Below are positions 1 to 64,000 of a stretch of 64,000 nt of DNA, in pieces (the first letter of the stretch is position 1; the number at the start of each line of letters is the position of its first letter). The position numbers were made by a program, and so were the translations under genes. The stretch is from Zootoca vivipara (Eukaryota). The notes under the pieces were generated by a model, which was not told the origin of the DNA, made no database searches, and worked only from the letters and a program-made list of their open reading frames with translations. The stretch covers positions 45,260,001 through 45,324,000 of the forward strand of contig NC_083288.1 of assembly GCF_963506605.1 (NCBI RefSeq). Direction: 5' to 3'.

Positions 1-506
1 GGAGTACAGGGTCAGGTTTAAGGTGCTGGTTTTGACCTTTAAAGCCCTATGCGACTTGGGACCCTCGTACCTACAGGACTGCCTCTCCTGGTATGCCCCG
101 CGGAGGACCTTAAGGTCCACAAACAATAATATTCTGGAGATCCCGAGTCATAAGATGGCTAGATTGGCCTCTACTAGAGCCAGGGCCTTTTCAGTACTGG
201 CCCCAACCTGGTGGAACGCTCTTTCCCAGGAGACCAGGGCCCTGCGGGATTTGTCATCTTTCCGCAGGGCCTGCAAGACAGAGCTGTTCCGCCTGGCCTT
301 TGGGTTATACTCAGCCTGACCCCGGTGTTTTCCTCCCTCATGGCTTGGATTTAGGGACTACTTGAAATGAGGCTGCACTTTAAATTTTAATACTGTATTT
401 TAATCTGTATTTTAATTAATTGTTTTTATGTTTTATTGTAATTCTGTTGGTGTCAGCCGCCCTGAGCCCGGTTTTTGACTGGAGAGGGCGGGGTATAAAT
501 AAAAAT

Positions 507-548
<42 letters not shown>
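1..548 (+). mobile_element. L2-clade LINE 3' end with (TAT)n tail
   Basis: ORF 23..319 (FKVLVLTFKAL..LGPSYL...RAFSVLAPTWWNAL) is a typical L2 ORF2 C-terminus. It ends GGGCGGGGTATAAATAAA followed by (TAT)n at 509-548. Confidence 0.8.
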
Positions 549-549
<1 letters not shown>

Positions 550-1887
550 GGGTATTGGGTGCATATTTTCTGGCATTCGGTGGGCATTTGGTGGGAGGTA
601 ACCTTTCTTGAATTCTTTCCAATTCAAGTCACCCTTCACCTATGGGGCGACCAGTTCGAGAACACCAGGGTATGCTTTTGGTCCGACAACCAGGCAGTGG
701 TAAGATTCAAAGGCAAGTAATCGGGTCATTCGGGTGCTTCACTTGTTTATGCTTGAATGCCTCATGGCTCAGTTTCTCCTAGGCCTAAATAATGAAATGG
801 GGGGGTGCCTTATTTCGCTTCCAGATGGAGCATTTTCGAGATCTCGCACCCGAGGAGCTCAGCTTCCAGACACCTTCCCAGATGAGCTTTTGGAGACTGG
901 ACAAGAGAAATGACACGGGGAGTATTGCATTCCCTAGTGCCTTTCCCTAGTATTCTTCTTATTCATCCCTTATTCTAGGGCATGGGCAGCATTTGAGGGG
1001 TTCTGATCCCACTATGGCTTTGCTCCCAGACAGGCGGCTTCTGAAGCGGATGTATTGAAGTACATGGTTTCCCTTAGGCAGAGAGGCCTGGCCATCAGAA
1101 CCATGTCACTCTATAGGGCAGCCAGATATTATTTTTGTCACTTCCTCCAGCAACCAGACCCTTGTAATACATTTCATGTTAAGAAGCCGATCGCTGGCTG
1201 GAGGTGCTTAAACACACACCCCAGCCAGACACTAGAAAACTGATCACTTCTGACACCTTACAGCCAATATGGGGCAAGCTGCCCACGGTTGCTTGTTAAG
1301 GTACGAGGATCACCTATTCCATGCTGCCTACTACATGGCTTGCTTTGGGGCCCTACACATAGGTGAATACACTGGCGGTAATTCTTTGTCGTTGTCCCCA
1401 ATTTGGGATTACACATTAATGACATAAGCTTCACTGGGTGTGACCTGGAACTTAGAATCTGTGCCTCTAAAACAGATCAATTGCAGAGGGGCACAAACTT
1501 AATGCTGCCCCCCATCCCACTCAATGGCGCCTTCCCAGTGCATATTTGTTGATTTCTAAAAGTCTACCCTGGCTGCACGGGCCCCCTTTTCATTCCTGCT
1601 AATGCCTGTGGTCTGTCATATCACTCAATTCACTGCAGTCCTGTGGAAGGCTATTCTGGCATGTGAGGGCAACCCACAATTTTCTGGGCACTCCTTTCGC
1701 ATTGGAGCTGCAACTACCGCAGCTGCATGGGGGTGGGACCCTGCATGCATTAAGACAATGGGCCAATTGTGCTCTGCGGCTTACCGAGGCTACATCCGTT
1801 TTTGCCAGCTGCCATTTACCGCGTCCTTTTAATCCCTTGCTTTTCAGGTTCCTGGGAGCCAGAAAAGGAGGCTGCCCACAACACAGG
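549..1887 (+). mobile_element. Degenerate Ngaro/DIRS tyrosine-recombinase retrotransposon, copy 1 (truncated)
   Basis: RNase H-like GDQFENTRVCFWSDNQAVV near 645-700 and tyrosine recombinase FSGHSFRIGAATTAAAWG near 1680-1730. Many stops and frameshifts. Homology to copy 2 stops at 1887. Confidence 0.75.
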
Positions 1888-1940
1888 TAATTCCTGTTTC
1901 AGGAACTTCAGGCCAGTTTTCTGTGACCCAGAAGGACCAG

Positions 1941-2069
1941 GTTACAGGTAGGTAGCCGTGTTGGTCTGGGTCGAAGTAAAATAAAAAAATTCCTTCAGTA
2001 GCACCTTAAAAACCAACTAAGTTTTTATTTTGGTATGAGCTTTCGTGTGCATGCACACTTCTTCTGATA
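1941..2069. mobile_element. Penelope-like retroelement terminal fragment with 13-bp TSD
   Basis: Flanked by CCAGAAGGACCAG at 1928-1940 and 2070-2082. GTAGCCGTGTTGGTCT...GTAGCACCTT...GAGCTTTCGTGTGCATGCACAC resembles reptile Penelope termini. Confidence 0.7.
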
Positions 2070-2072
2070 CCA
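2031..2072 (-). ncRNA. Degenerate minimal type-I hammerhead ribozyme
   Basis: Minus strand reads UGGUAU-CAGAAGA-A-GUGUG CAUG CACAC-GAAAGCUC-AUACCA, giving stem I, stem II and a palindromic AGCU stem III. The core is CAGAAGA instead of CUGANGA. Confidence 0.6.
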
Positions 2073-2326
2073 GAAGGACCAGTTTGCTTCTGTCAAGGAG
2101 GGAGAACCTGTCCAACTCAACTGCTCTTATGAAGGAACCAAATATTGCTTGCAGTGGTACAAGCAGCAGTTGGGCAGGAGGCCCAAATTTATACACTTGA
2201 TGGTTCAGACTGGAACTGAGTTTCATGACTTCAAAATCAGCCTGGACAAAAAGAAGAAAACCACCTCCTTGTACCTGATGAACACCGGGCTGCACAATTC
2301 TGCTGTCTATTTCTGTGCTCTTGAGC

Positions 2327-2365
2327 CACAGTGCCACAAAGACACACCTGGCCTGACACAAAACC
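2327..2365 (+). promoter_or_regulatory. V(D)J recombination signal sequence (23-type RSS)
   Basis: Perfect heptamer CACAGTG at 2327-2333 directly after YFCALE, a 22-23 nt spacer, then nonamer-like ACACAAAAC/CACAAAACC at 2356-2365. Confidence 0.8.
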
Positions 2366-2446
2366 TGGAGAGGCCCTTCATGCGGGCTTTGGGGAGCAGA
2401 GGTTTTCTCAGGATCACGATCATCTTCAGCCTTCTGTATTTCAAGT

Positions 2447-2893
2447 CTTCTTCTTTTTTGGCGATCACTCGTAGCCAAGTAAGATTGTCTTCCATTAACA
2501 CGATTTTAACAATGGGTCCGTAAGTCACTGTGGACAGTGGAGGCGAATTCTGGATCCACACATCCTTCCACAGTGGGGACATTGGTTTCCAGGCGGGAGT
2601 TGATCACGGTGTGGATTTGCCAAGCGTGCCTTCCTCTCTTGCGTGTTTCTCCCTTGCGTCCTGAGATCGAATTTCTTCAAAGCCTATGACACCTTTGGTA
2701 AAGGCTGTTCTCCAACTGGAGCGCTTGCAGGCCAGTGTTTCCCAGTTGTCAATGTTTATACTACATTTTTAAAGATTTGCCTTGAGAGCATCTTTAAACC
2801 TCTTTTGTTGACCATCAACATTACGCTTTCCATTTTTAATTTCGGAATAGAGTAGTTGCTTTGGAAGATGATCACCAGGCATCTGCACAACAT
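2447..2893 (-). mobile_element. RTE-clade LINE 3' fragment
   Basis: Minus strand gives KQLLYSEL...QKRFKDALKANL...NWETLAC..SSWRTAFTKG...NQCPHCGR..GSRI. It has a short (GAA)n-like tail. Confidence 0.7.
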
Positions 2894-2929
2894 CCAACGA
2901 AGTTGATGTTGAAGAATCATTGTTTCAAC

Positions 2930-3935
2930 CAGGGGCGTTGCACCAGGGGGGGGGCACCCCTAGCTCCACTCTGTGGGGGGCAGTGAACTCTGTGAGGGCA
3001 GCACCCCCGCCGCACCTCCACCACCACCATTGAGGAGAGCTCCTGATGTTGCTGGCTGCCACTCGCCTCGCCCCTCCCAGGATCTGCCGTGGGAGCGTCC
3101 ACAGCGCGCATGCATCGCGCCGTGTGTCGTGACTGCTGTGCCCTCCTCCCTGCATGGAAAGAAAGTGGCAGCTGCTTTCTTTCCATGCAGGGAGAAGTGA
3201 CACACAGGGCTGCTATGTGCCTCCCTCCTCCCTTCTCCCTGCATAGAAAGGTTTGTCGCGGGGGTGTCCGTAGTGCACATCACTGTCACCCCCCTCCAGC
3301 CCCAGGGTGGCACCCGCCCGCGCACCGAGCGAGGCTTTCTACCTGGAATCTGGAGGCTGGAGGTTCCGTTTTGAAGTCGCGGGGGGGGGGGCGCGACCCC
3401 CCTCTACGTAGCACACATGCGCAGCTTCGTTATGCAGTAATGCATGCGTCATTATGTAGTGACGCATGCGCGCTATGGGCAATGCCCCCTCCCCATGCAC
3501 GGCAATTTGCCGCACCAGGTGACGAAGCGGCTTCCTCCACCTCTGCATCTATTACAAGGCAGCACCATACTGCAGCCCACTAGGCCCAGCCAGTTGAAGG
3601 AAGGAAGGAGACAGGGGGTTGCCACAACACAGCCTTGTTGGAAGGTTATAAGGAAGGGGCAACAGCCCACCACTGCCTTCCAATCTGATCAGCAGACAGC
3701 AGTGCAAACCACCGCCCCCCCCACAGGCTGGTTAATGTGTAGAAAGGATGGAACATGCTCATACAAACTAAATGGCGCAGACCAGATGTTCAAAACAAAA
3801 TAGTGCCGACCATGTGATCCAAACAAAAATGGTGCTGACCATGAGAAAGCAACAAAATTGGTGGCAAATGCCTGCTGCACAAGGGAAAAAACTTAGGTGT
3901 GCCCCCCCCCCCAGCATTGCGCATGTTGCACCCGC
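2930..3935. mobile_element. GC-rich non-autonomous DNA-transposon (MITE-like) remnants
   Basis: CpG-rich island with G/C runs and short palindromes in an AT-rich background. The overlapping ORFs have no recognisable domain. Confidence 0.4.
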
Positions 3936-4218
3936 ATACCGTACAAGATGCCCACAAATTGGGCTAGTGTCCCCAGCACCATAGCAAAGTGAGAGGGTGG
4001 CTGCAGTGGGGCACAGCTTAAAATAATAAAGACTCAATAATCCCAAATTAAATGGTCCTTGTTTTCCTATCCCATTCTATATTACACTTCTATTTTACTT
4101 ATTTAAACAAAGTATTATGGGGGGGGGGAAATGCAACAAAAGTATTCTGGGGGGGGAATGCATATATTTACATAAATAACATGAAAATACATTATATGAA
4201 ATATTGGATACAGAAATG

Positions 4219-4460
4219 TGTTGTTGTTGTTGTTTAGTCGTTTAGTCGTGTCCGACTCTTCGTGACCCCATGGACCATAGCATGCCAGGCACTCCTGTCT
4301 TGCACTGCCACCCGCAGTTTGGTCAAACTCATGTTCGTAGCTTCGAAAACACTGTCCAACCATCTTGTCCTCTGTCGTCCCCTTCTCCTAGTGCCCTCAA
4401 TCTTTCCCAACATCAGGGTCTTTTCCAAGGATTCTTCTCTTCTCATGAGGTGGCCAAAGT
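4219..4460 (-). mobile_element. BovB (RTE) 3' fragment
   Basis: [35 protein letters not shown]...[10 protein letters not shown] with a (CAA)n tail. Confidence 0.9.
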
Positions 4461-5107
4461 TCTCCAACTGGACTCCAACAGAAATGTGTATACTCCAACA
4501 GAAATGTGTATATCAGGATAAATGACCCCTAAAACACCGGGGGGGGATCGTGATGATTTTTTAAAAATATATGAGTATATTGCAATCTGCTTTGCAAATG
4601 AAAACTGGATTAAAGTTCAAAAGTTCAAAAGAACAATAAACTGAGAGAAATGATACCGACAGTTTCCTCCAAACAATAAACTGAGAGAAATGATACTGAC
4701 AGTTTCCTCCAAACATAACATCTCTTTGTTGAAAAACACTCCCAGGGAGAAGAAATAGAAAGAAACCACAACACATGTAATAAAACAGAAATAGATTTAT
4801 TTATTTCAACTGATAAAATGAGAAATTCTGATACAGTAATGAAGGAACCCATCACAGCTACCAATGTCCAATGAAGGCCTGAGTGGAAATAGAAAATATG
4901 CACGTGGAACATGTCAACATGACAGACAGCTGAACAAAGCATTTGGTTATATGCCCTAAAATTAAAATTGAAATGCAGCTTATACTTTGTAGAGAAATGC
5001 AGTAATAACTTTAAAACTAATGTCTATAACTAATGTTGTGTGCATGTATTTTCTCCCAACTGCCTTGCTCAAAAGACTTGAGGGTATGATGAAAGAAGAC
5101 AGATGGC

Positions 5108-8100
5108 TTAATCCTTTCTTCGTATTAATTGATCCCTGCTGTTCAGTTCAGGTCGCAGCACAATGATATAGCATTTGGGGGAAAAGATGCAACCCAGTAA
5201 CCCAGCACTGGAGGCCAAGATGGAGAAGATCTCCACAGCCACCATGTGTTTCCCTCTTGTGCTCAGGTAGGTGGGAACAAAAGAGATCCAAACACTGCAA
5301 AATGCTAACATACTGAAGGTGATGAACTGGGCTTCGTTAAAACTGTCAGGTAACTTGCGGGCCAGGAAGGCCACAATGAAACTAGTAATGGCCAAGAGGC
5401 CCATGTAGCCCAAGACACAATAGAACATGGTGACAGAGCCAACATTACATTGCACAATGGTTTCTTCAGCTACTGAATGCATGTCAAGCTCAGGGAAGGG
5501 AGGAGACATTGTCAGCCACAGAGTACAGATACCAACTTGAATGAGGGAAGCTGAAAGGACAATGGAATGAGCCAGTCTCTTTCCCACCCATTTCTTCATC
5601 TTGGATCCTGGCTTTGTGGCTATGAATGCTAGAGAAACAATGATGGTCTTTGCCAACACACAAGAAACAGCAACTGAGAAGATGATGCCGAAAGCAGGTT
5701 GTTGGAGAAGGCAGGTCACTTTGCCAGGTTGGCCGAGGAAAAGCAAAGAGGAGAGGAAGCAGAGCAGGAGGGAGACCAGGAGAGTGTAGGTGAGATCTCG
5801 GTTGTTGGCTATGACTATGGGGGTATCATTGTGCTGGATAAAAATAGCCAACACCAAAGCAGTAATTAAAGAACATAAGACACTAAGAGAGGCTAAAGTG
5901 ATCCCCAAAGGTTCTTCATAGGACAAAAAATGTATAACTTTGGGGATGCATCCATTTCTCTTCTTGTTTGGATATTGATCTTCTGGGCAATTGGAACATG
6001 CATCCATATCTGAGAAACATAAAGAAAAGCTTAAATAGAAATTCAGTTCTGGTTCAAGATAGTTCTGCCTTTTAAATTTATCCTCCTCTGCTGATCTTGT
6101 TATGTTCACTAAGTAAAAGTGGCCCAGCTCAAGCCCAGCCTGTATGTCAGTCTCTTTAAGTGGCTCTCAGGATGCAAGGGCATTACATACCAATCTGGTT
6201 TGAAATCTTCCCCTCTGGGCATGGAGTACAATCATAGCAACAAAACTTTTTCCCTTCCATTCTTTTCTTCTGGTGACCAGAGCGGCAGGGTTCATTACAC
6301 AAGGAAAAGGGAAGCACCTGTACAAAAATATGAGAGGAGTTGGGAATGGAAGTGCTTTCCTATATGCCACCCACAGGACAATCATACACTTCATCAATAT
6401 GTGAACTTTAATCATAACCTAACAGGGCAAACTCTCTGCAGGTTGGTAACTACGATCCGTACCTGGTTAAAAGTTTGGTGCCATAGAATTTTGTCCTTCT
6501 TGATGATTAACTCTTTATCTCCTCTATCACTGAGACCCACCCATCCAACTTTCACTCTCTGGAAAGACGTGTTTGGGAATGTGACCAGATTCATGATATC
6601 AAATCCTCCTCTCATTTCCCTGTTATCATTAAATGATACCATTTCTCCAGCTGAGTTGTTAAATGAAACACCTTGAAGAAATGAGTTGATCTATTTAAAA
6701 AGAAAAAGAAGAATCAAACTATCTGAGGTTCCTAAGTGAAACAGATCCTAAGGTCAAGTTACAAGATGAAATGTAAACTAGCAAAACAGTATCCATAACT
6801 AACACGCGGAATAAATGGTAGCAGCTCTCTGGTTGATCATCTCCTTTGCATGGAAAGGGCCAAGATTCAATCCCCAGAATCTTCAGGTGAAACTGGGAAT
6901 CTCATATTGTCTCAAACCCTGGACAGCAATAGCCAGACAGTGTACACAATACTGAAACATATGGATGTGAAGCCTAACTTAGTATAAAGCAGCTTCCTGT
7001 CCTTCTGCTAATCAGTCCATTGACATGAATTGATATTGATAGGTCCCAGTTTCAATTGGCAGAATCTTCCGGTAAAACTGGGAATCTCATCTTGACTCAA
7101 ACCCTGGAGAGCCAAAGCCAGCCAAAGCACTCAGGGATTTCCAAACTTGGGTCTCCAGCTGCTTATGGAGAAAAAGACCAATCATCCCTAGCTAGCAGGA
7201 CCAGTGGTCAGGGATGATGGGAATGGAAGTCTAAAAACTGCTGGAGACCCAAGTTTGTAAAGCCCTAGTGTACACAATGCTGAAACAGATAACTGAAAGG
7301 CCTAACTCAGTATAAGGAACTTCCGGTGTTCTTTTTGCTAATTGATCCATTGACATGAGTATATTTGGCTGTGTTAGATTACCTGCCGCTCACTGGAAGG
7401 ACAGATCGTGAAGATGAAGCTCCAATACTTTGGCCACCTCATGAGAAGAAAGACTCCCTGGAAAAGACCCTGGTGTTGGGAAAGATTGAGGGCACTAGGA
7501 GAAGGGGACGACAGAGGATGAGATGGTTGGACAGTGTTCTTCAAGCTATGGACATGAGTTTGACCAAGCTGCGGGAGGCAGTGGAAGACAGGAGTGCCTG
7601 ACATGCTCTGGTCCATAGAGTCTGAAAGAGTCAGACACGACTAAACAACTAAACAACAACAGCAATGCTCAGCACCTTCAATAAAGTAGGAATACCACGA
7701 TTCTTTGGGTGAAGCCATGGCTGTTTAAAGTGCTTTGATATCACTTTAAATGTATAGTGCAAATGAGGCCTACATGTCCAACATCTGATTGGACAAACTG
7801 CGGGAGGCAGTGGAAGACAGGAGTGCCTGGCGTGCTATGGTACATGGGGTCACGAAGAGTCGGACACGACTAAACGACTAAACAACAACAACAGATTACC
7901 TGCCAAGAATGCAGAGATGGAAATCCAACACTGTAACCAACAGTCATTGCTCTGTGTGGGGATCTGGATGAGGAAACGGCATGCAATGCGTGAGCTACAG
8001 CATAGGCAGCATTGTAGATACTGTAGCTCTGCCCAGTCATGTGCATTTCAAAAACACCTGCAGGGAGACTTTCCAGCCTCTCCTCTCCAGTACATGTTCC

Positions 8101-11100
8101 ATCTTCCTTGACAGGCATACTTGGAACAGAATAGGGACAGTCAAATGCCTGCTCCCAGAATTCCTTCCAAAAGCCATCTGCTTTGGTCCTGTGTCTTTGG
8201 ATGTTCTGAAGGAATTGGTTGAACTTTGGAAGCTCTTCTGAGTGAATTGTAAAGGAAAGGGAACCTTGGAACAGCTGAAAATCCAAGTTTCTCTGAAAAC
8301 CGAATGATACAAAATCTATCTGGGCTGTCATGATCCAGACCTTTCCAAATGATATGTTTTGCAGGTTTCTATCATCTAAGAAAGAGACAGCTGTTCTCAG
8401 CCATGCAATTGCCCCATCATCTCCATAAGTGATAACCGTACTGGCCTTTTCATCTCTGATACCTTCATAAATACCTTCAATTTCACCAGATATTTTTTCC
8501 ATATCTTCTAAACGAGCTTGACGTGGGATTCTTTTTGTGAATGCTGAACAGATTCCATTCTGGCTAAACAATGGCTCCACGGTCTTCAAAAAATGTTCTC
8601 CGCTGTCATATTTGGCAACAAAGAGCCCCACCCACTTCCATCTGAAATACTGAAGTAACCGGATAATCCCTACAGTTTGAAGGTCTTCATTTGGGACCAT
8701 GGTATAAAAAGACTTCTGCCTTGATTGACTCTCCTCTGAAGCAAATGAGCCATACGTGACCTAAAAGAAAATGATAGTTTAGCAGAACAGTTCCTTAAGA
8801 AATTTGTAGGCACAGTTCTAATTAGTTTTTTTTTTAAAAAAAATACTGGCTAGATTTCTAGTTATGGGGAAATCATGAAATTTTCAGGCTATTTCTCTCT
8901 CACACTATTTCACTTTTCCTTCTGAATAAAAGAATAGTAAAGTGAACTTCCCCATATTCCCCTATGCACTGATTATACCTGGGGAACCCTGTAGAGACTT
9001 AAGATATCTGCCATCTGGATCGAAGTTTCAGAAGTAAGTCCCCCAATCACAGCCATGAGGTTTTTCTGAGTTTCACATTTGTAGTTTGGGAGAAATCTTT
9101 GCCATTTGAAGAGAAGGTCCAAAGTGGTTTGATAGGTCATTCTCCCATCGAAGTAGCTGTCATAGATGTGGAAGCCAAGGGTGACGTTGGGCAAGATCTT
9201 CACATTGTCATTGATCTCTTTTATGGCAAAAACCAAGGCCAGGATGTTCTGATAGAACTTTGTGGTTACACTGTCAATAGGGAAGATATTTTAATGCACG
9301 TTCTGCCATATTCCTGTTCATAAATCTTATTCAGCCCAAATCTTTTTTATGGTAGAAGAGAGCAGTGTTATTTGCAATTCGCAGTGTATCTTTGACATAC
9401 CTGCTCTTTTCTTGATTAGTGGTTTTTTCTCCTCTGCACTTTCAACTCTAAGCATCCTAGCAGAATAAACTTATTTCACAGTATAATGAGTAATTTGGTA
9501 TTCCTTACATTAATTATGTTATTTTCATTGTCTGCAGTTTTTGGCATTTCCTTTCCCTCTGATGGCACTCCTTCATCATGCCTCTTTGCATTTACATATC
9601 TATATGTATTCCTATAAACCTGAAAATATACTATTGATGAAGACTCATCTGCTGAACATGATTTGGGGGAGGGGGGTCCAGAAAACCTTATGGAATAGAG
9701 TATTGTTAAGTCTTTAAGGTGTTGCAGGAGTCCTCTATGCTTTTGTCAATATGTTGGTTTTAGTTAGCTCTCTGTTCAGTCGTGTTCAAATATATACATA
9801 AACATAAACATATACATTTTATAATTTTCTTCTATTTGATTAACAAGGGATTTGAGGGTTGCTTGTTTCTTACCGAGGTGCCAATCTGGCACAGATGCCT
9901 GCCTCTCCACAATTTTCTTGCACTCTATCACAGTAAGCGTGGTGTGTGTGTGTGTGTGTGTGTGAACCTACTGTTGACAAAATATTTTTCTTGCTCTTTT
10001 CCTGATTTCTGGCTTTTCTCCTCTGCAATTTCAACTCTAAGCATCCTATCAAAATAAACTTATTTCACAGTACAATGAGTAATTTGGTATCCTTGCATTA
10101 ATTATGTTATTTTAATTGTCTGCAGTTTTTGACATTTCCTTTCCCTCTGATGGCACTTCTGTACCATGCCTCTCTGTGTTTATATATCTATATGTATTCC
10201 TATTATCAACCTGAAACTATGCTACTGAGGAAGTCTCATCTGCTGAACATGATTGGGGTCCACTAAAGCTTATGGAATAAAGTATTGTCAAGTCTTGAAG
10301 GTGTTTCAGGAGTCCTCTATGCTTTTGTCAATATGTTGTTTTATTTAGCTCTCTGTTCGGTTGTGTTTCAAATCAGTTCGAATATATACACATACACATA
10401 CACATACATATACATATACATATTATAATTTTATTCTATTTGATTAACACAGGATTTGAGGATTGCCTGTTTCTTACTGAGGTGCCAATCTGGCACAGAT
10501 GCCTGCCTCTCCATCATTTTCTTGCTCTCATTCACAGTAAGCAGGGGGGAAAGAACCTACTGTCGGCAGAATATTTTCTTGCTCTGCTTCACCAACCATG
10601 CTGCCTCTACTTCACATGGAGCTTGCTTTCCAAAAAGAAAATTTAATATATTCTATAATCTCAGTATAATGCAGAATATTCAGAAAGCAGTTAAGAAGGA
10701 GGACTGGCTCTGCATTGAACTATTTCATTGGGTCGCCTGGCAGAGCTCTTCCAGATTGTATGGAGCCTTTTACAGTCTGCCCAAAATAGGTGATAGAACC
10801 AACAGTAGTTCACTGTGACCTGTTTGCAAAGGCATTTTAGGGATAAAATCATGGCTTTGTGTCTGTGGAATGCTCTCCCTAGGGAAGTTTGCCTGATTAT
10901 ACACCATTATACACCTTTAGGCATGAGGCAAAAAAGTTCATTTTTAACAAGCCTTTTGCTTGATTTGATTGACCTCCTATGTCATTTTAAAATGTGGTTC
11001 TTTTGGGAGGGGGGGGGCAGGTTATCAGGTTGCTGTTTTTATTTTGATTCTATATATTGTGGATTTATATGATGATTTTGATCTGTGAACCATCTCCAAG

Positions 11101-11446
11101 TATAGGGCAGTGTATGTATGTGTATATATATAATATCTTTGAAGATATAATCTCACATGCAAAGCTGTTTGTTATTGTTCTTTGCTGATTCAGGGGGGCG
11201 TAGAATAAATAAGGGTGGGAGGGATATTCTTGCTTACTGTGGAATGTCAAACAGCTCCTGAGAAGGATGTTCCTTGAATGAAACTTCATTAAAAAGGTAG
11301 GTGCTCTGAGTAAGAATGCCACCGATGAAGAGGTCCCCTGCTTGGCCCCATTCATGGGGCACAAGGATTGGATCAGCTGCAGGGCACTTCATTGTCCTGA
11401 CTCCACACATTGTGTGAGGCAGCAGCAGCATCAAGAGCCTCACCAT
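5108..11446 (-). CDS. Vomeronasal type-2 receptor, gene A (872 aa, intact)
   Basis: Exons 11446-11238, 9270-8979, 8760-7900, 6690-6463, 6317-6191 and 6009-5108, all GT-AG, 2619 nt open. Signal peptide, VFT ([21 protein letters not shown]), Cys-rich domain ([16 protein letters not shown]) and 7TM (NTP-like [18 protein letters not shown]). Confidence 0.92.
7132..7267. mobile_element. Short palindromic MITE in intron 3 of gene A
   Basis: CCAAACTTGGGTCTCCAGC...GCTGGAGACCCAAGTTTG inverted ends. The same element sits at the same site in gene C. Confidence 0.6.
7388..7892 (+). mobile_element. Composite BovB insertion (two BovB 3' ends around an unrelated spacer) with 12-bp TSD
   Basis: BovB at 7388-7661, non-BovB at about 7662-7792, BovB at 7793-7892. 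TSD AGATTACCTGCC at 7376-7387 and 7893-7904. Confidence 0.85.
9400..10570. repeat. About 590-bp tandem duplication in intron 1 of gene A
   Basis: TTCAACTCTAAGCATCCTA at about 9441 and 10030. GAGGTGCCAATCTGGCACAGATGCCTGCCTCTCCA at about 9875 and 10479. Confidence 0.8.
10835..11110 (+). mobile_element. Internally deleted L2 remnant in intron 1 of gene A
   Basis: Reverse complement of the two ends of the longer L2 in gene D intron 1. About 1.5 kb of the middle is missing. Confidence 0.65.
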
Positions 11447-12023
11447 GGTAGCTTCAAACTTTCTCTTGGAAGATGGAGAGTTGTCCTTGTCTCCCATGTC
11501 TCAATTGAGCTGTCTCAGTGGTTGCACTTAGCCTTCTTTTTAGCATCAGCAGGTGTACAAATGCTTTGAATGTGAACTTAAATGATTAAAACTCCATTAT
11601 AATAAGAAATGTTGATAATGATGAATTCCCCCTTCTCTCTATGCCCAGCACTCCTACATCTCACTGGCATAGAAGCATATTTAATGCTCTTACTAAGCTG
11701 GGTTGTTGACTGTTTTCAGATGTCCTTAGGAAACTCTTGAGAGCTCTGTCTAGCTGAACAAATGATTGTGATCTGGATAATTGCAGAGGGAGATAATTAC
11801 TTTATTAGATCCTGGACTTTGAGTGGCACTTTTCCTCAAAACTTTCTAAATCATCATTGGACCTGGCCCCTTCAGAAATGCAACTGGGGAATTTGAGTGC
11901 AACAGCTCTATGTTGAATGAACCCCAGACAAGGGCCCCAGACTCTGAACTTTCATTTAAAAAAAGTAATCCTCAATATCTCCAATAAAGAAAGATATGAC
12001 ATGTTCAGTTAAACTTCCCTGAT

Positions 12024-12024
<1 letters not shown>

Positions 12025-12070
<46 letters not shown>
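12025..12070. repeat. (GTT)n microsatellite
   Basis: Directly visible. Confidence 0.95.
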
Positions 12071-12071
<1 letters not shown>

Positions 12072-12253
12072 TTAAAAGATATGAGCATCCTTGGTTGCTT
12101 CTGTCAGTGTTTTCAGCCAACAAATGAAGTCAGGGCGGTGGCTGTTATGTGAGTTGTTTCAGCACCAGACAGAGGGAATCTGTGAAGTCATTTAGAGTTT
12201 TTGCTTCCTGGCTACCTTTCAGTGGACTTCCTTTGATTCCATCTTGTTAGCTA

Positions 12254-12642
12254 TGTCAGGGAGGATTCAGAGGAACAGTGAGCAGAAGAGGCAGAACAGG
12301 GGATTGAGAGCAGTCAGGGAGAGCAGGGGCTCAGGGATGCTGAAGAGCCCTGTATCCACCCAGACGCCCGGGAAGGAAGCTCAGATTCAGGGAGGGAGGG
12401 GCCTTTCAAATCAGCACAGACAAGGAAGGAAATGAAACGTAAGAATCAAAGACATCTCATGTGATTCCCATGCCTACTTTACTGGCACGGGAATCATAAA
12501 AAGCCACTCTCCAAATCTGACTCACTGGGTTCGGACACTTAATTCTGAACTGTAGCAGTTTCTTGTATATATGTAATAAAGATTGTAAATACCACGCTGA
12601 TTGTGCCGGGTGTTACTACGAAGGGGAAACACCACAACCACA
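12254..12642 (+). mobile_element. Solo LTR (389 bp) upstream of gene A
   Basis: TG...CA termini, AATAAA near 12575, imperfect 5-bp TSD (AGCTA/CGCTA). Absent from the paralogous sites upstream of C (about 19020) and E (about 46378). Confidence 0.65.
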
Positions 12643-13722
12643 CGCTAGGAGTTCTGGGAATTTCCATAATTTGCCCTTCATTTCTCCCTGGTAACCAAGA
12701 TGCACTTTTCTAAGGTTGGTTCATCTGAGTTCAACCCTGCAGAATAAATTTCTTGCAAGTACTGCTACACAATCAGCATGGTTGGGTGTTAAAGAACCAA
12801 CTCAACAGATTGTGAATGCAGTGTGATTTAGGCATGTTTCCTGTTCTGTAGCAGCTTATGACCAGAGCTTGTTAACTCCCAGGGCAATGGTATACATGTC
12901 TACTAAGAAGCATGTTTCCTTGTGTTATTGATGACCCCCAAGTAAGTGGGTACAGGATGAGTTTCATAGAAAAAGGCAGTCTCCAAAGATGGAAAGAGGT
13001 TTCAAATCACAGTCCAGAATATCTGCACCAGATGATGCACCTGTACTGTCAAGAGGAGTGCAACCCATCTAGAAGAGGTCACCTTCCTGTTTCCCAGATC
13101 CAAGAGCCAAAACTCCACACACCTCTATGTTTAGTTTGATTGTCAGACCCTAATCTGCCCATTAATGACTCCAGACACCAATGAAGCAGCGAATTCTTAG
13201 GTCAGGGAGAAGAAGTCTTAGCTCCATCAGTATATTGATGAGACTTCACTCCAAGATCAGCACTCCCAAAGCTGCCATACAGAAAAAACCCCACTCCAAT
13301 TCAAAGAGAAGGAAACAACAGTACATGTAATAAAACACAAATATGTTTTTGTTTTGTTTTTTCAACTGATAAAATGAGAAATTCTGATACAGTAATTAAG
13401 GAAGCCATCACAGCTGCAAATGTCCAATGAAGGCCTGAATGGAAAAGGGAATCCATTACATCAGAATCAAAAATATGTGTGTGACATAGAGAAATCCAGC
13501 TATTTCCATATCCCTTAAATACCAATATTGAATCATAGAACCTGTCAGACAGCTGATCAAAGCATTTGGTAATGCACCCTAACAGGGAAATTGAAATGCA
13601 CCTTAAACTTTGTAGTGAAATGTAATGATAACTTTGAAATGAATGTCTATAACTAATGTTGTTTGCATGTATTTCCTCCCAATTACCTTCTCCAACAGAC
13701 ATGATGAGAGAAGACAGGTGGC

Positions 13723-15717
13723 TTAATCCTTTCTTCGTATTAATTGATCCCTGCTGTTCAGTTCAGGTCTCAGCACAATGATATAGCATTTCGGGGAAAA
13801 GATGCAACCCAGTAACCCAGCACTGGAGGCCAAGATAGAGAAGATCTCCACAGCCACCATGTGTTTCCCTCTTGTGCTCAGGTAGGTGGGAACAAAAGAG
13901 ATCCAAACACTGCAAAATGCTAACATACTGAAGGTGATGAACTGGGCTTCGTTAAAACTGTCAGGTAACTTGCGGGCCAGGAAGGCCACAATGAAACTAG
14001 CAATGGCCAAGAAGCCCATGTAGCCCAAGACACAATAGAACATGGTGACAGACCCAACATTACATTGCACAATGGTTTCTTCAGCTACTGAATTCATGTC
14101 TAGCTCAGGGAAGGGAGGAGACGTTGTCAGCCACAGAGTACAGATACCAACTTGAATGAGGGAAGCTGAAAGGACAATGGAATGAGCCAGTTTCTTTCCC
14201 ACCCATTTCTTCATCTTGGATCCTGGCTTTGTGGCTATGAATGCTAGAGAAACAATGATGGTCTTTGCCAACACACAAGAAACAGCTATGGAGAAGATGA
14301 TGCCAAAAGCAGTTTGTTGGAGAAGGCAGGTCACTTTGCCAGGTCGGCCAAGGAAAAGCAAAGAGGAGAGGAAGCAGAGAAGGAGGGAGACCAGGAGAGT
14401 GTAGGTGAGATCTCGGTTGTTGGCTATGACTATGGGGGTATCATTGTGCTGGATAAAAATAGCCAACACCAAAGCAGTAATCAAAGAACATAAGGCACTA
14501 AGAGAGGCTAAAGTGTTCCCTAAAGGTTCTTTATAGGACAAGAAATGTATAACTTTGGGGATGCATCCATTTCTCTTCTTGTTTGGATATTGATCTTCTG
14601 GGCAATTGAAACATACGTCCATATCTGAGAAAAGTAAAGAAAACTATGAACAGAAATCCAGCAGCAATTCATCTGACTTAGCCCATTGAATGAACCATGT
14701 ATTTTGACAAATTGTACATTATGGCTGTCCCGCCACAACAGGACTGGCTGCGGAGGCACATTTGTGGCACATCGGTCATGAGTGACAGCACACCAACGAG
14801 CTGTGAACATATTGTTGTATATAAAACTTGTATGAAATGGGGAGGTCTGCTTTAGGGCCTTTTCGGAGGAGCAAATCTTTGGTTTGATTCCCAGCCGTGT
14901 AACACTTGTTCATTTGTGTAAGGGCTTCTCTCTGCTCCCTTTCGCTTGCAGCCTGCCAGTTGCTATCTTTTGAAGAAGAACATTCTAGCATATCATGCCT
15001 ATCACCCTCCTTTGCTGGGGCTTTCTTGGAAGATGCAGAGTTGTCCAAACATCTGCCGTGTCTCGATTGAACTGTCTTGGAGGTTGCACATAGCCTTCTT
15101 TTTAGCATCAGCGGGTGTACAAATGCTGTGAATATGAACTTAAATGAATACAACTCCCTTATAATAATAATCGAAATAATAATGACCCCCCCTCCCTTTG
15201 TCCAACACTCCTATACCTCATTGACACAGGAGCATATTTAATACTCTTACTATGCTGGGTTGTTGACTGTTTTGTGACATCCTTAGGAAACTCCTGAGAG
15301 CTCTGTCTAACTGACAAATTATTGTGATCTGGATCATTGCAGAGGGAGATAATTACTTCATTATATCTTGGAGACTGAGTGGCACTTTTCACAAAAACTA
15401 TTTAAATTATTATTTTCTCCAGATGTACAAAACAAGTTGGCTCTAGTCCCTGAAGGACTGAGACAGGGGAATTTGATTTCTATGTTGAGTGAACCTCAGA
15501 CAAGGGCCCCAGACTCTGAACTTTAATTTTTAGAAAGTAATCCTCAATATCTTACAGAAATAAAGTGATGATATGTTCGGTTACAATTTTCTGTATTTTT
15601 ATTTTATTTTAGATTTGAGGGTCCTTTGTTACTTTCGTCAGTGTCTTCAGCCTACAAATGAAGTCAGGGCCGTGAATGATACCTGAGTTGTTTCAACACC
15701 AGACAGAGGGAATCTGT
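13723..15717 (-). pseudogene. V2R gene B: promoter/5'UTR fused to distal intron 5 and an intact 7TM exon (exons 1-5 deleted)
   Basis: Exon 6 at 14624-13723 is open (299 aa from ATG 14622). 14625-15022 matches intron 5 of gene C and 15023-15717 matches the promoter/5'UTR of gene C. Confidence 0.85.
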
Positions 15718-15911
15718 CGCCCCCCCCCCGACTCCTGAGCCTTGGCTTGGGAGTCGTAGGATGGGGTGCCGACTGTCAACCCCCCCCCCAGAGTGGAACC
15801 TGGGGCAGACCGCCCCTTGCTATGCCCCTGAATAGATGCCAACCCTTTCAGGATTATGAAAGGGTACCCTTTCAGCGATGCATGATAGTTGTTTGGTATA
15901 TTTATACATAT

Positions 15912-16295
15912 ACAGTGGTACCTCGGTTTATGAACACAATTGGTTCCGGAAGTCTGTTCATAAACTGAAGCGTTCATAAACTGAAGTGAACTTTCCCATT
16001 GAAAGTAAAGGAAAGTGGATTAATCCGTTCCAGACGGGTCTGCGGAGTACTTAAGCTGAAGCGTTCATAAACTGAAGCATGGGTGTAATTGGTTGGACTG
16101 GATGGCCCTTGTGGTCTCTTCCAACTCTATGATTCTATGATTCTAAGTCTGTTCATAAACTGAAGCGTTCATAAACTGAAGCGAACTTTCCCATTGAAAG
16201 TAATGGAAAATGAATTAATCCATTCCAGATGGGTCAGCGGCGTTCATAAACCGAAAATTCATAAACCGAGGTGTTCATAAACCGAGGTTCCACTG
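15912..16295. mobile_element. Tc1/mariner (Tigger-like) MITE with nested CR1 3' tail
   Basis: TA-CAGTGGTACCTCGG...CCGAGGTTCCACTG-TA. CR1 tail GGTCTCTTCCAAC(TCTATGAT)n at about 16091-16146. Confidence 0.75.
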
Positions 16296-16316
16296 TACAG
16301 TATATGTGTATTTAGT

Positions 16317-16318
<2 letters not shown>

Positions 16319-16364
<46 letters not shown>
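16319..16364. repeat. (TG)n microsatellite
   Basis: Directly visible. Confidence 0.95.
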
Positions 16365-16365
<1 letters not shown>

Positions 16366-16389
16366 TGTGAAAAAATCTCTGTGATTGCT

Positions 16390-18130
16390 CATGCCCCCAT
16401 TGAGGGTATTGGGGGCATATTTCCTGGCATTCAGTGTGGCATTTGGCGGGAGCTAACCTTTCTTGAATACTTTCCCATTCAAGTCACCCTTCACCTATGG
16501 GGCGACCAGTTCGAGAACACCTGGGTATGCTTTTGGTCCGACAACCAGGCAGTGGTAAGATTCAAAGGCAAGTAATCGGGTCATCCAGGTGCTTCACTTG
16601 TTCATGCTTGAATGCCTCATGGCTCAGTTTCTCCTAGGCCTAAATAATGAAATGGGGGGTGCCTTATCTCGCTTCCAGATAGAGCATTTTTGAGATCTCG
16701 CACCCGAGGAGCTCAGGTTCCAGACACCTTCCCAGATGAGCTTTTGGAGACTGGACAAGAGAAGTGACACGGGGAGTCTTACATTCCCTAGTGCCTTTCC
16801 CTAGTATTCTTCTTATTCATCCCTTATTCTAGGGCATGGGCAGCATTTGAGGGGTTCCGATCCTGCTATGGCTTTGCCCCCAGACAGACGGCTTCCGAAG
16901 CGGATGTATTGAAGTACATGGTTTCCCTTAGGCGGAGAGGCCTGGCCATCAGAACGATGTCACTCCATAGGGCAGCCTAACATTTCATGTTAAGAAGCCG
17001 ATCACTGGCTGGAGGTGCTTAACCCCCCCCCACACACACACAGCCAGACACTAGAAAACTGATCACTTCTGACACCTTACAGCCAATGTCGGGCAAGCTG
17101 CCCATGGTATGCTTCCTAAGGTACGAGGATCACCTATTCCATGCTGCCTACTACATGGCTTGCTTTGGGGCCCTACACATTGGTGAATGCACTGGCGGTA
17201 ATTCTTCGTCGTCGTCCCCAATTTGGGATTACACATTAATGACATAAGCTTCACTGGGTGTGACCTGGAACTTAGAATCCATGCCTCTAAAACAGATCAA
17301 TTGCAGAGTGGCACAAACTTAATGCTGGCCCCCTACCCACTCAATGGCGCCTGCCCAGTGCATGATATTTGTTGATTTCTAAAAGTCTACCCTGGCTGCA
17401 CGGGCCCCCTTTTCATTCATGCTAATGCCTGTGGTCTGTCACATCACTCAATTCACTGCAGTCCTGTGCAAGGCTATTCTGGCATGTGAGGGCAACCCAC
17501 AATTTTCTGGACACTCCTTTCGCATTGGAGTTGCAACTACCACAGCTGCATGGGGGTGGGACCCTGCACGCATTAAGGCAATGGGCCGATGCTGCTCTGC
17601 GGATTAACGAAGCTACATCCGTTTTTGCCAGCTGCCATTTACCGCGTTCTTTTAATCCCTTGCTTTTCAGATTCCCGGGAGTCAGAAAAGGAGGCTGCCC
17701 ACAACACAGGACAGCCATTTGTTCCACAGCATTAGCCCCAACCCCCCCTAAGGTGCTGCATTTTTCTTTGCAGGCTAACCCCCCTTTTTCCATTCGAGGT
17801 TGCGGGCGTTGCTATGGTCACACAATGCTCGCTGTTTCCCGAGCCAGGAAGGAATTCCCCTGCTATGCAGGTTTTGCCTTCCCCGTACCAATTGTCACAA
17901 CTTTGGCAGTTTTAGGCCTTGGGCGGAATCGTTTAGTTCATCAATCAAATGGAGGGGTAGCGTGGTAGTATACCTCTCATGCGGTGGCATTAGAAGGGAC
18001 CCGTTAGAGGGGTTTTTATGCTGGGTATCAATGACCATGAGTGCTCGCTGTATGGTCAGATTCCCAGAACTGGAAAGGTGGGTAGCAAATTGCGTAAACC
18101 TACAGTATGTTCTGCAGTGTCCCCCATAAC
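16390..18130 (+). mobile_element. Degenerate Ngaro/DIRS retrotransposon, copy 2
   Basis: Near-identical to 549-1887 (GDQFENTWVCFWSDNQAVV; FSGHSFRIGVATT). It continues past 17710, and the 3' boundary is uncertain. Confidence 0.72.
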
Positions 18131-18229
18131 TCCTATCTACCCCTGTTTCCTTTGTTCCCAATCAGGGGGCTGATAGGAATATAGACCCAATGCCTAAGCC
18201 CAAGTTTTCCTGCACCTGAAATTTGTGGC

Positions 18230-18900
18230 ACCTTATTTTTTCCTCCTAAAAAGTAAGAGGAAATTCTGTGCGTCTTATGGAGCGAATGTGTGGTCCCTGG
18301 AGTCGGCTTGCCCAGGAGCTAAAGGCAGATCCTGCTTTTTTAAAAAAGAAAAAAGAAAGAAGCTAAAGGCTAACAAGAGGAAATGAGCTGAAAGGAACCC
18401 GCTCAGTGGCTGATTGCAATAGATAGGGGGCGGAGATAAGAGAGCTAGCTCCCTTCCCTGCCCCTCCTGGCCCCTTGCCTAGGCCTCAATTGTTGCCTGC
18501 AGAGGGAGACATGTGACTGGCTGATTAGATTATTTGTCTGGAAACTGTAGAAATGGGTCCCTTTCCTTTCCTAGAGCTGTAGAACTGTGAGTTGAACCCC
18601 ATAAAAACAGGATTTTTTTCCCCTTTGCAAGGAAACTCAGCAACTTTGAGGTGATCCTAAAAAATGGAGCTTTCCCCCTTTGCAAAAAAGATGCACAACT
18701 CTGAGCTGACCCCATGCCCCAAAATGGGGCTTTCCCCATTTGTAAAAGAAGCTTCCTCAAATATTTAATTTCAGGGGGGAGGCACCTGGGCTGCTATGCC
18801 TAGGACAATTCAAGAAAGCAAATTATTTTTTTCTTGTTTTCCTCCTCTGAAAACTAGATGCGTCCTATGGTCAGGTGCGTCCTATGGAGCGAAAAAAATG
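18230..18900. mobile_element. Non-autonomous DNA transposon remnant
   Basis: Repeated TGCGTC(T/C)TATGGAGCGAA motifs near both ends. Confidence 0.45.
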
Positions 18901-19842
18901 CGCTAAGGGCAGATTTAATCCCATAGCAACCTGTGTTTGTGCCTATTTACTTCTTCCCTGACTTCTGGGATAGGGGATCTTCGACAGGGCTTGCAACATA
19001 GAAATTCCAAGAACAACTAGAGAACAAGACAGAATCAAGGGAAGTCCACTGAAAGGTAGTGGGGAAACAAAAACTCTAAGGGACTTCACAGATTCCCTCT
19101 GTCTGGTGTTGAAACAACTCAGGTATCATTCACGGCCCTGACTTCATTTGGAGGCCGAAGACACTGACAAAAGTAACTAAGGACGCTCAAATCTAAAATA
19201 AAATAAAAATACAGAAAATTGTAACCGAACATGTCATCACTTTCTTTCTGTGAGATATTGAGGATTACTTTTTAAAAATTAAAATTCAGAGTCCGGGGCC
19301 CTTGTCTGAGGTTCACTCAACATAGAACTCAAATTCCATTGTCTCAGTCCTTCAGGGACTAGAGCCAACTTGTTTTGTACATCTGGAGAAAAAAATAATT
19401 TAAATAGTTTTTGAGCAAAAGTGCCACTCAGTCTCCAAGATATAATGAAGTAATTATCTCCCTCTGCAATGATCCAGATCACAATAATTTTTCAGCCACA
19501 CAGAGCTCTCAAGAGTTTCCTAAGGACATCTGAAAACAGTCAACAACCCAGCATAGTAAGAGTATTAAATATGCTCCTGTGCCAGTGAAATATACAAATG
19601 TTGGGCACAGAGAGCGGGGGAGGTCATCATTATCAACATTTCTTATTATAATAGAGTTTTAATTATTTAAGTTCATATTCAAAGCATTTGTACACCTGCT
19701 GATGCTAAAAAGGAGGCTAAGTGCAACCTCCAAGGTGCTACTGAAGGAATTTTTTTATTTTGCAACCTCCAAGGCAGCTCAATCGAGACACGGCAGATGT
19801 TTGGACAACTCTGCATCTTACAAGACATATTTTGAAGCTATC

Positions 19843-20332
19843 ATGCTGAGGCTCTTGATGCTGCTGCTGCTGCCTCACACAATGTGTGAAGTCCGTCTGA
19901 AGTGCCCTGCAGGTGATCCAATCCTTGTGCCCCATGAATGGGGTCAAGCAGGGGACCTCTTCATTGGTGGGATTGTAAGTCAGACCACCTACATTTTTAA
20001 TGAAGTTTCATTCAAGGAACATCCTTCTCAGGAGCTGTTTGACATACCACAGTAAGCAAGAATATCCCCCCACCCTATTTATTCTACGCTCCACTGAGTC
20101 AGCAAAGAACAACATGTGTGATCTTATGTTCAAAGAAATTATATTTAGAAATATTTATTTATTGAATTCATATACTAGTAAGCAACTGTCAACCCTCAAA
20201 TCTCTTGTTAATCAAATAGGAGACAATTATATATGTAGAGTGCCACAACCCCATAGTCGCCTTTGACGAGACTTAATCACCCAGGCATCCTTTAGCTTTT
20301 TTACCTGTACCGTATATATATGTATATGTACC

Positions 20333-20389
<57 letters not shown>

Positions 20390-23300
20390 GTGATATTTTC
20401 TTTAAAAAATGTTTAGGGGTATTCCCATTTTGACTCATGAAATTCCCCATTTTATGGTTCCAACAGGGAAAGATAAATACAGTAAATGGAAATGTTCAAA
20501 GATTCACAAGATGTTTAGGGGTATGGATCCACCTGTGTCCCCCAGAAAAAAGCACTGTGTATATGCAGATGTATATATGCAAACTGATTTGAAACGCGAC
20601 TGAACAGAGAGCTAAATAAAACCAACATATTGACAAAAGCACAGAGGACTCCTGCAACACCTTGAGGACTTAACAATACTCTATTCTATAAGCCTTTCTG
20701 GACCCCCCCCCATCATGTTCAGCAGATGAGTCTTCATCAATAGTATATTTTCAGGTTTATAGGAATACATATGTAAATGCAGAGAGGCATGGTGGAGGAG
20801 AGCCATCAGAGGGAAAAGAAATGCCAAAAATTGCCAACAATGAAAATGACATAATTAATGTAAAGATACCAAATTACTCATAAGGCTATGAAATAAGTTC
20901 ATTCTGCTAGGATTCTTAGAGTTGAAAGTGCAGAGGAGAAAAAGGCAGAAGCCAGTCTGATGCATTAAAATATGTCCACCTCTCTTTTTGTATCTTCCCT
21001 ATTGACAGTGTAAAAACAAAGTTATATCAGAACATCCTGGCCATTGTGTTTGCCATAAAAGAGATCAATGGCAATCCGAATGTCTTGCCCAATGTCACCA
21101 TTGGTTTCCACATTTATGACAGCTACTTTGATGCGAGAATGACCTATCGAACCACTTTGGACCTTCTCTTCAAATGGCAAAGATTTGTTCCCAACTACAA
21201 ATGCGATACTCAGAAAAACCTCATGGCTGTGATTGGGGGACATTCTTGTGACACTTCTATCCACATGGCAGATGTCTTAAGTCTCTACAGAGTACCACAG
21301 GTAGAATCAGTGCATAGGGGAATGTGGGGAAGTTTCTTTTGATATTTTCTTTTTTATTTTGCAAAGAATAGAGAAATATTAGTGTGTGAGAGAAATAACC
21401 AGGAAATTTCATGATTTCCCCATAACTAGAAATCTAGCCAGTTATTTTTTAAACCTAATTCGAACTGTGCCTTCAAATTTCTTAAGGAAATGTTCTATTA
21501 AATTATCACTTTCTTTTAGCTCACCTATGGCTCATTTGCTTCAGAGGAGAGTCAATCAAGACAGACAACTTCTTTTTATACCATGGTCCCAAATGAAGAC
21601 CTTCAATATGTAGGGATTATCCGGTTACTTCAGCATTTCAGATGGAAGTGGGTGGGGCTCTTTGTTGCCAAATATGACAGTGGGGAACAATTTTTGAAGA
21701 CTGTGGAGCCATTGTTTAGCCAGAATGAAGATATGGGAGAAATATTTGCTGAAATTGAAAGTATTTATGAAGGTCTCAGAGATGAAAAGGCCCATGCACT
21801 TATCATCTATGGAACAGATGGGGCAATTGCATGGCTGAGAATGGTTTATTTTATAATCGATAATAGACATTATCAAAATGCATCATTTGGAAAGGTCTGG
21901 ATCGTGACAGCCCAGATAGATTTTGTATCATTCGGAGGTCAGAGAAACTTGGATTTTCAGCTGTTCCAAGGTGCCCTTTCCTTTACAATTCACTCAGAAG
22001 AGCTTGTAGAGTTCAACCAATTCCTTCAGAACATCCAAACACACAGGACCAAAGCAGATGGTTTTTTGAAGGACTTCTGGGAGCAGGCATTTGACTGTCC
22101 CTATCCTGATCCTGGTATGCCTGTCTTGGATGATGGAACATGTACTGGAGAGGAGAGACTAGAAAGTCTCCCTGCAGGTGTTTTTGAAATGCACATGACT
22201 GGGCAGAGCTACAGTATCTATAATGCTGCCTATGCTGTAGCTCACACATTTCATGCCATTTCCTCATCCAGATTCCCACACAGAGCAGTGACTGTTGGTT
22301 ACAGTGTTGGATTTCCATCTCTGCAGACTTGGCAGGTAATGTTGCAGAGCCAAATATTCTTATGTCAATGGATCTATTTGGAGAAAGAACACAGGAATTT
22401 CCTTATACCGAGTTAGGCCTTTCAGTCATCTCTTTTGTGTATACTAGGACTTTCCAAACTTGGGTATCCAGCTGTTTTTGGACTGCCATTCCTATAATCC
22501 CTGACCAGTGGTCCTTCTAGCTAAGGATGATTGCTCTTTTAGTGCAAAAGCAGCTGGAGACCCAGGTTTGGAAAGCCCTGGGTGTTCTGACTGGCTTTGA
22601 CTCTCCAGGGTTTGAGTCAAGATGAGATTCCCAGTGTTAGCTGAAGATTCTGGGGATTGAATCTGGGAACTTGCCATGCAAGGATATGCTCAACAAGTGA
22701 GCTTCTCCCCTCTTCTCATATGTAAAAAAAAGATTATAAAGTATTCAGCATCTTAGTCATGGTTACACTCTTCCTGATTTACATTTCACCATGTAACTTC
22801 CACTTGGGAACGTCAAATAATTTGATTCTTCTTTTTCTTTAAAATAGATCAACTCATTTCTTCAAGGCGTTTCATTTAACAACTCAGCGGGAGAAACAGT
22901 ATCATTTAATGATAACAGGGAAATGAGAGGAGGATTTGATATCATGAATTTGGTCACATTCCCAAACACCTCTTTCCAGAGAGTGAAGGTTGGATGGGTG
23001 GGTCTCAGTGATAGAGGAAATAAAGAATTTATCATCAATGAGGACAAAATTCTATGGCACCAAAGTTTTAATCAGGTACGGATTGTAATTATCCACCTGC
23101 AGAGAGTTTGCACCTTTGAGTAAAGCTACTAAATAACGTCTGGAATAATAAGAACAACAATGATGTCTAGTGCATTGAGAAATAAGATGCGAAACTGATA
23201 TGGCAAACCTCCCTTTTCCCACTTTGAAATCAGTATTACATTGAAAGTACACTAAATATGAAGCACAAAGATTGTCCTGTGGGTGGCATATAGGAAAGCA

Positions 23301-25286
23301 CTTCCACTCCCAACTCCTCTCATATTTTTGTACAGGTACTTCCCTTCTCTGTGTGCAATGAACCCTGCCACGCTGGTCACCAGAAGAAAACAAAGGAAGG
23401 GGAAAAGTTTTGTTGCTATGATTGTGCTCCATGCCCAGAGGGGAAGATATCAAACCAGACTGGTAGGTAAAGCTGTTGCATCCTGATAACGAAATAAAAA
23501 GACTGAGAAGCAGGCAGGGTTTGAGCTGGGGCACTTTTATTTAGTGAACATAACAAGATCAGCAGAGGAGGATAAATTCAAAGGGCAGAATTGTGGCCAT
23601 TGGGTGACAAAAATTGAATCCTTGCCTATCTGGTCAGTTTTTTTGGGAAACCCACTCCCCTTCAATACATAAATCCTGAAACAAAAAAGCCTATAACAGG
23701 CATAATAATTGGAGGAAGCTCAAAGCAAACTAAGGAATAGGAGGAATAAGGGGCGTGACAACCCAGTGATAGCCTATGCTTACTGTGAATTAAGAGGAGC
23801 TATGAAATCCCAGCAAAGGAATCCATTTTCTCTCACAAAATCTCTGGTTGCCTATTGATTTTGAAACCCTGCCTGACCCTGCTTTGCTTTGCAATTTTGC
23901 TAACAGTTTTATTGCTGTTTCTCCAGAGAAAGCAAGAGTCTTCAGGTATCAATCCAGCTACGACTGTGGGAGGGAGAAAAACCAAAAGCCCCAGCAAAGG
24001 AGGGTGATAGGTGTGATATGCTAGAATGTGCTTCTTCAAAAGATAGCAGCTGGCAGGCTGCAAGCGAAAAGGATCAGAGAGAGGCCCTTACACAAATGAA
24101 CAAGTGTTACACGGCTGGGAATCAAACCAAAGATTTGCTCCTCCGAAAAGGCCCTAAAGCAGACCTCCCCATTTCATACAAGTTTTATATACAACAATAT
24201 GTTCACAGCTCGTTGGTGTGCTGTCACTCATGGCCAATGTGCCACAAATATGCCTCCGCAACCAGTCCTGCTGTGGTGGAACAGGCATAATGTACCATTT
24301 GTCAAAATACATGATTCATTCAATGGGCTAAGTCAAATGAATTGCCGCTGGATTTCTGTTTATATTTTTCTTTATTTTTCTCAGATATGGATGCATGTTT
24401 CAATTGCCCAGAAGATCAATATCCAAACAAGAAGAGAAATGGATGCATCCCCAAAGTTATACATTTCTTGTCCTATAAAGAACCTTTAGGGAACACTTTA
24501 GCCTCTCTTAGTGCCTTATGTTCTTTGATTACTGCTTTGGTGTTGGCTATTTTTATCCAGCACAATGATACCCCCATAGTCATAGCCAACAACCGAGGTC
24601 TCACCTACACTCTCCTGGTCTCCCTCCTGCTCTGCTTCCTCTCCTCTTTGCTTTTCCTCGGCCAACCTGGGAAAGTGACCTGCCTTCTCCAACAACCTGC
24701 TTTTGGCATCATCTTCTCAGTTGCTGTTTCTTGTGTGTTGGCAAAGACCATCATTGTTTCTCTAGCATTCATAGCCACAAAGCCAGGATCCAAGATGAAG
24801 AAATGGGTGGGAAAGAGACTGGCTCATTCCATTGTCCTTTCAGCTTCCCTCATTCAAGTTGGTATCTGTACTCTGTGGCTAACAATGTCTCCTCCCTTCC
24901 CTGAGCTAGACATGAATTCAGTAGCTGAAGAAACCATTGTGCAATGTAACGTTGGGTCTGTCACCATGTTCTATTGTGTCTTGGGCTACATGGGCCTCTT
25001 GGCCATTGCCAGTTTCATTGTGGCCTTCCTGGCCCGCAAGTTACCTGACAGTTTTAACGAAGCCCAGTTCATCACCTTCAGTATGTTAGCATTTTGCAGT
25101 GTTTGGATCTCTTTTGTTCCCACCTACCTGAGCACAAGAGGGAAACACATGGTGGCTGTGGAGATCTTCTCCATCTTGGCCTCCAGTGCTGGGTTACTGG
25201 GTTGCATCTTTTTCCCGAAGTGTTACATTATTGTGCTGAGACCTGAACTGAACAGCAGGGATCAATTAATACGAAGAAAGGATTAA
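19843..25286 (+). CDS. Vomeronasal type-2 receptor, gene C (857 aa; in-frame 16-codon deletion in exon 3)
   Basis: Exons 19843-20051, 21009-21300, 21520-22335, 22848-23075, 23336-23462 and 24385-25286, all GT-AG, 2574 nt open. Confidence 0.9.
20333..20389. repeat. (GTATAT)n microsatellite
   Basis: Directly visible. Confidence 0.95.
22446..22580. mobile_element. Short palindromic MITE in intron 3 of gene C (shared with gene A)
   Basis: TTTCCAAACTTGGGTATCCAGCTG...CAGCTGGAGACCCAGGTTTGGAAA. Confidence 0.6.
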
Positions 25287-25979
25287 GTCATCTATCTGCA
25301 CTCATCATACCCCAATGTCTGTTGGAGAAGGCAGTTGGGAGAAAATACATGCACACAACATTAGTTATAGACATTCATTTTAAAGTTATCATTACATTTC
25401 ACTACAATGTTTAAGGTGCATTTCAATTTCCCTGTTTCTATGATTCAATATTGGTATTTAAGGGATATGGAAATAGCTGAATTTCTCAATGTCACACACA
25501 TATTTTTGATTCTGATATAATGGACTCCCCTTTCCACTCAAGCCTTCATTGGACATTTGCAGCTGTTATGGCTTCCTTCATTACTGTATCAGAATTTCCC
25601 ATTTTATCAGTGGGGGGGGGCACCCTATTTGTGTTTTTTTACATGTGCTATTGTTTCTTTCTCTTTCTTTACTCTGTGAGTGAATTGGAGTGGGGATTTT
25701 TACTCTGCCCAGCGGTTTTCCATTTCCCCCCACCATGCTCTTCAACATCTGTGTGGCAGCTTTGGGGAGTGCTGATCTTGGAGTGAAGTCTCATCAATAT
25801 CCTGACGGAGCTAATACTTCTTCTCCCTGACCTAAGAATTAGCTGCTTGATTGGTGTCTGGAGTCATTAATGGGCAAATTAGGGTCTGACAATCAAACTA
25901 AACCTAGAGGTGTGTGGAATTTTGGCTCTTGGATCTGGGAAACAGGAAGGTGACCTCTTGACAGTAAAGGTGCATCATC

Positions 25980-27050
25980 AATGCTACCATTCAGTAGATT
26001 TGTAACTGGCTGGCTGACCAAACCCAAAGGTTGCTCATCAATGGCTCCTCTTCACCCTGGAGAGAAGTGACTAGTGGGGTGCTACAGGGTTCTGTCTTGG
26101 GCCCAGTCTTATTCAACATCTTTATAAACGACTTGGATGATGGGCTTGAGGGCATCCTGATTAAGTATGCAGATGACACCAAATTGGGATGGGTGGCTAA
26201 TACCCCAGAGGACAGGATCACACTTCAAAATGACCTTAACAGATTAGAGAACTGGGCCAAAGGAAACAAGATGAATTTTAACAGGGAGAAATGTAAAGTA
26301 CACTTGGGCAAAAAATAATAATGAAAGGCACAAATACAGGATGGGTGACACCTGGCTTGAGAGCAGTACATGTGAAAAGGATCTAGGAGTCTTGGTAGAA
26401 CACAAACTTGACATAAGTCAACAGTGTGATATAGCAGCTAAAAAAGCCAATGCAATTCTGGGCTGTATCAATAGGAGTATAGCATCTAGATCAAGGGAAG
26501 TAATAGCACCACTGTATTCCACTCTGGTCAGACCTCACCTGGAGTACTATGTCCACTTCTGAGCACCACAGTTCATGAAGGATACTGACAAGCTGGAACA
26601 TGTCCAGAGGAGGGCAACCAAAATGGTCAAAGGCCTGGAAACGATGCCTTATGAGGAACGGCTTAGGAAGCTGGGTATGTTTAGTCTGGAGAACAGAAGG
26701 TTAAGGGGTTATATGATAGCCATGTTGAAATATATTAAAGGATGCCATATAGAGGAGGGAGAAAGGTTGTTTTCTGCTGCTCCAGAGAAGCGGACATGGA
26801 GCAATGGATTCAAACTACAAGAAAGAATATTCCACCTAAACATTAGGAAGAACTTCCTGAAAGTAAGTGCTGTTCGACAGTAGAATTTGTTGTGAAGAAG
26901 TGTGGAGGAGTCTCCTTCTTTGGAGGTCTTTAAGCAGAGACTTGACAGCCATCTGTCAAGAATGCTTTGATGGTGTTTCCTGCTTGGTAGGGGGTTGGAC
27001 TGGGTGGTCCTTGTGGTCTCTTCGAACCCTATAATTCTATGATTCTATGA
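25980..27050 (+). mobile_element. CR1 LINE, 5'-truncated
   Basis: RT motifs SGVLQGSVLGPVLFNIFINDL, YADDTKL and LYSTLVRPHLEY, with a (TTCTATGA)n tail. The empty site is visible in the paralogous sequence at about 13030. Confidence 0.92.
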
Positions 27051-27527
27051 TCTGGTGCAGATATTCTGGACTGTGATTTGAAACCTCTTGCCATCTTTGG
27101 AGGCTGCCTTTTTCTATGAAACTCATCCTGTACCCACTTACTTGGGGATAATCAATAACACAAGGAAACATGCTTCTTAGTAGACATGTATACCATTGCC
27201 CTGGGAGTTAACAGTCTCAGGTCTTAAGCTGCTACAGAGCAGGAGACCTGCCTAAATAACATTGCATTCACATTTTCCTTGTGTTATTGATTACCCACTT
27301 ACTAGGGGGTAATCAATAACACAAGGAAACATGCTTGTTAATAATAACAAGGAAGGAAGGTTAATAATAACCATAGGAAGATTACCACCCATGCTGATTG
27401 TGTGGCAGTCCTTGCAAGAACATTCTTCTGCAGGGTTGAAGTTGGATGAACCAACCTTAGAAAAGTGCATCTTGGTTACCAGGGAGGAATGAAGGGCAAA
27501 TTATGGAAATATTCAGAATTCCTAGAG

Positions 27528-27916
27528 TGTAATGGTGTTGTTTCCCCTTCGCAGTAACACCCGGCACAATCAGCGTAGTATTTACAATCTTTATTACGTA
27601 TATACAAGAAACTGCTACAGTTCAGAATTACGCGTCTGAACCCAGTGAGTCAGATTTGGAGAGTGGCATTTTACGATTCCCACTCCAGCAAAGTAGGCGT
27701 GGGAATCGCATGAGATGTCTTTGATCCTTACGTTTCATTTCCTTCCTTGTCTGTGCTGATTTGAAAACCCTCTCACTCCCTGAATCTGAGCTTCCTTCCC
27801 GGGCATCTGGGTGGATACAGGGCTCTTCAGCATCCCTGAGCCCCTGCTCTCCCTGACTGCTCTCTACCCCCTGTTCTGCCTCTTCTGTCCACTGTTCCTC
27901 TGAATCCTCCCTGACA
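27528..27916 (-). mobile_element. Solo LTR (389 bp) upstream of gene D, paralogue of 12254-12642
   Basis: Reverse complement of the first copy, same length, TG...CA ends, flanks TAGAG/TAAAG. Confidence 0.65.
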
Positions 27917-28539
27917 TAAAGAACAAGATGGAATCAAGGAAGTCCACTGAAAGGTAGTCAGGAAGCAAAAACTCTAAAGGACTTCACAGATTCCCTCTGT
28001 CTGGTGCTGAAACAACTCGCGTATCATTCACAGCCCTGACTTCATTTGTTGGCTGAAAACACTGACAGAAGCAACCAAGGATGCTCATATCTTTAAAAAA
28101 CAACAAAACAAAACAAAGCAAAAAACAAAACAGGGAAGTGTAACTGAACATGTCATCTCTTTCTTTCTGGGAGATATTGAGGATTACTTTTTTTAAATGA
28201 AAGTTCAGAGTCTGGGGCCCTTGTCTGGGGTTCACTCAACATAGAACTGTTGCACTCAAATTCCCCAGTCGCATTTCTGAAGGGACCAGGTCCAATTATA
28301 ATTTAGAAAGTTTTGAGAAAAAGTGCCACTCAAAGTCCAGGATCTAATAAAGTAATTATCTCCCTCTGCAATTATCCAGATCACAATCATTTGTTCAGCT
28401 AGACAGAGCTCTCAAGAGTTTCCTAAGGACATCTGGAAACAGTCAACAACCCAGCATAGTAAGAGCATTAAATATGCTCCTGTGCCAGTGAGATGTAGGA
28501 GTGTTGGGCATAGAGAGAGGGGGAGGTCATTACTGTCAA

Positions 28540-28586
<47 letters not shown>
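28540..28586. repeat. (ATT)n microsatellite in the gene D upstream region
   Basis: Directly visible. Expanded from a short TTATTAT in the paralogues. Confidence 0.9.
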
Positions 28587-28663
28587 GTTTTAATAATTTA
28601 AGTTCATATTCAAAGCATTTGTATGCCTGCTGGTGCTAAAAAGAAGGCTAAGTGCATCCTCCA

Positions 28664-28711
28664 GATGGGCGGGGTATAAATAAATAATTAATTATAATTA
28701 TTATTATTATT
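28664..28711 (+). mobile_element. Tiny L2 3'-tail insertion just upstream of the gene D ATG
   Basis: GATGGGCGGGGTATAAATAAATAA+(TAT)n, the same terminus as the L2 at about 486-548. It replaces sequence present in the paralogues. Confidence 0.65.
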
Positions 28712-28739
28712 ATCTTCCAAGAGATTTTTTGAAGCTACC

Positions 28740-31700
28740 ATGGTGAGCCTCTTGATGCTGCTGGTGCCTCACACAATGTGCGAAGTCAGGACAATGAAGT
28801 GCCCTGCAGCTGATCCAATCCTTGTGCCCCATGAATGGGGCCAAGCAGGGGACCTCTTCATCAGTGGGATTCTTAGTCAGAGTACCTACGTTTTTAATGA
28901 CGCTTCATTCAAGGAGCATCCTTCTCAGGAGCTGTTTGACATTCCACAGTAAGCAAGAATATCCCTCCCACCCTTATTTATTCTATGCCCCCCTGAATCA
29001 GCAAAGAACAATAACAAACAGCTTTGCATGTGAGATTATATCTTCAAATATACTATATTTAGAAATATATTTTTTATTATTTCCTTTATATACTGCCCTA
29101 TACCTGGAGATGTTTCACAGATTAAAATCATCATATAAATCCACAATATATAGAATCAAAATAAAAACAACAACCCAATAACCTGCCCCCCAAAAAAGAA
29201 TCACATTTTAAAAGGACATAGGATGTCAATAAAATCAAGCAAAGGGCTTGTTAAAAATGAACTTTTTTGCCTGGTGCCTAGAGGTGTATAACGGAGCCAT
29301 CAGGCGAACTTCCCCAGGGAGAGCATTCCACAGACACAGAGTTACTGCAGAGAAGGCCCATTCTTGTGTTGCCACACTGGACCTCTTGAGGAGGAGACAC
29401 ACGAAGAAGGGCCTCAGAAGACGATCTCAGGGTCCAGGTAGGTTCATATGGAAAGAGGTGGTCCTTGAGGTATTGCAGTCTTTTATAGGCTTCATAGGTC
29501 AAAATCAGCACTTTGAATTGGGCCCCAAAACAAATTGGTAGCCAGTGCAGTCGGACCCAGATCAGTGTAATAAGCTCAAACCATCTTGTTCTGGTGAGCA
29601 ACCTGACCGCTGAATTCTGAACCAGCTGAAGTTTCCGAACCGTCTTTAGGGGAAGCCCTACATATAACGCATTGCAGTAATCTAACTTTGAGGTTACCAG
29701 AGCATAGACAGCAGTAGTGAGGCTATCCCTGTCCAGAAAGGAGTGTAGCTGGGCCACCAGACAAAGCTGATGGTAGGCACTCAGGGCCACTGAGGCCACC
29801 TGAGCCTTGAGCGACAGCAACGGATCCAGGAGTATCCCCAAACTACGAACCTACTCCTTCAGAGGAAGTGTAACCCCATCAAGAGCAAGTGCTCTCCAAC
29901 CCACCTGGCATAGGGAACCACCCACTAACAGTGCCTCAGTATTATCTGGATTGAGCTGTTTGTTGACTCTTATCCAGTCCATTACTGAGGCAAGACACTG
30001 GTCCAGAACTTCCACTGCCTCACCTGCAGATGTTAAGGAGGAATACAGCTGAATGTTGCCAGCATACTGCTGACAATGTATTTCAAAGCTCCGAACAACC
30101 CCACCTAGCGATTTCATGTAGACATTGAACAACGTGGGGGATAGGATTGAGCGCTGAGAAACCCCACACTGAAGGTTCCACAGGACTGAAAAGCATTCCC
30201 CAAGTAACACCATCTGAGAACGACCATCCAGATAGGAATGGAGCCACCACAAAGTGGCGCCCCCACCCCCCTAGTTCAGACAGTCACTCCAGAAGGATTC
30301 CAGGGTCAATGGTATTGAAAGCTGCTGAGAGGTCAAGAAGAATTAACAGGGACATGTTTTCCTTGCCTCTTTTTCAACAGAGGTCATTATACAGGCTGAC
30401 CAAAGCAGTTTCTGTGCCAAAACCATGTGGATACAGAAAATCAGTTTCTTCCAAAAGCACCTGGGTCTGGTCTGTGACCACTCACACCAGAACCTTGCTC
30501 AGGAAAGAGATATTAGCAATTGGGTGGTAATTAGTTGGGTTTTCTGAATCCAGGGAAGTTTTCTGAAGGAGTAGTTTTACCACTGCCTCCTTCAAACAGG
30601 CAGCGACCACCCCCTCTCATATAGAGGCACTGATGACCTCCCTGGCACAGCCAACTGTTCCCTCCCTGCTGGTTTTTATCAGCCAAGAGGGGCAAGGCTC
30701 TAGAGCACAAGTGGTTGCCCAGAATGATCTGAGCACAATGTTCACATCCTCGAGCCTTACCAACTGAAACTCATCCAACACAACAGGACTAGACTGTGCT
30801 GTGGACACCCCATGAGATGCATCTGCTACAACAAGGTTTTGGTGGATGCAAGCGATTTTATCCCTAAAATGCCTTTGCAAACAAGTCACAGTGAGCTACT
30901 GTTGGTCCTATCACCTATTTTAGGGCATACTGTAAAAGGCTCCTTGCAACCCGCAAGATCTCTGCCAGACGACACAATGATGATGGTCACAAAATCAATG
31001 AACCCCGACACAATGAGACTACACAATGAAACAGTCCAATCCAGGGTCAGTCCTCTTTCTGAAATGCTTTCTGAATATTCTGCATTATACCGAGATTATA
31101 GAATATATTAAATTTGTGAAGGAGAGGCAGCATGGTTGGTGAGGCAGAGCAAGAAAATATTCTGCCGACAGTAGGTTCTTTCCCCCCTGCTTACTGTGAT
31201 TGAGAGCAAGAAAATGATAGAGAGGCATGCATCTGTGCCAGATTGGCACCTCAGTAAGAAACAGGCAACCCTCAAATCCCCTGTTAATCAAATAGAATAA
31301 AATTATAATATGTATATGTATATGTATATGTATATGTTCGAACTGATTTGAAACACAACTGAACAGAGAGCTAAATAAAGCAACATATCAACAAAAGTGT
31401 AGAGGACTCCTGAAACACCTTCAAGACTTGACAATACTTTATTCCATAAGCTTTTGTGGACCCCAATCATGTTCAGCAGATGAGACTTCCTCAGTAGCAT
31501 AGTTTCAGGTTGATAATAGGAATACATATAGATATATAAACACAGAGAGGCATGGTACAGAAGTGCCATCAGAGGGAAAGGAAATGCCAAAAACTGCAGA
31601 CAATTAAATTAACATAAGGATACCAAATTACTCATTGTACTGTGAAATAAGTTTATTCTGCTTGGATGCTTAGAGTTGAAAGTGCAAAGGAGAAAAAGCC

Positions 31701-34700
31701 AGAAATCAGGAAAAGAGCAGGTGTGTCAAAGACACACTGCAAATTGCAAATAACACTGCTCTCCTCTACCATAAAAAATATTTAGGCTGAACATGTTTTA
31801 TGAACAGGAATAGGGCATAAAATGCATTAAAATATCTTCCCTATTGACAGTGTAACCACAAAGTTCTACCAGAACATCCTGGCCTTGGTGTTTGCCATAA
31901 AAGAGATCAATGGCAATCCGAAAATCTTGCCCAATGTCACCCTTGGCTTCCACATCTATGACAGCTACTTTGATGCGAGAATGACCTATCGAACCACTTT
32001 GGACCTTCTCTTCAAATGGCAAAGATTTGTCCCCAACTACAAATGTGACACTCAGAAAAACCTCATGGCTGTGATTGGGGGACTTACTTCTGAAACTTCT
32101 ATCCACATGGCGGATATCTTAAATCTCTACAGGGTTCCCCAGGTAGAATCAGTGCATAGGGGAATATTGGGAAGTTTCTTTTACTATTCTTTTGTTCAGA
32201 AGGAAAAGTGAAATAGTGTGTGAGATAAATAGCTGAGAAATTGCATTATTGAAACAAAAAGATGGCGCCGAGGTAAGACGCTCTTATCGGAGCTCAAAGA
32301 AATCTTTTAACTAAATGCCTTTGTTGCTGGCTCTCCTCCTTCTTTTGGATTTTATTTCCTTTCACTACTTCGTTGTGCTTTTGAACATCTTATCTTATCC
32401 ACCTCGGTGCCGGGACTTAATGAAGTTAATGAAGTTTTAACGAAGGCTCTCAGACATTCCCTCCCGGGCATTAAGGCACTCCCTCCCAGTTTCTCGTTGA
32501 CTCCTCGTGACAAACTTATTCCGAGGATCTTTAAGGACTTCTAATGGGCTTTTAACCCCAAAACCTACAAATTCATAAAACCACAAATTTCTCCCACCAC
32601 CTTTAACTTCGTGGACCCCCAAACATCTCAGTTGTTTTAGCAAACTGAGAAGGGGGGGGGGGATACTTCAAAGGAGTGCTCTAATTGGACCCGGTTTTAA
32701 ACTCCTCGCAGCAGGCCAGCCAGGACTGAATGAGAACTGAATGAGATTGCTACCTAAGAACTTTATCACTTTATCACTCTATTTAGAAGTCTGATCTCAT
32801 TGATTTAAGAAGAATCTAGCAATGAGAAGAGCCAAAAGACTCAGGTGTCCTGATACGGAAACTGACGCAGAGCCCTCTGGTTTCAAACAGAGTAATCTAG
32901 ATAATTACCTGCTACCTCAAAAACAGCACATATCTCCTCCCAAAACCTTCCTCAACCCTTTACATGGAAAGACAGTTGAAGAGATATCCCTAGGAATAAA
33001 TGAGGACAAGGCTACTACTCCCATAATCGAGGCACAAGTACTAATTGATAGAAAGGTGGAGCTGCTGGAGGAATGCTGCCTATTGACTGCTCAAACAGTT
33101 CAAAAAATCTTTGAACAATTACAAAACATCTCCAAGAAGCTGGATAACCCAGATGAAAGGAGGCAACTCACTCCCTTTTTGCCATCCTTAACAAGCCCTG
33201 GAGATAAACAGAACAAATACAAATTTATACCTCTAAACCAGCCAAAAACCAGAGGAAGCCCCCCTCACTCAGTCAACCTGATACTGAGGCCATGTGAGAT
33301 TGTTCTCCACATTTTTCCATATAGAGGGCCCCTACCTTACTGGGAGTCATCCTTCTGGGCCAGACATCATCTAAATCTGCTCCTAGGCCTTGAGGGTGGA
33401 AGCATTGACTTAAAAGCAGTCAAGAGGCTCACTAACGATGGATATTCCAAAAAAGTACTACTAAGATTTGGTAGTCATAGAATTCCAACCAAAATCTTAA
33501 GGGAAAAGGCTCATTTAGCCCAGAAAGGAATTATTCCGCATCGACACTTTGAAGATATATCACTCAGACCATTGATTGCATCTAAAAGACAGAACAAGAT
33601 GAACAAGGCCATTCCACCAGAAGCCGACATCTGCCCTACTCCTGTGGAAGAACCCAGTAGATGGGAGAAACCACAGCCAGCTACCCGGGAAATCACGCAA
33701 GAAAAATCCAAGCTCCCAAACCATGTGACTGTAGCATCAAATAACAGCCTCGCCCTCGACACAATAGACTGGACAGTCCCAGAAGAAGAAGATCTGCTGA
33801 GTAACTTTATCAAGCTACCAGATAAAGAACAAATAAACATACTCAGTAAATTGATGAAACTACAGGCCAGATTGACCGAAATACACCAACAAGGTCAACA
33901 AAATGCAGGAGAAACAATACACAATCAAACTTTACACTTACCAGCCTTCTCCCCAAAATGCATAGTCAAAAAGAGAGCTACTAATGGAACTTTTAAATGT
34001 ATAGATGCAGAGCTTCAAATCCAGCCTCCTTTAGAATATGAAATGGCAAGGAAAAACTCCAGTAACGAGACCACAAATTCCTGGCTGAGATATCAAATAC
34101 TAGCTCCAAACGAAATAGGTACCCCTTATTTAAGTACCACAAAGGACTCTAACATTGTCGAACAAAAGACGACCTCCAACAGACCTGACACACTGAGCTC
34201 AACATCAAATGAGGCCAAAGAAATGGAAGTAGAGACTGAAAACAGTCCTACTGTCCATAACAGTCCGCCAACCACAGAAATTTCTCAGGAACAAGGAACA
34301 GTTAAGGAAGAAAATCAAGAAAGGGAGGAAATTTTAATTTCCCGCACTTTAAAAAAGAATCTAGAAGATCCACCAATATGTTCCCCACCGAAAGCAGCGA
34401 CAAATGGCTGTATCTGCACAAGACAAAATCTCTCGCTGGACTCAATAACAGAACTAGAATGACTAAATGCCGTCAACCAGCCACCAACTCAAAAACGGAT
34501 CCTACGCTTGCTGTCCTGGAATATTGCAGGGTGGGGAAACAAAGACGGAGACCCAGACCTAATGAACTTCTTTAAAGATTTTGAATTAATACTTCTACAA
34601 GAAACATGGTCAACTAGAGATATTAAAATCAATGGATTCACCTCCTATACGAAACCCGCATTGAAAACAAACACGAAGGGCCGGCCGAAAGCAGGGTTCT

Positions 34701-37700
34701 GCTGTATGATCAAAGACAACTTAGGGTTTGAAATCAAGCAGCTAGAAAAATGCTTACCACTTGCACAAGCTCTACTTTTAACCCAAAAAGACGATACTTT
34801 GCTACTTGTAAATGTCTATATCCCCCCAACCAAAAACAATAGCAGCAGTGAAAATTGGTCACAACTAACCTTTTATATAGAAAATTTGACCGATAAATAC
34901 CCAAATGCCTCACTGATAATAGCAGGTGATTTTAATGCCAGAGTGGGAACCAACAATGAACAACTATGTAGCAAACTAAATTGGAATACTGATAATGATA
35001 TCGCACATGCCCTGAAAATAGGACGATTCTCCAGAGATAGGGTTGTAAACAATGAAGGCTTACACCTACTTGAATTATGTAACAACTTTAATTTGCAGAT
35101 TGTGAACGGTTCAACAAAAGGCGATAGAAGCGGGGAGTTTACATACTTCTCCCCCCGAGGATGCAGTGTCATCGATTATATTCTTGTCCCTTATAATATT
35201 ATAAATACGATCATGGACCTCAAAATTGGAACGCGTACTGAAAGTGACCATCAGCCATTATCGTTGTCTATTAACTTAAAGGATGAAACCAAAATAACCA
35301 AGTACAATATCATAGAACCTTCTCAATACAAACAAATGACCCAATTAAAATGGTCCCAGGAAATGAGTGCAGCAGTGGGGCAAAAACTTACAGCCAACCT
35401 GAGAAAACAAGTATTATCCAACTTAAAGACCACTAATTCCCACAGTGATATTCCGAAAATTTATAATGAAATCTTCCAAATGTTCGTAGAGCTTAGTACT
35501 CCACCTAAGGTTTGGGTACTTAAACATAGCACTAGCCCTTGGTTTGATGATGAATGTTTCCAGCTAAAAAGAAAACTGCGCCAAACATTTAAAAATAATC
35601 GCAGTAAACTAGAGCCCTCTTATCTTGATGAAAAAAGAAAATATCATTACATTCTGGCCGAAAAGAAACAGAAATATGCAACCCAAAAATGGCTACAATT
35701 ATTCGACTCAATTCAGAGTAAAAACAACAAAGCGTTCTGGAACCTAGTGTACGGAGGACTGAAAGCCGAAAATCAACTAACTCTTCCACCAATTGCAGAA
35801 TCCAAATGGTCCCAATACTTTACATCTGTATTTAACAATCTACACAGTGAACTTAAAGGAAATGAGACCACTAAAAATAAAATCAATAAACTCCAGGAGT
35901 GGCCAAGGGTAGAAGAAGAGGAAATTAGAGAGATAGTTAAAAATTTCAAATCGGGGAAATCTCCTGGGCCAGACGGTCTACCGATAGAATTATTCAAGAC
36001 CTATATAGATTGGTGGGCAGAACCCTTAGCTCAATTGTTTACTCTCATAGATAAATATGGGATCATACCTGAGATATGGTTAAGATCAATAATTATCCCA
36101 ATCTTTAAAAATGGCGACCCAAAAGAACCAAGGAATTATAGACCGATAAGCCTATTATCAGTGATAGGGAAAATCTACGCTAAGCACCTTTTATCTAAAC
36201 TCCTTACCTGGATGAAAAATCTAAATTTACCAGGGAAAGAACAAATAGGTTTCTCTAAAGGTTGCTCTACTTTAGACCACTGCCTTATACTTATGCATTT
36301 GGTTGAGAAATACAGATCCCAAAGGCAATCTAAGATATATGCTGCTTTTGTAGACTTTCGTGGTGCCTTCGACTCAATTGACCGCCCAAAGCTGTGGAGG
36401 AAACTCGCAGAATTAAAAATTGACCAGCGCTTATTGATTCTAATACAAAATCTATACTCTTCCAATACCAGTCAGGTCAAACTTAACACCAAAGGTCACC
36501 TTTCATCAGACATCCCAAACTCGAAAGGGGTAAAACAAGGGTGTATTCTTGCCCCCTTTCTATTTAATTTATTTTTATCAGACTTGCCAGATCACCTCCA
36601 AAAAATAGAATCACATGCCCCTAAACTTAATCAGAACCCAGTTCCTCTCTTATTATACGCAGACGATGCTGTCCTACTATCATTAACGAGCTTGGGTCTG
36701 AAACGTCTTATATCTTCTCTGATCCTTTACTGCGAATGTAACAAACTCTCTATAAATTATGAGAAGACAAAAATTTTGGTCTTCTCGAATGGTTGGAAAT
36801 TAGAGAAATGGAAAATAAGAGGGCAAGAAATCCAACAAGTGAAAATCTATAGGTATCTGGGAATCTTATTCCAGAGCAATTTAGGGTGGGCAAATCATCG
36901 CACAAATGCCATAAAACAGGCAAAGTGCACCTCATCAGCAGTTGCCCGTTTTTATTATCAGAAAGGTAATCAATTTATTCCTGCGGCCAATCAGATATTT
37001 CAAACAAAAGTGCAATCCCAGATATTCTATGGAATCCCGCTATGGGTCCAAGCATATAACAGTGATTTAAAAAAGATTCACTCCAGCTTTCTGAGACGTA
37101 TTCTTGGACTCCCAACTGTGATCAAATATGAAACAATGTGTGCAGAAATAGGCATACACACAATGGAATATTGGGCCTGGACCACCTCAATAAAATACTG
37201 GTTACGCTGCCATTTTCGCTGCCCCCCATCAAGTCTGCTCGCTGATTTGCTCAAAGACTCCTATAAATCAAGATGGTATCAGTACCTTGAAAAAAAGATT
37301 GAATCTTTAGGCATCGAGCTGGAGCCCCTGTACAATTCTAACGAGCAATACATTTTCCATAATATCCTAACTAGACTAAAGGATGTCGAGAGACAAAATA
37401 TTATGGCAGCTGTAAACAAAATTTGCTCCCCCATATTCTATGATTTAAGTATCTTAGATAGCAGAGCCAATTACGTCACTAAGTTAATAATCCCAGCCCA
37501 ACGTAGGGCTTTTATGCTGGCCCGTTTGAATGTTTTTCCCTCGGCATTTGTCAGGGGAAGATACCAAAACATTCCTAGAAACAAAAGATTCTGCAGATGT
37601 TCTATGAATGTCCCGGACACTGTAGAGCATATTCTCTTTCATTGCCCATTGTACAGTACGCTCCGTCAACGCGTGCTCTCCCCTCTTTTGGGTGGTCTGG

Positions 37701-40700
37701 AACCCCAGCAAGGTGAAAGTGTGGGATTCTGCCTATCTGACATTGACCAAAGGGTAACGGCGGGGGTAGCCGAGTTTTTGGTAGCAGTCCTCCAAGGAGC
37801 AGGTTAACAAGGNNNNNNNNNNNNNNNNNNNNNNNNNNNNNNNNNNNNNNNNNNNNNNNNNNNNNNNNNNNNNNNNNNNNNNNNNNNNNNNNNNNNNNNN
37901 NNNNNNNNNNNNNNNNNNNNNNNNNNNNNNNNNNNNNNNNNNNNNNNNNNNNNNNNNNNNNNNNNNNNNNNNNNNNNNNNNNNNNNNNNNNNNTTTATAT
38001 ATATTTCAAGGCTTTTATATGTTATTTTCTCTTTTATGGTTTTATTTGCATAATGCCTAATAAAGGTTTGATAAGTAGTATAAGTAGTAGCATTATTTCC
38101 CCATAACTAGAAATTTAACCAATCCTTCCTTCCTTCCTTTCTTTTTCTTTCTTTCTATGATTAGAATTGTGCCTACAAATTTCTTAAGGATATGCTCTGC
38201 TAAATTATCATTTTCTTTTAGCTCACCTATGGCTCATTTGCTTCAGAGGAGAGTCAGTCAATGCAGAAGTCTTTTTATACCATGGTCCCAAATGAAGACC
38301 TTCAAAATGTAGGGATTATCCGGTTACTTCAGTATTTCAGATGGAAGTGGGTTGGGCTCTTTGTTATGAATAATAATAGCGGGGAACATTTTTTGAGGAC
38401 CCTGGAGCTATTGTTTTCCAACAATGGGATCTGTTCAGCCTTCACAAAAAGAATCCCACTTCAAGTTCGTTTAGAATATATGGAGAAAATATTTGGTGAA
38501 ATTGAAGGTATTTATGAAGGTATCAGAGATGAAAAGGCCAGTACACTTATCACCTATGGAGATGATGGGGCAATTGCATGGCTGAGAACAGCTGTCTTTA
38601 TAATAGATAATATACTGGTACATCATCAAAATGCATCATTTGGAAAGGTCTGGATCATGACAGCCCAGATAGATTTTGTATCATATGGAAGTCAGAGGAC
38701 CTGGGATTTTCAGCTGTTCCAAGGTGCCCTTTCCTTTACAATTCACTCAGAAGAGCTTCCAGAGTTCAACCAATTCCTTCAGAACATCCAAACACACAGG
38801 ACCAAAGCAGATGGCTTTTGGAAGGAATTCTGGGAGCAGGCATTTGACTGTTTCTATCCAGATCCTGGTATGCCAGTCATAGAAGATGGAAAGTGTACTG
38901 GAGAGGAGAGGCTGGAAAGCCTCCCTGCAGGTGTTTTTCAAATGCACATGACTGGGCAGAGCTACAGTATCTACAATGCTGCCTATGCTGTAGCTCACGC
39001 ATTGCATGCCATTGCCTCATCCAGATCCCCGCACAGAGCAGTGACAGTTGGTTACAGTGTTGGATTTCCATCTCTGCAGCCTTGGCAGGTAATGTTACAG
39101 AGGCAATGGACTGATTAGCAGAAGAATAGGACGTTGCTTTATACTAAGTTAGGCCTCACATCCATCTGTTTCAGTATTGTGTACACTGTCTGGGTTGGAA
39201 TCTCCTGGGTTTGAGACAATATGAGATTCCCAGTGTCACTGAAGATTCCGGGGATTGAATCTGTGCCTGTTCCATGCAAGGAGATGCCCAACCAGTGAAA
39301 CCAGGGAGCTGCTACCCTTTACTGCCCCTCTTCTCATATGTAAAAAAACAGTTGACAAAGTATTCTGCATCTTAGTTATGCCAGACCCTCTAAGTGTCCC
39401 TTTTTTCCAGGGAGGTCCCTGATTTAGAGAAGTCTTCCCAGTTTCTGATTTGACCCTGTCCCGCTTTTCCTTAGAATGTCACTATTTTCATTGGTGAAAT
39501 GTTGGAAGGTATGGAGTTATTCAACCCCCAAGCCGCTTGAAGTCAATCATGTATAGGGAAGCTTTTTAAAATGTTTAATGTTTTATTAGGTTTCTTATAT
39601 GTTGGAATCTGCCAGGAGTTCTAGGGCTACCCAGTAAGTTATCATTATGGAATGGGACGTCAGTATTTTCATCGTAGAAATGTTGGAGGGTATGTCATGA
39701 TTTCAGTCTTGCTGGTTTGGATTTCATCTTGTAAGTTGACCTTGGAATCCGGTTCAATTGGGAACCTCAAATAATTTTGTTCTTCTTCTTCTCTTAAATA
39801 GATCAACTCATTTCTTCAAGTTGTTTCATTTAACAACTCAGCTGGAGAAAAAGTATCATTTAATGATAACAGGGAAATGAGAGGAGGATTTGATATCATG
39901 AATTTGGTCACATTCGCAAACACGTCTTTCCAGAGAGTGAAAGTTGGATGGGTGGGCCTCAGTGATAGAGGAGATGAAGAGTTAATAATCAAACACGACA
40001 AAATTCTATGGCACCAAAGTTTTAACCAGGTAGGGATTGTAGGAACCTCTCTGCAGAAACTGCAGAAATTTTCTGCCATTTCCTGTTCAGTCTAATATTT
40101 CTTTGCAATAAAGGGTACAAAAATTCTAGACTGCAAAAATATTTAAGAGCGCTTGGAGAGCAGGAAGATGGTCTTCCATTAATTTCCCCCCCTGAATATT
40201 GAAGACTGATTTTTGCCCCTTCTATGACCTTTTTTTCTTTCTATGATTGATGTAGAAGAGATTTCAAGTCTTCATCCCTTCTCAGTCACATTGATGGACT
40301 TCCTGGCTAGCTATGGCGATCTGGCTAGTGTTCTTCAGACTCACCTCTTCAGACCCCTTGCTTTCCTGACTGCTAGGAGACGGGCTGCTTCTGATGAGGG
40401 GGGGGGTCTCTGTAATCCCTCCCCCTTACAACATCCTTCAGGATGTCCTCCTTAGATGGTTATTTTCAGAGGGTGGTTTTTGAGGAGTGTGGTTCTGCCT
40501 AGAGATGTGAAGGCCCGAAAAAAACCCGGAAAAATTCGGAAAAACCCCGGGGGTTTTCTGGTTTTTATCCTGAAGCCTTTTTTGTTTTTTTCCCGAAAAA
40601 TTGGAAAAAAATAGATTATGGAATGTTTTATTTTAACATGATGAATAAAATTTTTAAGATAATTTTACTTTTTTTAAAAAAAATATATTTTTATTGAGAA

Positions 40701-43700
40701 ATTTTTTATAAAGAAAAAGAAAGACAATAACATATCTTACCATATTCAAACATTCAAGACATACAAACAAGAAAAAAGAAAACAACAACAATATATGTTT
40801 CTCATATTTTAAGGCGTCCCTATAAAATAAGTCATGGCACGATTTTCATGCTTTGAAAAAATATAAGACATACCCCGAAAATAAGCCGTAGTGCTACCGT
40901 AAGTGCAGTTCTGGAGGGCCTCGCCAAAATACCCAGCAGTGCGCGCCGTGTGGAGCCCCGAGCCAGCAGGACCCAGCTGAAGCGCCGACAAAGCCTCAAT
41001 CATCCTGTGCTGGGAAACGTTGTGGCTGTGGGGTTGTGGAGGTTACTCTGGCTACCCGGCGCTGCTCCTTTCACCCTCCGCTGTTTGTGGCATGCAGCAG
41101 CAGCAAACTGGAAGGGCCAAGCAGCGCCTCGTGGTCTGCAGAAACGCTCACACAGTGCAGGATTGTTTTCCAATTATCTCGGGACAGTCGCTCCACCTGG
41201 AGCCATAAGTTGCCTTTCTCTTTCGCCGTGTAGCGCCAGCGATTATTCCCCTCCTCCCTTTCTGCCCGCTCTATCTCCCCTCCTCCCTTCCTTTCCCCTT
41301 GGCACGGGACCCGCTGAAGCGCCGACAAAGCTCCCGGCAGCGCTGCGCAGAGCGCCCCGAGCCGCAGCAGGAGTGGGTGAGGGTAACGGAAGTCGGAAGT
41401 GGTGTGTCTGCCACGCGCCTTTCCTCTATGTTCTCTACGGGTGCCGCGGAGGAACCTCCTGGTGGAATTGCGCTCGCCCCTGGCTTTGCATGGAGCACTG
41501 CCGAGCGGGCGAAGCCTGGGACGCCCCGGGAGGGAGCAGGAGGCGGCGGCGCCTGCAGCGGAAACAGGAACGGGACGGCGGAGAGGCCGAGAGCCACGGT
41601 GCTCCTCCTGCGGCTCAGGGCGCTCTGCGCAGCGCTGCCGGGAGCTTTGTCGGCGCTTCAGCGGGTCCCGCTGGCTCGGGGCTCCATGCGGCGCACGCTG
41701 CTGGGCGCTTTGTCGGTGCTTGAGCAGCAGCAGCAGCAACTTACCGGTTAGTAAAAGAAATAAAATAAGACACCCCCCCCGAAAATAAGCCATAGGCTTA
41801 TTTTCTTGCGTAAAAATAAATATAAGACATGTCTTAAAATGTGAGAAACACGGTATACAAATCAAAATAGTCATTAATTCTAACTTAATTTCCATCATGG
41901 ACTTCCTCGTGCCCTCTATTTAGCGATTCATTGCAAATCCTTTCTCGCAGGTTCTTTTTGGAACCTTGTCTCTCCCTGGTTCCGGATTCTGCTAGTCAGT
42001 CTTGCTAATTCCGCATAGTCTATCATTTTTGTCTGCCACTCTTCAATCGTTGGTGATTCCTGGGTTTTCCATTTTTGGGCTAACAAAGTCCTAGCCGCGG
42101 TTGTCGCATACAAGAATATTATATTGTCCTCCTTTGCAATCTCTTGTCCAATGAGTCCTAATAAAAATCCCTCAGGTTTTTGGGGAAAGGTATACCTAAG
42201 AATCTTTTTCAGTTCATTATATATCATTTCCCAAAATATTTTAACTTTTTCGCATTTCCACCACATATGATAAAACTCTCCCTCCTTCTCATTACATTTC
42301 CAGCACATTTTATTACTCATCCTATACATTGGTGGCCTGGTTTTCTTGAGGCTTAAGTGTCCTTCTGTTGTGTACAATCTGGTAACCTCAAATTTAGGTT
42401 ATATCAATGTATTAAGGATTTTGACGATTCAGTGGTTAGGATGCTCACTGCAGCAAGACTGTGTGAGCACATAACAACAATTCTGACATGACTAAACGAG
42501 ATATCAATTACTTTCTGAGTTCAGTTCAAAGTGCATGATTTGGCAGAGGAGCCCAATATCTCAAGGGCTTCCTCTCCCCCATATGAATGGTCTCAGACCC
42601 TGCAGTCATTCTCTTTTCTGCAGTCTCACTTTTCTATGCGCCCATTCCACAGGAGGTCCAAAGGGTGGGGTCATGATGCAAACCTGACATTCCGAATCCA
42701 TCTATTCCAACTTTGAAATCAATATTACCTTGAAAGTGACCCGATAATGAAGTTACCTTCACAAACAGGGCTAATAATGTTTTCAACACAGCAAAAACAA
42801 AACAAAGCAAAAGAACAGAACAGGAAAAGTGCTTTAAGGTGTAGTCCAATGCATAGGTGCAAAAATAATGCTATTACACTTTGTGAAACATAATGTGTCT
42901 CTGTGGGTGACCAATATGAAAGCTCTTCCACCCCCTACTCCTTTCCATAGGTGCTTCCCTTTTCTTTGTGCAATGAACCGTGCCACTCTGGTCATCAGAA
43001 GAAAATGAAGGAAGGGGAAAAATTTTGTTGCTATGATTGTGCTCCATGCCCAGAGGGGAAGATTTCAAACCAGACGGGTAGGTAAAGCTCTTGCATCCTG
43101 ATGACCAAATAAAAAGACTGACAAGCAAGGTGGGCTTGAGCTGGGCCAATTTTATTTAGTGAACATAACAAGATCAGCAGAGGAGGATAAATTTAAAAGG
43201 CAGAACTGTAGCCATTGGGTGACACACAGGGCTTTTTTTTCAGCCAGAACTCACCGGAGCTCAATTCTGGTATCTCCCAGGTGGGCATCATTGCCATTCT
43301 TTGAGAAGGAGGGAAGTGTTCATTGTGAGTTGAAGCTGATCGAATCCTTGCCTATCTGGTCAGTTTTGGAGCAGAGCCTGCTCCCATACAATACATCAAC
43401 CCTGAAACAAAAAAGCCCTGTAAGAGGCATAATATTTGGAGGAAGCTCAAAGCAAACTAAGGAATACGCGGAATTAGGGGCGTGACAATCCAGTGACAGC
43501 CTATGCATACCCTGAATTGACAGGAGCTATGAAAGGAAAAGCCTCAGGCCAGCAAACGAAAGCATTTGCCCTCCTACAGTCTCTGGTCTCCTATTGATTT
43601 TGAAACCCTGCCTAACCCTGCTTTGCTTTGCAATTTTGCTAACATTTTTATTGCTGCTTCACCAGAGAAAGCAAGAGTCCTGAGGTATCAATCCAGCTAT

Positions 43701-45029
43701 ATGGCTGTGGGAGGGAGATTAACCAAAAGCCCGAGCAAAGGAGGGAAAACCGTAATAGGCTGGAATGTGCTTCTTTAAAAGATAGCAACTGGCAGACTGC
43801 AAGTGAAAGGGAGCAGAGAGAGGCCCCTGTACGAATGAACAAGTGTTACAGGGGCTGGGAATCAAACCAAAAGGTTTGCTCCTTATATTGGACCATAAAG
43901 CAAACCTCCCCATATCATACGACTTTAAAATGCGACAATACGTTCACTGCTGGTTGGTGTGCTGTCTCTCACCGCCATTGTGCCACAAATGTGCTTGGGC
44001 AGCCAGTATTGCTGTGGTGGAACAACCATAATTCATTCAATTTGTCACAATACATGGTTCATTCAATGTGCTAGGTTAGATGAATCAGAACTGAATTTCT
44101 ATTTAAGCTTTTCTTTATGTTTCTCAGATATGGATGCATGTTTCAATTGCCCAGAAGATCAATATCCAAACAAGAAGAGAAATGGATGCATCCACAAATT
44201 TCTAAAATTTTTGTCCTATAAAGAACCTTTAGGGATCACATTAGCCTCTCTTAGTGTCTTATGTTCCCTGATTACTGCTTTGGTATTGGCTATTTTTATC
44301 CAGCACAAAGATACCCCCATAGTCATAGCCAACAACCGAGGTCTCACCTACACTCTACTGGTCTCCCTCCTGCTCTGCTTCCTCTCCTCTTTGCTTTTTC
44401 TTTGCCAACCTGGGAAAGTGACCTGCCTTCTCCAACAAACTGCTTTTGGCATCATCTTCTCCATTGCTGTTTCTTCTGTGTTGGCAAAGACCATCATTGT
44501 TTCTCTAGCATTCATAGCCACAAAGCCAGGATCCAAGATGAAGAAATGGGTGGGAAAGAAACTGGCTCATTCCATTGTCCTTTCAGCTTCCCTCATTCAA
44601 GTTGGTATCTGTACTCTGTGGCTGATATCGTCTCCTCCCTTCCCTGATCTAGACATGCATTCAGTAGCTGAAGAAACCATTGTGCAATGTAACATTGGGT
44701 CTGTCACCCTGTTCTATTGTGTCTTGGGCTACATGGGCCTCTTGGCCATCACCAGCTTCATTGTGGCCTTCCTGGCCCGCAAGTTACCTGACAGTTTTAA
44801 CGAAGCCCAGTTCATCACCTTCAGTATGTTAGCATTTTGCAGTGTTTGGATCTCTTTTGTTCCGACTTACCTGAGCACAAGAGGGAAACACATGGTGGCT
44901 GTGGAGATCTTCTCCATCTTGGCCTCCAGTGCTGGGTTACTGGGTTGCATCTTTTCTCCGAAATGCTATATCATTGTGCTGAGGCCTGATCTTAACAGCA
45001 GGGATCAATTAATACGGAGAAAGGATTAA
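28740..45029 (+). CDS. Vomeronasal type-2 receptor, gene D (874 aa, intact exons)
   Basis: Exons 28740-28948, 31851-32142, 38222-39088, 39802-40029, 42951-43077 and 44128-45029, all GT-AG, 2625 nt open. Confidence 0.9.
29075..30860 (-). mobile_element. L2 LINE fragment in intron 1 of gene D
   Basis: Degenerate RT: [52 protein letters not shown]. Confidence 0.85.
32822..34462 (+). CDS. LINE ORF1 protein (546 aa)
   Basis: Long open frame after a 570-bp 5'UTR. Basic N-terminus, coiled-coil-like segment and low-complexity C-terminus. Confidence 0.75.
   Translation: MRRAKRLRCPDTETDAEPSGFKQSNLDNYLLPQKQHISPPKTFLNPLHGKTVEEISLGINEDKATTPIIEAQVLIDRKVELLEECCLLTAQTVQKIFEQLQNISKKLDNPDERRQLTPFLPSLTSPGDKQNKYKFIPLNQPKTRGSPPHSVNLILRPCEIVLHIFPYRGPLPYWESSFWARHHLNLLLGLEGGSIDLKAVKRLTNDGYSKKVLLRFGSHRIPTKILREKAHLAQKGIIPHRHFEDISLRPLIASKRQNKMNKAIPPEADICPTPVEEPSRWEKPQPATREITQEKSKLPNHVTVASNNSLALDTIDWTVPEEEDLLSNFIKLPDKEQINILSKLMKLQARLTEIHQQGQQNAGETIHNQTLHLPAFSPKCIVKKRATNGTFKCIDAELQIQPPLEYEMARKNSSNETTNSWLRYQILAPNEIGTPYLSTTKDSNIVEQKTTSNRPDTLSSTSNEAKEMEVETENSPTVHNSPPTTEISQEQGTVKEENQEREEILISRTLKKNLEDPPICSPPKAATNGCICTRQNLSLDSITELE
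34463..37807 (+). CDS. LINE ORF2: apurinic endonuclease + reverse transcriptase + C-terminal Cys/His knuckle
   Basis: SWNIAG, LQETW, GDFNAR, IDY, SDH; [34 protein letters not shown]; CRC..EHILFHC. No stops or frameshifts. Confidence 0.93.
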   Translation, partial: LNAVNQPPTQKRILRLLSWNIAGWGNKDGDPDLMNFFKDFELILLQETWSTRDIKINGFTSYTKPALKTNTKGRPKAGFCCMIKDNLGFEIKQLEKCLPLAQALLLTQKDDTLLLVNVYIPPTKNNSSSENWSQLTFYIENLTDKYPNASLIIAGDFNARVGTNNEQLCSKLNWNTDNDIAHALKIGRFSRDRVVNNEGLHLLELCNNFNLQIVNGSTKGDRSGEFTYFSPRGCSVIDYILVPYNIINTIMDLKIGTRTESDHQPLSLSINLKDETKITKYNIIEPSQYKQMTQLKWSQEMSAAVGQKLTANLRKQVLSNLKTTNSHSDIPKIYNEIFQMFVELSTPPKVWVLKHSTSPWFDDECFQLKRKLRQTFKNNRSKLEPSYLDEKRKYHYILAEKKQKYATQKWLQLFDSIQSKNNKAFWNLVYGGLKAENQLTLPPIAESKWSQYFTSVFNNLHSELKGNETTKNKINKLQEWPRVEEEEIREIVKNFKSGKSPGPDGLPIELFKTYIDWWAEPLAQLFTLIDKYGIIPEIWLRSIIIPIFKNGDPKEPRNYRPISLLSVIGKIYAKHLLSKLLTWMKNLNLPGKEQIGFSKGCSTLDHCLILMHLVEKYRSQRQSKIYAAFVDFRGAFDSIDRPKLWRKLAELKIDQRLLILIQNLYSSNTSQVKLNTKGHLSSDIPNSKGVKQGCILAPFLFNLFLSDLPDHLQKIESHAPKLNQNPVPLLLYADDAVLLSLTSLGLKRLISSLILYCECNKLSINYEKTKILVFSNGWKLEKWKIRGQEIQQVKIYRYLGILFQSNLGWANHRTNAIKQAKCTSSAVARFYYQKGNQFIPAANQIFQTKVQSQIFYGIPLWVQAYNSDLKKIHSSFLRRILGLPTVIKYETMCAEIGIHTMEYWAWTTSIKYWLRCHFRCPPSSLLADLLKDSYKSRWYQYLEKKIESLGIELEPLYNSNEQYIFHNILTRLKDVERQNIMAAVNKICSPIFYDLSILDSRANYVTKLIIPAQRRAFMLARLNVFPSAFVRGRYQNIPRNKRFCRCSMNVPDTVEHILFHCPLYSTLRQRVLSPLLGGLEPQQGESVGFCLSDIDQRVTAGVAEFLVAVLQGAG
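37813..37993. other. Assembly gap
   Basis: Run of N. Confidence 0.99.
39382..39694. mobile_element. hAT-like MITE in intron 3 of gene D (shared with gene E at about 50828-51143)
   Basis: CAGACCCTC...TTGGAGGGTATG termini. Absent from A, C and F at this site. Confidence 0.6.
40500..41856. mobile_element. Nested non-autonomous DNA transposons with a GC-rich core in intron 4 of gene D
   Basis: Absent from the homologous intron of E. Repeated AAAATAAG motifs, ...GAAACACGGTA end and an internal inverted repeat (about 41305-41368 vs 41607-41670). Confidence 0.6.
41860..42330 (-). mobile_element. L1 ORF2 C-terminal fragment
   Basis: [23 protein letters not shown]...[11 protein letters not shown]. 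Confidence 0.75.
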
Positions 45030-45989
45030 GCCATCTATCTGTCCTCATCATACCCTAATGTGTGTTGGAGAAGGCAGTTGGGAGAAAATACATGCACACA
45101 ACATTAGTTATAGACAATCTTATTCAAGTTATCACTACACTTCTCTCCAAAGTTTAAGGTGCATTTCAGTTTCCTTGTTAGAGTACATAACCAAATACTT
45201 TGTTCAGTTGTCTGTCATCCTTATGTGTTCCATGATGCAATGTTTATATTTAAGGGATATTTTAAAAAAGCTGAATTTCTCTACATCACATAAATATGTT
45301 TTATTGTGATATAATGGACTCCCTTTTCCACTCAGGCCTTCATTGGATATTGATAGCTGTGATGGGTTCCTTCATTACTGTATAAGAATTTCTCATTTTA
45401 TTAGTTTAAAAAACAAAAAACAAAAATTGTGTTTTATTCCATGTGTTGTGTATTCTTTCTATTTCTTTTCTCTAGAAGAGTTTTTCAACAAATAGATTGT
45501 CATGATTCTTTTTTAATTAAGGAAATAGAAGTGTAACCCAGAATTGGAAAGGAGAACCAGAACCATTTAATTTGGGGTTATTTTCAGTTCATTGAGTCTT
45601 TATGATTTGGGGAAGACATTTGAGAGTATTTGGCCTATCAAAGAAATCTCGACCCTTGTCCTTCTTTGCTCCTAAGAGCTAGCCTACTCTTGTGTGTTTC
45701 ATATATCTATCTATTTGTCTATCTATCCTTATTAAACATTCAACACATATTTACACAACCATTTACCATGTTACAATTTATGCACGTACACTACACAGAA
45801 AAAAGCAAAATACAACGAAAAATAGAGGAGAAGGAAAAAAGGAAATGAAGAATAAAGATAAGAAAGATAAAACAAAGTTCCAATTGTACTCAAAAAACTG
45901 AATCTCATTTGTTATTTTTTTACACAGTATCATGTTATTCTATTTTGTTTCCTTAATTTCCTTTAGAGAAAAATTATTTAGTTTATTAT

Positions 45990-46222
45990 CTATACATTAC
46001 AAGAATCATTCAAGGTCTGCCAGGAGATTTTTGGTATCATAGTAGTTTTTCAAATATTCCTTAAATACTATCCATTCTTTATTCACCCTCTACATTAAGT
46101 ACCCTCTAATTCTCCCTGTCATTATTGCCAATTGGATGTATTCTGTCATTTTTACATGCCATTCTGACTTCGTAGGTGTAATTTCACTCTTCCAATTCAT
46201 TGGGGTCAGAATCCTGGCTGCA
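45990..46222 (-). mobile_element. Short L1 3' fragment
   Basis: Minus strand AARIL...WK.EITPTKSEW..KMTEY resembles the other L1 fragments. Confidence 0.5.
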
Positions 46223-47138
46223 TACTCTTGCTGCACCCATCCCTGCTGATTTTGTAGCAGTACTTGCAAGAAATATCTTCTATAGTGTTGAACTCAGATG
46301 AACCAACCTTAGGAAAGTACATCCTGGTTACCATGGGGAAATGAAGAGCAAATTCTGGAAATTCCAAGAACTACTAGAGAACAAGACAGAATCAAGGGAA
46401 GTTCACTGAAAGGTAGTGGGGAAACAAAAAACTTTATGGGTCTCAACAGATTCTCTGTCTGGTGTTGAAACAACTCACTTATGATTCACGGCCCTGACCT
46501 CATTCATTGGTTGAAAACACTGACAAAATCAACCAAGGATGCTCATATCTAAAAAAGAATACAGAAAAATGTAACTCAACATGTCATTGTTTTCCTTCTG
46601 GGAGATATTGAGGATTACATTTTTAAAATTCAGATTCTGGGGCCCTTGTCTGGGGTTCACTCACCATAGAACTTTTCACTCAAATTCCCCTGTCTGAGTC
46701 CTTCAGGGACCAGAGCCAACTTGTTATTCCATCTGGAAAAAAAGTAAAAAGTTTTTGAGCAAAAGTGCCACTCAAAGTCCAAATTATAATGAAGTAAATA
46801 TCCCCCTCTGCAATTATCTAGATCATAATAATTTATTCAGCTAGACAGAGCTCTCAAGAGTTTCCTAAGGACATCTGAAAACAGTCAACAGCATTAAGTA
46901 TGCTCCTGTTCCAGTGAGATGTAGGAGTGTGGGTATCGGAAAAGGGGGAGGTCATTATTGTCAACGTTTGCTTTATTATTATAATGGAGTTTTAATCATT
47001 TAAGTTCATATTCAAAGCATTTGTACACCTGCTGGTGCTAAAAGTAAGGCTAACAGTGCATCCTCCAAGGCTGTTCAGTTGAGACAGGGGATGTCTTTCG
47101 ACAACTCTGCACCCTCCAAGAGAGATTTTGAAGCTACC

Positions 47139-50100
47139 ATGGTGAGGCTCTTGATGCTGCTGGTGCCTCACACAATATGTGAAGTCAGGACAACGAAGTG
47201 CCCTGCAGCTGATCCAATCCTTGTGCCCCATGAATGGGGCCAAGCAGGGGACCTCTTCATTGGTGGGATTGTTACTCAGAGCACCTACGTTTTTAATGAA
47301 GTTTCATTCAAGGAACATCCTTCTCAGGAGCTGTTTGACATTCCACAGTAAGCAAGAATATTCCCACAACCCTTATTTTAGATGCGCTCCCCTGAATCAG
47401 CAAAGAACAATAACAAACAGCTTTGCATGTGTGATCATATGTTCAAAAAAAATTATTGATTGATTGATTGATTGAATTTATACCTTGTTCTATACCTGGA
47501 GGTCTTGTTGGAGTTCACAGTCTACGTGCAACTTGGCAAGTGAGCAATTAGCGTTTTGACTACAGGCTAGGGAGACAGAGCACGGGGGAAATTTGCCTGG
47601 AGATAAGAGGACCTAGAATAGTTCCGTGATTGGCTGAGGGATCTCATATAGGCAGCATGACCTATGACATTGTTTATCTAGTTAGGAGTATTCTGGAGTA
47701 CTTGGAGAGTGATGAAGTTTGTACCTGTATATAGTAACTTGCATATAGCTTGTGAGTTTACTGCCGCATATAATAAACTACAATAGCAAGTTACTAGTCA
47801 TCAGCATGGTTCCTGAATGTTGTCCTGATACATTTTTAAAGGGCATAGCTCCTTCCGATGCTTACTGAAATTGAGAGCAAGACAAAGGTGGAGAGGCAGG
47901 TATCTGTGCTAAATTGGCACCTCAGAAAGCAACAGTCAACCTTATATTCCCTTGTTAATCAAATTAATATATATATATATATATGTATATGTATGCTAAC
48001 TGATTTGAAACACGAGTGAATAGAGAGCTAAATAAAACCAACATATTTTTAAAAATCAATTTTTATTAATTTTTTCACTTACAAACCAATCATATCATAT
48101 CAATTATACAAATTATACAAATATAATAAAACCAACATATTGACAAAAGCATAGAGGACTCCTGCAACACATTAAAGACTTAACAATACTTTATTCCATA
48201 AGCTTGTGTGGACCCCCATCATGTTCAGGAGATGAGTCATCCTCAGTAGTTTCAGGTTCACAGGAATACATGTTGTTGTTTAGCCATTTAGTTGTGTCCG
48301 ACTCTTCGTGACCTCATGGACCAGAGCACGCCAGGCACTCCGGTCTTCCACTGCCTCCCGCAGTTTGGTTAAACTCATGTTGGTGGCTTCGAGAACACTG
48401 TCCAACCATCTCATCCTCTGTCGTCCCCTTCTCCTTGTGCCCTCCATCTTTCCCATCATCAGGGTCTTTTCCAGGGAATCTTCTCTTCTCATGAGGTGGC
48501 CAAAGTATTGGAGTCTCAGCTTCACGATCTGTCCTTCCATTGAACACTCAGGGCTGATTTCCTTCTGGGTGGATAGGTTTGATCTTCTTGCAGTCCATGG
48601 GACTCTCAGGAGTCTCCTCGAGCACCATAATTCAAAAGCATCAATTCTTCGGCATTCAGCCTTCTTTATGGTCCAGCATATGGTCCACATATAAATATAT
48701 AAAGCAGAGAGGCATGGTGCAGGAGTTCCATCAGAGGGAAAGGAAATGCCAAAATGCAGATAATGAAAATACAGTAATATAATAAATGTAAGGATATAAA
48801 GCCACTGATGAGATGGGGAAATAAGTTCATTCTGCTAGGATGCTTAGAATTGAAAGTGCAATGGAGAAACCATGAAAGGAGCAGGTGTGTCAAACATAAA
48901 TTGTAGAATGCAAATAACACTGCTCTCCTTGACCATAAAACAGATTTGGGCTTAATATGTTTTAAGAACATGTATAGAGCATAACAGTCTCATGCACTGA
49001 AATTGCAGAGGAGAAACCAAAAAAATAGCAGGTGTGTCAAAGATACACTGCAGATCACAAATACAATTTTAGCTGAATGTGTTTTTTGAATAGGAAGAGG
49101 ACATAACAGTCTCATGCACTAAAGTATTTTCCCTCCCTTTTTATATCTTCCCTATTAACAGTGTAACCACAAAGTTCTATCAGAACATCCTGGCCATTGT
49201 GTTTGCCATAAAAGAGATCAATGACAATCCGAAGATCTTGCCCAATGTCACCCTTGGCTTCCACATCTATGACAGCTACTTTGATGCGAGAATGACCTAT
49301 CGGACCACTTTGGACCTTCTCTTCAAATGGCAAATATTTGTCCCCAACTACAAATGTGACACTCAGAAAAACGTCATGGCTGTGATTGGGGGACTTTATT
49401 TTGACACCTCTATCTACATGGCAGATGTCTTAAGTCTCTACAGGGTTCCACAGGTAGAATCAGTGCATAGGGGAATGGGGGAAAATTTCTTTTGACAATC
49501 TTTGATTCAGAAGGAAAAGAGAAATATGTGTAAAAGAGAAATAACCTGGAAATTGCATTATTTCCCCTTAACTAGAAATTCAGCCAGTATTTTTTAAAAA
49601 AATAATAATTAGAATTGTGCCTACAAATTTCTTAAGGAAATATTCTGCTAAATTTTCATTTTCTTTTAGCTCACCTATGGCTCATTTGCTTCAGAGGAGA
49701 GTCAATCAATGCAGAAGTCTTTTTACACCATGGTCCCAAATGAAGACCTTCAATATGTAGGGATTATCCGGTTACTTCAGTATTTCAGATGGAAGTGGGT
49801 CGGGCTCTTTGTTGCAAAATATGACAGCGGAGATCAATTTTTGAGGATCCTGGACCCATTGTTTAGTCAGAATGGAATCTGTTCAGCCTTCACAAAAAGA
49901 ATCTCACTTCAAGTTCGTCTAGAGGACATGGAAAAAACATTTGCTGAAATGGACGGTATTTATGAAGCTCTCACAGATGAAAAGACCCGTACACTTATCA
50001 TCTATGGAACAGATGGGGCAATTGCATGGCTGAGAACTGCTGTCCTTATAATAGATAATAGACCTCATCAAAATGCATCATTTGGAAACGTCTGGATCGT

Positions 50101-53100
50101 GACAGCCCAGATAGATTTTGTATCATTTGGAAGTCAGAGGACCTGGGATTTTCAGCTGTTCCAAGGTGCCCTTTCCTTTACAATTCACTCAGAAGAGCTT
50201 CCAAAGTTCAACCACTTCCTTCAGAACATCCAAATGCACAGGACCAAAGCAGATGGCTTTTGGAAGGACTTCTGGGAGCAGGCATTTGACTGTTTCTATC
50301 CAGATCCTGGTATGCCTGTCATGGATGATGGAACGTGTACTGGAGAGGAGAGGCTGGAAAGTCTCCCTGCAGGTGTTTTTCAAATGCACATGACTGGGCA
50401 GAGCTACAGTATCTACAATGCTGCCTATGCTGTAGCTCACGCATTGCATGCCATTTCCTCATCCAAATCTCCACACAGAGCAATGACTGTTGGTTACAGT
50501 GTTGGATTTCCATCTCTGCAGCCTTGGCAGGTAATGTTGCAGAGCCAAATATTCTCATGTCAATGGACTGATTAGCAGAAGGACAGGAAGTTGCTTTATA
50601 CTAAGTTAGGCCTCACATCTGTTTCAGTATTGTGTACACTGTCTGGGTTGGGCTCTCCAGGGTTTGAGACAATATGAGATTCCCAGTGTCACCGGAAGAT
50701 TCTGGAGATTGCATCTGGGCCCTTTTCATGCAAGGAGATGCTCAACCAGGGAGCTGCTACCCTTTATAGCCCCTCTTCTCGTATGTTAAAAAAAGAGCTG
50801 GCAAAGTATTCTGCATCTTAGTCATGGCAGACCCTCCAAGTGCCCCTATTTTCCAGGGATGTCCCGGATTTAGGGAAGCCATTCCAGTTTCTGATTTGAT
50901 TCTGGAATGTCTCAGTTTTCCTTAGCATGTCCCTATTTTCATTGATGAAATGTTAGAGGGTATGGAGTTATTCAATCCCCAAGCCCTCTGAAGTCAATCC
51001 TGTATAGAAAAGCTTTTTTTCAATGTTTAATATTTTATTATGTTTTTATATATGTTGGAAGCTGCCAGGAGTGCTCAATAGTAAAGTTGTCATTATGGAA
51101 TGGGACATCCCTATATTCATCAGAGAAATGTTGGAGGGTATGTCATGGTTACAGTCTTGCTAGTTTACATTTCGTCTCGTAACATTTCATCTTGTAACTT
51201 GACCTTGGAATCTGTTTCAATTGGGAACCTCAAATAATCTGATTCTTCTTTTTTAAAACAACAACAGATCAATTCATTTCTTCAAGGCGTTTCATTTAAC
51301 AACTCAGCTGGTGAAATGGTATCATTTAATGCTAAAAGGGAAATGAAAGGAGGATTTGATATCATGAATCTGGTCACATTCCCAAACACGTCTTTCCAGA
51401 GAGTGAAAGTTGGATGGGTGGATCTCAGTGATAGAGGAGCTAAAGAGTTAATCATCAAAGAGGACAAAATTATATGGCACCAAAGTTTTAACCAGGTAGG
51501 GATTGTGGGAACCTCTCTGCAGAAACGGTGGAAACTTTCTGCCATTTCCTCTTCTGTCTGATATTGCTTTGCAAGAAAGGGTACAAAAAATATTTAAGAG
51601 TGCTTGGAGAGCAGGTAGAAGGTCTTTTTCTTTTTGCTGAATATTGAAAACTGATCTTGCTCCTTCTATGCCTCCGCCCCCCATGATTGATTTCAAGTCC
51701 TTCATCCCTTCTCAGTCTGTCTAATCCAGGCATCCCCAACCTTCGCACCTCCAGATGTTTTGGACCACAATTCCCATCATCCCTGACCACTGGTCCTGTT
51801 AGATAAGGATCATGGGAATTGTAGGCCGAAACATCTTGAGGGCTGCAGGTAAGGGATGCCTGGTCTAATCAGTCACATTCATGGACTTCCTGGTCAACTA
51901 TCATGATCTGGCTAATGTTTAAATGCATTTAACAGGACATGCCAATGGGATATGGATAAAACAGATTTTCCGGGTCCCTTTCAATTTCATTTTAGGCTCA
52001 GTTTTGACACGGAAACTTCTTTGGACAATCTGTGTGATGAGAGATTGGGTGCATTTCCATGTTAATTCTGTATATGACCTCAACACCTAGAGATAGCATC
52101 AATCACGACATCCTTCAGGATGTCCTCCTTAGATGGTTGTTTTCAGAGGGTGGTTTTTGAGGAGTGTGGTTCTGCCCCATGCGTTGTGTTCTGCGGACTA
52201 TTTCTTTCTGCACCATGTTGTTTTACATCTATATGAACCTGCTCACTCATCTGGAGATTTGGAATGCATCGGAATGGAGTGTATGAGAGTTAATAAACAG
52301 ACGCTGAATCCCAACAGGATTAAAGCACTGTTAGTGCCATCCTAGACAGAATAGATGGGAGGTGCCCTGGTCTTCTTGAGGCTTAAGTGGCCTTCTGTTG
52401 CGTACAATCTGGTAACCTTAAAATTAGGTTATTTCAATGTATTAAGGGTGGGGGGCTTTGACAATTCAGTGATTAGCATGCTCCCTGCAGCAAGACTGTG
52501 TGAGCACATAACATCAATCCTGACCTGACTACACCAAATATCAATTACTTTCTGAGTTCAGTTCAAAGTTCCTGATTTGGCAGAGGAGCCCAATATCTCA
52601 AGGGATTCCTCTCCCCCATATGAATGGTCTGAGATCCTGCAGTCAGAGGCCCTTTTCTATGCACCCATTCCACAGGAGGTCCAAAGGGTGGGAACATGAT
52701 GCAAACCTGACATTACAAATCCCTCTATTCCAATTTTGCAATCAATATTACATTGACAGTGCGCTGATAATGAAGTTACCTTCGCAAACAGGGCTAATAT
52801 TGCTTTCAAAACAACAAAAACAAAGCACAGCAGAAGAACCGAACAGAGCAAGAAAAGTGCTTAAAGGTTCAATATGTAGGTGCATAAATCCTATTACAAG
52901 TTGCTGAAACATAATGTGACTCTGTGGGTGACCAATATGAAAGCTCCTTCACTCCGAACTCCTCTCTCATTTTTGTACAGGTGCTCCCCCTTTCTTTGTG
53001 CAATGAACCCTGCCACACTGGTCATCAGAAGAAAACAAAGGAAGGGGAAAAATTTTGTTGCTATGATTGTGCTCCATGCCCAGAGGGGAAGATTTCAAAC

Positions 53101-56028
53101 CAGACTGGTAGGTAAAGCTCTTGCATCCTGATGACCAAATAAAAAGACTGACAAGCAAGGTGGGCTTTAGCTGGGCCAATTTTATTTAGTGAACACATCA
53201 AGATCAGCAGAATAGGATAAATTCAAAAGGAAGAACTGTAGCCATTGGGTCACACAAATTGAATCCTTGCCTATCTGGTCAGTTTTGGAGCAGAAATTCA
53301 ATACACAAATCCTCAATCAAAAAAGCCTATAACATGTTAGCATTTGTCGCCCCCAGAGCAAGGACAAAGCCAGTGCAATTATCTGCGGTTGCTCTCAGCT
53401 TGATGAACAACACACACAAGCCATTGAATAAGGCTAAACTGCTTTATTGTGGCAAAATGCAGAATCTGTCTCTGTTTGTCCAGCTCAGACATTCAGAGCT
53501 GACATTCAGAGCTGTTTTCAGATACTCCCCAAATTTTTCCCAGTTGTAATTAAATTTCTTATTGCTACCCCCCCCATTTCTTATTGCTACCCCCCCATTG
53601 AATTTGTCAATTTTGCCAGATCTACATAACTAATCACCTTTTCTTGCCAGTCTCTAATACTAGGAATTTCTTGCTTTTTCCATAATTTGGCAATTAAAAT
53701 TCTTGCCGGTGCCCCTGCATATAGAAATACCTTTTCATCCTGTTTGGATATCTCTTCGTTTATCATTCCTAATAAGAGAGACTCAGGAGTTTTTTTTATA
53801 TTATATTTAAATATTTTATTCAATTCCTCTAATATCTCGTTTCAAAAAGGTTTTATTTTTTCACAATGCCATCATACGTGTAGAAAGGTCCCCACCTCCT
53901 TTTGGCATCTCCAGCACCAATTATCTTTAACTTTATACATTTTGTGATTTTTATCTGGCGTCAGGTACCACTTATAAAACATCTTGATCAATTTTTCCCC
54001 AATTCCCTCTCATGCCGTGAATTTCCATGATACCTTCCAGATACTTTCCCAGCTTTCCATTTTGATGGGTTTCCCTAAGTCCATTGCCCATTTCGTCATA
54101 GTTTCCTTAACCACTTTCTATGAATTTCTAAGAGGAGTTGCTGTTTTCTGTAGCACACAGTGGTAGTTAGAAATGCCGGCTGCTTCTGGCTGTCCTGTTG
54201 ATGCCAAGAGTGCCAGCTTGGCCAGCATCTGCTGCAATTTTAACCCCTTGATTGCCATGCAGGCTTTGCCGGTCAAGGGTTTGTTGGAGTCCACTTTAAT
54301 TGCAATGCTATTAGCTGTTGCAGTATAAGGATCAAAGTTTCTGCAGACAGAAAACAAACCACTTAATAATTAATAATAATAATAATTTATTCCCCACCCA
54401 TCTGGCCGGGTTTCCCCAGCCACTCTGGGCGGCTTCCAACAAAAGATTTAAAATACATTAAAACATCAGTCATTAAAAAATTCCCTAAACAGGGCTGCCG
54501 TCAGACGTCTCCTAAATGTCAAATAGTTGTTTATTTCTTTGACAACTGATGGGAGGGCATTCCACAGCGTGGGCTCCACCACCAAGAAGGCCCTCTGTCT
54601 GGTTCCCTGCAACCTCACTTCTCGCAGGAAGGGAACTGCCAGAAGGCCCTCAGAGCTGGACCTCAGTGTCCAGGCGGAACGATGGGGGCCCAGTATACTT
54701 GGAGAGGTCAGGTGATATACCTGTAGTTGTGGGGGGGGGGCAGGAGACTTGGTATGGGAAATTATCTCTGCATCCCTCCTCCTCCGGGGAGTGACTTGGG
54801 CTCAGCTTCGTAGGGTCAGGGAGCCACCTTCCACGCTTTCACTTGATAAATGGGATGCTAACAGAACAGATAAGCTCCAAGTTTGTTAATTATTGTTATC
54901 TCGTAGCTCAACATTCTTCTGCTCTCCAGCTTCCAGGTTAAAAGAACACTTGGTAGTTAATAAAATACTTGGTTTAAAACAAGTTAAAATCAATTAAAAC
55001 TCGATTAAAATCTGTGGAGCTCTGGAGCTGACTGCCTGGCCTGATGCCATCATAACCCGAAGCTTGTTGTTATAGGTCAGATGAATTGGAGCTGAATTTC
55101 TGTTTAACCTTTCTTATGTTTCTCAGATATGGACGCATGTTTCAATTGCCCAGAAGATCAATATCCAAACAAGAAGGGAAATGGATGCATCCCCAAAGTT
55201 ATACATTTCTTGTCCCATAAAGAACCTTTAGGGATCACTTTAGCCTCACTTAGTGTCTTATGTTCTTTGATTACTGCTTTGGTGTTGGCTATTTTTATCC
55301 AGCACAATGATACCCCCATAGTCATAGCCAACAACCGAGATCTCACCTACACTCTCCTGGTCTCCCTCCTGCTCTGCTTCCTCTCCTCTTTGCTTTTCCT
55401 CGGCCAACCTGGCAAAGTGACCTGCCTTCTCCAACAAACTGCTTTTGGCATCATCTTTTCCATAGCTGTTTCTTGTGTGTTGGCAAAGACCATCATTGTT
55501 TCTCTAGCATTCATAGCCACAAAGCCAGGATCCAAGATGAAGAAATGGGTGGGAAAGAGGCTGGCTCATTCCATTGTCCTTTCAGCTTCCCTCATTCAAG
55601 TTGGCATCTGTACTCTGTGGCTGACAACGTCTCCTCCCTTCCCTGATCTAGACATGCATTCAGTAGCTGAAGAAACCATTGTGCAATGTAATGTTGGGTC
55701 TGTCACCATGTTCTATTGTGTCTTAGGCTACATGGGCCTCTTGGCCCTCACCAGCTTCATTGTGGCCTTCCTGGCCCGCAAGTTACCTGACAGTTTTAAC
55801 GAAGCCCAGTTCATCACCTTCAGTATGTTAGCATTTTGCAGTGTTTGGATCTCTTTTGTTCCCACCTACCTGAGCACAAGAGGGAAACACATGGTGGCTG
55901 TGGAGATCTTCTCCATCTTGGCCTCCAGTGCTGGGTTACTGGGTTGCATCTTTTCCCCAAAATGCTATATCATTGTGCTGAGACCAGAACTGAACAGCAG
56001 GAATCAATTAATATGGAGAAAGGATTAA
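47139..56028 (+). CDS. Vomeronasal type-2 receptor, gene E (872 aa, intact)
   Basis: Exons 47139-47347, 49162-49453, 49670-50530, 51268-51495, 52981-53107 and 55127-56028, all GT-AG, 2619 nt open. Confidence 0.92.
48271..48677 (-). mobile_element. BovB 3' fragment in intron 1 of gene E
   Basis: [32 protein letters not shown]...[16 protein letters not shown] with a (CAA)n tail. Confidence 0.9.
53595..54115 (-). mobile_element. L1 ORF2 C-terminal fragment
   Basis: YKWYLTP..., [28 protein letters not shown]. Confidence 0.7.
54365..54690 (-). mobile_element. L2 3' fragment
   Basis: (TAA)n run, CCCCAGCCACTCTGGGCGGC terminus, [14 protein letters not shown]-like frame. Confidence 0.7.
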
Positions 56029-57582
56029 GCCATTCGTCTGCCCTCATCATACCCCAATGTCTGTTGAAGAAGGCAGTTGGGAGAAAATACATGCACACAA
56101 CATTAGTTATAGACATTCATTTTAAAGTTATCATTACATTTCACTACAAAGTTTAAGGTGCATTTCAATTTCCCTGTTACGGTACATAACCAAATACTTT
56201 GTTCAGCTGTCTCACATGTTGACTTGTTCCATGATGATATATTGGTATTTAAAGGATATTTTAAAAAGCTGAATTTCTGTACATCACATAAATATTTTTG
56301 ATTGTGATATAATGGACTCCCTTTTCCACTCAGGCCTTCTTTGGATATTGACAGCTATGATGGGTTCCTTCATTACTGTATCAGAATTTCTCATTTTATT
56401 AGTTGAAAAAACAAAAACAAAAATTGTGTTTTATTCCATGTGTTGTGGATTCTTTCTATTTCTTTTCTTTGGAAGAGTTTTTCAACAAAGAGAAGTTGTG
56501 TTTGGAGAAAACACTCAGTATCATCTCTCTCCGTTTCTTGTTCTTTTGAACTTTAATCCATCTTTCGTTTCCAAGACAAATTGAAATATACTCATATTTC
56601 AAAAAAACAAAAAACAAAAAACAAAAACCAACCCTCATGATTTTTTCTGTGTTTCAGGAGTCCTCCCGTCTTCACTCATCATAACATTTTTCATAGTCTT
56701 TGAGATGTTTTACAATCAATAGAATTGTATAATTTTTTTATGAAATCAATAAACAAGTGCCCTAACATCTCTTGTACAAAGTGGCTGGGAGGAGATACAT
56801 TCATATAATATTAGTCAAAGTTATTCAATTTTAAATTATTACAAAGTCTGTCCAGACAGTTTGCCTTGCATTTTCGTTTCCTTCTTAGTTCATATCACCA
56901 CATGCTTGCTTCAGGTGTCTCCCAAGAGGACCTGCTCCATGACTGAATCTTGGTATTGGAATGCTGCAGATTAGGCTAAATTTCTCTAAATCACATGCAT
57001 ATTGTTGATTTCAATATGATAACCACCCTTTTCCATTCAGGTATTCATTGAGTGTTAGTACCTGATCTGGGTTCCTACATTGATGTATCAGGTTTTCTGA
57101 TTTTATGAGTTGATTTTTAAAAAAATGATTGTGTTTTATTACATGTGCTATGGTTTGAAATGTTCTGTTTGTCCACTCTGGAACTGTCTTTGCAATAAAT
57201 AGGAGTTGGGGGTGGATGAAGTTGTGAGTTTCACTTCCATTTCCCCCCCCCCCAAGTTCAGAGTCTGGGGTCCTTCCTCAGAATGTCATTGAAGGTTTTT
57301 GTGGGTGCCACATCAGCTGTGGACTCCTGGTGGGCCACCCACACATTATACTGTGGAGAAACTCTCAAAACATTGGGTATAAAATTATTACCTGACCGAG
57401 GTGCCAACTTGAATAAAATATTGGGGTGGGGAAGGTAAGCGCTACCCCACATAATCAATCACATGGCACGGCACACACATAGCATTTGAATGGCCATGCC
57501 CATCAACTGAGGGGGGGCAATCAAATTTTATTGGAGGGGGGGCTTCTATGTTAACAGACAGACAGACAGATATAGATATAGA

Positions 57583-57853
57583 TGCTCACTGGCAGGACAG
57601 ATCATGAAGCTGAGGCTCCAATACTTTGGCCACCTCATGAGAAGAGAAGACTCCCTGGAAAAGACCCTGATGCTGGGGAAGATGGAGGGCGCCAGGAGAA
57701 GGGGACGACAGAAGATGAGAAGGTTGTACAGTGTTCTCGAAGCTACCAACATGAGTCTGACCAAACTGCGGGAGGCAGTGGAAGGCAGGAGTGCCTGGCG
57801 TGCTCTGGTCCATGGGGTCACGAAGAGTCGGACACGACTAAACGACAACAACA
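57583..57853 (+). mobile_element. BovB 3' fragment
   Basis: [26 protein letters not shown]...[11 protein letters not shown]. Confidence 0.9.
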
Positions 57854-57867
57854 AATAGATATAGATA

Positions 57868-58055
57868 CAGTGGTACCTTGGTTTATGAACACAATTGGTT
57901 CCGGAAGTCTGTTCATAAACGGAAGCGTTCGTAAACTGAAGCGAACTTTCCCATTGAAAGTAATGGAAAGTGAATTAATCCATTCCAGATGGGTCCGCGG
58001 CGTTCGTAAACCGAAAATTCGTAAACTGAGGTGTTCATAAACCGAGGTTCCATTG
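57868..58055. mobile_element. Tigger-like MITE (same family as 15912-16295)
   Basis: TA-CAGTGGTACCT...GAGGTTCCATTG-TA. Confidence 0.75.
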
Positions 58056-58123
58056 TATAGATAGATGATAGATAAAAAAAGATCATATTTCTTGCTTTTA
58101 GACTATGGAATCATTTGGGGATA

Positions 58124-58365
58124 CAGTGGTACCTCAGGTTACAAATGCTTTAGGTTACAAACACTTCAGGTTACAGACTCCGCTAACCCAGAAATAGTAC
58201 CTCGGGTTGAGAACTTTGCTTCAGGATGAGAACAGAAATCACCCTCTGGCGGTGCGGCAGCAGTGGGAAGCCCCATTAGCTAAAGTGGTGCTTCAGGTTA
58301 AGAACAGTTTCAGGTTAAGAACGGACCTCTGGAACGAATAAAGTTCTTAACCAGAGGTACCACTG
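58124..58365. mobile_element. Tigger-like MITE, second family
   Basis: TA-CAGTGGTACCTC...GAGGTACCACTG-TA perfect TIR. Confidence 0.8.
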
Positions 58366-58370
58366 TATAG

Positions 58371-58812
58371 CTTACCTTCCAAGTCCCGGACTGCAGAATC
58401 CGGGACCGGCTGCCATGTGACACCGGAAGTTGCGTCGACGTAACTTCCGGTGTCGCTTTGCCCTTCTATGGGCACCCAAAAGGGCCGCCGGCGGCTTCAA
58501 AAGTAGCATATGCGCATGACCGGAAGTGTGTTGACGCAACTTCCGGTGTCGCCCCGCCCATCAATGGGCACCAAAATGGCCGCCGCTGTCACCGGAAGTC
58601 GCAGCTACGCACTTCCGGTCATGCGTAGATGCGACTTTTGAAGCGGCCATTTTTTGTGCCCATAGAAGGGCAAATCAGAAAGGGGGAAAAATGGCCGCCG
58701 GCAGGAGAAAATAACGGAGAAAAACGGGAGATGAAGTGATATGGGGGACCACCGGGAAAAGGTAAATAAAAACGGGGGTTTCCCGGGGAAAACGGGAGAC
58801 TTGGCAGCTATG
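58371..58812. mobile_element. hAT-type MITE with 8-bp TSD
   Basis: TSD CTGTATAG at 58363-58370 and 58813-58820. Imperfect TIRs (CTTACCTTCCAAGTC / GACTTGGCAGCTATG) and CpG-rich internal palindromes. Confidence 0.7.
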
Positions 58813-59405
58813 CTGTATAGCATTTCTTTATGTCCTCAGGCAAGATGCTGGCTGTGCTATAGGCTACCACTTTCTGTTGGGTGTTTACTCACCATAGAAC
58901 TCTGCACTTAAATTCCCCTGTCTCAGTCCTTCAAGGAGCAGACTCAACCTCCTTTTTCTATCTGAATTTTTAAAGATACGTTTCTGATCAAAAGTGCCAC
59001 TCAAAGTCCAAGATCCAATGAAGTAATTATCTCCCTCCTCAATTATCCAGATTGCACACAATAATTTGTTCAGCTAGACAGAGCTCTCGGGGGTTTCCTA
59101 AGGACATCTGAAAACAGTCAACAACCCAGCATAGTAAGAGCATTAAATATGCTCCTGTGCCAGTGAGATTTAGGAGTGTTGCATAGTGATGAGAGAGAGG
59201 TTTTACTGGTTTTGTTACTGTCAACACTTCTTTTTTATTCTCATTTAGTTTTATTAATAATTTAAGTTCATATTCAAAATATTTCTACGTCTGCTGATGT
59301 TTAAGAGAAAGTTAAAGTGCAACCACCAACACAGTCAAAGTCAGACAGGAGATGTATTTGGAAACAGAGGAACCTGCATCTTCCAAGAGATTTTTTGAAG
59401 CTACC

Positions 59406-62400
59406 ATGGTGAGGCACTTGCTGCTGCTGCTGCTGCTGCTGCCTCACACAATGTGCAGGACAATGAAGTGCCTTGCCGTTGATCCAATCTCTGTGCCTCA
59501 TGAATGGTACCAGGCAGGTGACCTCCTCATTGGTGGGATTGCTTCTCAGATCACTTACTACTTTAGTGAATTATTATTCAGGGAACATCCTTCTCAGGAC
59601 CTGTTTGACATGCCACAGTAAGCAATAATATGCCCCTCAATGAAAGGGATATAAACCAATCCTATATTACCTGAAAAGAGAAAATGTGTTGATAAGAACA
59701 ATGGGCACATTAGCAGTACATGGTCTCAGCCTACAGGATGGTACCGAAGTCAGTGAGCTAGCCTTAAGCAAATGAAGCTCGTCTGAACATTCATTCCTCC
59801 AATCTCTGTAACTACACCCTTTCATTCTTACCAAAGCAGCCAAGGAAGTTATAAGCATNNNNNNNNNNNNNNNNNNNNNNNNNNNNNNNNNNNNNNNNNN
59901 NNNNNNNNNNNNNNNNNNNNNNNNNNNNNNNNNNNNNNNNNNNNNNNNNNNNNNNNNNNNNNNNNNNNNNNNNNNNNNNNNNNNNNNNNNNNNNNNNNNN
60001 NNNNNNNNNNGCTAATTAAAAACAATGTACAGTAAATATAAAAGCATGGAGTATTCCTGTGACACCAAAAACTGTTAATGAAGGGTTGTATCGGTTAGCG
60101 GATTTTCTTTCTTCTTTTTTTGTTCTAATTTTTATGTATTATGTGATGTTGCATTCTGTTTTTAAGTTATGAACGGCACTTAGATCTACCAGAGAAGGGT
60201 AATATACTAATATAATAAATAAAAATACATTATTATTAGTAGTAGTAGCAGTAGTAGTATCATAAATAAGCTTGGGTGAACTTCTGTCACCATCAACAGG
60301 CAAAGTTTTCTTCAGTGATATAGTTTCTGGTATAAAGAAATAAATATGGATATATAAATGCAGAAAAGCATGGTGCAGGTGTGCCATCGAAAGGGAAATG
60401 AAATGCCAAAATCTGCAGGCAATGGAATTAACATAATTAATGTAAAGATACCAAATCACTCTTAAGACTGTGAAAAAGTTCATTCTGCTAGGATGCTTTG
60501 TGCTGAAATTGCAGAGGAGAAACCAAGAAAAGAGCAGGTGTGTCAAAGATACACTGCAGATCACAAATACAATTGCTCTCCACTTTCATCCCTTAGATTT
60601 TGGCTGAATGTGTTTTTTGAATAGGAAGAGGACATAACGGTCTCATGCATTAAAGTATTTTCCCTCCCTTTTTATATCTTCCCTGTTGACAGTGTAACAA
60701 CAAAGTTCTATCAGAACATCCTGGCCATTGTGTTTGCCATAAAAGAGATCAATGACAATCCGAAGATCTTGCCCAATGTCACCCTTGGCTTCCACATCTA
60801 TGACAGCTACTTTGATGCAAGAATGACCTATCGAACCACTTTGGACCTTCTCTTCAAATGGCAAATATTTGTCCCCAACTACAAATGTGACACTCAGAAA
60901 AACCTGATCGCTGTGATTGGAGGACTTACTTCTGACACCTCTATCTACATGGCAGATGTCTTAAATCTCTACAGGGCTCCACAGGTAGAATCAGTGCATA
61001 GGGGAATGTGGGGAAGTTTCATTTGACATTCTTTGATTCAGAAGGAAAAGTGAAATATTAGTGTGTGAAAGAAATAGCCAGAAATTCCATTACTTTCAGA
61101 TAACTAAAAAATATTGAGCCAGGATTTTTCTTCCATTACTATTTCGAGTTCCACCTTCAACCATCTTTAGGAAATGTTCTCCTAAATTATCATTTTCTTT
61201 TAGCTCACCTATGGCTCATTTGCTTCAGAGGAGATTCAATCAAGGCAGACAACCTTTTATAGCATGGTCCCAATGGAAGCCCATCAATATGTAGGGATTA
61301 TCCAGTTACTTCAGTACTTCAAATGGATATGGGTTGGGCTCTTCGTTGTGAATAGTAATAGTGGGGAATATTTTTTGAGGACCCTGGAGCTATTGTTTTC
61401 CAACAATGGGATCTGTTCAGCCTTCACAAAAAGAATCCCACTTCAAGCTCATATGGATAATATGGAAGGAATGTATGATATAATGAGAAGTATTGATGAA
61501 GGTCTCGTAGATGAAAAGGCCACTGCAGTTATATTCTATGGAGACTATGGGGCAATTTCATGGCTGAGAACTGTTTCACTTTTCCAAGATATTGGAGGTA
61601 AGCAAAACATAACATTTGGGAAGGTCTGGATCATGACAGCCCAGATAGATTTTGTATCAACCGGACACCAGAGGACCTGGGATTTTCAGCTGTTCCAAGG
61701 TGCTCTTTGCTTTACAATTCACTCAGAAGAGCTCCCAAAGTTCAACCAATTCCTTCAGAACATCCAAACACACAGGACCAAAGCAGATGGCTTTTGGAAG
61801 GACTTCTGGGAGCAGGCATTTGACTGTCTCTTTCCAGATCCAAGTATGCTTGTCATGGATGATGGAACGTGTACTGGAGAGGAGAGGCTGGATAGTCTCC
61901 CTGCAGGTGTTTTTGAAATGCACATGACTGGGCAGAGCTACAGTATCTACAATGCTGCCTATGCTGTAGCTCATGCATTGCATGCCATTTACTCATCCAG
62001 ATCCCTGCACAGAGCAGTGACCGCTGGTTACAGTGTTGGATTTCCATCTCTGCAGCCTTGGCAGGTAATGTTGCAGAGCCAAATATTCTCATGTCAATGA
62101 ACTGATTAACAGGAGGAGAACAGGAAGTTGCTTTATACAAGATGAGGTCTGTCAACCTTCTGTTTCAGTATTGTGTACACTGTCTGGTTTGGGCTGTCCA
62201 GAGTTCGAGACAAGATGAGATTCCGAGTTTTACCAGAAGATTCTGGGGATTGAATCTGGGCCCTTTCCATGCAAGGAGATGCTCAACCAGGGAGATGCTC
62301 CCCTTTACTGGCCCTCTTCTCATATGTAAAAAAAAACCAGATGTATAAATATTCTGCATCTTAGACATGGTTACTCCCTTGCTCGTTTACATTTCGTCTT

Positions 62401-63106
62401 ATAACTTGACCTTGGAATCTGCTTCAGTTGGGAACCTCAAATAGTTTGATTCTTCTTTTTCTTTTTAAATAGATCAACTCCTTTCTTCAAGGTGTTTCAT
62501 TTAACAACTCAGCGGGAGAAACGGTATCATTTAATGATAACAGGGAAATGAGAGGAGGATTTGATATCATGAATTTGGTCACATTCGCAAACACGTCTTT
62601 CCAGAGAGTGAAAGTTGGATGGGTGGGTCTCAGTGATAGAGGAGATAAAGAGTTAATCATCGAGGAGGACAAAATTCTATGGCACCAAAGTTTTAACCAG
62701 GTACGGATTGTAGTTACGAACTGCAGAGAGTTATTAGTTTAAAGCTGCTAAATAACAACAGGAATAAAAAGAACAATAATAATGTCTAGTGGATTCAGAA
62801 ATATGATGGTAAATTGATATGGCAAATCTCCCTTTTCCCACTTTGAAATCAGTATTACCTTGAAAGTGCACTAAAATAATGCCCCCTTCTTAACACACTT
62901 AACACACATTACTGAAGCTTAAGATGGCTCTGTGGGTGACATATATGAAAGCTCTTCCACCCCCTACTCCTTTCTATAGGTGCTCCCCCTTTCTTTGTGC
63001 AATGAACCCTGCCACTCTGGTCATCAGAAGAAAAGGAAGGAAGCGGAAAAGTTTTGTTGCTATGATTGTGCTCCATGCCCAGAGGGGAAGATTTCAAACC
63101 AGACTG
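59406..63106 (+). CDS. Vomeronasal type-2 receptor, gene F (exons 1-5; 7TM exon beyond window)
   Basis: Exons 59406-59617, 60693-60984, 61204-62064, 62473-62700 and 62980-63106, all open with GT-AG. The window ends in distal intron 5. Confidence 0.88.
59859..60010. other. Assembly gap
   Basis: Run of N. Confidence 0.99.
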
Positions 63107-64000
63107 GTAGGTAAAGCTGTTGCATCCTGATTACCAAATAAAAAGACTGAGAAGCAGGCAGGGCTTGAGCTGGGTCACTTTTATATAGTGAACATAACAA
63201 GATCAGCAGAGGAGGATAAATTTAAAAGGCAGAATTGTAGCTATTGGGTGACATATAGGTCTTTATTTCAGCCAGAACTCAGAAGAACTCAGTTCTGGTA
63301 CCTCTCAGGTGGGCACCATTGCCATTCTAAGAGAAGGAGGGAACTGTTCATGGTAAATTGAAACTAATCAACCCTTGCCTATATGGTCACTTATGGAGCA
63401 GAGCCCACTTCCCTTAGCAAACTAAGGAATAGGAGGAATTGGGGGGTGTATGCATACCCTGAATTAAAAGGAGCTATGAAAGGAAAAGCTTCAGGCCAGC
63501 AAACAGAAGCATTTGCTCTCATACAATCTGGGGTCTCCGATTGAATTTGAACCCCTACCTGACCCTGCCTTGCTTTGCAATTGTGCTAGAAGATTAATTG
63601 CTGCTTCACTAGAGGAAGCAAGAGTCCTCTGGTATAAATCAAACTATGATTGTGGGAGGGAGAAAAACCAAAAGCCTCAGCAAAGGAGGGAAAGCCATGA
63701 TAGGCTAGAATGCGCCTCCTCAAAAGATAGCAACTGGCAGGCTGCAAGCGAAAGGGAGCATAGAGAGGCCCCTGCATGAACGAACAAGTGTTACAGGGGC
63801 TGGGAATCAAACCAAAAGGTTTGCGCCTTATGTTGGACCCTAAAGTGGACCTCCCCATCTCATACCACTTTAAAATGTGACAATATGTTCACTGCTGGTT
63901 GGTGGGCTGTCTCTCATGGCCAATGTGCCACAAATGTGTCTCGGCAGCCAATGTTGCTGTGGTGGAACAGCCATAATGTACAATTTGTCACAATACATGG

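Follow-up and report, generated by a model that had tools for sequence, protein, structure and literature searches.

How LINEs translate the second open reading frame (ORF2) of their bicistronic transcripts has long been an unsettled question. It is raised by a full-length non-LTR retrotransposon of approximately 5.8 kb found within the window, that is, the whole 64-kb stretch of Zootoca vivipara DNA analysed here. In this element, ORF1 and ORF2 lie in one frame with zero spacer, a single leaky in-frame stop separates them, and ORF2 lacks a start, an arrangement that leaves two clean alternatives, readthrough of the stop or AUG-free reinitiation. The sequence makes this LINE family a well-supported candidate for the first LINE producing its enzyme, an endonuclease-reverse transcriptase (EN-RT), by stop codon readthrough. 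The features of the element are collected in Table 1.

Table 1. Features of the retrotransposon, with positions counted from the first letter of the window.
Feature	Position	Strand	Basis or remark
Left target-site duplication, GCATTATT	32243-32250	.	Identical 8-mer at 38090-38097
5' UTR, 563 nt	32259-32821	+	Contigs of the second species start matching at 32259
ORF1, 546 aa, stop TGA	32822-34462	+	ATG 32822, TGA 34460-34462
Long ORF1p helix, putative coiled coil, residues 68-116	33023-33169	+	AlphaFold, pLDDT 77-93
RRM-like domain of ORF1p, residues 153-245	33278-33556	+	AlphaFold pLDDT >90, beta-alpha-beta-beta-alpha-beta
ATG overlapping the stop (ATGA), other frame, 38-codon ORF	34459-34575	+	Out of ORF2 frame in every copy seen
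TGA-CTA, sole interruption between ORF1 and the EN-RT frame	34460-34465	+	Sequence; common to other copies
ORF2 frame, 1114 codons, without ATG before residue 34	34463-37807	+	TAA 37805-37807
First endonuclease strand and catalytic Asn (ILRLLSWN, residues 13-20)	34499-34522	+	Strand pLDDT ~85
Apurinic-type endonuclease domain, residues 17-266	34511-35260	+	Pfam PF03372/PF14529 (Exo_endo_phos)
First in-frame ATG of ORF2, residue 34	34562-34564	+	Inside helix 31-37
Reverse transcriptase domain, residues 553-801	36119-36865	+	Pfam PF00078 (RVT_1) E 8e-33; YADD 36656-36667
C-terminal Cys-His motif of ORF2	37592-37645	+	Sequence motif
3' UTR	37808-38089	+	Masked N run 37813-37993; tail ATAAGTAGT x2 at 38071-38088
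Right target-site duplication, GCATTATT	38090-38097	.	Directly after the 3' tail

A recently amplified two-ORF LINE of lacertid lizards

The element, a two-ORF LINE, is full-length and was amplified recently in lacertid (wall) lizards. It occupies an intron of a V2R-like receptor gene in sense orientation, between two exons on the same strand, the downstream one of which matches ANF_receptor (Pfam). No second copy was found in the 64-kb window by blastn. Between the left target-site duplication and the 5' end common to other copies stands GAAACAAA (32251-32258), which is absent from the copy of the second species. Seven upstream ATGs occur in the 5' UTR, each opening an ORF of 3-41 codons, and the 3' tail is a 9-mer repeat (ATAAGTAGT x2), not poly(A).

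The EN and RT domains, the upstream ORF1, the target-site duplication and the 5'-truncated copies place the element among the two-ORF LINEs of the APE type, and it carries no LTRs. The truncated copies are reflected in the word depth of the same-species DNA run, which increases about 45-fold from the 5' end (~400) to the 3' end (~18,700), a gradient that is the signature of many 5'-truncated insertions. This gradient, the target-site duplication, the near-identical copies and the intact ORFs indicate that the family is probably young and still active. Membership of the L1 clade was rejected because Pfam gives no Transposase_22 match for ORF1 and the element does not end in poly(A). With an ORF1 and an ORF2 of 1114 aa, the element departs from the description of the Vingi clade quoted in PMC3708506, a single ORF of about 993 aa lacking ORF1.

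ORF1 is predicted to encode an RNA-binding, gag-like protein in which a long helix precedes an RRM and the C-terminal tail is disordered. In the AlphaFold model, the RRM-like domain is followed by two more helices and by a tail of ~180 aa (residues 365-546) predicted to be disordered; the Foldseek matches of the RRM-like domain were mostly RRMs, with TM values of 0.55-0.65 on the target. At the level of sequence, ORF1 had no domain match in Pfam, nothing credible in the PDB and only matches <0.9 in the ESM Atlas. Judged from its pattern of substitutions, ORF1 is a real gene under purifying selection: between the window copy and that of the second species, 21 differences are listed, 10 synonymous and 11 nonsynonymous (synonymous expected 22%), which corresponds to a dN/dS of ~0.31 (p=0.008).

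The cluster of ORF1 at 90% contains twelve distinct variants from Podarcis muralis (one annotated) and from run assemblies, all of them exactly 546 aa long, 89-97% identical to the window copy and ending in ...TELE-stop. More distantly, 51 relatives were found among 1.8 billion representatives searched with no length limit. They derive from squamate, Logan and ENA data, and none comes from JGI metagenomes; among them are sequences of Naja naja and Podarcis lilfordi and contigs of 5.3-6.1 kb, and the RRM-like domain is their conserved core. Every distant relative is a stand-alone protein of at most 640 aa, with 0 of 51 fused to EN-RT, and therefore the lineage is a two-ORF one and the element is not a broken single-ORF element.

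The junction and the missing start codon of ORF2

The first-pass annotation had placed the end of ORF1 at the TGA of 34460-34462, with the same frame continuing through CTA AAT GCC to 37807, and all of these coordinates hold. A product across the stop would have 546+1+1114 = 1661 aa. No second stop is present in the 16 codons from TGA to the endonuclease motif, nor elsewhere in the 1114-codon frame, and the base after CUA is A, not the G of the stronger CUA-G context. From base composition, the chance of finding the two ORFs in frame, no stop in 16 codons, TGA and CTA together is ~6e-4, a post hoc figure to be read against a scan of many LINE families; as the feature was selected out of a very large scan, the figure does not amount to a test.

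The comparison of copies drew on proteins called by others and on the contigs of two runs, in which rare variants are hidden, so a minority of copies may carry another codon at this site. The same-species DNA run yielded a contig that matches the window exactly over 33764-34880, has a word depth of ~380 and keeps TGA-CTA. In the second species, where the family differs by 1-1.7% in DNA, a contig bridging 34171-35877 carries TGA-CTA unchanged, and the difference nearest to the stop is a synonymous GCC->GCT at 34471. The stop is thus common to other copies and to the second species, which makes it a family feature and not an assembly slip or a private mutation. The copies compared for the stop context differ by only 1-2% in DNA (ORF1 protein by up to ~11%), so the conservation of TGA-CTA is weak evidence of selection.

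Two alternative accounts of the junction can be weighed against these data. The first, which the first-pass annotation had offered as an alternative, is a nonsense mutation in a single-ORF element; a private mutation of this kind or an assembly error is scarcely credible, the in-frame layout itself being all that speaks for it. Against it, the twelve ORF1 variants stop at the same codon, the identical contig and the contig of the second species both carry TGA, and the 51 distant homologues are short and unfused. The second account, a 1-nt indel that would bring ATG 34459 into frame with ORF2, is unlikely in view of the contigs of the two species, which show no indel between the stop and the endonuclease, and of the ORF2 calls, none of which starts upstream of the TTG and ATG positions given below. 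The overlapping ATGA was confirmed to be out of frame, opening a 38-codon ORF that ends at 34575.

The absence of a start codon is best appreciated on the predicted fold of ORF2. Its AlphaFold model has a pLDDT of 79, and Foldseek aligns it with full-length human L1 ORF2p (E 1e-38); residues 1-10 are predicted to be disordered, and the first strand is formed by residues 13-20. Searches of the ESM Atlas returned only unnamed EN-RT clusters. The WN column of the LLSWN motif (34508-34522) is kept in every relative covering the region, and the alignment shows no variation at the endonuclease residues E47, D156, N158, D238 and H263. As first noted from the sequence, the first in-frame ATG (34562, residue 34) lies downstream of this motif, and a start there would lose strand 1 and the catalytic Asn of WN. 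No AUG in the ORF2 frame is present between the ORF1 stop and strand 1. Upstream of SWN, near-cognate codons are limited to AUC 34499, UUG 34508 and CUG 34511, none of them with a purine at -3 or G at +4, and initiation at UUG or CUG would cut strand 1. Measured against the modelled fold, the ORF2 frame is without a usable start codon of its own. Since an intact endonuclease is needed and the first ATG comes too late, ribosomes have to enter the ORF2 frame in the first 12 codons behind the ORF1 stop or else continue into it out of ORF1.

Database calls of ORF2 are in keeping with this layout. The ORF2 cluster consists of products of 1099 or 1081 aa only, the former starting at the TTG equivalent to 34508 and the latter at the ATG equivalent to 34562, and a protein search allowing up to 1950 aa found no product on record that is longer than these calls or near 1661 aa. 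At least six further distinct copies, called at 1099 or 1081 aa and ~94-97% identical, also keep the frame open. Among distant relatives, about 9 of 20 have ORF2 calls that begin inside the endonuclease, so missing ORF2 starts may be common whatever the stop context. Other relatives, such as P0018 among those at 35-42% identity, possess their own ORF2 ATG 8 codons before LLSWN, and the ancestor therefore initiated ORF2 separately.

A further explanation is that ORF2 is not fully translated, or that its translation starts at ATG 34562 and yields no working endonuclease, and that the enzyme of a related family mobilises the copies in trans. The lack of a start codon and the 8 partly fitting reads obtained from one raw RNA run are compatible with this explanation, which we nevertheless regard as distinctly improbable: the 1114 codons are intact here, all catalytic residues are present, and the frame is open in diverged copies, which argues against a decaying passenger ORF.

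Possible routes to the enzyme: readthrough, reinitiation and others

The context of the stop has been characterized in other systems. In HEK-293T cells, UGA-CUA alone yields 1.5% readthrough; the motif works best with UGA as the stop, no RNA structure is required and 12 nt after the stop suffice (PMC4132726), in agreement with the description of this context as leaky in the first-pass annotation. Given this leakiness and the open frame, the 1661-aa fusion would be expected at about that rate. In the mechanism proposed, UGA in the UGA-CUA context would be decoded leakily by a near-cognate tRNA, approximately 1-2% of the ribosomes finishing ORF1 would continue into an ORF1-EN-RT fusion, as in gag-pol, and the disordered ORF1 tail (residues 365-546) together with ORF2 residues 1-10 could serve as a linker. 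LINE ribonucleoproteins are thought to require ORF2p in very small amounts, for L1 perhaps one or two molecules on each RNA (PMC2951350), and a yield of 1-2% would therefore suit.

Readthrough is thus suggested by a zero-frame, open and coding downstream ORF and by UGA followed by CUA. A stimulatory 3' RNA structure, which is required by some readthrough classes only, was not detected: folding of the region 3' of the stop in two 161-nt windows gave z +0.8, no better than shuffles, and only a local hairpin starting ~39 nt after the ORF1 stop codon was observed. In addition to the lack of stable structure, the CUA-A context, the near-identity of the copies, the separate ORF2 start of the ancestor and the absence of a fusion in L1 count against readthrough. 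From the sequence context, it is likely that some ORF1-EN-RT fusion protein is made at all. That UGA readthrough is the working route to the enzyme is the likeliest of the explanations considered and comes close to an even chance, and the stronger proposal, that the family depends on it as its only source of EN-RT with the 1661-aa fusion as the working enzyme, is held more tentatively still. We infer that readthrough would occur at ~1-2% in lizard cells and that the fusion would be a working enzyme. Of the gag-pol-style fusion suggested in the first-pass annotation, the open frame, the leaky stop and the family-wide layout stand, while no 3' structure accompanies them and reinitiation fits equally well.

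Reinitiation in this sense is an AUG-independent termination-reinitiation, in which the 40S subunit would stay after UGA and resume in the ORF2 frame within a few codons; ORF1p and ORF2p would then be separate proteins and the UGA-CUA context incidental. This seems plausible, if on the whole rather doubtful. It would accord with the relatives that start ORF2 at an ATG of their own at about this position and with those whose ORF2 calls start inside the endonuclease (~9 of 20). Alisch et al. 2006 reportedly found that L1 ORF2 is still translated when its AUG is lost. Moreover, L1 ORF2 is translated by unconventional termination-reinitiation and SART1 ORF2 by stop-start coupling (PMC5972666, PMC2951350). 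In human and rat L1 (L1Hs, L1Rn) the ORFs are in frame, with a spacer of 60-63 nt containing two in-frame stops, yet no fusion protein is seen (PMC2241872), and AUG-independent reinitiation therefore remains a serious rival. Against it, reinitiation is normally very inefficient after an ORF of 546 codons (argument in PMC3894237), the 12-codon window holds no AUG and one weak near-cognate codon only, no SART1-like downstream structure is found, and the natural restart site AUGA is out of frame. Stop-start coupling of the SART1 type was itself rejected on the latter ground, AUG 34459 being in the other frame and followed by only 38 codons.

Other recoding events could also lead from ORF1 into the enzyme frame, namely restart at AUGA combined with a +1 shift, conversion of UGA to UGG by A-to-I editing, or a splice that spans the stop. 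The overlap of ATGA with the stop, a common motif in coupled translation, lends something to the first of these, but restart plus shift would require two rare events. Neither a shift-prone site nor a double-stranded structure was found, and none of the runs shows a joint across the stop, the RNA data being nearly empty (8 reads in one run). Moreover, the Rfam search returned no SECIS, ribozyme or other family. Taken together, these routes are very improbable. Selenocysteine at the UGA was likewise rejected, as no SECIS was found in Rfam, and so was a 2A peptide, with no D(V/I)ExNPGP motif near the junction.

The translation routes listed for ORF2 of non-LTR elements comprise reinitiation, IRES, stop-start coupling and 2A (PMC3894237, PMC5972666), and readthrough was not found for any non-LTR element in the limited collection of papers searched. 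If readthrough is true, the family would be the first non-LTR retrotransposon shown to have gag-pol-style readthrough. A functional fusion would mean that retrovirus-like gag-pol dosing arose independently in non-LTR elements, and that the coat protein delivers the enzyme to its own RNA, which would provide a direct physical basis for cis-preference. If the fusion is not functional, the family would illustrate AUG-free reinitiation in a natural element other than L1. Either outcome would be informative for LINE biology and possibly for retrotransposon-based gene-insertion tools.

Comparison with known systems

Among LINEs, L1 (L1Hs, L1Rn) resembles the lizard element in being a two-ORF APE-type LINE with ORFs in frame, an ORF1p with a coiled coil (a candidate one in the lizard protein) and an RRM, and a tiny need for ORF2p. 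L1 differs in having a spacer, two stops and an ORF2 AUG, whereas in the lizard LINE the ORFs abut at a single leaky stop and ORF2 has no AUG; L1 also has a Transposase_22 ORF1 and poly(A), whereas the lizard LINE has an ORF1 without Transposase_22 and the 9-mer tail. SART1, with its UAAUG, shares the absence of an intergenic spacer and the tying of ORF2 translation to ORF1 termination. However, its AUG is in the ORF2 frame and it needs a downstream structure, while in the lizard LINE the overlapping AUG belongs to another frame and no such structure was found. The single-ORF LINEs with an N-terminal 2A (L1Tc, Ingi, some CR1/RTE) are comparable in that a recoding event sets the dose of EN-RT; they differ from the lizard LINE, which has an ORF1 and no 2A motif at its junction.

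Outside the LINEs, the stop and the three bases behind it recur in the vertebrate UGA-CUA(G) readthrough genes (OPRL1, OPRK1, AQP4, MAPK10, MDH1) and at alphavirus nsP3/nsP4, and in these, as here, the downstream frame is open and coding (PMC4132726). The UGA-CUA(G) genes differ in having G as the fourth base and a short tail, whereas the lizard LINE has A and an enzyme of 1114 aa, and its conservation is that within one young family.

The gammaretroviral Gag-Pol of the MuLV type is similar in combining an RNA-binding structural protein and a polymerase in one frame with one stop. In MuLV, the stop is UAG with a pseudoknot 8 nt downstream, whereas in the lizard LINE it is UGA-CUA with no significant structure. 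Unlike MuLV, the lizard LINE is a non-LTR element without a protease, and the fusion would therefore not be cleaved. In the gammaretroviruses of this type the stop fixes a low enzyme-to-coat ratio, and the stop of the lizard LINE is proposed to do likewise.

Start codons of ORF2 and access to ORF1

Among the distant relatives of ORF2, the endonuclease-reverse transcriptase frame of the LINE, about nine of 20 have a called start that lies 3' of the conserved WN motif, within the endonuclease domain (P0017, P0020-P0024, P0028, P0033, and P0036, all matches from the protein searches). These protein calls suggest that the absence of a dedicated start codon for ORF2 may be widespread across this LINE group. 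The 5' UTR holds seven upstream ATGs, the first of which continues directly into GTAAGA, a sequence that looks like a splice donor; therefore, ORF1 may need leaky scanning, leader splicing, or internal entry.

Features of the LINE and its surroundings
Feature	Position	Length	Remark
V2R/calcium-sensing-receptor-like exon	31860-32150		upstream of LINE
GAAACAAA	32251-32258	8 bases	between left target-site duplication and start of match to other copies
5' UTR	32259-32821	563 nt	upstream ORFs of 3-41 codons
First upstream ATG	32262		ATGGCGCCGAG
Contig meeting point, second species	34429-34458		shortly 5' of ORF1 stop
N run	37813-37993	181 bases	inside LINE 3' UTR
V2R/calcium-sensing-receptor-like exon	38230-39090		downstream of LINE
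N run	59859-60010	152 bases	second N run of window

Possible variant copies and a gene model in other genomes

In the DNA run of the second species, two contigs of the same family meet just before the ORF1 stop, and word depth rises from 311 to 587 across the meeting point. About half of the copies in this species seem to differ upstream of approximately 34430; these could be variants that lack ORF1 or are rearranged, or the position could be a hotspot of truncation. P0004, an annotated gene model of 557 aa from Podarcis muralis (XP_077779110.1), matches ORF1 up to residue ~513 and is unrelated beyond that point; it is probably a chimeric prediction whose splicing leads out of a LINE copy.

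Insertion site

The LINE lies in an intron of a V2R/calcium-sensing-receptor-like gene, in sense orientation relative to it and flanked by two of its exons, with a Pfam ANF_receptor match (E 1e-16) in the downstream one. At the 5' junction, GAAACAAA may represent extra bases gained during insertion.
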